From positions 1-38,957 of the forward strand of contig JAGWLG010000034.1 of the NCBI GenBank assembly GCA_028864975.1: DNA of 38,957 nucleotides, in the 5' to 3' direction. This document shows positions 1-38,957 of the stretch, in pieces. The notes under the pieces were generated by a model. The model was not told the DNA's origin, did no database searches, and saw nothing but the letters and a program-made list of their open reading frames with translations. The number at the start of each line of letters is the position of its first letter. Positions within the stretch are counted from its first letter, which is position 1. A program made the translations under genes and the position numbers. The DNA is from Thermoplasmata archaeon (lineage in GTDB: Archaea > Thermoplasmatota > Thermoplasmata > Lutacidiplasmatales > UBA184).

Positions 1-645
1 GGGAACGCGGAGTACTTCGCGCGGAACCTCCCCCCTTCGGAGCACTGGCGGCTCTACTCCAGCTTCCCGAAGCGGACCGCGTTCCTGGACATCGAGACGA
101 CGGGGCTCTCGCCGCACCAGGGCATCGTCACCTGCGTCACCGTGCACGGCGGCGGGAAGACCCGGACCCTGGTCTACGGGGAGGACCTGGAAGAGCTGGG
201 CGCCCTCCTTCGACCCTTCGCTCTTCTGGTGACGTTCAACGGACGCGGGTTCGATGTGCCCTTCTTGGAGGTCCACCAGCCCGAGCTTCGTTTCCCTCCA
301 GCGCACGCGGACCTCCGTTGGCTCCTGCTTCGTTTGGGGCAGAAAGGGGGTCTCAAGATCATCGAGCGGAGGCTCGGGCTAGGCGACCGGACGGGCGTGG
401 AAGGGGTGGACGGCCTCGAGGCCGTGCGCCTGTGGGAATCGCACCGACGCGGCGTAAAGGGGGCCCTGGAGCGGTTGGTGGAGTACAACCGGAAGGATAC
501 GCAGAACCTCGAGCCCCTGATGGAGTACGCGACGCGGGAGATGGAGCGGCGACTCCTCCACAAGCATCGCCCAGAGGTCCTCCCTCAAGCGACCTCCGAG
601 GCCCGCCTCGCCCCGGTCGCCCGCTACCTGGCCGGCGGCCCCTGA
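1..645 (+). CDS. YprB-like RNase H-fold (DEDD-type) exonuclease, 5'-truncated by the window edge
   Basis: The frame is open from base 1 (GNAEYFARNLPPSEHWRLYSSFPKRTAFLDIETTGLSP...). It has FLDIETTGL, VTFNGRGFDVPFL and C-terminal LVEYNRKD motifs. Confidence 0.8.
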   Translation, partial: GNAEYFARNLPPSEHWRLYSSFPKRTAFLDIETTGLSPHQGIVTCVTVHGGGKTRTLVYGEDLEELGALLRPFALLVTFNGRGFDVPFLEVHQPELRFPPAHADLRWLLLRLGQKGGLKIIERRLGLGDRTGVEGVDGLEAVRLWESHRRGVKGALERLVEYNRKDTQNLEPLMEYATREMERRLLHKHRPEVLPQATSEARLAPVARYLAGGP

Positions 646-730
646 CCCCACGCCAGAGGTGACACGGCCGCCCGGAGGGGGTCGCGTCCCGGCCCCCCTT
701 CCTTCAAGTGCCGGAGGTGGTCCGCCCTCC

Positions 731-1879
731 GTGGTCTCCTTCCTTCGGGACCTGATCTGCCCCGCCTGCCGCCGGACGTTCGCGGACCGTCCGGCCCGGA
801 CGTTCTGCCAGGAGTGCGGGCGCACGCTGGTAGCCCGCTACGACCTCGAACAGGTCAAGGAGAAGATGACCCGCGACCGTCTCCGAGCGCGACCTCCGGA
901 CCTGAGGAGGTTCGAAGAGCTCCTCCCGATCCGAGAGGCACGCTCGCAGGTCTCCTTGGGCGAGATGGAGACGCCCGTCCTACGAGTGAACGACCCTGAG
1001 CTCGCCCCCCGCGGGGAGCTATGGGTGAAGTGCGACGGCTCTCTCCCCACCGGGACTTTCAAGGCGCGGGGGATGGCGATCGCCGTCTCGAAGGCGAAGG
1101 AGCTCGGACTCCAAAGCCTCTTCGTCCCGACCGCCGGGAACGCGGGGGCGGCGCTGGCAGCCTACGCAGCGCGGGGTTCCATGAAAGCCCTGGTCTTCAT
1201 GCCCCAAGGGGCCCCCGAGAGCGCTCAGCGCCAGGTGGAAGCCTACGGTGGAGAGCTTCGGACGGTCCCTGGCCACATCGGGGACGCCGCCCGCGTCGGC
1301 CGTGAGGAGGCGACGCGTCGCCGGGCCTTCGACGTCTCCACCCTGAGAGAGCCCTGGAGGGCCGAAGGGAAGAAGACCATGGGGCTCGAGATCTTCTGGC
1401 AGATGGGACGCGAAGGGATGCCTTCGGCCATCGTGTACCCCACCGGAGGCGGCACCGGCCTCGTTGGCATGCATCGGGCGTTCACCCAGCTCCGCGAGCT
1501 CGGATGGCTCGACCAGGTCCCTCGCCTCTACGCCGCGCAGAGCGAGGGTTGTGCCCCCGTGGTCGAGGCCCTCCGGCGGGGGGCCGAACAGGTCACTCCC
1601 GTCAAGGACCCCCGGACCGAGGCAGCCGGGCTCCGCGTCCCCTCCCCCTTCTCCAGCGAGGACATCTTGGGCGCGGTCCGTGCGACCCGCGGTGGCGGGG
1701 TCGCCGTCAAGGAAACCGCCATCGCCCCCGCCGCACGCCGATTCATGGCGGCGCACGGCATCTCCGTCGCCCGGGAGACCGGCACGGCTCTTGCAGGGCT
1801 CCGCCAGCTCCGTGAGGAGGGGGCGATCGACCCCCAGGAGCGTGTGCTGGTCTACAACACCGGGCTCTGGGTGGGGTAG
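731..1879 (+). CDS. thrC: Threonine synthase (PLP fold type II) with N-terminal zinc ribbon
   Basis: CPAC...CQECG knuckles, LWVKCDGSLPTGTFKARG (PLP lysine), PTAGNAGAALAAYAA and YPTGGGTG. Start GTG 731 follows GGAGGTG at 713-719; the ORF is open from 659. Confidence 0.8.
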   Translation: MVSFLRDLICPACRRTFADRPARTFCQECGRTLVARYDLEQVKEKMTRDRLRARPPDLRRFEELLPIREARSQVSLGEMETPVLRVNDPELAPRGELWVKCDGSLPTGTFKARGMAIAVSKAKELGLQSLFVPTAGNAGAALAAYAARGSMKALVFMPQGAPESAQRQVEAYGGELRTVPGHIGDAARVGREEATRRRAFDVSTLREPWRAEGKKTMGLEIFWQMGREGMPSAIVYPTGGGTGLVGMHRAFTQLRELGWLDQVPRLYAAQSEGCAPVVEALRRGAEQVTPVKDPRTEAAGLRVPSPFSSEDILGAVRATRGGGVAVKETAIAPAARRFMAAHGISVARETGTALAGLRQLREEGAIDPQERVLVYNTGLWVG

Positions 1880-2147
1880 CTCGCTCGCCGCGCCCGACCC
1901 TGTCGGCCCAACCCCCCGGGTCCTAGAGGTGTCGAGACGATGCATTCCCCGCGGGAGCCTCACGTCCTCGAGAGCGGTCGGCCCCTTGGTGCCACACGCG
2001 AGAATGGAGGTCCCCCCAGGCCGACGCGCGGCCGCCCGAGGTCAAGGTGGGAGGAGGGACCTCCCGCCCGCGGCAGACCGCGCTCCCGCTTCGAGTGGAA
2101 CGTCGCCTTTTTAGAGGCCCCCTCGGCGTGATTCCTTCAGCAACGTC

Positions 2148-2861
2148 ATGGACGCCAAGGTCTGGACCGTAGGGGCCACGCTCTTCGCCCTGCTCTACTT
2201 GACGCTGGGTGTGCTCCTGGTCTGGAGCGCGCTCGTGGTCGCGCTGGTCCTGGCCGCCTGGGTCCTGGGCCTGGAGACGGAAGGCCCCGAGGGGCTCAAG
2301 TACGTCGAGCTCGAGCTTCGCCCCGCCCTCTCGTTCGTCGGCATCTTCGCGCTCTCGGTGGTGATCCTCGGGCCCCACTTCCCTCCGGTCCTGAGCACGA
2401 CCCTCTACCCCGTCCAGTACGCCTCCCCGATGTCGGTCCTCCGCAAGACCCCCGTGATGTTCTACTTCGCCCTGGTCCCTCTTCTCACGGGGAGCTTGAT
2501 GACGATGCACCAGCGCTTCCATCCGCTCGGGGGGATCCTGTACCAGACCCCGCCTTCCCCTTCGACGCGGGTGCACGTCCATCTCCACACCTCCAAGGCC
2601 GCCTCTCGATCCCGCGACGAGGAGGACGAGGAGGAGGGCGACGAGGAGGAGGAAGCTCCCCGGCCCCGCCACCATCACCACCGTCCTCTCGAGATCCGCC
2701 ACCGGCTCAAGGCCGCCCATCCCTGGAAGTCGACCTCCGCCAAGGGGTCCGACCACGAAGATGACGAGGAGGACGGGGAGGAGGAAGTGGTGCGACGACC
2801 CCTACGCCTCCGCCGACACCCCCACCGAGCCCTCCGCTCAAGCGACAGCGCGGAGCTCTGA
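2148..2861 (+). CDS. Hypothetical membrane protein (about 3-4 TM) with acidic/His/Arg-rich C-terminal tail
   Basis: Hydrophobic segments in the N-terminal half, then DEEDEEEGDEEEE, HHHH and DDEEDGEEE tracts. Confidence 0.65.
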   Translation: MDAKVWTVGATLFALLYLTLGVLLVWSALVVALVLAAWVLGLETEGPEGLKYVELELRPALSFVGIFALSVVILGPHFPPVLSTTLYPVQYASPMSVLRKTPVMFYFALVPLLTGSLMTMHQRFHPLGGILYQTPPSPSTRVHVHLHTSKAASRSRDEEDEEEGDEEEEAPRPRHHHHRPLEIRHRLKAAHPWKSTSAKGSDHEDDEEDGEEEVVRRPLRLRRHPHRALRSSDSAEL

Positions 2862-2891
2862 GCGCCGGGAGGAGACTCCCCGCCCTGGGGG

Positions 2892-3590
2892 TCACCTCCT
2901 CCATCGGGGTCGGTCCAGAGGGACGGACCGCCCCTCTGTGGACGTAGAAAGCGTCTCTCGCCTCGAAGGCCCTCGCCTCGAGGAATACGCCGCCCCGCTC
3001 CGAGGCGGGAAGCCTCCCCGCCGTGCCGTCGGGCCGGTCGCTCCCCTATCGGGGGGAACGGAGTAGGTGCGCGAACGAAGCGGTCCCCGCGTCGCCGGGA
3101 CCCATATCCCTAGGCCACCTGGGAGCGGGAAGACCTCACCGCGGGGGTTCGTGTACCGGGCGAACGCCTGGCGCTGGGGGGAGGGACTTCGAGGAAGTGT
3201 AAGAGCACGGACCGGGGGTCTCTGTCCGGCCACGTTCGGCAGACGATAATGCGTCGGGGCGTGGGCGGAGGGCAGCCAGACGCCGACCCCTCCGGGGATC
3301 GGGAGCACCACTCCAGGAACTTGGCCCGGCCCCCGCACGTTCAAGGCGGGCCGCGTCAGGCGTCGAGGGAGCGTGGGGATCGTCGCGAACCCCCCCAGCA
3401 TGAGCGCGAGCCCGGCGATGAGGCCGAGGGTGTTGTCCACCCCACCCACGAAGGTGCAACTTCCTCCCCCGGTCCCTGAGGCTCCCGAGCACTCGCTCCC
3501 CGAGGAGAAGAGCGTGAGGAGGACGAGGCCCACGCCTACGCCGAAGAGGCCGTAGGCGACTGCTGCCGCCACCCAATGCCGCAGCCTCAC
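2892..3590 (-). CDS. Hypothetical 2-TM membrane protein with Pro/Arg-rich tail
   Basis: GTG start preceded by AGGAGG. Two hydrophobic helices flank a loop with a Cys pair (SECSG...GSCTF). Confidence 0.55.
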   Translation of the reverse strand: MRLRHWVAAAVAYGLFGVGVGLVLLTLFSSGSECSGASGTGGGSCTFVGGVDNTLGLIAGLALMLGGFATIPTLPRRLTRPALNVRGPGQVPGVVLPIPGGVGVWLPSAHAPTHYRLPNVAGQRPPVRALTLPRSPSPQRQAFARYTNPRGEVFPLPGGLGIWVPATRGPLRSRTYSVPPDRGATGPTARRGGFPPRSGAAYSSRRGPSRRETLSTSTEGRSVPLDRPRWRR

Positions 3591-3788
3591 GTGGCGCCTC
3601 CTTCCTCGACCTTACACCCGCCGAGGAGATGACCGTACCGGCAACCTCGGTCACGGTCTCCGTCGCAGCCGTCTTCGTGCTTGACCTGACGTCGTAGGGG
3701 CGCTCAGGGCCCCCCCTGCGCGCCGTTCTGGCGCGTGGGGGGCACCCGTTCGAAAGTGGGAGGACGGGAAGGGGTTGGGCGCCGAGCG

Positions 3789-3813
3789 AGAACGCCTGAG
3801 GTTCAGGCGTTCT
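3789..3813. other. Perfect 11-bp inverted repeat (hairpin) overlapping the stop codon of the 3803-4018 gene
   Basis: AGAACGCCTGA (3789-3799), GGT loop, TCAGGCGTTCT (3803-3813). Confidence 0.6.
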
Positions 3814-4018
3814 TCATCTTGGCCATCGCGACGTAGCCACCCTTGTCGAGGTAGTACATCGCGCCCTTCTCGCGTGTGAACTTCTCGGTCCCCACACGAG
3901 CCTTCTTACCGCGCTTGTTCCGGGCGGTGGGCGTCTTCCAGACGTACCCATCCTTCCCCAGATAGTACAGGTAGCCGTCCTCGCGCGAGACTTTCTCCTT
4001 GCCGATCCTCTTTCCCAT
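3803..4018 (-). CDS. Small basic protein made of two tandem Cc1-like (archaeal chromatin protein) units
   Basis: 71 aa, Lys-rich, with an internal duplication: IGKEKVSREDGYLYYLGKDGYV and VGTEKFTREKGAMYYLDKGGYV. Cc1 resemblance is recalled, not searched. Confidence 0.6.
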   Translation of the reverse strand: MGKRIGKEKVSREDGYLYYLGKDGYVWKTPTARNKRGKKARVGTEKFTREKGAMYYLDKGGYVAMAKMKNA

Positions 4019-4234
4019 GGTCGTGGCCTCGGGAGCGGGATTCCTGTCGACCTATTTGACGGTCCCGGACCGCGTAACGGTGAGGCACTCGGCCCCCCCC
4101 AGCGGTCCAGAACAGGGGCCTAGCGGTGGCTTCTTGAGAAGCTGCGAGGCCCGTGGCAGCGTTCAAGGGAGCTCAGGGCAAGGTCCAGTGCGGCCTCCAG
4201 CGAAGGAGCGAGCACCTTCGGGAACGTAGCCATG

Positions 4235-4264
4235 TGAGAATACTCAAGTACTGAAATATTCTCA
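4235..4264. promoter_or_regulatory. AT-rich dyad (operator- or recombination-site-like) in a divergent intergenic region
   Basis: TGAGAATA (4235-4242) and TATTCTCA (4257-4264) form a perfect inverted pair centred exactly on the palindrome AGTACT (4247-4252). Confidence 0.5.
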
Positions 4265-4359
4265 TGTTGTCTCGAGGGAGGATCGGGATGGGCTTGCGAG
4301 CGTCCCGATCGCATCGAGCTCTCACGATCGGAGTCGGCGCCGTTATGGAGTGAGGACAC

Positions 4360-4680
4360 ATGGTACGCTCAGCGGCAGGCGCGGCAATGGAGAAGGCCCC
4401 ATCCTGGTTCGAACGGATCCTCCTGCCTCAGCTCAGCGAGATCAAGGGCCAGCTGACCGCCTTGAACGCCAAGATGGACTCCCTGCGGAACGAGCTCAAG
4501 TCCGACATCGCCCGGGTGGACCAACGCGTGGACGGCCTGGAGAAGCGGATGGACGACCGGTTCTCCGGCATGGAAAAGAGGATGGAGGACCAGTTCTCGA
4601 ACCTCGAGAAGCGGCTCGACGTCGTCCGCGAGCTGGACGACCTCAAGACGCAGTTCGCCGAGTTCAGGGCCTCGCGTTGA
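4360..4680 (+). CDS. Small coiled-coil protein with 11-residue repeats
   Basis: ATG after a GAGG SD. Repeats LEKRMDDRFSG / MEKRMEDQFSN / LEKRLD. Confidence 0.75.
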   Translation: MVRSAAGAAMEKAPSWFERILLPQLSEIKGQLTALNAKMDSLRNELKSDIARVDQRVDGLEKRMDDRFSGMEKRMEDQFSNLEKRLDVVRELDDLKTQFAEFRASR

Positions 4681-4780
4681 CCGGCGGCAGCGCGAGGGTA
4701 GTGCTCGCGGCGATGCCCCCTCCCGGGCGTCGGTCACCCCGCGCGGATCCGGAACGGTCCATCCCGCGCCCTCGTGAAGA

Positions 4781-5443
4781 TCAGGCCGCCCCGCCGGCGC
4801 CCGCCGCCCCCGTCGCACGCATCGCCGAGCGGAGCCTGCGGTCCCAGTCGACCGGGATGGGCGTGCCATCCAGCTTCACCGACCCCCGCTTCAGCCCCAG
4901 GTCGACCAGCATCACGAGTCCGACCACGTCCTGTCGCAAGGCTTCGATCGCGCCGGTCACGTCCCCCCGGAGCCACATCGCCCCGATCCCTTCCCGCCCT
5001 CGGGTGAGCACCATCCCGATGTTCTCCTGGATCAGGCGCTCCACGGTCGGACGCGCACGGGCTTTCGCAGCGACGGACCGATAGATCTCGAGGACCGGCG
5101 CTGCCGAGAAGGAGAGCGCGGGGAGCTGGTAGCGGACGAACTCCTGCTCCAGCCCTTTGAGCTGGACGTTGAAGCGATCGAAGAGAACGAACCCCCGCCC
5201 CTCGACGACCCATCCCCCAAGAAGCGCGTAGGCCTGCCAGAGCGGCGGTGTCGCGTTCAGGACCGCCTGGCGCATACGGGGATGGGCGATCGCGTCCTCC
5301 CGAACGAACACCTTCGGTTCCTTCGGGGCATCGGACGAGACCAGCGAGAGGGCGTTGACGCGCAGGGCGTCCCCCTCCCCCTCCGTGAGCATCGAGAGCG
5401 CGACCCACGGGAGGACCTGGCGCGCTCGCCCAGAGGTCGCCAT
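4781..5443 (-). CDS. Hypothetical soluble protein, third gene of the acylase operon
   Basis: Globular-looking composition; ATG 5443 lies 14 bp after the stop of the upstream gene. Confidence 0.6.
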   Translation of the reverse strand: MATSGRARQVLPWVALSMLTEGEGDALRVNALSLVSSDAPKEPKVFVREDAIAHPRMRQAVLNATPPLWQAYALLGGWVVEGRGFVLFDRFNVQLKGLEQEFVRYQLPALSFSAAPVLEIYRSVAAKARARPTVERLIQENIGMVLTRGREGIGAMWLRGDVTGAIEALRQDVVGLVMLVDLGLKRGSVKLDGTPIPVDWDRRLRSAMRATGAAGAGGAA

Positions 5444-5457
5444 CGCTCTCGTTCCCC

Positions 5458-6003
5458 TCAAACCTTCTCGACGGGAGCGACCAACGGAAGTGGCCGGATC
5501 TCATCCCAGAACCGCAGGCCTCCGGCCACCGTAAGCGATCCCAGGGCGGAGAGGACCCCCAGGAGCAGCGGGCCGACCAGGAAGGCCACCGTGGTGCTCC
5601 CTCCAAGATTGGAGGCGATGATGGCCGCGAGCTTGTCGCGGGGTCCCACCGGAAGCAGGAGGAGCTGGACTCCCCAGTATCCGAAGCCGAGGACGAACCC
5701 CACGAGGAGGGCCCACAGCCTTGAGCGCTTCCAGCCCACGACCCCCCATATCGAGAGGATGGGAAGTGCCGCCCACCATGCAGGGACGAGCACGACCAGC
5801 AAGAGCAGGGGTTGGCTGACCAGGACGAAGATCAGCAAGAGCAGGTAGAGATGGGATCGTTGGCGCCGGGTCTCTTCAGGGGAGGCGGAGGGCCTCTCTT
5901 CCCCCTTCTTGACCGCGGGAGCCACTTCGGGCCTCTCGCCCGGAGCTCCCGAGGGGGCAGCCTCCGGGGACCCGGGCAGGTCCGCTCGCTCTTCCTCGCT
6001 CAT
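5458..6003 (-). CDS. Hypothetical membrane protein (about 4 TM)
   Basis: ATG 6003 overlaps the acylase TGA (ATGA, translational coupling); several hydrophobic helices. Confidence 0.7.
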   Translation of the reverse strand: MSEEERADLPGSPEAAPSGAPGERPEVAPAVKKGEERPSASPEETRRQRSHLYLLLLIFVLVSQPLLLLVVLVPAWWAALPILSIWGVVGWKRSRLWALLVGFVLGFGYWGVQLLLLPVGPRDKLAAIIASNLGGSTTVAFLVGPLLLGVLSALGSLTVAGGLRFWDEIRPLPLVAPVEKV

Positions 6004-8666
6004 GGCTGAAGGGTCCATGTGGAGACGACATGCTGGGGAAACGGGCCGCTCGACTGCATCACTAGCGACATGTCCACGTAGGTGTGGTCGATCCAGTTCC
6101 CGAGAAGGTCCGCGTAGTAGGGAGAGACCGGGTCCTCGGAAGCCCCCCCGGGAAGGATGCCGTAGGCAACTCCTCCGACCGGGGAGCTGGGGTCTGGCTC
6201 CGAGACCATGCGAAGAGAGGAGCTGATCGACACCTGGGTCAGCGGGAACGTGAGGTTCGTCGTGAAGGGCGCGACGCTCACGGTGTAGCCGTCACCCCAC
6301 CACGGGTAAGGCCCGACCGCGAACTGGGCCTCCCCTGTGAGCGAAGGCATCGTGAAGGGATGCGCGACGCCCCAGGTCCACCCGGTGGGAGAGGAGACCC
6401 CCTGCTTCGCAAAGTCGCTCGACAAGAGGTCCAACGCGCTCGCGGCGGACCGGTTCGCGAGGTCGCTCCATCCGTTCGGGAACCAGACCGAGGTCGGGTC
6501 GTTCTTCGAGATCCACTGGAGCGAGTCCGGGAAAGGGTCGGGCGCGGTGGAGAAGTCGTGGGCCTTGAGGAGCGGGACGTAGGAACTGTCGACGACCTCG
6601 TTCATCCAGTACGAATAGATGGTCGGGGCCACCTCTCCGACGTTGAACGACCCGTTCCACCCTTCGACGATGGGAAGGACCGTGGTCGCGAGCGAGGCGG
6701 CCGTGCTGTCCGACCCGCGGGTCACGTTCTGGAGCGCGCTCACGAGCTGCGGTTTCAACAGGAGCGACCACTGGTCGGTGACGTTCGCCTGTAGCACCTG
6801 CATGAGACCCACGGACATCGTGGGGTGTGATTTCAGGAAGTTCCCGATAGCGTGGGCCCTCCCGCCCGAGTCCCAGAACCCTCCGATGAACGGGTAGGGG
6901 TAGTTCTGACCCACGGTGGGTTGGTTCGGGGCATAGAAGTATCCGTCCCCCGGGTCCTTCCACGTGGGCTCGAGGGCGGCGGGCACGTACCCTGACGGCT
7001 CCAGCGACCCGTTGCCGTTCATGGGCGCTCGCGACCCCACGACGAGGACGTGCTGGCCGTTCGGCATCGTGACGTTGATCAGGGGGTACTGGCAGGGGAT
7101 GTCCCACCCGATGTGGGTCGTTCCCGCGCTCCGGTTGTTCTCGGCCACCAGCACGTTCAGGTTCGGGACGGTCCACCACTGGTGGAGGATGGAGAAGAAC
7201 TGGTCGACCGACTGCGCCTTGTCGAACTCCATCTCGGCCATCGCTTCCCACGTGGGTCCGTCGGCCTTCCAGCGGAGCGCGAGCCCGTAGTTCGCGTCCC
7301 GCGCGAGCACCCGGCCGTTGTCCCCCGCCGACTCGAGCTGGATCGTCTCGGTCCGTGCCGTTGTGCTGGAAGTGGCCGCAACGCTCCAGCTCTCGTTCCA
7401 GATCGTGAGGGGATGCCAGGAGCCGTTCTCGTAGTAGGAGTTGCCCGACAGGGTCTCGACGTAGTCGAGGGCCGTCGCACCCTCGGAGTTCGTCAAGGCC
7501 CAGGCCACGTGGGGGTTGTGCCCGATCAGCACCCCTGGCAACCCCGCGAGGCTCCATCCGGACACGTCATAGTTCGGGTCGATGAGCTCGGTCGCGACCC
7601 AGAGCGACGGGAGCTGGATCGGGAGGTGCGGGTCGTTAGCCAGTATGGCCATCCCATCGCTCGTGCGGCTCCCGTTCACCACCCAGCTGTTGCTCCCGCC
7701 GCCCTGGGTCACCTCCGGCACCGGGATGTAGGGGTCGGTCGTGGCGTTGAGCGCGGCGTGGTAGACCGGAGCGAGGGCACTCTCCTCCGCGGCCGAGACG
7801 CCCGTCGCCCAGGGCGCGAGCCAGTCCTGCGAGAAGACGTAGGAAGGGGAGACTCCCTTCGAAGAGAGGGAGACGCCGTTCTGGGTGGTTCCGTCCCCCG
7901 GCATCACGGTGTAGTTCTGCCAGTAGTCGCTGTAGAGCGGGAACATCTCGTTCGTGGCGGTGTCCCCGACGGCGTCTTGAGCGAGCCCCGCCCAGATCGG
8001 CTCGCTGATCCCCGTCGTCTGCCCCCAAGTCATGAGCTCCTGCCAGGCGAAGGTCGCGTAGGGGTTCCACTTGTACGGGGTGATCCCTAGCCCGACCATC
8101 TCGAGCGGAAGGCGGTCGTGCGCTTCGGCCCACGCGATGTAGGCGTTCACGCCGGCCGAGTAGGCGTTGAGGTCCGCCGAGAGCGTCGGTGAGACCGACG
8201 CGACCTCCGCCTGCATCTCGAGGGCTGCTTGAGGGAGGCCGAGGGTCCGGAACGCGATGTCCGAGGTGAGCCCGCTCGGTCCGACCCAGGACGAGACGTT
8301 CCCCTGCGCGGCCAGGCTTTCCACCTCCATCTGGAAGAGACGATCGGAAGCCTGGGCGTACCCCTGGGCAAACAGGAGGTCCTGGTCGTCCTGGGCAAAG
8401 ATGTGGGCCGTCCCAGCTCCATCACGGATGATGGTCACGGGGTGTTCGAGGCCGGGGAGCGTGAAGGTCTGGTTCCCCCAGGGCTCGGTCAAGCCCCAGA
8501 GCCCATGCGCGGGGTCGAGCAGCGTGAGGTACGGGCCGAGTGCGACGCTCCCGGCGACGACAAGGACCAGGGGGATGGCGAAGAGCAGCAGGCGAGAGAT
8601 CCGAGGCTTGCGCCAGCGTCCCCGAGGCGGGTCTCGTGGGGCCGGCGTCGGCAGGTCACTCCCCAT
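6000..8666 (-). CDS. Membrane-anchored penicillin acylase family protein (Ntn hydrolase, S45)
   Basis: N-terminal TM; alpha-chain motifs IIRDGAGTAHIFA and FAQGYAQASDRLFQME; beta-chain start GSNSWVVNG...LANDPHL (N-terminal Ser nucleophile); IGHNPHVAWALTN. Confidence 0.92.
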   Translation of the reverse strand: MGSDLPTPAPRDPPRGRWRKPRISRLLLFAIPLVLVVAGSVALGPYLTLLDPAHGLWGLTEPWGNQTFTLPGLEHPVTIIRDGAGTAHIFAQDDQDLLFAQGYAQASDRLFQMEVESLAAQGNVSSWVGPSGLTSDIAFRTLGLPQAALEMQAEVASVSPTLSADLNAYSAGVNAYIAWAEAHDRLPLEMVGLGITPYKWNPYATFAWQELMTWGQTTGISEPIWAGLAQDAVGDTATNEMFPLYSDYWQNYTVMPGDGTTQNGVSLSSKGVSPSYVFSQDWLAPWATGVSAAEESALAPVYHAALNATTDPYIPVPEVTQGGGSNSWVVNGSRTSDGMAILANDPHLPIQLPSLWVATELIDPNYDVSGWSLAGLPGVLIGHNPHVAWALTNSEGATALDYVETLSGNSYYENGSWHPLTIWNESWSVAATSSTTARTETIQLESAGDNGRVLARDANYGLALRWKADGPTWEAMAEMEFDKAQSVDQFFSILHQWWTVPNLNVLVAENNRSAGTTHIGWDIPCQYPLINVTMPNGQHVLVVGSRAPMNGNGSLEPSGYVPAALEPTWKDPGDGYFYAPNQPTVGQNYPYPFIGGFWDSGGRAHAIGNFLKSHPTMSVGLMQVLQANVTDQWSLLLKPQLVSALQNVTRGSDSTAASLATTVLPIVEGWNGSFNVGEVAPTIYSYWMNEVVDSSYVPLLKAHDFSTAPDPFPDSLQWISKNDPTSVWFPNGWSDLANRSAASALDLLSSDFAKQGVSSPTGWTWGVAHPFTMPSLTGEAQFAVGPYPWWGDGYTVSVAPFTTNLTFPLTQVSISSSLRMVSEPDPSSPVGGVAYGILPGGASEDPVSPYYADLLGNWIDHTYVDMSLVMQSSGPFPQHVVSTWTLQP

Positions 8667-8678
8667 CGTCCGCCCGTA

Positions 8679-8694
8679 CTATCCTAGGGGATAG
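8679..8694. promoter_or_regulatory. Short palindrome CTATCC-TAGG-GGATAG between divergent genes
   Basis: Perfect 6-bp arms with a 4-bp spacer, 13 bp upstream of the acylase start. Confidence 0.35.
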
Positions 8695-8844
8695 ACTTTT
8701 TCGGGGGGTGGGAACCGCGGAGCTCCTCCGGGAGATGCCGTCGCAGGCCGCCGACCATCTCGTGGGCCGAGGTCCCCTACACACGGGGGATCTTCCGAGC
8801 GAGCTGAGGTTCATCTGGGCGTTCCCTCTCCTGGCGCTCGAGCG

Positions 8845-9504
8845 ATGGAGACCGAGCACTGTAAGTTCCATCCTGAGGTGGAGGCGACCCGGACCTGCGA
8901 GGAGTGCGGCGCTCCGATCTGCCCCGAATGCCGGGTCCGGGTGAGCGGGCGCTCATTCTGCCCCGAGGACGCGGAGCGGCTCCACGGGATCCACTTCGGC
9001 ACGGTGCTCCATGGGGAGGGGGCGAAGAGCTACGAAGACCGCACGGCAGCGCTGGAGGACCTGACCTTCGACCTCCCGCCGCTCATTCCGGGCCGGCAGG
9101 AAAAGCTCGGCCTCCACGAGATCCTGCTCGTTGACGGCCTTCTGCTATGGGTCATCGCCCTTGGGATCATCGCCCTGCTGGCAGGAGGAGGGGGGCCGGT
9201 GGTGCGAGGGCCCTTCTCCTACCAGGAGGTCCTCGAGGGGCTCGACGGGGTCGTCCTCATCGCGTCGACCCTGCACATCGCGGCCGCGCTGGGTCTCCGT
9301 TCGCATCCGCGGAGCCACGCCTATCTCGGTCTCGTCACTTCCTTGCTGATGCTGGGGGGATCGCTGGACCTCATCCTCTCGCTCTCCCCGACCGTTGCGG
9401 CCGTGGCCTTCCCCGGTGTCGCCCTTCCCATCCTCTCCATCTCCGCGATCATGATGCGCTGGAGGGCCGTCCTTCGTCTCGATCCGCCTGCCGTCCGGAA
9501 GTGA
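8845..9504 (+). CDS. B-box-type zinc finger fused to a 3-4 TM membrane domain
   Basis: CKFHP...CEECGAPICPEC...FCPED pattern, followed by hydrophobic helices. Confidence 0.7.
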   Translation: METEHCKFHPEVEATRTCEECGAPICPECRVRVSGRSFCPEDAERLHGIHFGTVLHGEGAKSYEDRTAALEDLTFDLPPLIPGRQEKLGLHEILLVDGLLLWVIALGIIALLAGGGGPVVRGPFSYQEVLEGLDGVVLIASTLHIAAALGLRSHPRSHAYLGLVTSLLMLGGSLDLILSLSPTVAAVAFPGVALPILSISAIMMRWRAVLRLDPPAVRK

Positions 9505-9531
9505 CGTGAGGGCTCGCGGGGTCCCGCCGTC

Positions 9532-10020
9532 CTACTCGTACAGCAGGTGAACGCGGAGGTCGCTCGGGTCTCCGTAAAGCCCCGCACGGGTCGCGGCGTT
9601 GGTCTTGTAGGCGATCTTCTCGCGGAACCCGAGCTCGCGCAGGCGCTCTCTCACTCGACGGACGTCCTCAGGGTCGCGGCAGTCGTAGGTGAAGACGCAG
9701 ATGACGTGCTTCCCCTCGTCGTAGATGACCTGGGCGGGGTCGCGGCGGACCGTCGAGACCTTCGACTGACAGCCGAGCCGCCCTTCTGCGGTCTTGGAGT
9801 CAATCTCTTCCCAGACGCGGTCGACAGTCTCTCGGAGGACGAAGAGCAGCCACTTGCCGCTGAATTTGCGGTCCTCCCGCGGGGCCTTCCCATCCTCGAT
9901 GAGAGCTCGGATCCAAGGAGAGGATCGGCAGGTCGAAGGCTGGGTCTCGGGATCGAGAGGAGAGATCTTGAGGGGGATCCTCTCCACCAAGCGGATGTGA
10001 GGGGGCTCTTGTCCGCTCAT
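9532..10020 (-). CDS. DUF1917 / eIF4E-like (Bles03-type) protein
   Basis: SGKWLLF...VDRVWEEI...LGCQSKVST...HVICVFTYD...VRRVRERLRELG...IAYKTNAATRAGLY matches the family pattern. Confidence 0.75.
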   Translation of the reverse strand: MSGQEPPHIRLVERIPLKISPLDPETQPSTCRSSPWIRALIEDGKAPREDRKFSGKWLLFVLRETVDRVWEEIDSKTAEGRLGCQSKVSTVRRDPAQVIYDEGKHVICVFTYDCRDPEDVRRVRERLRELGFREKIAYKTNAATRAGLYGDPSDLRVHLLYE

Positions 10021-10186
10021 GGCCAAACGACACAGAAGGATGGCACGTCATCGCGGTCGGCGCACGCAGCCTGACCCCGAAGGGAACCCGTGCCGGTCCC
10101 GCGCCATCCCCGAACATATCAGGAGCTCCTCCCTCTTCAGGTTGGCCGCCGACCTCCCCCCACGGTGAGGAACGCGGTCCGGTAGC

Positions 10187-10738
10187 ATGGTCCCGAACGA
10201 GCGGCGTTCGTCCGATGGCGCTGGACCACGTGCCCTCCGGGGGGCTCGACGGCTCCCCACACAAGGGCTCATTGTGGGGCTGGTGCTTTCCGTCGCGGGC
10301 CTTCTCGCACTCACCGCCTATGCGTTCCTCCTCGCTCTCCACGCTTCGCCGTGCTCCACGCCTGCGCCCCCCTCCGGGGGGTCCACGCTGAGCGAAGACG
10401 TTCTGGTCGATTGTGGGACCGCGCTGCTCCTATCGGCCCACACGTGGACCTCCTACCAGGTACCGCGCCTTTCGGACGGGGAGTCGCTGGCGGGAGAGAT
10501 CTCCGCTAACAGCTCGGTCTCGGTCTTCCTGCTCAACACCTCGCAGCTCCGGTCCCTGGGGCCGTACCCCTCCGCCCCGCCCTCCGGCTCCTTCTGGGCG
10601 TGCACGAACGCCACCGACTGCAACGTCTCCGTGCGCGTGCCCGGCTCTCCGGGACAATACTACTTGGTCGTTGTGGACCTTCAGGGCCAGGCCGAGAAGC
10701 TGGAGTGGACGCGTGGACTCGCGATGTTCTACAGCTGA
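10187..10738 (+). CDS. Single-TM-anchored extracellular beta-rich protein
   Basis: One N-terminal TM, Cys pairs and NxS/T sequons; ends 19 bp before the Kelch-PKD-permease gene. Confidence 0.65.
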   Translation: MVPNERRSSDGAGPRALRGARRLPTQGLIVGLVLSVAGLLALTAYAFLLALHASPCSTPAPPSGGSTLSEDVLVDCGTALLLSAHTWTSYQVPRLSDGESLAGEISANSSVSVFLLNTSQLRSLGPYPSAPPSGSFWACTNATDCNVSVRVPGSPGQYYLVVVDLQGQAEKLEWTRGLAMFYS

Positions 10739-10757
10739 GCGACCGGGAGAGAGGTCG

Positions 10758-13700
10758 ATGGGGTCACGTCGCGGGGGGGTGCGAGAGCGGCCCCCGCACG
10801 GTCGGCTCCGCTGGGATGCGTGGGGGCTCATCGTCCTGGCCTCGATCGCGCTGCTCGTCCTTCCCTCTCCCGCTGGGGCCCTCCCCGCGGACGGCGCTCG
10901 CCCGGGCCTCACGACCTCCCCGCCAGGACCGCTCATCTGGTCCGACTACCTCCTCTCGCCCCCGAATCCCTACCGAGCGTTCGCCGGGGAGGCGAGCTTC
11001 GAGGTCGGTTCGTCCAGCTACCTGGACGTGGTGGGAGGCTCCGGTCCCTGCGGTCGCTACTGCAACGATTCCTGGGAACTGAGCTTCAACGGTGGTCCCT
11101 CCCCCGTCTGGTTCCAGGAGGCGCTCCCATCCCCGGTGGGGAGGACGCTGGCCAGCGTCGTCTACGACACGGCCTCGGGAGAGCTCGTCGTCTTTGGGGG
11201 GTTGAACGGCACCTCGGGGGCGCTGAACGACACGTGGACCCGCATCCCGCTGGTCCGGGGCTGGGCCGAGGGGACCGGCGCTTCCCCTCCCGCGCGATGG
11301 GGGGCCGCGTTCGCGTACGACCCGGCCCTCGGGGGCGTCGTTCTCTTCGGCGGCACGGGGAACGCGGGTCAACCTCTCTCCGACACGTGGCTCTTTCGCG
11401 GCGACCGTTGGTCCCCGCTCTCCAGCGCAGTCCTTCCCCCTGCGAGGTCCGGAGCCCTCCTCTTCTGGCAGGGCGACGAGGACCGGATGGTCCTCTTCGG
11501 AGGGAACGGGACCTCCGGTGCCCTCGCGGACACTTGGGGGCTCGGAGCGGGGGGATGGTACACGATCGGCACGACGGCCCAGCCTCCCGCAAGGGCGGAA
11601 GCGGCGGGGACCACGGACGGGGAGGGCGACCCCGTCGTGTTCGGGGGCTGGGGCGCTGCGGGCTACCTCAACGATTCGTGGGTCCTCTACGGCGACAACT
11701 GGACGCAGCCCTCGTGGGAGTCCGGCGCAGGTCCCTCGCCCAAGGAGGGGGCCTTTCTCGCCCCGGCCCCGGACACTACGCCGAACGACTTCATCCTATT
11801 CTGGGGCAAGGGCACCGGAGGGGCGGAGTCCCAGACCTGGTCGCTTCGTGTTCAGAACGGCGGGTCGCCCCCTCCTCCCCTCCCGCTGGGGGTAAGCGAG
11901 GTCGGCGGTCCGACGAACCGGACCGCACCGATTGCCGCCAACTTCACGGCTTTGGGGAACGGTGGGACGCCCCCGTACCGGTTCGCCTGGGACTTCGGGG
12001 ACGGCGGCCCGGGTTCCACCGCGGGTTCTCCCTCGCACATCTTTTCATCGCCGGGAAGCTACCTCGTGTCGGTCCGCCTGCAGGACAGCGCGGTCCCCCC
12101 GAAGACGGCACAGGGAACGCTCTCCGTGCTGGTCAGAGCCCCCAACGGTACCTTCGGCGTCGTCGTGACCGCGACACCCCGATCCGGTGGCCCACCTCTG
12201 GCCGTGGTCTTCACGGCCGCGCCCGTCGGGGGCACGGCTCCTCTCGCCTACCTTTGGGACTTCGGAGACGGTGCCCCCCGCTCGGCCTCGCCCTCCCCCG
12301 AGCACACCTACAACCGCTCCGGCACGTCCGTGGCCCGGCTCGTCCTCAACGACAGTCAGGGAAAGAGCACGAGCTTCGCCAACACCATCGAGGTGGCTTC
12401 CGCCGGTCTGGGGGTCGCCCTCTCGGCGGTGCCCCCCGAGGGCCATCCCCCACTCAATGTCTCCTTCCACGCCACGCCCTGGGGCGGCGAGCCTCCCTAC
12501 ACCTACCTGTGGAGCTTCGGGGACGGGAACTCCACCTACGGGCCGGACCCGAACGCCTCGAACGTGTATGGACGGGTAGGGAACTTCACCGTGCGCGTCA
12601 TGGTCGTGGATGCGCTCGGGGCGAACTCCAACACGAGCGGGGTCGTCGTGCTGACGGAGCCGCCCCCGGTCCTGCCGCCCCCTCCCACGTTCCTCGGCCG
12701 TGTAGCGAGCGGCGCCGCCGCATTCTTCGTGGTCCTTGCGAGGCCGGTGGTCTTCGCTCCCCTCCTGCTCGTCCTGGTGGGGTTGGCCACCCTCCGGTGG
12801 GGGGTGCCCACGTACCGGATCGTGAGGTCGGTCCGTCGGGGAACTCCACCCGCCCAGCACGCCGGTATCTGGGGCGTCGCGGAGATCGAGGTGCTTCTCC
12901 GTGGACTGGTCGCTGGAGACGGCGTCCGGGACCTGCTTCGCGCCCTCCGACCGCTCCTGGAACGCGACGCCCGTAGCCTGGCGCGGCGCCTGCGCGCTGG
13001 CCCGGGCCCCGGCACGGTCTGGGCCGTCCGTCGGATCCTGCTGCTCGTCCCGCAGCTGCTGATTGCGGCCACGGTGCTCTTCTTCGGCTTCGTGGTCCTT
13101 CCAGACGCCATCTCGGGGACCCTGTCCCAGCCCTATCCTCAGGGCGTCGAACCAATCCCGACGGCGTGGTGGCAGTATGTAGGCGGCCTCGTCATCGCGG
13201 GGTGGACCAACCCCTACCTGCACGCCTACCTCCCGTACTCCTTGCAGCTCTTGGCCGTGGTCCTCGCGCTCTCGGTGGCCCTCTCCTATCCCCTGGGGCT
13301 CCTTTCCGGTTGGTACCGGGGAAGGACCATCGACCATTCGACGCGCGCCGCGAATGTCCTAGCCCTGTCGGTCCCAATCTTCGTAATTGCGCTGATGACG
13401 ACGGGGCTCGCGTGGGGATGGTACTACCAGGTGAGCGGCGGTGACACGGTCCTGGGGAGCCTTCCCTCCTTCTACTGGATGTCCGCCAACATGGGAGGGA
13501 TGCCCCCCTGGATCGGCTTCCACGAGAACTCCTCCCCTACCGGGTTCACCCTCATCGACGCGCCGCTGCATGGGGCGTGGGCGTTCGAGCAGATCGTTCT
13601 CGTCAAGATGCTCCTTCAGGGGTTCCCGATCGCGGCGATCTACTCCGCCATCTTCCTTCGGTACGCTCGACTTGCCACGGTCGAAGCCTCGACCGACCCC

Positions 13701-14003
13701 AGCGTTACGGGCGCGAGGGCGCGGGGCGTGGGCGACCGGAGACTTCTCTGGGGCCACATCTCCCGTCGTGTGTCTCCGGTCTATGCCGCGATCTTCGGGA
13801 CGACCTTCCCGATGCTCCTCTTCGTACAGATCGTCGGGGAGTGGCTCTACAATGACCTAGGCCTGGGGACGCTCTTCCTGACGGGTTTCGTGGGCGTGGG
13901 TGCCGTGGTCTTCGTCCTTCTCCTGATGATCTTCATCGCTAGCACCGTCGGCGAGGGTCTCTCCCGAGCGCTCGACCCTGTGGGACGCTCTCGCGATTGG
14001 TAG
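10758..14003 (+). CDS. Fusion: signal peptide, Kelch-like 6-blade propeller, 3 PKD domains, TM, DppB/OppB-type ABC permease
   Basis: Kelch blades (PPARW/S...VLFGG...DTW); three WDFGDG/WSFGDG PKD repeats; permease motifs VRRILLLVP, YPLGLLSGWYRGRTIDH and EAA-like SVTGARARGVG. ATG 10758 follows GAGG. Confidence 0.85.
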   Translation: MGSRRGGVRERPPHGRLRWDAWGLIVLASIALLVLPSPAGALPADGARPGLTTSPPGPLIWSDYLLSPPNPYRAFAGEASFEVGSSSYLDVVGGSGPCGRYCNDSWELSFNGGPSPVWFQEALPSPVGRTLASVVYDTASGELVVFGGLNGTSGALNDTWTRIPLVRGWAEGTGASPPARWGAAFAYDPALGGVVLFGGTGNAGQPLSDTWLFRGDRWSPLSSAVLPPARSGALLFWQGDEDRMVLFGGNGTSGALADTWGLGAGGWYTIGTTAQPPARAEAAGTTDGEGDPVVFGGWGAAGYLNDSWVLYGDNWTQPSWESGAGPSPKEGAFLAPAPDTTPNDFILFWGKGTGGAESQTWSLRVQNGGSPPPPLPLGVSEVGGPTNRTAPIAANFTALGNGGTPPYRFAWDFGDGGPGSTAGSPSHIFSSPGSYLVSVRLQDSAVPPKTAQGTLSVLVRAPNGTFGVVVTATPRSGGPPLAVVFTAAPVGGTAPLAYLWDFGDGAPRSASPSPEHTYNRSGTSVARLVLNDSQGKSTSFANTIEVASAGLGVALSAVPPEGHPPLNVSFHATPWGGEPPYTYLWSFGDGNSTYGPDPNASNVYGRVGNFTVRVMVVDALGANSNTSGVVVLTEPPPVLPPPPTFLGRVASGAAAFFVVLARPVVFAPLLLVLVGLATLRWGVPTYRIVRSVRRGTPPAQHAGIWGVAEIEVLLRGLVAGDGVRDLLRALRPLLERDARSLARRLRAGPGPGTVWAVRRILLLVPQLLIAATVLFFGFVVLPDAISGTLSQPYPQGVEPIPTAWWQYVGGLVIAGWTNPYLHAYLPYSLQLLAVVLALSVALSYPLGLLSGWYRGRTIDHSTRAANVLALSVPIFVIALMTTGLAWGWYYQVSGGDTVLGSLPSFYWMSANMGGMPPWIGFHENSSPTGFTLIDAPLHGAWAFEQIVLVKMLLQGFPIAAIYSAIFLRYARLATVEASTDPSVTGARARGVGDRRLLWGHISRRVSPVYAAIFGTTFPMLLFVQIVGEWLYNDLGLGTLFLTGFVGVGAVVFVLLLMIFIASTVGEGLSRALDPVGRSRDW

Positions 14004-14014
14004 GTGGGTCCGAG

Positions 14015-15202
14015 ATGGAGGGGTCGGATCTCGGGGAGCCCAGCCGCGGACCAGCTTCCCTCACCAGGGCGCCGGAGAAGGCATCGCCCCCTTCGAAGAG
14101 GGTCGCTCAGATCCCCCCGAGGGCCGGCGGCAGGCCTCCGACCCAGGGCGATATCCGTCGGCGACCTGGTCCCCGGTCGAAGAAGCGCAAGAGAGGGCGG
14201 AGGCGCCGGGCGCTGAAAGCTCGCTGGGGCCGTTCCTTCTCCCAGCTCTTCTCGAACCTTCCCCTCCTCGTGGGGCTCCTGCTCCTCGGGTTCTTCGTCG
14301 TCGTGGGGGTTGTCGCCCCCCTGCTCTACCCCGGCGACCCCAACTCGTTGCCCACGGACTACAACGTGCTCTACGGCTGTCAGGACCCCTCGCCTCCCAC
14401 GATCTCCACGTCCCCCTGGGTCCTCGGCCCTCACCCCTTCGGGGAGACCGCCCACCTCGGCCTCGACGTGGCCTGGAGCCTCCTGCTTGGGACACGGTGG
14501 GACCTTCTGTTCCTCGCGATCATCATCGGGGTCTCGGTGCTGGTGGGGTCGCTGCTCGGAGCGGCGGCGGGAGCCGTGGGGGGTTGGACGGAGACCGTGC
14601 TCGGGCCGGTCTTCGACGGAGTCCTCTCCTTCCCGCCCTTCCTAGTCGTCCTCTTGGTGCCGGTCGTGGCCGCGTTGCCGGGGGCCTCCTCCTGGCTCAA
14701 GACGGAGGCTTTCGTCGTCGCCATGCTCGCGGTCCTATGGGCTCCCTTTGCCCAGGGGGTCCGGGCGAAGTCCCGCATGCTCGTCCGACAGCCCTTCGTG
14801 GAGGCCGCGCGGGCCGCCGGGGCACGATGGCCACGGATCCTCTGGCGACACATCCTGCCGAACTCGATGGCCCCGGTCCTGGCCCAGATCCCCGCAACGA
14901 TCTTCTCGGTCCTTTTCACGCTCGGGGCCTATCAGTACCTTGGGTTGATCTCGAACGGCACCCCGCGGTGCGGCTACAAGACCGATCCTGCGGGGAGCTT
15001 CCTGTTCCTCCCGTCCTACCACTTCCCAGAGTGGACCTGGACGATGGCCAACGGCGTCACCGGGTACTTCCCGCCCGGGTTCGGCGTTGACGACTGGTGG
15101 GCCTACCTCATCCCTTCAGCTTGGATCCTACTTTTCATCCTAGCCGTCACCCTGGTCTGCGACGGGCTCGTGGGGCACTTGGACCCCTACCTGCGGCACT
15201 GA
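14015..15202 (+). CDS. DppC/OppC-type ABC transporter permease
   Basis: HPFGETAHLGLDVAWSLLLGTRWDL, EAA loop PFVEAARAAGARWPRILWRHILPNSM, and C-terminal WWAYLIP...DGLVGHLDP. Confidence 0.88.
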   Translation: MEGSDLGEPSRGPASLTRAPEKASPPSKRVAQIPPRAGGRPPTQGDIRRRPGPRSKKRKRGRRRRALKARWGRSFSQLFSNLPLLVGLLLLGFFVVVGVVAPLLYPGDPNSLPTDYNVLYGCQDPSPPTISTSPWVLGPHPFGETAHLGLDVAWSLLLGTRWDLLFLAIIIGVSVLVGSLLGAAAGAVGGWTETVLGPVFDGVLSFPPFLVVLLVPVVAALPGASSWLKTEAFVVAMLAVLWAPFAQGVRAKSRMLVRQPFVEAARAAGARWPRILWRHILPNSMAPVLAQIPATIFSVLFTLGAYQYLGLISNGTPRCGYKTDPAGSFLFLPSYHFPEWTWTMANGVTGYFPPGFGVDDWWAYLIPSAWILLFILAVTLVCDGLVGHLDPYLRH

Positions 15203-15347
15203 GCCGCCTCGCGCGCTCGGGTACGCGTCGAGCCGCGGAGGGAACCCCGTCTTTCCCAGCTAGAGCCTGCGCGCTCCGGTTTCCTCGGAACACAGCTTCA
15301 TGTAGGCCCTCCCCCCGCCAGAGTCTGACACGGCCGGAGCTCCAGAG

Positions 15348-17651
15348 ATGCAGCCCATCCCAGACCCCCACGTGAGTCGCGTTCTCCGCCGACCGGTGCT
15401 TCTCCCGCTCCTCGCGCTGCTCGTCCTCTCGGGATGGACCGGCTACGCCTCGGCCCATCTCGTCACCGCGCCCGAAGTAGGCGCCCATCCCTCGACTTTC
15501 CAAGGGTACAACGTCACCTTCCGCGAGTCCGGTCTGCCGTTCGGCACGTCGTGGTCGGTCACCTGTAACGGGACGACCTTGAGCGGCAACTTCCCCCGGA
15601 TCACGGTCCCGATGGTGGGGAACGGCACCTGGCCCTGGAGCGTCGCGGCGGTCACGGGCTACAGCGCGAACCCCTCTTCAGGAACGGTGACCGTGATGGG
15701 GAGCAATCCTGCATCCATCTCTATCGCGTTCACACCCCTCCCGGGGCACTACACGGTCACCTTCACCGAGAACGGACTGCCGTTCACGGCGACCGGCTGG
15801 AACGTCACCTTCAACAACACGGTCTACGCCTCGAACGGGTTCGGGTTCACGGGTCCGACCATCACGATCACCGGCGTGGTGAACGGCACCTATGCCTTCT
15901 CCGTATTGCCGCAGTATGGCCTCTTCCCAACGCCGGCCTCCGGCACCATCATCGTGAGCGGCCCCGGTCCGGGCCGCAACGGCGCTTACACCCAGAACAT
16001 CGCCTTCGGGCCGCCTCCAGGACACTACACGGTCACGTTCACCGAGACGGGGCTTCCCTTCACCGCCACCACGTGGAACGTGACGTTCAACAACACGGTC
16101 TACGCCGCGAACGGCTTCGGGTTCGGGGGACCTACCATCACGATCCCCAACGTCGTGAACGGCAGCTACGCCTTCTCGGTCGCGGCCCAATACGGCCTCT
16201 TCCCCACCCCCGCCTCCGGAACGATCGTGGTGAACGGCCCCGGTCCGGGTAACGGAGGGTCCTACAGCCAGAACATCGCCTTCGCCGGGATCCCCCCGGG
16301 GATGTACCCGGTCTACGTCAACGAGACCGGCCTCTCCGGCGCTCCGCCTCCCACCTGGTGGGTGGTCCTCGGCGGGCTCAACCAGAGCACGACCGGCTCC
16401 TCCCTGGTCTTCCCGGAGGCGAACGGGAACTACGCCTACACCTTGGGGGCGCCCTTCGGCTGGACCGCAACCCCCGCCTCAGGTTCGGTCACCGTGAGCG
16501 GAGGGTCCAAAGCCCTTGCCATCACCTTCACACAGGCCCCCCCGTCCTACAAGGTGAGCTTCCAGGAATCGGGGCTCGTCTCGGGCACCGCGTGGGCCGT
16601 GACCCTCCAGGGCACCGTTCGTTCGTCGAGCACTCCATGGGTGAATTTCACCGGGGTGGCCGACGGCTCGTACAACTACAACATCAGCAACGTCTACCGG
16701 TGGGCTCCCTCTCCTCCCAGCGGCTCGATCACGGTCAGCGGGGCGGCCCAGACCCTCCAGGTCGCCTTCACCGAAGGTCCCGCGACCTACGCGGTGACCT
16801 TCACCTCCTCGGGCATCCCCGCGAGCACGAGCTGGTCGGTCACCTTCGATGGAACCTCCCTGTCCGGTCAAGCGGGAAATCTGGTCTTCAACGGGATCGC
16901 GAACAGCACGACGAGCGGCTACGCCTTCACCGTCGGAGCGGTCGCGGGATACGTCGCGAACCCCGCTTCGGGCAACCTGGTCGTGAGCGGTCCCGCGTCC
17001 CAGACGATCTCCTTCACCCAGGGGTCCTCGACGAAGCCGCTCTACACCGTCACCTTCGCGGAGAGCGGGCTCCCCTCCGGCAAGAGCTGGTCGATCGTGT
17101 TCAACGGTAGCACGTTGTCGAGCGCCACCCCCTCCCAGATCGTCTTCGATGTGCACGCGGCGGCGGGACTCACCTACTCCGTTGGGACGGTCTCGGGCTA
17201 CACTTCCAACCCGTCCTCTGGTACCCTCAACGTGGCCGGTAACACCACGGTCCCGGCGATCGTCTTCACGAGCTCGGGGAGCAAGTCGAGCGGGCTCTCG
17301 GGGGCCTTGAGCGGCCCGACGCTCTACGCCATCGTCGCCCTTGTGGCCGTGGTCGCCGCGCTGCTCGTCGCCTTCCTCGTGATGCGACGCAGGAAAGCGG
17401 CGGGAGGTCGCCCCTCGGCCACGGAAACCTACGCAGAGGGTTCGTCCTCGTCCGCTGGGTCCAGCTGGGCCGCGTCGCACGCGGCCACCGACACGGACGC
17501 ACCACCCGCGCCCACCTCGGACGACGTGGCGCCGTCGGCTTCCCCTTCAAGCGGCGACCTTCCCCCTCCGCCGACCTCGGACGATATCCCTTCCTCCGAA
17601 GCCTCCACCTCGCCTCCTTCGAGCGACGAACCCTCTTCGGACATCTCCTAG
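15348..17651 (+). CDS. Cell-surface glycoprotein with about 6 thermopsin C-terminal-type repeats, C-terminal TM and Ser/Pro/Asp tail
   Basis: Signal peptide; repeated Y.VTF.ESGL..GT.W.VT.NG units; TM LYAIVALVAVVAALLVAFLVMRRRK. Confidence 0.85.
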   Translation: MQPIPDPHVSRVLRRPVLLPLLALLVLSGWTGYASAHLVTAPEVGAHPSTFQGYNVTFRESGLPFGTSWSVTCNGTTLSGNFPRITVPMVGNGTWPWSVAAVTGYSANPSSGTVTVMGSNPASISIAFTPLPGHYTVTFTENGLPFTATGWNVTFNNTVYASNGFGFTGPTITITGVVNGTYAFSVLPQYGLFPTPASGTIIVSGPGPGRNGAYTQNIAFGPPPGHYTVTFTETGLPFTATTWNVTFNNTVYAANGFGFGGPTITIPNVVNGSYAFSVAAQYGLFPTPASGTIVVNGPGPGNGGSYSQNIAFAGIPPGMYPVYVNETGLSGAPPPTWWVVLGGLNQSTTGSSLVFPEANGNYAYTLGAPFGWTATPASGSVTVSGGSKALAITFTQAPPSYKVSFQESGLVSGTAWAVTLQGTVRSSSTPWVNFTGVADGSYNYNISNVYRWAPSPPSGSITVSGAAQTLQVAFTEGPATYAVTFTSSGIPASTSWSVTFDGTSLSGQAGNLVFNGIANSTTSGYAFTVGAVAGYVANPASGNLVVSGPASQTISFTQGSSTKPLYTVTFAESGLPSGKSWSIVFNGSTLSSATPSQIVFDVHAAAGLTYSVGTVSGYTSNPSSGTLNVAGNTTVPAIVFTSSGSKSSGLSGALSGPTLYAIVALVAVVAALLVAFLVMRRRKAAGGRPSATETYAEGSSSSAGSSWAASHAATDTDAPPAPTSDDVAPSASPSSGDLPPPPTSDDIPSSEASTSPPSSDEPSSDIS
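15744..16295 (+). repeat. Tandem 276-bp (92-aa) intragenic duplication
   Basis: Units 15744-16019 and 16020-16295 both read GHYTVTFTE.GLPFTAT.WNVTFNNTVYA.NGFGF.GPTITI...QYGLFPTPASGTI.V.GPGPG..G.Y.QNIAF. Confidence 0.9.
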
Positions 17652-17955
17652 GACGAAGGGCCCACCCCCCACTGAAGTCCGTCGGGTCACGGGGGTGCCG
17701 TCCTTGCGCCAAAGGGAAGCCTCGGTCGTGTGATGGTCCCGCGCGTGAAGTGATCTTGGCCCTCTCATGTGGCCGCTGGTTGTGTCGCTCGCTTCCGATG
17801 CCCCGCACCCTGGGTCGCTCCAGGGCCTGAAGGTCGAACCGAACTTCTCTTCTAGCCCCGGCGCGTAGGACCCTGGGGGAGGTCGCATGAGGTCGCGGCC
17901 CGCCGCCGTTCCGATCATCCATGGTGGGGCGGTCTATCGTGCCGCTCCGCTCGCC

Positions 17956-18231
17956 ATGGCGCAGGTCCCGCCCGAGATCCAGGCTGCGTGGGAGCGTGAA
18001 GTGCTCCCTGAGGTGGCTCGTTTGCGCCCCCGTATGTACCTGGGGATCGGCACCTTCACGGCCGGGGCGGTCGCGGGGGGCTTCCTGTTCCTCTTCGGGC
18101 TCATTTACCTCGTGGTCCCGGCCGCGGTGGCCGTGGTGGGTCTGGTCATTTGGCGCCTCGCATCCGCGGGTATCGCCAGGGTCCGCGCCGAGTTCTACCA
18201 GCACCACCCCGAGGTCTTCCCCCGCCGATAG
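17956..18231 (+). CDS. Small 2-TM hypothetical membrane protein
   Basis: MAQVPPEIQAAWERE...LGIGTFTAGAVAGGFLFLFGLIYLVVPAAVAVVGLVIWR; the ORF is open from 17887. Confidence 0.6.
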   Translation: MAQVPPEIQAAWEREVLPEVARLRPRMYLGIGTFTAGAVAGGFLFLFGLIYLVVPAAVAVVGLVIWRLASAGIARVRAEFYQHHPEVFPRR

Positions 18232-18323
18232 GCCCGTCGGGCTCGTGAGCTTCTGAGTTCGATCATGCAGCGCCGACGGCGCCAGGGCTTTACGAACGAG
18301 ATCTCTTCTCCGCACCGATCAAC

Positions 18324-19100
18324 GTGTCTCCACCCCCACCGCCGAGCCCGGCCGACCCCGTCATCGTCGAGGGTGACATCCGACGTGTACGCTCCATACC
18401 GTCCGACTCCGTCGACCTCATCGTCACGTCCCCTCCCTACAACGTCAATGTCGCCTATGGGGCTCACGACGATGGTTCGTCGTACGAAGAGTACCTACGG
18501 TTCAGCGAGGAGTGGATCGGCACCTGCCGCGACCTCTCCCGGGATGATGGACGGTTCTGCCTCAACGTCCCTCTCGACAAGAACAAGGGGGGCCAGCAGA
18601 GCGTTTACGCGGACCTGACCTCGATCGCCAAGAAGCTCGGCTGGAGGTACCAGTCGACGATCGTCTGGAACGAACAGAACATCTCGCGCCGAACGGCTTG
18701 GGGCTCCTGGAAGAGCCCCTCCGCCCCCTACGTCATCGCTCCCGTCGAGATGATCGTTGTCCTCTACAAGCGTGTGTGGAAGAAGAAGAACACCGGTGGA
18801 GAGCCCGGCATCACCCGCGACGAGTTCCTGGCTTGGACCAACGGGGTCTGGACGTTCAATGGGGAGAGCAAGAAGCGGGTCGGCCATCCGGCCCCATTCC
18901 CTGTCGAGCTCCCCCTTCGCTGCATCAAGCTGTTCACCTATGTGGGGGAAACGGTCCTGGACCCCTTCCTGGGAAGCGGAACGACCCTCGTCGCCGCGAA
19001 AATGACGGGAAGGAAAGGTGTAGGGGTCGAGCTTGACCCTTCGTACTGTGAGCTCGCGCGCACCAGGATCGCGAGAGCGAGCGGTCCGCCGTCACACTGA
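18324..19100 (+). CDS. Beta-class N4-C/N6-A DNA methyltransferase, orphan
   Basis: Catalytic motif VDLIVTSPPY precedes HPAPFPVELP and the SAM-binding motif VLDPFLGSGTT...GVELD. No nuclease gene adjacent. Confidence 0.92.
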   Translation: MSPPPPPSPADPVIVEGDIRRVRSIPSDSVDLIVTSPPYNVNVAYGAHDDGSSYEEYLRFSEEWIGTCRDLSRDDGRFCLNVPLDKNKGGQQSVYADLTSIAKKLGWRYQSTIVWNEQNISRRTAWGSWKSPSAPYVIAPVEMIVVLYKRVWKKKNTGGEPGITRDEFLAWTNGVWTFNGESKKRVGHPAPFPVELPLRCIKLFTYVGETVLDPFLGSGTTLVAAKMTGRKGVGVELDPSYCELARTRIARASGPPSH

Positions 19101-19372
19101 ACGGGACCTTGCCTGGACCCACCCGCGCCTTCGGGGGGGAGGTACAGTGTGGCAAGCCTCTCGGAGTTCCGGGCGCAGCGCCGGGCTGCGTTGCCCGACG
19201 AGAGCGCGAGCCCGTGTCGTGGTCCCATGAGGGGGGAGGCAGTGCTCGAGGTGACCGTGCGGGTCGAAGCGGGCGCGAACGCTGCCGCGCTCTGCCAAAG
19301 CTAGTCACGCACGGCACTTCCGGTCCGCCGCGGGTGTCAAAACACTCTTGAAGGGGGAAGCGCCCGGCCCAC

Positions 19373-22300
19373 GTGGCGGGACCTGTGTCGCTCCGTTTCT
19401 TCCTGATCGGAATCGCCCTCGTCGCGCTCTTCGCCTCCCCGCCCACCCTGATGTCCCATTCCGTATCGAACACTCTGCCGATCCGCGCGCATGCGGTAGC
19501 CTCCGGAACCTCCTGGGTGAAGTCGGGTCAGGCTCGTCATGCTCCCCCCGTATCCCCGACACCGGACCATCCTCCGGGTCTCGCTCGAGGATTCCCGGCC
19601 AGTCGGGCGCCATCCCTCGCTCATCCGCTGAGCTCGGAGTCGTCCGGTGTCCCCCACGTCGTCGAACGTGACCAACCCAGTTCGATCGAGGACGCGAAGC
19701 CCTTCACTCCGACCCCCCCTGGACCCCAGGACCAGGCCTTCCCCAGCGGCCAGGATGAGAATGTCCTAACGACCTCCGGCGCGCAAGTCGGCGCTCCCGG
19801 CAGCGCCCCCTCCCCTTCGGTGCGTCTCTCGACGAACCCCACGTGGGAGCAAGAGCCCGTGGTACCGATCGGTTCCCCGGACGGTGCCGCGATGACCGAC
19901 GATATTGGTGACATGACCATCCTGTACTTCGGTGGCACCGGGTTCTCCTCCCGTCCGCAGGCGATCACGTGGCAGATGTCTTCCACGGGTTGGGAGAACC
20001 TCACGGGCTCCATGTCGCTGAGCCCCCCGGCGTGCACCTTTTGTGCGATGTCCTGGGACAGCAAGATCGGGCAGGTCGTCTTGTTCGATCAGGGCACCTG
20101 GACCTTCCTGTCGGATCAATGGGCGCAGGCTTCCCCTCAGGCCTCTCCCCCCACGAGCCTCACTCAGGAGGCGATTGTCGACGACCCCTCGGAAAACGGT
20201 GTGCTGGTCTTTGGAGGCACTTACACCGCGCCCGGATGCGGATGTGCGGTCACCACGGGCGCCACATGGGTCTACATGACCTCCAACTGGGTGAACGTCT
20301 CAGGGGCGCTTGGCACGCCTCCCAGCCCCAGGCGAGGGGCGACCATGGTGACGGACTCCGCCGACAACTATCCCATGTTGTTCGGAGGGTGGAGCGATGT
20401 CTCTCAGTCTGTCCTGAGCGACACGTGGGGCCTGTGGAACAATCAGTGGGTCTACCAGAGCACCCTGGGTCCTTCCGCTCGCACCAACGCAAGGCTCGCG
20501 GACGACATCATGGACGGGTACGTCCTGTTGTACGGTGGAAGCGGATGCGGCGGAGCCGGGGGAATGTGCAGCGACACTTGGACCTGGCATGCCGGGGGCT
20601 GGACCGAGCTCTTCCCTAGCATCTCCCCGTACCCGGAGAGCTCGTCTCAGCAGGTCATGGTCTACGACAGCGCTTCGAGCTACGTGGTCTTCCTCGAGGC
20701 TGGTCCTACCTCAGGATCGTTCACGAGCAACGAGAGCGTTCCGTTCAGCTGGCCCTCGGCCCTTCAAGCCTCGCTCACCGCGTCTAGGACGACCCTCGAC
20801 GCCAACCAGACCCTCCGCGCGGTGATCACGGCTTCCGGAGGGATGCCTCCGCTCCGCTACTTCTGGTACAACGTGCCTTCCGGTTGCTCCTCGCCTTCGA
20901 ACTATCTCAACTGCACTCCAACGCTTCCCTGGACAGGCACGATCACGGGGGAAGCCACGGACCAGTCCGGCCGCACCGCATCCCCGACGTTGGCGTTCAC
21001 GATCCTGAGCGATCCTTCCGTACCCCCACCCTCTCCCAACCTACCTTCGGTCGACGTGGGTCGGCCCGTCAGCTTCACGGCGGCCGCCACGGGAGGCTCC
21101 GGGTCGTTCACCTACGCCTGGAACGCACCGTCGGCGATGGGTTGTGGCGGGGGAGGCTCCGGTACGCTGACCTGCACGCCATCCGCCGCAGGGCGTTACC
21201 AGGTGGCCACGTACGCGACCGACTCGGACGGGTTCACCGTGAGCGCGGTCTCCGCCCCATTCCTGGTCTCAGCAGGACCGACCGTGACGCTGGCCGAGAA
21301 CCGGACGAACCTCGACCTCGGAGAGTCCATCTTCTTCTGGGCGAACGCGAGCGGGGGCACGGGGACGTACAGCTACACCTACAACGGGCTTCCGAGTGGT
21401 TGCACTAGTCAGAACGTATCGACGCTGAGCTGCGGGCCTGCTGTTGTCGGCAGCCAGACTATCACAGTGTCTGTCAAAGACACGGGCGGCGGTTCTGCAA
21501 CAAGCGCCGCCATGTACTTCGGGGTCAACCCCGACCCCACCTTCATCTCCTACTGGCGCCCCGGCTCCGAGGTGGTGAACCGCAGCGGCATCTGGTACTC
21601 CTACATCAACTGGTCCGGGACCTACCAGCTCGACTTCAGCGGCGGGACCCCGAGCTACGACTACTGCCTCGTCACCGTCCCCGCGACCCTGGCGGCCGGC
21701 TGTTCCGGGACCACCGGGGTCACCTCGTTCTTCTTCGCGTGGTTCTTCTGGCCCTCCAATGGGATGCCGGCCGGGACCTACACGCTCACCTTCAGCGCCC
21801 ACGATTCCACGGGGTGGAACGACACCGCCGTTGTGACCCTCGTTCTCTACTGGCCGCCGAGCCTCGGGCCGCTCGCCCACCCGAACCCCGAGGACCAGGG
21901 GCAGCAGGTCACCGCCTCCTCGTGGCTCTCCCACGGCGCGGCGCCGCTTTCCTACTGGATGAACGCGACGGGGACGCCCTCCCCGTTGTGCAGCGCCCAG
22001 GTCGCGACCACCCCGGCTTTCGTCTCGTGCACCTTCGTGAACTCCTGGGTCGGCAACGAGGTGATCCGCCTCACCGCCCGATCTTCTCTCGGACTCCAGG
22101 TCTTCTCCAATGCGACACTGGTGAGCAACCGCACGACCACCCTCACGCTGTCGCCGGCCCCCGCTCTTGCGCCCGTCGATCGGCCGTTCGAGATCGGAGC
22201 CCTGATCTCCGGGGGCTCGTCACCCTATCGTCTGTGCACCCAGGTCCCGAGCTGGGGCGGAGCCCTCTCCTGCCTTCCTCTTTCGGGGTCCCCGGTGGGA

Positions 22301-24160
22301 AGTTTCTCCTATCAAGGGTCGAGCCTGGGCCAAGTGACGATCGGAGTGAGCGTCGTCGATGCGGCAGGTCTCAACCGCACCTACTGGACGAACGTCACCC
22401 TCGTCCCTGACCTCTCCAGCGCGAGCCTCGCCGGTCCGTCGTGGGGATACGCCACGTGGAACGTCACCCTCAACGCCTCCTTCCAGAACGGCGTCGCGCC
22501 GTACAGCTTGTGGTTCAACGATACCTCACTCCCGGGTCCGCTCTGCCCCTCGGTTCTCGTGGCCTGGGTCGCGACTGTCCCCTGCACGTTCGAATTGGCG
22601 TGGACGGGCTCTCACACGCTGCGCGTGACGGTACGTGACGCGTTTGGAGAGAATCAGACGGCCAACCTCACCCTGGTGGGATACCCGCCCATCGCCCTTT
22701 CTTCGGTCACCACCACCACAGGCCCGAGCCTCGTCCGCTCGGGAGGGATCCTGTACGGCGAGGTCGCCGGTCCGGTCTTCCTGAACGCGTCCTTCTCGGG
22801 AGGAAAGGGACTTCGTCAGTACTCCTGGTGGATCGGCGGTCTCCTCATCGCGGAGGGGAACGGTTCCGCGGTCCTCTGGCAGGCCGTGTGGGTCCCCCTG
22901 GCGGCGGGCACGTACCTCGCCATCTTCGACCTCTCCGATTCGGTGGGGACCGAAGTGAGCGGGAGCGTTACGCTCCGGGTCGGCCCAGGTCTCTCAGGAC
23001 TTTCGATCCAAGGTCACCCTTCGACGGTCGATGTCCAGACCGATTCCAACGTCAGTGCCTCGTTCACCTCTGGCGCTTCGCCCTTCACGTATGTCTGGGC
23101 GGTCGAAGTCAGCCCCGGAGTTCAGCAGGCGTTCAGCACCACGGTGCCCTGGCTGGTCCAGAGCTGGGCGGCGGCGGGAGCCTACTCGGTGGTCCTGACC
23201 GTCTACGATGCCGACCATTTCGCTGCCACCGCCAGGACGACGTTGACGGTCAACCCCGCGCCGACGGTTCCCTGCGGCCCTGCGAGCTCCTCGGACCACC
23301 GAACACCCGGTTCCCTCCTCAATTTCACCCTCGGATGTCTCTCCGGAGGGACAGGGCCCTATCGCGTGGTCTGGTCGTGGGGCGACGGCTCCGACACCAC
23401 CGGGTCCGCTCTGAACGCCACGCACGTCTATTCGAGGACCGGGAACTTCTCCGTCACGGCAACGGTCACGGACGCCTTCGGCCTTGAGGCCTTGAGCGTC
23501 AACCTGTCGGTCGAGGTGGTCCCGATCGCCCAGCCCTCGGGGAGGTCGCCTCCCCCAACCTCCGGGGCGCTCGCTTGGTTCGAGTCCTGGGGGCTCTGGG
23601 TCGACGCGCTCCTTCTCGGCGTTGCCCTTCTCCTGGCCCTGCTCGTCCTACGGCGCTCTCGTGGGAACCGTAGGCTGGGTCGGCGTGGGGGCTCCTATTC
23701 CTTGGAGGGCGAGGGCGAAGGCCAGTCCGAGGACGGTCCCCTCTCGTCCCCGTCGGAGCCCGCGGGAGGACCGCCGAAGGGGTCCTCGTCCCCGGACGAA
23801 GTCTCCGAAGAGGACCTCAAGCGCTCTGCCGAGATCGACGCGGCGATCCTCGAGTTCCTCGGGCAGCACCACCGTGGCGGGCTCCAGGAGCTCCGGGGGG
23901 CTCCGGGAACGCAAGGGGTCGGAGATCCAGCCCTCCTGGAGCACCTCTTTGCGCTGAAGTCCGCGGGCAGGATCGTCCTCCTCCCCGAAAGCCAGGAGAC
24001 CGATTCACCCGTCTACGCCCTGGCTCCCAGGAGTTCGGGACGGGAAGAGGAGCCCATCGCCCCCGTCGTGGACGAAGCGATGGTCAACGACTACCTCTCG
24101 CGCCGAGCGTCCTCGCTGGCGGAGGACGGGGGCGAGGAAGGGCTCTCGGGAGAGGGCTGA
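19373..24160 (+). CDS. Large surface protein: signal peptide, Kelch-like propeller, about 9-10 PKD/Ig-like domains, TM, cytoplasmic probable winged-helix domain
   Basis: Blades with LFGG...DTW; PKD-like repeats (WSWGDGS, GG.G.Y.Y.W); TM LWVDALLLGVALLLALLVLRR; tail AILEFL...LLEHLFALKSAGRIV...PVYAL. Confidence 0.8.
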   Translation: MAGPVSLRFFLIGIALVALFASPPTLMSHSVSNTLPIRAHAVASGTSWVKSGQARHAPPVSPTPDHPPGLARGFPASRAPSLAHPLSSESSGVPHVVERDQPSSIEDAKPFTPTPPGPQDQAFPSGQDENVLTTSGAQVGAPGSAPSPSVRLSTNPTWEQEPVVPIGSPDGAAMTDDIGDMTILYFGGTGFSSRPQAITWQMSSTGWENLTGSMSLSPPACTFCAMSWDSKIGQVVLFDQGTWTFLSDQWAQASPQASPPTSLTQEAIVDDPSENGVLVFGGTYTAPGCGCAVTTGATWVYMTSNWVNVSGALGTPPSPRRGATMVTDSADNYPMLFGGWSDVSQSVLSDTWGLWNNQWVYQSTLGPSARTNARLADDIMDGYVLLYGGSGCGGAGGMCSDTWTWHAGGWTELFPSISPYPESSSQQVMVYDSASSYVVFLEAGPTSGSFTSNESVPFSWPSALQASLTASRTTLDANQTLRAVITASGGMPPLRYFWYNVPSGCSSPSNYLNCTPTLPWTGTITGEATDQSGRTASPTLAFTILSDPSVPPPSPNLPSVDVGRPVSFTAAATGGSGSFTYAWNAPSAMGCGGGGSGTLTCTPSAAGRYQVATYATDSDGFTVSAVSAPFLVSAGPTVTLAENRTNLDLGESIFFWANASGGTGTYSYTYNGLPSGCTSQNVSTLSCGPAVVGSQTITVSVKDTGGGSATSAAMYFGVNPDPTFISYWRPGSEVVNRSGIWYSYINWSGTYQLDFSGGTPSYDYCLVTVPATLAAGCSGTTGVTSFFFAWFFWPSNGMPAGTYTLTFSAHDSTGWNDTAVVTLVLYWPPSLGPLAHPNPEDQGQQVTASSWLSHGAAPLSYWMNATGTPSPLCSAQVATTPAFVSCTFVNSWVGNEVIRLTARSSLGLQVFSNATLVSNRTTTLTLSPAPALAPVDRPFEIGALISGGSSPYRLCTQVPSWGGALSCLPLSGSPVGSFSYQGSSLGQVTIGVSVVDAAGLNRTYWTNVTLVPDLSSASLAGPSWGYATWNVTLNASFQNGVAPYSLWFNDTSLPGPLCPSVLVAWVATVPCTFELAWTGSHTLRVTVRDAFGENQTANLTLVGYPPIALSSVTTTTGPSLVRSGGILYGEVAGPVFLNASFSGGKGLRQYSWWIGGLLIAEGNGSAVLWQAVWVPLAAGTYLAIFDLSDSVGTEVSGSVTLRVGPGLSGLSIQGHPSTVDVQTDSNVSASFTSGASPFTYVWAVEVSPGVQQAFSTTVPWLVQSWAAAGAYSVVLTVYDADHFAATARTTLTVNPAPTVPCGPASSSDHRTPGSLLNFTLGCLSGGTGPYRVVWSWGDGSDTTGSALNATHVYSRTGNFSVTATVTDAFGLEALSVNLSVEVVPIAQPSGRSPPPTSGALAWFESWGLWVDALLLGVALLLALLVLRRSRGNRRLGRRGGSYSLEGEGEGQSEDGPLSSPSEPAGGPPKGSSSPDEVSEEDLKRSAEIDAAILEFLGQHHRGGLQELRGAPGTQGVGDPALLEHLFALKSAGRIVLLPESQETDSPVYALAPRSSGREEEPIAPVVDEAMVNDYLSRRASSLAEDGGEEGLSGEG

Positions 24161-26649
24161 GCGTCCTTCTGGGGAGCCTCCGCGGCGGTCGTCGTCGTCG
24201 AGGAAGCCTCCTTGGGGGCGTCGGCGGCCTTGGGCCGAGCTGGTGCCTTCGACCCTGCTGAGGCCTTGCTCGTGCTCGAGCTCGTTCGACGAAGCAGGAG
24301 GACCGCCGCAGCGACAAGGAGCGCGACGCCGCTGAGGAAAGCGGCCGCCTGAGGAGCGGGGAGCCCCAGGAACGTCAAGTTCGAGGAGTTCACCCTCGGG
24401 TTCGGGGTGACCGACTTGCTCTCGATCGTGATCGTCGCGCTCGCGGAAAGGGAGATGCTCGAGAGATGGGCCGTGACGGTGAGGGTCGCGGTGCCGGAGA
24501 CGGGCCCGGCCGTGAACTTCGTCGTGGGGCCAGCGCTGGGCCCGATCGCTCCAAGCAGGCTGTTCAGGCTCCAGGCGTAGGTGAGCGTGTTCGGGCAGGC
24601 GTTGTTGCTGCAGCGGGCGTCCGCGCTGAAGGTGATGTTGCTCGAAGGGGTGATCGTGACCGAAGAGGGCGTGACCGAGACGGAGCTCAGGGTGGGCGGG
24701 GAGGGCGCAAGGACCGTCAGCGAAGTGGCGGCCGACGCCGAGTGGAAGGTCGTGTCGTTCACGTAGACGCGCACGGTGAACGTCCCCACGGCCTGCGGGG
24801 TGCAGGGGAGGACGCTGCTGTCCGATGAGGTGCATCCGGGAGGGAGGCCAGCGTACGTGTAGGAGAGCGTCCCCGACCCTCCCGAGGCATCGGTGGAGAA
24901 GACCATCGCGCTGCCCAAGTTCACGGGCGACTGGGAGGGGTAGAACCAGGAGATCAGGATGGCGACCGCCCGCTCGACCGTGAGCGAGGTCGTGTCGGTC
25001 GCGCTGTGGCCGACCGAGTCGTTCACGTAGACCCGGACGGTGGAGTTCCCCGGGGACGTCGGGACGCAGGTGAGGTCCGCGACATCGCGGGTGAAACATC
25101 CCGAAGGCAGTCCGGTGTACGCGTACCTCAACGCTCCCGTGCCTCCGAAGGCGCTAACGTTCAGGTAGTCGACCGCCCCCAGGGCCAAGGGGTCAGGGGA
25201 GGCGACGAAGCTCGCGATGGTGGGGTAGGCCTGAGGGGTGATCGTGATCGGCACGGGGCTCGCAGCGACCGTCCTCCCGTTCCACGTCGCGTTCACGAAG
25301 AGGGTGGTCGTTCCCGGCGTCCCTCCGGCCGTGAAGGTGTTCACGTCCGACGCCCCTCCGATCGCGCTCACCATGCTCGCGTTGAACCCCGTGACGTAGA
25401 TCAGCCCGTTCCCGCTGTCGTAGACGTCGGCGTAGTCGTTCGACCATCCCCAGCTGGCCCGGAGGATGGGGAAGGTCCCGACGATGGTGTTCGTCGAGCC
25501 CGAGATCACGTTCATCACCGTGGTGTTGCTGTCGGTCTCGTAGACGAGCCCGTTCGCGGGGTCGAAGGCCACCATCCAGGGGTAGCCCTGGGTGTTGATC
25601 GTGGTGAGGAGGGAGTTCGACGACCCGTTGATCACCGCCACGTTCCCGTCCCCGGCGGGGTTCTTCACCCAGTAGCTCGCGTCAGCCACGTAGAGGTCGC
25701 CGTTCCAGCTGTCGTAATCGATCCCGGACGGGAGCTGGCTGAGCCCGATCTGGGTGACCACGGAACCGCTGCTCGCATTGATGACCGCCGCCTCCGCCGA
25801 GTCGAACTCGGTCACGAAGATCTCGTCGTTCCGAGGGTCGTAGGCGAGCCCCCAGGGTTCCCCGCCGATGAAAATGGACTTGACCACCTTGTCCGTTGCG
25901 GGGTCGAGGATGCTCACGGTCCCGGCGGCGTAGTTGGACGCGAAGATCTCCTGTTGGAGGGGGTCGTAGACGATCCCGGCGTAGTTCATGAACATCTTCG
26001 AACCGACGGTGCAACCGCTCAGGGTGAAGGCGAAGGTCGCGATGACGGAGTTGTTCGCCCCGTCGATGACGCTCATGTTCTGGGACCCGCAGTTGCTCAC
26101 GTAGAGGTCCCCGTTGTCCGGGTCGTAGGCGATCCCGGTCGGGCTCGCCCCGACGGGGATGAGCTTCACGAGCGTGTTCGTGATGGTGGAGACCACGCTC
26201 ACGTTGCTGATCCCCGAGACGTCCCAGGCGTTGTCGTTCGTGATGTAGACGTTCCCGTTCGCGGGATCGTAGGCGATCCCCGACGGGACCTTCCCGACGG
26301 TGTCCACCGTCGTGATGAGCTGGTTCGGGCTCGCCTCCGCATGCGCCAAGGTCCCCAGGGCGTGGCCGAGCGACCAGGTGTACGTGACCCCCGCGGGACA
26401 CACGCCCCCCGAGCACGAGGGCACCGCGGTGAACGTGAGGTTGCCCCCGACGACCGTGGTGCCGCCGCCAGGGCTCACGGTGACCGAGTTGACGGAGGGG
26501 GCGGCCCCGGGGATCGAGACGAACGCTCTCGGGAGGGGAGGGTCCGGTCGGAGGGAGGCGGGGCCCGGAGCTCCACCCTGGAACGAGACCGCGGAGAAGG
26601 CAACGAGGCTGGCCACGGCGATGGCCGCCAGCGCGCCTCGCGGCCACAT
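24091..26649 (-). CDS. YVTN/YncE-type 7-blade beta-propeller surface protein with Ig/PKD-like domains and C-terminal TM
   Basis: Seven P.GIAYDP.NG..YV.N-like blades, two GLP.GC modules, TM AAAFLSGVALLVAAAVLLLRR. Likely start ATG 26649 (MWPRGALAAIAVASL); the ORF is open from 26844. Confidence 0.85.
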   Translation of the reverse strand: MWPRGALAAIAVASLVAFSAVSFQGGAPGPASLRPDPPLPRAFVSIPGAAPSVNSVTVSPGGGTTVVGGNLTFTAVPSCSGGVCPAGVTYTWSLGHALGTLAHAEASPNQLITTVDTVGKVPSGIAYDPANGNVYITNDNAWDVSGISNVSVVSTITNTLVKLIPVGASPTGIAYDPDNGDLYVSNCGSQNMSVIDGANNSVIATFAFTLSGCTVGSKMFMNYAGIVYDPLQQEIFASNYAAGTVSILDPATDKVVKSIFIGGEPWGLAYDPRNDEIFVTEFDSAEAAVINASSGSVVTQIGLSQLPSGIDYDSWNGDLYVADASYWVKNPAGDGNVAVINGSSNSLLTTINTQGYPWMVAFDPANGLVYETDSNTTVMNVISGSTNTIVGTFPILRASWGWSNDYADVYDSGNGLIYVTGFNASMVSAIGGASDVNTFTAGGTPGTTTLFVNATWNGRTVAASPVPITITPQAYPTIASFVASPDPLALGAVDYLNVSAFGGTGALRYAYTGLPSGCFTRDVADLTCVPTSPGNSTVRVYVNDSVGHSATDTTSLTVERAVAILISWFYPSQSPVNLGSAMVFSTDASGGSGTLSYTYAGLPPGCTSSDSSVLPCTPQAVGTFTVRVYVNDTTFHSASAATSLTVLAPSPPTLSSVSVTPSSVTITPSSNITFSADARCSNNACPNTLTYAWSLNSLLGAIGPSAGPTTKFTAGPVSGTATLTVTAHLSSISLSASATITIESKSVTPNPRVNSSNLTFLGLPAPQAAAFLSGVALLVAAAVLLLRRTSSSTSKASAGSKAPARPKAADAPKEASSTTTTAAEAPQKDAQPSPESPSSPPSSASEDARRER

Positions 26650-26872
26650 GCGGCGCGCCAGACCCCCGACCCTCGTCACGGACTTGGACCTCCCAGGTGC
26701 CTCGAGGTTCCTTCGAGCGGAGATCCCCTGAGCTCGCCGCAGGACCCTCTGCCCGCGCGTGGCGGGTGTTGCGAGGGACCTACCGCGTGGGGGGTCTTGC
26801 CCCCCCGCCCGAGAGTGCTTCGGGCGCCTCGGGCACCGTGCCAAGCCTCCTCAGGGCGCGACCCTCCGGTGG

Positions 26873-27676
26873 TCACGGGACCTTGATGGACGAAGGGTGC
26901 TCCGGTCCCTTCGGGTACTTGAGGTGCATCTCTTCGAGCGCGCCGACCAGGACCTTCGAGACGCACCAGTTGCGGAACCACTTGTGGTCGGACGGGATGA
27001 CGTACCAGGGGGCCCACTGGGAGCTGGTCAGCTCCAGTAGCTCCTCGTACGCGCTCTGGTAGTCCGACCAGAACTGCCGCTCGTGCAGGTCGGACGGGGA
27101 GAACTTCCAGTGCTTCGTGGGGTCCTCGAGCCGGGCCTCCAGCCGTCGCTTCTGTTCCTCCTTGCTGATGTGGAGGAAGAACTTGAGCACCAGGGTCCCT
27201 TCGCGGTCGAGCTCCCGCTCGAACTCGTTGATCGCCCGGTAGCGCTCCTCCCAGACCTCCTTCGGGACGAGATGGTGGACGCGCACCGCGAGCACATCCT
27301 CGTAGTGGCTCCGGTTGAAGATCGCCATGTGGCCTTTGGGCGGCGTATGGAGGTGGACCCGCCAGAGAAAGTCATGCTCGAGCTCGGTGGAGGAGGGCGC
27401 CTTGAACGAGGCCACCTCCACCCCTTGGGGATTGACCCCTTCGAAGACGTGGCGGATCACCCCGTCCTTCCCGGCGGTGTCCATCCCCTGGAGGACGATG
27501 AGGACCGCGCGGCGATGGTCCGCGTAGAGAAGCTCCTGGAGGCGGTCGAGCTCCCCCCGTAGCCGTTCGAGCTCCGCCTCGGCCTGCTCCTTCTTCCCGT
27601 CGAAGGTGGAGGTGTCCGAGGGGTCGATCTGGTCCAGGTGGACCTTCCCGTGGGCGGGAGCTCGGGGGCCCTTCAT
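26873..27676 (-). CDS. ppk2: Polyphosphate kinase 2 (PPK2, class III-like polyphosphate:nucleotide phosphotransferase)
   Basis: Walker A LQGMDTAGKDGVI, SFKAPS..ELEHDFLWR, FNRSHYEDVL and KFFLHISKEEQ. ATG 27676 follows GGAG. Confidence 0.92.
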   Translation of the reverse strand: MKGPRAPAHGKVHLDQIDPSDTSTFDGKKEQAEAELERLRGELDRLQELLYADHRRAVLIVLQGMDTAGKDGVIRHVFEGVNPQGVEVASFKAPSSTELEHDFLWRVHLHTPPKGHMAIFNRSHYEDVLAVRVHHLVPKEVWEERYRAINEFERELDREGTLVLKFFLHISKEEQKRRLEARLEDPTKHWKFSPSDLHERQFWSDYQSAYEELLELTSSQWAPWYVIPSDHKWFRNWCVSKVLVGALEEMHLKYPKGPEHPSSIKVP

Positions 27677-27805
27677 GCTATGCTCCAGGAACCCGCGCCC
27701 GTGCCGGTCGTCCCCTCCGGCGTTGCGCCACCCCGGTCCACCCCAGCGGAAGCCCCCTCCCAAGCCCGCAGAGGAGGGTTCGACACCGCTGGGCATCATA
27801 TAGCG

Positions 27806-27813
27806 TTTTATTA
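27806..27813 (+). promoter_or_regulatory. TATA-like box for leaderless tnpA
   Basis: TTTTATTA about 25-30 bp upstream of ATG 27837, with no SD in between. Confidence 0.55.
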
Positions 27814-27836
27814 CTTTTTGTTCAGCCATATTTGGC

Positions 27837-28652
27837 ATGAAACTCTCCGAGTGGGCCCACACTGCCGGGGTGCGCTACGAGACCGCGTGGCGCTGGTTCC
27901 GGCAGGGGATCCTCCCCGTCCCGGCCATCCAACTGCCCACGGGGACGATCCTCGTCCTCCCCCAGGTCCCCTCCCGCGACGGGGTCGCCCTCTATGCACG
28001 CGTCTCCTCACACGACCCACGGGGGGACCTCGACCGACAGAAAGGCCGCCTCGTCTCCTTCGCCACAGGGCGCTCGTTGAAGGTCGCCCGCGTTGTCGAA
28101 GAGGTTGGCTCCGGGCTCAACGGCCGTCGCCCCAAGCTCTTGGCGCTCCTGCGCGACCCCGAGGTGGGGACCCTCGTCGTGGAGCACCGTGACCGCCTGG
28201 CCCGCTTCGGTGCGGAGTACGTGGAGGCGGCGCTCGCCGCGTCGGGTCGGCGCGTCCTCGTCATGGAGGACGGGGAGACCGCCGACGACCTGGTCCAGGA
28301 CATGGTGGACGTCCTCACCTCCTTCTGCGCCCGCCTCTACGGGCGTCGGTCCGCCCGACGTCGGGCCGAACGAGCGCTGGAGGCGGCCGGGGGCCCGACC
28401 GATCGCCCTCGTCTCCCTCTTCGGACCTCCCCAGCGCTCTACGGTCCTGCACCGTCGGGAGGATCACCCGGACCTCTAGCTTCATCCCGTAGGACCGGAG
28501 CAAGGTCTCGACCGCGGGGAGGTCCCGGGCGAAGAGGACCATCGCCCCGCGTCCGAGGCGCCGATGAGGGATCCCGTCGAGCAACCCATGATAGGCGTAC
28601 TCCCGAGCCGACCGGGGGGACCTCACGGTCCGACCGTAGAGCTTCTGGCTGA
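27837..28652 (+). CDS. tnpA: IS607-family transposase TnpA (MerR-like HTH plus serine recombinase); C-terminus reads through about 85 extra codons
   Basis: MKLSEWA...GVRYETAWRWFRQG, YARVSS (catalytic Ser), EEVGSGLNGRRPKL, VVEHRDRLARFG and DLVQDMVDVLTSFCARLYGRRS. Family-like sequence ends near 28390. Confidence 0.92.
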   Translation: MKLSEWAHTAGVRYETAWRWFRQGILPVPAIQLPTGTILVLPQVPSRDGVALYARVSSHDPRGDLDRQKGRLVSFATGRSLKVARVVEEVGSGLNGRRPKLLALLRDPEVGTLVVEHRDRLARFGAEYVEAALAASGRRVLVMEDGETADDLVQDMVDVLTSFCARLYGRRSARRRAERALEAAGGPTDRPRLPLRTSPALYGPAPSGGSPGPLASSRRTGARSRPRGGPGRRGPSPRVRGADEGSRRATHDRRTPEPTGGTSRSDRRASG

Positions 28653-28746
28653 GGCGGGTCATCGAGCCGCGATGGGCCCGGGCCGGCGCCTGGAAGAGGA
28701 GGAGGACGACCTTCTCGTTCCCTGAGGCGAGGTCCGAGCGGGGCAA
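28315..28746 (-). CDS. Small conserved-looking archaeal protein (possible Cas2/VapD/PaaX-C-like ferredoxin fold) as cargo inside the IS
   Basis: TTG start 5 nt after a perfect GGAGGTG. RLSQKLYG...YAYHGLLDGIPHRRLGRGAMV...LPAVETLLRSYGMKLEVRVI resembles a recurring small archaeal family. The fold call is from memory. Confidence 0.6.
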   Translation of the reverse strand: MPRSDLASGNEKVVLLLFQAPARAHRGSMTRLSQKLYGRTVRSPRSAREYAYHGLLDGIPHRRLGRGAMVLFARDLPAVETLLRSYGMKLEVRVILPTVQDRRALGRSEEGDEGDRSGPRPPPALVRPDVGRTDARRGGRRRR

Positions 28747-28751
28747 GCGAG

Positions 28752-28790
28752 CACCTCCGGATTGTTGTTAAGGCAACAACCTTCATATCC
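28752..28790. promoter_or_regulatory. SD, palindromic operator-like site and TATA-like tract between the cargo gene and tnpB
   Basis: CACCTCC (SD on the minus strand) at 28752-28758; GTTGTT-AAGGC-AACAAC at 28764-28780; CTTCATATC at 28781-28789. Confidence 0.55.
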
Positions 28791-28824
28791 CTTTGCGTCC
28801 TCTTCCCTTCTCCCCCCTGGACCC

Positions 28825-30000
28825 GTGCTCAGCTCCACCGCGATCGCCGCGCCCCCTCCATGTCCCTTCCCCGCCCCCTGTCCGCGGACCGGGAAGCACG
28901 AGCGCACCCTGCGCTCCACCAGGTGCTCCCTTCGGTCGATGACCGCCTCCAAGCGTGCGCTCCTCGCTTCGGTGATGGAGGAGTACGGCAGGGTGGTCAA
29001 CCACTTCCTCGACAAGTTCTGGACCCGAAAGTGGTCAAAGAACGAGCTGACCCGGGAGAACCTGGTGGTCCCGGAGACTTGGCTCACGGCGCGACTTCGG
29101 AAGGTCGCGGCGCGCGAGGCGATCGACATGGTGGCCGCCGCCCGGGAGCGGGACGGGGTGTCCGCGAGGAAACCGGTCCATCGCGGCCGACGGATGTGCG
29201 TCTCCTCGACCATCGCCTCGCTCAAGCCCTCCGAGCAGGGTGGGGAGTTCGACGCCTGGCTCCATGTGGCCTCCGTCGGCCGGGGAATCGTGCTCGACCT
29301 TCCACTTCGGTATCATCGCCACTACCACCGGTACGCGAACGACCCCCGCGCCCGTCGGACCGAGTCGTACGTCATCACCCTGGACTCGGTCCAGCTCGCC
29401 TTCGAGATGGACTTCGAGCCCCCGCGCCGTGAGGGCCCCGAGTTCGGGGTGGACAGCGGGATCACCGCGCTCGCCACCCTGTCGGACGGGACACGCCTGG
29501 GGACCGACATGAAAGCCTCGGTGGAACGGGTGAAGCGCTGTCGGCACGGGTCGAAAGGGCAGCAGCGGGCCCGCCGTGCGCTCAAGCAGCGCATGGCCGA
29601 GGTCGCCCTCGAGCTCGTTTCCCGGAACCCCCGGCTCGTCGTGGCCGAGGACCTCCTGCTCCTCTCCTACGGGAGGAAGACACACCGCCGCGTGTCGAAA
29701 AATATGCGGCGGAGTCTCGGTGCGTGGACGAACCGCAACTGGCTGGACCGGCTCGACATGGCCTGCGAGGCGAACCGTGTTCGCTTCGAGCGTGTGCCTC
29801 CGGCCTACAGCAGCCAGCGGTGCCATGCCTGCGGCCACACCGAGAAGGGGAATCGAGCTGGGGAGGTGTTCCGGTGTCGGGCGTGTGGCTACACCGACCA
29901 TGCGGACGTCAACGCCGCGCGGAACCTCCTGGGCCGGTTCTGGGGCCACGAGCCCCGCCCTGCCGGAGCCTACGGTACCGGCTTCCAACGGAAGGCATAG
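28825..30000 (+). CDS. tnpB: Compact TnpB RNA-guided nuclease (IS607-associated); start uncertain (GTG 28825 or ATG 28939)
   Basis: RuvC-I FGVDSG, RuvC-II VVAEDL, Zn finger CHACG...CRACG, RuvC-III HADVNAARNL. Confidence 0.9.
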   Translation: MLSSTAIAAPPPCPFPAPCPRTGKHERTLRSTRCSLRSMTASKRALLASVMEEYGRVVNHFLDKFWTRKWSKNELTRENLVVPETWLTARLRKVAAREAIDMVAAARERDGVSARKPVHRGRRMCVSSTIASLKPSEQGGEFDAWLHVASVGRGIVLDLPLRYHRHYHRYANDPRARRTESYVITLDSVQLAFEMDFEPPRREGPEFGVDSGITALATLSDGTRLGTDMKASVERVKRCRHGSKGQQRARRALKQRMAEVALELVSRNPRLVVAEDLLLLSYGRKTHRRVSKNMRRSLGAWTNRNWLDRLDMACEANRVRFERVPPAYSSQRCHACGHTEKGNRAGEVFRCRACGYTDHADVNAARNLLGRFWGHEPRPAGAYGTGFQRKA

Positions 30001-30041
30001 AACGCTATGCCCGACGAACGGTCACTTCCTCGCAACGTGGT
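29962..30041 (+). ncRNA. Visible 3' part of the predicted TnpB omega/reRNA scaffold plus flank-derived guide
   Basis: Three consecutive hairpins: GCCGG/CCGGC (29962-29982), CTTCC/GGAAG (29982-29994) and GCATAG-AACG-CTATGC (29995-30010). TnpB guide RNAs are known to overlap the tnpB 3' end and the element's right end. The 5' limit is unknown. Confidence 0.5.
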
Positions 30042-30114
30042 CACATTCCGTCCCTGGAACTCAACGAAACGCACTTGGTCTCAAAGGTATTGGTCAAGAT
30101 GGAGTCGACCAACC

Positions 30115-30486
30115 ATGTCCGAAACGGCCCAAGAACCCCCGAAGCGAACCCCGACGAAGGAGACGGTGGACGCCGCCCGCTCGGTCCTGGCCGAGACCGC
30201 CCGGGCTGCCGAGAGCGCCGTGAAGGCGGTCGCCCCGGCCATCCGTGAGGTGGGCACCGAGCTCAAGAAGGCGGGAGATGCCGGGCTCCGAGAGATGGAG
30301 ACCCTCGGGTCGCAAGCTTCGGGCTCGCAGGACCCTCTCGAGGCCGGCGCGGGGAAGGCCGTGGCCCTCGCGGCCAAGGGGACCCGCAAGGTCGCCAAGG
30401 TCGGGATCGGCGTGAGCAAGGAACTCGGCAAGGCGGCGAAGAAGGGGCTGGAGAAGGCGAAGGGCGCAGACCAGCCTTCTTCCTGA
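30115..30486 (+). CDS. Ala/Lys-rich amphipathic helical protein (LEA/phasin-like composition)
   Basis: 123 aa, no aromatic residues, repeated KAV/KVAK/KELGKAAKKG helices. Confidence 0.6.
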   Translation: MSETAQEPPKRTPTKETVDAARSVLAETARAAESAVKAVAPAIREVGTELKKAGDAGLREMETLGSQASGSQDPLEAGAGKAVALAAKGTRKVAKVGIGVSKELGKAAKKGLEKAKGADQPSS

Positions 30487-30515
30487 ACAGCGTCCATCCG
30501 AGGCACGGTCGCGCG

Positions 30516-31307
30516 CTAGGGCAGGATCCCGGTTTCCACGCGGTGAGCACACTCGACGCAGACCCAACCCCGCGGTTTGGGCCCCTCGGAAGGGACCCAG
30601 CGCATGCGTCCCTCGCAGCGGGGGCACCGGGCGTGGCCCCTCAGTTGCGCCGACGCTTGGGCGAACGTCGGCCCCTTCTCCGGGGGCCCGGGACGGGGGA
30701 GCAGGGCAGGGGCCTTCCAGAGGTCCTGGAAGCGTCCCGAGGCCACCACCGCCCGACCGTAGACCGTGGTCTGGCACCGAGTTGAGTCCGGTGCGGGGGG
30801 AAGGGGGTAGGTGGCATCGAGGACGGTCCCCACGGGGAGGTCGCCCGAGAGGGTCTGCAGGGTCCGAGGCTCCGAGCGCCCGTCGGTCTCCACCACCGCC
30901 GACATCAGGACCCCGACCACGTAGGGGCCGGAGTTCTGGGCCAGGAGCCGCAGCTCGACCGGCTCCTCCGGGGGAACCACCTGGAGCGGGATCTCTGCGG
31001 CGTACCGGATACCCACCCCACCGTCGGCCCAGAAGAGCTGCCCGGACCGAGGACGGGGCTCGTTCGCCGGGAAGAGGACTGGCACAGGACCCAGGGAGAC
31101 GGGGGAAGCGAGGTCGCGGGCCCGGACCTTCTCCGGCAAGGGTTCCTTGACCCCGACGGGCGCCGGGGGCGGGACCTTCTCCCGCGGAGCGTCGGCGAAC
31201 GGCGCGTAGCCGCATCGGTCGCAGGTCCAGCCGGTCTCTCGCTTGACCATGGTCCCGACGTGGCACTCGCGACACGCTAGGACGTTCGCCGCAAGATCGG
31301 TCGGCAT
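30516..31307 (-). CDS. Hypothetical protein with zinc ribbons at both termini and a central beta-rich domain
   Basis: N-terminal CREC...CDRCG and C-terminal CPRC...CVECAH; ATG 31307 (the ORF is open from 31421). Confidence 0.65.
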   Translation of the reverse strand: MPTDLAANVLACRECHVGTMVKRETGWTCDRCGYAPFADAPREKVPPPAPVGVKEPLPEKVRARDLASPVSLGPVPVLFPANEPRPRSGQLFWADGGVGIRYAAEIPLQVVPPEEPVELRLLAQNSGPYVVGVLMSAVVETDGRSEPRTLQTLSGDLPVGTVLDATYPLPPAPDSTRCQTTVYGRAVVASGRFQDLWKAPALLPRPGPPEKGPTFAQASAQLRGHARCPRCEGRMRWVPSEGPKPRGWVCVECAHRVETGILP

Positions 31308-31422
31308 GACCGAGCTCCTGAAGCCAGGAGGTAGGCTCCCGCTATGTTTGCCAGAGGTCAATCCGGCTCCACCGAGAAACTGACCGGAGCCCCTCCCCGG
31401 CCGAACCGGTGGGGGCACCATT

Positions 31423-31434
31423 TTTCCCGGGAAA
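31423..31434. promoter_or_regulatory. Perfect 12-bp palindrome TTTCCCGGGAAA between divergent genes
   Basis: Read directly; an instance of the recurrent TTTCC-NN-GGAAA motif. Confidence 0.45.
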
Positions 31435-31483
31435 TCTGCGAAGCTCTACTCCTCCTGACGGGGGCTCGTTGACACCGATCCCC

Positions 31484-32302
31484 GTGCCCGGTCTGGTCAA
31501 GGACGAGCTCTCAGCCCCCGTCGCGTCCCACGGCGCCGACCCCTCGTGTGGGAAGCCGGGACCCCTCCTAATCTCGGACCTCTCGAAGCTTCCTCTGGGT
31601 TCTCACTGTCTCTCGCTCTATGCCTCGCAAGATGAAGCCGCGGACCGTGCCGCCGCCTTCCTGGCCGGGGCCGAGGACCCGCGCTCCGCCCGATACTTTG
31701 TCGCGGGGGACCGGCTCCTTGCCTTCACGCGACGGAAGGTCCGGGAGCGCTCACGTGCCCGCTCCAGCTGCGTCAACGACTTACGCGGCCCGCAGGCGGT
31801 GCGGCAGAGGGATGGTCGCTTCCGTCCCGCTCCCGAGGTGATTCAGTTCGTTTCCGAGCACCCGGAGGGCGTGAGCGCGGGCGGGCAGACCATCACCCGC
31901 TACTGGAGAAGAGAGACGGTCCCCGATCATCTCGAGTATGAGGAGTGGTTCGACCGACAGCCGAGGTCGACCTCCCGCTTCCTCTGCCCGTACGACCTTC
32001 GTGAGGTGCCCGTGGACCTGGCCGCGACCACGCTGCTCGAACTGGCCCATCACCACTCCCACCTGGTCCTCTCCAACGCTGCCGAACCCGCGAGCCTCCT
32101 GCTCCAGCTCCTGGCCCTGCCCGCGGGCACGCCGTTGCCCCCTTTCCATCAACGGGTCCGTGCATGGTGCCTTGAGGAGGGGCTCGTCGAGGAGGAGGGA
32201 AGGACCAATCCGTTGGTCCTCACGGTAGAGGGGGCGACCTTCGCCCGCTCGCTCCGTTCCTTCTCGAAGAAAGGCCTGTCTTCTTCCGAAGTGCTCGACT
32301 GA
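31484..32302 (+). CDS. MEDS-domain sensor protein with C-terminal wing-like extension
   Basis: GSHCLSLYASQDE and EYEEWF...FLCPYDL MEDS-like motifs; C-terminal EEGLVEEE...LVLTVEG. Start uncertain (ORF open from 31409). Confidence 0.7.
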   Translation: MPGLVKDELSAPVASHGADPSCGKPGPLLISDLSKLPLGSHCLSLYASQDEAADRAAAFLAGAEDPRSARYFVAGDRLLAFTRRKVRERSRARSSCVNDLRGPQAVRQRDGRFRPAPEVIQFVSEHPEGVSAGGQTITRYWRRETVPDHLEYEEWFDRQPRSTSRFLCPYDLREVPVDLAATTLLELAHHHSHLVLSNAAEPASLLLQLLALPAGTPLPPFHQRVRAWCLEEGLVEEEGRTNPLVLTVEGATFARSLRSFSKKGLSSSEVLD

Positions 32303-32337
32303 CGGGGTTCCGCCGCCCCTTCGAGGCAGGGTCGGGC

Positions 32338-32703
32338 TCACTCGCCCGACATGGCACGGTCGATGGCCGCGAGCAGCTCGGGGATCTCGAACGGGCGGGG
32401 GAGGAGCGCGCAGGCGCCCAACCGCTTCGCTTTCTCCTCGAACTCCGCCCCATACAGGGGGCTCACAAGGACGACGGGGACCTTCGGCTTCGAGCCTTGG
32501 GCCTTGGAGATCACATCGCCCCAATCTCCGTCGGAGAGCTCCGTGTCGAGCAGCATGACCCCCTTGAACCCCCCCTTGAGGAGGTTCTTGGCCTCCTTGG
32601 CCCCGCTCGCCTCTCCCTTCACCCGGAAGTGGTGGAGCCGCAGGAGGGCCCGGAAGACCTCACGGGCCTCTTCCGCCCCGCCGATGAGGAGGACGTCGGT
32701 CAT
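32338..32703 (-). CDS. Stand-alone atypical response-regulator receiver (CheY-like)
   Basis: VLLIGG (usual DD absent), VMLLD (phosphoacceptor kept), VVLVS, GACALLPRPF (conserved K replaced by R). ATG overlaps the Lrp stop. Confidence 0.8.
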   Translation of the reverse strand: MTDVLLIGGAEEAREVFRALLRLHHFRVKGEASGAKEAKNLLKGGFKGVMLLDTELSDGDWGDVISKAQGSKPKVPVVLVSPLYGAEFEEKAKRLGACALLPRPFEIPELLAAIDRAMSGE

Positions 32704-33266
32704 GGCTCCTCCGCCGTCGGCACCCGTGCTGGGACGCGCTCCAACCCCTTCGGGAGCTGGTGCTCGTCGCCCTCAAGCAGGATCTTGGTGAGCGCCCACC
32801 TCGGGTCCTCCTTCAAGATGCTCTTGGCCGAGAAGGTCGAGGTCCGGTGGATCGCCATGAAGTCGGAGTACTGGGACTGGAGGATGTGGACGAAGCGGTC
32901 GAACTCCTCCAGGTTGCGGAACCCGACCAGGGCACGGTGCGTGACCTCCCCCTCGGGCATGCGGTAGAGGGCCAGCACGTTCTCGTGGCGGGCCAGCTGC
33001 GCTTGGAGCCCGGTACCTCCTCCGCTCTCCCATCCCTTGGGGAGCAGGCGGATCTCGAGGAGCGCGAAGACCTGCAGCCCGAGCGCCGAGACGTCGAGGA
33101 CCGGACGGTAGCCTCGGATGATCCCGGAGCGTTCCAGGCGCAGGCGGATCTTCCGTGCCGCCGTGGGGGAGATGCGCAGCTCTCGAGCGAGCTCGGTGTT
33201 GGTCGCCGTGCCGTTCGCGAGAAGGGCGAGGAGCAGTCCTCGCTCGTGCGCGCTCAATTCGACCAA
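32700..33266 (-). CDS. Lrp/AsnC-family transcriptional regulator
   Basis: ELARELRISPTAARKIRLRLERSGIIRGYRPVLDVSALG HTH, followed by a RAM-like domain. Confidence 0.88.
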   Translation of the reverse strand: MVELSAHERGLLLALLANGTATNTELARELRISPTAARKIRLRLERSGIIRGYRPVLDVSALGLQVFALLEIRLLPKGWESGGGTGLQAQLARHENVLALYRMPEGEVTHRALVGFRNLEEFDRFVHILQSQYSDFMAIHRTSTFSAKSILKEDPRWALTKILLEGDEHQLPKGLERVPARVPTAEEP

Positions 33267-33412
33267 TCCCCTCGCCTATCCTAGGAGTCCTCTTCGTCCT
33301 CCTTCAAAACCAAATGGACTAGAATGGTCAACATATTGAAACCCATCGGTCGGCCCCGGTTCACCCGTTACCTCGGGGAGCCGCTCGGAAGTTCCTCGCG
33401 CCCCTGACGGGC

Positions 33413-34654
33413 TCAGGCGTGGTCGATGTCGGTCGAGATGCGCCGTCCCACCCGCGCCAGCAGGACGAACGCTGGGACCGCGGGCAACATGAGGACCGTC
33501 CAGAGGAGGAGGGGGTTGGTGAACAAGCTCAATCCCGCGCCTCCCCAGAGGGTCGCGAGGAGGTAGCCGAACCCCGTGAGCGCGCTGAACGCCCCGTTGT
33601 AGGCCCCACGCTCCGCGAGGGGAGAGAGGTTCGAAGGGAGGGTGGAGTACGGGATGGCCTCGGTGTTCTCCCCCATCGTGAGGAGGAAGACCACCCCGAA
33701 GAAGACCTCGAGCGGGAAGAGCGCGAGGGCCCCGGCGGCCGCGAGAAGGAGGAACCCCGCCACATAGAGCAGAAGTCCCAGGTTGGCGAGGAGGGTATGC
33801 CGATGCCCTCGAGCGACGCGCGTGGTCCAGGGCTGAGCCACTACGACGAGCACCCCGTTCAGCGAGAGCCCCAGGCCAAGCCATCCGTAGGAGACGTGCA
33901 TGACCGAGTTCACGAAGAGCGGGAAGACGACGTTCCATTGACCCGTGACCACGGCGATGAGCGTCATCCCGATGGTGAACTCGAGGAAGGTGCGGTCCCG
34001 AGCGATGGCCCGAAGGCTCGCTCCCAGGGGAGGGCGACGCGGGACGCCTCCCGTCGGAGCAGCTCCCCCAAGCCCCATCTTGATCCTTCGGTCCTCGCGC
34101 GAGGGGGCCAGCACGAGGGCAAGGTACGAGGTGGAGACGAGAAGGACCATCGTGCCGAGATAGACCACGCGAGCGAACCCTAGGGCCGCGATCAGCAGCC
34201 CCCCCGCCGCCGCACCGGCGGCAAAGCCCGCGTTGTGCCCGATGCGCTGCCACATGAACCCCTGGGTGCGTTCGTGGCCTTCGGCCAGGTCCGCGATGTA
34301 GGCGGAGTTCGCCGGGTTCCCCAGGCTGGTGATGATGGAACCGGCGAGCGCCGCGGCCACGACCCCCAGTAGGGAGCTCACCGACATCGACCAGCCCATC
34401 GCCGCGACGGCCGCGACCTCCCCGACGAGTGTCCATAGGAAGACGGGCCGACGCCCGCGTCGGTCGGTGAGGAGCCCCCCGGCGACCGCGAACGGGATGG
34501 AGACCGCCCCGAAGAGGAAGAGGAGCGCCCCGACCAGCGCGAAGCCGATCGAGAGCACGTTGTGCAGGTAGAGGGCGAGGAACGGTCCGAAGAGCGAGAC
34601 GCCCAGGGCTCGGACCGCCGCCCCGATGGAGAGCGCCCGAAGGTTCCGGTCCAC
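33413..34654 (-). CDS. Major facilitator superfamily transporter
   Basis: About 12 hydrophobic helices; motif A GGLLTDRRGRRPV; PANSAYIADLAEGHER and ERGAYNG. Confidence 0.92.
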   Translation of the reverse strand: MDRNLRALSIGAAVRALGVSLFGPFLALYLHNVLSIGFALVGALLFLFGAVSIPFAVAGGLLTDRRGRRPVFLWTLVGEVAAVAAMGWSMSVSSLLGVVAAALAGSIITSLGNPANSAYIADLAEGHERTQGFMWQRIGHNAGFAAGAAAGGLLIAALGFARVVYLGTMVLLVSTSYLALVLAPSREDRRIKMGLGGAAPTGGVPRRPPLGASLRAIARDRTFLEFTIGMTLIAVVTGQWNVVFPLFVNSVMHVSYGWLGLGLSLNGVLVVVAQPWTTRVARGHRHTLLANLGLLLYVAGFLLLAAAGALALFPLEVFFGVVFLLTMGENTEAIPYSTLPSNLSPLAERGAYNGAFSALTGFGYLLATLWGGAGLSLFTNPLLLWTVLMLPAVPAFVLLARVGRRISTDIDHA

Positions 34655-34761
34655 AGACCCCCATTTCGCCCGCCAGGATTAAGGAAGGCGCTCCGGGTGG
34701 GGATGGCGAGTTCCGTAACGAGCCCGTGTAAGCAAAAGAGGTTCCGAAACGGCACCCCCCG

Positions 34762-35613
34762 TTGAAGAAGGGTCCGGGGGAACGCTCCCCTGCCATGGTG
34801 CGAAGCGAGGGAGCCCACCTCCCCGAGCGGCATCGCGATGACGGTCCTCGGGGCGGGAGCCAGCGATCCCCCCCGAGCACCCTCCTCGCCCCGTGGTCGG
34901 CGCGGGAGAGGCGTTTCGGGTCCCCTGCTCCCGCGCCGCGTCGTCGCCACTCCCGCCGTTCGAGGACCCTGCTGTTCGCCGCAGCCTCGCTGCTCGTCCT
35001 GGCGGGGGCCGTAGTGGGGCGCTCGACGCTCGCTCCGTCCTTAACCGGGTCCTTCGAGCTCCCGGCGGATTCGCTCTCCCCGGGGATGGCTGGGGGTAGC
35101 CAGCTCTCCGTCGGATCGGGCGGCCAGACCGCCGACCTCACGCTCTGGTCTGCGGCCGGTGCCCCCACCTACTTCTTCCCGGCCCTCGTCTTCGTGGTCC
35201 AGGCCTCTTCCCCTCCGCAGGGAGGAAGCGTGAGGGGCACGATCGCCGTTGCGCTCGACCCCGGATCGGGATCCCTCCGCGCCGGAGAGGAGCTCTACGC
35301 GCTCGTCGGGCCTTACGAGGGCTTGTCGTCGACCACCCTGGGAGGCGGTCCTCTCGTGCCAGGCGGAGCCTTGAGGGCCCCCTCGGCCGACACCAACTCC
35401 TTGTCCCCCCTAGGGGTGATCTCGTATGGCATGGACCTTGGACCAGGGGGCGTCGCGTGGGTGGGTTCGACCTCCTCGGTGGCCTTCTCCCTCCCCTCGG
35501 GCGGCGAAGCGTCCCTTGCGCTGGAGGTGGGCGTCCTGCTCGGCGGCGGCGAGGCACGTCCCTCCCAGGTTTCCTTCACCCTCACGGTCATGCTGAGCTC
35601 CCCCCCGGTGTGA
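34762..35613 (+). CDS. Single-TM-anchored hypothetical extracellular protein
   Basis: Arg-rich N-terminus, TM LLFAAASLLVLAGAVVG, then a Gly/Ser-rich beta domain. The start may be ATG 34795. Confidence 0.6.
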   Translation: MKKGPGERSPAMVRSEGAHLPERHRDDGPRGGSQRSPPSTLLAPWSARERRFGSPAPAPRRRHSRRSRTLLFAAASLLVLAGAVVGRSTLAPSLTGSFELPADSLSPGMAGGSQLSVGSGGQTADLTLWSAAGAPTYFFPALVFVVQASSPPQGGSVRGTIAVALDPGSGSLRAGEELYALVGPYEGLSSTTLGGGPLVPGGALRAPSADTNSLSPLGVISYGMDLGPGGVAWVGSTSSVAFSLPSGGEASLALEVGVLLGGGEARPSQVSFTLTVMLSSPPV

Positions 35614-35699
35614 CCTCACCGCACCTCGGAGCTTGGGGGGCGTGGCGATTTTCCGTGGAAACATTGCGCAGCGCGAATATCCCCTCCGGGCTCCAAGAA

Positions 35700-35759
35700 C
35701 GGTCGAGGTGGGCTTCGCAGCTCGCTACCGGAATCCCCTCGGTACGACCGGGCCCACTC
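35700..35759 (+). ncRNA. Candidate structured RNA with crossing stems (pseudoknot or alternative fold), class unknown
   Basis: CGGTCG (35700-35705) pairs with CGACCG (35745-35750); GTGGGC (35708-35713) pairs with GCCCAC (35752-35757); nested TACCG/CGGTA hairpin; directly followed by T8. Confidence 0.35.
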
Positions 35760-35781
35760 TTTTTTTTCCCCGCTTTTTTTT
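35760..35781 (+). terminator. Double oligo-T (T8, T8) archaeal-type terminator
   Basis: T runs at 35760-35767 and 35774-35781 in otherwise GC-rich sequence. Confidence 0.65.
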
Positions 35782-36124
35782 CTTCAGGGGACTGGACTCC
35801 GCCGGCCCGAAGCACTTCCGCCTTGGGGTGAACGGCTCAGCAGAGAATGCCCCGGGCCCGTCGTTTTCGACCTTCCGAGTGGCTCGCAGCTTTTCTCGAG
35901 GGCGACGCGGGGCTCGCAGCTGCCTCTTGCGTGTCCGTCCCTTTGGGGGTCATCCCTCGAGGACCGCCCGGGATCCCTGCCCAGGCCGTGGAAGGGGTGG
36001 AAGGCGTGGGCCGGTGCGACGCGCTCGCACTCGGACCGAGAAGTTCGAAGATGAGCGCCCGGACCCTCGTGGGATTCCGTTTCAGAACCCCTTCTTGATA
36101 GGCCACCCGTCCCAACGCGTGGTC

Positions 36125-36355
36125 ATGAGCGAAGTCGAGAGCCTCGCGCCCCTGGAACTGCTCGAGCCGACGGTCGTGGACGCCACGATGGCCAACTGCC
36201 CTGTGTGCTTCGCCCAGGTCGGCATCGCCGAGCCCACCTGCCCGCACTGCGGGGCGATCTTCGAGGAAGAGCTAGCGATGTGTGCAGAGTGCTGGAGCCG
36301 CGTGCCGATCGCCTCACGGCGCTGCGAGACCTGCGGAGCGGTCCTGCTGCAATAG
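36125..36355 (+). CDS. Double zinc ribbon protein
   Basis: CPVC...CPHCG...CAEC...CETCG (four CxxC); TATA-like CTTGATA about 28 bp upstream of ATG 36125. Confidence 0.8.
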   Translation: MSEVESLAPLELLEPTVVDATMANCPVCFAQVGIAEPTCPHCGAIFEEELAMCAECWSRVPIASRRCETCGAVLLQ

Positions 36356-36603
36356 GGCGCCTGCGCCCTAACGAGCGCCTATTCGACGGGCCCCTCGCCA
36401 CTTCCCCCCAGGGTCGAGAGTGGCCCGCCCGAGTGCGGGCCAATGCGCATGTGGGCAGATTCTCCACGGAAAATCCTGCGTGGGTCCTTCACCTCTGGCC
36501 GTGCCGGGCCCGTAGGAGGTGGCTTCGATGGACCCGAACCCCGGTTCGAGCTGGCCGTAGATTCGCCCCAGAGCGGGCGGAGGACGAGGGAGTCCCCGCC
36601 CGA

Positions 36604-38892
36604 CTATGTTTTTTCTTGTGCGTGAGTGCTCTTTCCCGTCGGGCCGCCGGGCGGCCTTTGGTCGGTCCGTCCGCGCGCAGCCCTCAGCGCGTCCAACGCA
36701 AAGCGGATGTCCGCCTCGCGTCCCCCCTCGCGCGCCAGTCGGACCGCCCTCTGCGCGGTCTTGACCGCCCGGGTGCGGTCGCCACCCGTGCGCAGGATCT
36801 CCGACAGGTTCGCGAGGGTCCGCCCCACGAGCGATCGGTCGGCGGCGGTCTCCGCCTGGATTAGCGCCTCCTCGGCGTACGAAAGCGCCTGAGGATGACG
36901 GCTCCTCTTCCACGCCACCGAAGCCAGGCCGAGGAGCGCCACTGCGGCGCAGTTCCGCGAACCCAGGCCGCGGCACTCCTGAAGCATCCGGCGGTACCTC
37001 TCTTCGGCTTCGTCCAGTCTCTCGAGGGCCAGAAGCGCTTGAGCGGCGTCCAGCTCGAAGTGGAGGTCAAGGAAGCGGCTCCCAAGCTCGCGGGCGAGGG
37101 CCGAACCTTCTCGGTAGGATTCCAGGACCGTATCGAAGTGACCCAGCGCCCCATGGACGAACGCAAGGCCGTGCAGGGCGAGGCGCTGAAGCTCCTTCTG
37201 ACCCGTCCCAGAAGCTAGCCGTGCAGCGCGCTCGAAGTGAGGGAGGGCCGCCTCGACCTTTCCTCGGTAGGCCAGAAGCGTGCCCTCGATCAGTTCCACT
37301 GCAGGCCGCGTCTCTCGGCCGATCCTCCCCGAGCTGATCCGTGAGGCCCATGCCTCCGCCTCTTCCCGATGCCCCGCGCGTAGGTCACTCTGCACCAGCA
37401 AGCAAGCGGAGAGAAGGGCGGGATACGAGGCCGCAGGCAGGTCCTCGAGGGCCCGCTCCAAAAACGAGGCCGCCGCCACGAAGTCCCCTCCCCGCCGAAC
37501 CAGTTCCGCTGCGGTGGCGAGGGCCTGACCCCTCGCTTCTCCGCGCTCGAGGAGGTGCGCGAGCCGTAAGACGGGTTGCAGGACCCGCGCTGGCCCTTCC
37601 TCCGTGATGGCCATGCGTTCCTTTTCGAGCCATCGGGACGCGCGACCAACCTCCTCCGCCTCGATGAGATGGACGAACCTCTCTGCCGGGCCCATGGGGC
37701 CATCTTTCAGATTGGCCAGGAAGCGGTGGGCGCCACGACGTTCCTCCCCCCCGGCGGTCTCACGCAGTCTTTGGGCGAGGGGCTCCGGTACGCGAAGTCC
37801 GCTCTCGGTATTGTCCAGGATCGAACGAGAGACGAGGTCCTGAACATCTTTCGCGGCAAGGCCCGCCGAGAGCGCCAAGCTCGGTGAGGCCCTGACCCAG
37901 ACAAAGGCAAGCGGGAGGAGCGAGCGCCGCTGCTCTGCCGTGATGCTCGCGAGGACCGTGTCCGCGAAGAGCTCCTCCCCGCCGTGAGGGGCGCCGATGC
38001 CCTGACGGAGGAATCGGGGACTCCCCAAGGTCCCGCGATAGAGCTCCTCGAAACGTTCCTCGGGGAGCCCCAGCGCGTCGGTGAGGGCGAGCGCCTCCCT
38101 CCGCGAGAGACCACGGAGCACGAGGTGGGAGACCCCTGTGGGCAGCGAGAACGGCGGCTCTCGCTGTGTGATCAGGACGGCCGAATGCATGCTCCCAGGG
38201 GCGAAGGCAGCCAGGGCTTCCTTCAGCGCGAGCAGGGTCTCGGGGGGCGCATCCTGAAGCTCGTCCAGGACCATGACGATCCCCACCGGGCTGCTCCGGA
38301 CCAGATCCGAGATGCGTCCGCTCGCTGGAGGTCCGGGTAGGGAAGGGCTGGCCTCGTTCTTCCCGGACCTCCGGAGGGCCCGCACTTCGGTCGCGATCCG
38401 CGCCTCGAGCCCGGCAGGAGAGATCCCCCGCAGGGTCATCCAGATCAGCAGGCGACTGCCCCAAACGAATCGGAGAGAGCAACGGACGAGGGCGGTCTTT
38501 CCCACACCCGGGACCCCGTCCACGACGCAGAGCCCTCCGTTCTTGTAGAGTCGATGGAGCTGCTCGAGCTCCTTCGCACGGCCCACGAAGGGCTCCGCGA
38601 GTTCGGGGAGGCCTTTCGGGACCGGTATCACGTCCGCGGAAACGCGGCGAAGGGCCTCGTCGGTCAGGCGGAAGACCTGGCGTCGATAGGGTGCCCCGGG
38701 CACATGGGCCCGGACCGAGACCACGTCCCCCAAGGCCACGAGCTCCTTCAGGACCCCCCAGACCGAAGTGGGCCGGTATCCCAGCCGCTTCGCGAGGTCG
38801 TCCCGGGAGATCCCGTCCGCCGCATCTCCCGAGACCGGGCGCGTGGCCAGGAAAGCCAGGATATCCTCCCGCAAGGCTCTCAAACGGGCCAT
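36604..38892 (-). CDS. wHTH + STAND-class P-loop NTPase + TPR repeat protein (probable signal-integrating regulator)
   Basis: N-terminal ISRDDLAKRLGYRPTSVWGVLKELVALG HTH; FVGRAKEL; Walker A GVPGVGKT; Walker B VMVLDELQ; GSP motif; C-terminal TPR-like repeats. Alternative start TTG 38910. Confidence 0.85.
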   Translation of the reverse strand: MARLRALREDILAFLATRPVSGDAADGISRDDLAKRLGYRPTSVWGVLKELVALGDVVSVRAHVPGAPYRRQVFRLTDEALRRVSADVIPVPKGLPELAEPFVGRAKELEQLHRLYKNGGLCVVDGVPGVGKTALVRCSLRFVWGSRLLIWMTLRGISPAGLEARIATEVRALRRSGKNEASPSLPGPPASGRISDLVRSSPVGIVMVLDELQDAPPETLLALKEALAAFAPGSMHSAVLITQREPPFSLPTGVSHLVLRGLSRREALALTDALGLPEERFEELYRGTLGSPRFLRQGIGAPHGGEELFADTVLASITAEQRRSLLPLAFVWVRASPSLALSAGLAAKDVQDLVSRSILDNTESGLRVPEPLAQRLRETAGGEERRGAHRFLANLKDGPMGPAERFVHLIEAEEVGRASRWLEKERMAITEEGPARVLQPVLRLAHLLERGEARGQALATAAELVRRGGDFVAAASFLERALEDLPAASYPALLSACLLVQSDLRAGHREEAEAWASRISSGRIGRETRPAVELIEGTLLAYRGKVEAALPHFERAARLASGTGQKELQRLALHGLAFVHGALGHFDTVLESYREGSALARELGSRFLDLHFELDAAQALLALERLDEAEERYRRMLQECRGLGSRNCAAVALLGLASVAWKRSRHPQALSYAEEALIQAETAADRSLVGRTLANLSEILRTGGDRTRAVKTAQRAVRLAREGGREADIRFALDALRAARGRTDQRPPGGPTGKSTHAQEKT

Positions 38893-38957
38893 CGAAGGGT
38901 CTCTGCTCAAGGCCAGGAAACCTCACCCATGAACGTTCCTGTCGCGACCTTCGTCGT

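Follow-up and report, generated by a model that had tools for sequence, protein, structure and literature searches.

The window analyzed here is the whole 38,957-nucleotide stretch at positions 1 to 38,957 (forward strand) of contig JAGWLG010000034.1 from a Thermoplasmata archaeon (GCA_028864975.1), and it contains an IS607-family element whose tnpA and tnpB genes are separated by DNA that carries a small gene in the opposite orientation (Table 1). The locus was compared with the rest of its own genome, with 186 genomes of the order and 401 of the phylum (Thermoplasmatota), and with 38 metagenome loci. The source genome is metagenome-assembled (89.6% complete, in 124 contigs), so further copies of the arrangement could be unassembled. 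No RNA families were found by Rfam within 27500–30500.

Table 1. Features of the IS607 element and of the DNA inserted in it.
Feature	Coordinates	Strand	Remarks
Whole IS607-family element	27794..30022	+	About 2.23 kb; ends placed by alignment with orthologous copies
IS607 left end, upstream of tnpA	27794..27836	+	AT-rich (33% GC), promoter-like; CTTTTAT motif kept in relatives
tnpA, serine recombinase, homologous part	27837..28387	+	NF033518, PF00239
Inserted DNA, about 522 bp	28388..28909	.	At the former tnpA-stop/tnpB-start overlap; junctions to within about 10 nt
Small basic protein gene, TTG start	28429..28746	-	Ferredoxin-like family of about 100 aa; homologues; pLDDT 90
Shine-Dalgarno-like GGAGGTG	28752..28758	-	5 nt upstream of the TTG; weak
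Dyad GTTGTT-AAGGC-AACAAC, candidate operator	28764..28780	.	Perfect palindrome
TATA-like tract CTTCATATCC	28781..28790	.	Corresponds to the shared small-gene/transposase TATA box of intact elements (intergenic comparison)
Pyrimidine-rich leader-like tract (CTCTTCCCTTCTCCCCCC) and 5' remnant of the lost transposase	28791..28877	+	Resembles CTCCCTCTTCCCCTTCCCC-ATG in loci L008 and L011
Possible IS5-like terminal inverted repeat remnant (CCTGTCCGCGGAC)	28878..28891	+	Tentative
tnpB, RNA-guided nuclease, intact, native start lost	28910..30000	+	PF07282; 67–73% identity to orthologues
IS607 right end	30001..30022	+	...GAACGGT terminus conserved in seven copies

An IS607 element in two parts

IS607-family elements encode a serine-recombinase TnpA together with TnpB (PMC6188088, PMC4058570, PMC8612924), and both proteins are recognizable here. 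TnpA fits the IS607 equivalog model NF033518 (1.8e-54, 184 bits with a cut-off of 110) over profile positions 2–186 of 187, the match ending at residue 175; its YARVSS motif is intact and conserved with the orthologues, and both the N-terminal DNA-binding domain and the catalytic serine are present. TnpB has a RuvC triad and a zinc ribbon, and D210, E275 and D361 as well as two CxxC pairs do not vary between it and four orthologues; it scores 63.9 bits against 26.3 for PF07282, and 90.2 with the NCBIfam guided_TnpB model, which is under the cut-off of 100. The ends of the element match those of orthologous copies, the left end opening with CATCATATAGCGTTTTATTAC and the right end closing with ...GAACGGT, and the outer limits given in the original prediction (27791–30021) agree with the ends inferred from relatives at about 27794 and 30022. 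Across six orthologous IS607 copies, tnpA has 66–74% identity and tnpB 67–73%, with the same rank order. Judged by these sequence comparisons, tnpA and tnpB belong to a single IS607 element, of which they form the two halves. No empty IS607 site was found in three same-genus genomes, in which the PPK2 flank is syntenic and the other flank is not.

IS607 relatives lacking the insert are about 1.75 kb long, and two copies in one genome define a canonical element of 1747 bp. The relatives have the usual arrangement, in which the tnpA stop overlaps the tnpB start as ATGA with nothing inserted (6/6 orthologous copies), whereas in the window the two genes are parted by 522 bp of another transposon. 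In blastn comparisons with the six orthologous elements, homology breaks off at 28387 and begins again at 28910, so that the gap represents about 522 bp of foreign DNA; this is in keeping with the earlier estimates of a spacing of 450–550 bp and of family-like tnpA sequence to about 28390. Both the tnpA stop and the native tnpB start were lost through the insertion, unlike in the usual IS607 element. The tnpA frame (27837–28652) has no stop after its homologous part and runs on into a tail of 86 amino acids. The tnpB frame is open from 28762 to 30000, with homology to orthologues beginning at about 28910, and candidate starts are a GTG at 28825, in frame with tnpB, and the next in-frame ATG at 28939.

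The small gene, its control region and its relatives

The predicted minus-strand reading frame is genuine and open from 28746 to 28315, although homologues of about 100 amino acids align only to residues 1–106 (28746–28429); for lack of a stop, the frame then runs on for another 37 residues. The product matches its family profile with an E-value of 4.9e-23, and it keeps all ten invariant columns of an alignment of the family (A4) while differing at four of the eleven nearly invariant ones. A frameshift was considered as the cause of a divergent loop in the protein and was rejected. The protein is strongly basic (pI 11.4; the family median is 10.1) and is modeled by AlphaFold2 with a pLDDT of 90, and in a phylogenetic tree its gene is sister to one associated with an IS5-like element (support 99/97).

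Upstream of the TTG start, the proposed GGAGGTG Shine-Dalgarno sequence is present, but the window contains 17 copies of the heptamer where 11.8 are expected, and it is weak evidence on its own. The dyad and the TATA-like tract that had been described are likewise both present. A palindrome with 6-bp arms occurs by itself in 15% of shuffled sequences, but the layout of start codon, dyad and TATA box is found again at 29 of 40 homologous loci and is thus a family feature rather than a product of chance. Because the position of the dyad is conserved across the family, it is plausible from these comparisons that the small protein binds there, and we regard the dyad as a candidate operator. In the window, about 39–40 nt lie between the TATA-like tract and either start, compared with 26–29 nt in intact elements.

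The small-gene family is archaeal, comprises 552 clusters at 50% identity, and occurs in 39 of the 401 Thermoplasmatota genomes sampled. Searches of Pfam, NCBIfam, PHROGs and PADLOC and of PDB sequences gave no matches, and a literature search found no description of it. At 70 of 90 other loci the gene lies divergently beside a DDE transposase (45 IS5-like of 360 aa, 17 IS1634-like, three IS5 with DDE_Tnp_1_5, two DUF772-DDE, one IS66 and two others); the remaining 20 loci include 13 without a DDE partner and seven at contig ends. On this sequence evidence, the family is unannotated and widespread in archaea, and its genes are constant divergent neighbours of DDE transposases from at least four unrelated families. 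The gene resides within 1.55-kb multicopy elements having terminal repeats and 9-bp target duplications, and intact elements have the order small-gene start codon, palindrome, shared TATA box and transposase start. The cassette so defined is bounded by the small gene's stop and its partner's start codon, and placing the IS1634 label on the tree needs four changes, at least two of them forced. TnpB is the partner at none of the 90 other loci, and the small gene is present at none of the approximately 24 TnpB loci of the order.

The small gene of the insert is probably regulatory. Other transposons likewise encode small proteins from genes beside the transposase promoter, with a palindrome in the space between the divergent genes (PMC7157771; IS1 InsA, the Tn5 inhibitor, and the Tn3-family resolvase and TA modules located between tnpA and tnpR). 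Unlike those regulators, however, the family described here has a ferredoxin-like fold with no helix-turn-helix detected, and it is archaeal, TATA-box based, unannotated, and common to several unrelated transposase families.

The fold raises the alternative that, instead of repressing through DNA binding, the protein is a Cas2/VapD-like nuclease or toxin with a stabilizing effect on the element, or a cofactor of transposition. In a Foldseek search, as had been proposed for this reading frame, the matches are generically ferredoxin-like, and those of lowest rmsd are Cas2 proteins (4es2, 1zpw and 8d3l_E; probability 0.97, TM 0.45–0.56, E about 0.05), but VIA-align returns only generic ferredoxin-like matches (Z of 7.3 or less) among which Cas2 is not conspicuous. 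Sequence searches of PDB, Pfam and PADLOC gave no match. No partner antitoxin gene accompanies the small gene, and a conserved palindrome at the gene start together with the basic character of the family fits a nucleic-acid binder; we consider the alternative unlikely.

Origin of the inserted DNA

The insert derives from another transposon. The sequence CCTGTCCGCGGAC agrees at 11 of 14 positions with GACCTTGGGACAGGTTT, the repeat found in L010 (genome G007), which is the closest intact element, although terminal inverted repeats of the GACCTTGGGACAGG type are not present at both ends, the small-gene side matching GACC only. We found no clean target duplication or inverted-repeat pair at the insert, but only an imperfect pair, GCGGCCGGG (28383–28391) and GCGGACCGGG (28884–28893), that could arise by chance in GC-rich DNA. 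There is no DDE transposase homology in the window, where leader-like sequence alone remains, and no DNA relative or parent element of the insert was identified among the 186 genomes of the order. The possibility that L010 itself lies inside an IS607 element was rejected, there being no tnpA or tnpB at that locus; its flanks have short GC-rich strings in common with the window junctions, a resemblance that we attribute to target preference or chance.

A nested or decayed insertion sequence arises when one insertion sequence lands in another and then undergoes internal deletion. The insert is probably of this kind, a fragment of an IS5-like DDE insertion sequence that nested in the IS607 element and was then partly deleted. 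An IS5-like element of Thermoplasmata would have hit an ordinary IS607 element precisely at the tnpA-stop/tnpB-start overlap, and about 520 bp of the IS5-like element would be left, comprising the accessory gene, the control region with palindrome and TATA box, and a few dozen nucleotides from the transposase's 5' side. The transposase gene, at least one recognizable terminal repeat and the small gene's stop would have been lost; the absence of the tnpA stop, the tail added to TnpA, and the loss from tnpB of its native start and of its translational coupling to tnpA would be side effects. As in other nested or decayed insertion sequences, the locus is a single copy in which one element lies within another and has lost its transposase and a terminal repeat; unlike typical examples, the retained piece is exactly the accessory gene and promoter, aimed at tnpB and with a reading frame open across the junction. 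TnpB also adjoins parts of a DDE transposon in cases reported by Altae-Tran et al. 2023 (PMC10691335), but there TnpB rides in the DDE element, whereas here a DDE-element fragment lies within IS607 and no DDE transposase is present.

The retained sequences are in good order, with an open small-gene frame, all ten invariant residues of the subfamily, a perfect dyad, an intact TATA-like tract and an undamaged tnpB whose frame is open through the junction. These are observations that speak against a nested insertion, and such intactness would also be expected of a functional, selected fusion. An insertion followed by a deletion ending within about 10 nt of the tnpB start likewise entails two events.

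Such a fusion could reflect functional recruitment, in which a regulator-operator-promoter cassette that had earlier moved among DDE families was taken up by IS607, and TnpB is expressed apart from TnpA through a bidirectional promoter under the small protein's control. Consistent with this, the cassette has switched partners several times, it is delimited by the stop of the small gene and the start codon of the partner, and it stands in the same divergent orientation to tnpB, with the frame open from the GTG at 28825 into tnpB; tnpB, the small gene and the dyad are each intact. Against it, neither the 90 other small-gene loci nor the TnpB loci of the order provide a second instance of the pairing, the arrangement is single-copy, the loss of both the small gene's stop and that of tnpA looks accidental, and the TATA-to-start distance is longer than in intact elements. 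We consider recruitment unlikely. The broader proposition, that the small basic protein, palindromic operator and shared TATA box constitute a portable transposase-control cassette exchanged by archaeal transposons (seen with IS5-like, IS1634-like, DUF772-DDE and IS66 elements) and taken up by this IS607 element, giving TnpB separate expression under a dedicated regulator, is improbable as a whole. A search for further instances of an inverted reading frame between tnpA and tnpB recovered no second copy in its own genome, the 186 genomes of the order, the 401 of the phylum or the 38 metagenome loci, and, together with the lack of TnpB partners at the 90 other loci, this means that neither a selected 'regulated TnpB module' nor a mobile, cargo-carrying IS607, as the original prediction had envisaged, is supported, although a functional module of this kind in the window itself is possible.

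Two other explanations concern the integrity of the locus. The 522 bp could have been joined in by the metagenome assembler, in view of the nature of the genome and since IS607 and small-gene elements are repetitive and interrupt contigs elsewhere, with many matches at contig ends; however, an artefact needs two breakpoints that fall precisely at the gene junction and leave the IS607 halves correctly ordered and oriented, and the assembly holds no other copy of either sequence to be confused with, so we think it very unlikely. Even less credible is a pair of unrelated insertions flanking an independent gene, the case that had been named as fatal to a single element. IS607 copies do adjoin these DDE elements elsewhere, the left end of one (L037) abutting a DDE-element repeat and another (L125) lying 72 nt after a truncated small gene, but here the evidence contradicts this: the orthologous elements matched by one half are those matched by the other and rank alike for both, the ends of a complete element are in their expected places, and homology breaks only at the ATGA junction.

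Consequences for TnpB and for transposon control

With nested insertion followed by deletion as the preferred explanation, the idea of a small gene captured with its control region holds in that such a gene does sit inside one element, but it is not host cargo; it is the accessory gene and promoter of other insertion sequences, persisting as a truncated remnant. In intact elements, we infer, the small basic protein would repress the bidirectional promoter shared by the two genes by binding the palindrome, limiting expression of both the transposase and itself. The proposed uncoupling of tnpB from tnpA is upheld, as the insertion breaks the coupling and tnpB is now where the cassette's divergent promoter points; that rightward promoter may now transcribe tnpB for translation from the GTG at 28825 or the ATG at 28939, by accident rather than by design.

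The apparent cargo at this locus is thus another transposon's debris rather than a new TnpB accessory system, although the locus offers a natural test of whether an IS607 TnpB works when uncoupled from tnpA. A by-product of the analysis is an unannotated archaeal small-gene family with a recurring palindrome-TATA geometry. If its protein is the repressor that this geometry suggests, the family would be a first example of a transposition-control module swapped among archaeal transposons, and it would lend itself as a simple system to the study of bidirectional TATA-box promoters.

Interruption of the IS607 element at its gene junction

The window is one contig (C13) of a genome that is 89.6% complete in 124 contigs, and the locus lies in a setting of 68% GC. 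An ORF map and the sequence show three reading frames and confirm the GGAGGTG motif, the dyad and the TATA-like tract first described between tnpA and tnpB. GGAGGTG lies 5 nt ahead of the TTG start of the minus-strand ORF (the small gene) and, with 17 copies in the window versus 11.8 expected, is not unusual by itself.

Features of the split IS607 element (window positions)
Feature	Position	Strand	Source
tnpA	27837-28652	+	ORF map and sequence
Minus-strand ORF (small gene frame)	28746-28315	-	ORF map and sequence
Frame containing tnpB	28762-30000	+	ORF map and sequence
Dyad GTTGTT-N5-AACAAC	28764-28780		Sequence
TATA-like tract CTTCATATCC	28781-28790		Sequence

TnpA scores 184 bits against the IS607 equivalog model (cut-off 110), with a match that reaches residue 175 only, and TnpB carries a Cas12f1-like TNB domain. 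Among 186 genomes of the order, close TnpB orthologues (67–73% identity) are present in G016, G018, G119, G089, G168 (two copies) and G035; each full locus has a matching TnpA (66–74%) directly upstream, and in all of them the tnpA stop and tnpB start overlap as ATGA. Homology of the window DNA to these elements spans 27837–28387, stops, and restarts at 28910 to continue to 30022, which places an insert of about 522 bp precisely at the overlap. The canonical element, taken from two G168 copies of identical length, is 1747 bp, and the ends of the window element (about 27794, and 30022, ...GAACGGT) align with theirs. tnpA has no stop at its normal place and reads 86 extra codons, and tnpB lacks its native ATG, all consequences of the insertion; the tnpB frame is open upstream, with in-frame candidate starts at GTG 28825 and ATG 28939. 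Both genes otherwise look intact: TnpA keeps YARVSS, and TnpB keeps D210/E275/D361 and two CxxC pairs.

Neither the tnpA frame nor the small-gene frame has a stop; the two overlap antisense by 338 bp (28315–28652), and the tails that this overlap encodes are Arg/Gly/Pro-rich; if both genes are expressed, transcription across it would be convergent. To the left, the longest PPK2 frame (26873–27862, minus strand) extends across the IS607 left end and over the start of tnpA (27837–27862). Because homology to same-genus PPK2 genes stops near 27650, the true PPK2 start lies further in, with IS607 in the PPK2 upstream region. The sequence just outside the left end (27765–27793; GGAGGGTTCGACAC) is similar in independent copies (L033, L034, L036, L047, L048 and L055; for example GGGGGTTCTGAAC and GGGTTGAAC), and may be a preferred target or a TnpB TAM-side motif.

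A family of small basic proteins and its transposase partners

The minus-strand ORF has homologues of about 100 aa, which align to its first 106 residues, its last 37 being run-on through tnpA antisense. A profile search of 1.84 billion representatives gave 552 clusters with E-values up to 1e-3, 241 of them with E-values up to 1e-10, and every cluster consists of small stand-alone proteins. The named relatives with the gene are Thermoplasmata/Thermoplasmatota MAGs, and the ESM Atlas matches are archaeal hypothetical proteins only. Searches of Pfam, NCBIfam, PHROGs, PADLOC and PDB sequences gave no match. A confident AlphaFold2 model (pLDDT 90) has a ferredoxin-like sandwich with an extra beta-hairpin and a C-terminal helix. 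The Foldseek search proposed for the cargo ORF did return ferredoxin-like matches, but generic ones, with Cas2 the best at low rmsd (E ~0.05); VIA-align was equally generic (Z 7.3 or less), and we therefore assign the protein to no family. The proteins are strongly basic (median pI 10.1; window copy 11.4). The family is unannotated; its loci here are L003–L031, L057–L103 and L126–L154, including two on other contigs of the same genome (L003 on C36, L004 on C73).

G179 and G168 each have three near-identical copies of a 1.55-kb element that carries the small gene at one end. The element has terminal inverted repeats GAGCTTGGGACAAAAC or GGTTGGGACAAAACC, 9-bp target duplications, and a divergently transcribed gene for a ~360-aa protein with weak IS5/IS1182 similarity. 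At these loci (L026–L031) the transposase has no Pfam match and a weak IS5/IS1182 match in NCBIfam, the terminal repeats are 16 bp and end TTGGGACAAAAC, and the target duplications resemble CCGAACCCC, TCGGACCCC and CCCGACGAC, a likeness that may reflect target preference. Other divergent partners are an IS1634-like transposase (DUF4277 + DDE_Tnp_1), a 543-aa DUF772/DDE_Tnp_1 transposase, an IS66 transposase and an IS5 transposase with DDE_Tnp_1_5. We tallied 90 distinct loci, sampled across the order, the phylum, named genomes and metagenomes: the partner is the IS5-like 360-aa type at 45, IS1634-like at 17, IS5 at three, DUF772-DDE at two, IS66 at one and another type at two; none was found at 13, and at seven the small gene is at a contig end. 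TnpB is the divergent partner at none of these 90 other loci. At L019 (284–1436), whose small gene is closely related to that of the window, an IS3-family element (orfA and an integrase-like orfB) replaces the 5' part of the gene, another nested insertion in this family.

Origin of the insert

In a maximum-likelihood tree the window protein is sister to the IS5-like-associated gene of G007 (L010, the closest intact element), with support 99/97; L006, the one sequence from an unpublished genome (G161), was included in alignments A3 and A4 and in the tree, and none of the claims rests on it alone. The cassette has the usual orientation relative to a rightward gene, and its dyad, TATA-like tract and leader-like CTCTTCCCTTCTCCCCCC resemble those of family loci L008 and L011. 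Unlike intact elements, the insert contains no transposase. The small-gene stop is gone, and the terminal repeat expected just past it is unrecognisable, with only GACC matching. Towards tnpB, CCTGTCCGCGGAC agrees with the L010 repeat at 11 of 14 positions, and the insert is bracketed by an imperfect 9-bp direct repeat (GCGGCCGGG / GCGGACCGGG); these are suggestive of an origin by transposition, without being proof. The small-gene start is shifted by about 15 nt, an SD-like tract lying in between, and the candidate starts on both sides are about 39–40 nt from the TATA-like tract.

We conclude that the insert probably arose by nesting, in which an IS5-like element would have inserted at the tnpA/tnpB junction and then lost its transposase. 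Derivation of tnpA and tnpB from two unrelated insertions, which the original prediction had named as the finding that would count against it, is excluded by the alignment of both halves to the same orthologous elements, the homology break at the junction and the aligned ends. A misassembly of the locus is also conceivable, and we judge it very improbable. A reading in which the cassette was functionally recruited to drive TnpB is less likely than nesting, and rather doubtful; we retain it since all the parts that remain are intact, with an open frame, but its basis is a single copy. The proposed search for tnpA, inverted ORF and tnpB together elsewhere gave no second case: the 2.5-kb region occurs once in its own genome, the small gene is absent from all of some 24 TnpB loci, and the insert has no DNA relative in the 186 genomes of the order.

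IS607 and DDE elements do meet elsewhere, in arrangements different from that of the window. In G168 (L037:816–848) the left end of IS607 directly adjoins a repeat of a DDE element, ATGTCCCACAGCC, and in G001 (L125:1418–3397) a truncated small gene is followed after 72 nt by an IS607 that points the same way. These two cases suggest a shared target preference or IS-rich landing zones.

A shared control region and the mobile unit

Intact elements have a constant order of small-gene start codon, 2–6-nt spacer, palindrome, TATA box, pyrimidine-rich stretch and transposase start. The palindrome has 6–12-bp arms around a centre of usually 4 nt (for example TGTGGGCA-ctaa-TGCCCACA and TTATGGGTA-atac-TACCCATAA), and perfect arms of at least 6 bp occur at 29 of 40 loci, versus 15% of shuffled controls. 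In compact examples (L008 and L082) the TATA box centre is 26–29 nt from both start codons. Archaeal promoters have TATA at about -26, and leaderless mRNAs are frequent. The geometry fits one TATA box shared by two divergent leaderless genes, in which case the palindrome would lie over both the BRE side of the promoter for the transposase and the region where the small gene initiates. With this geometry, the small protein may bind the palindrome and repress both genes.

Similarity between IS5-like and IS1634-like elements takes in the small gene, the TATA box and the leader, and ends at the transposase start codon and, on the other side, at the small-gene stop; the mobile unit is therefore the gene together with its operator and promoter. 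On the tree, the IS1634 association requires four changes, of which well-supported branches force at least two, and from these changes and the variety of partners it follows that the small gene has changed partners repeatedly. Transposases of at least four unrelated DDE families have it as their constant divergent neighbour.
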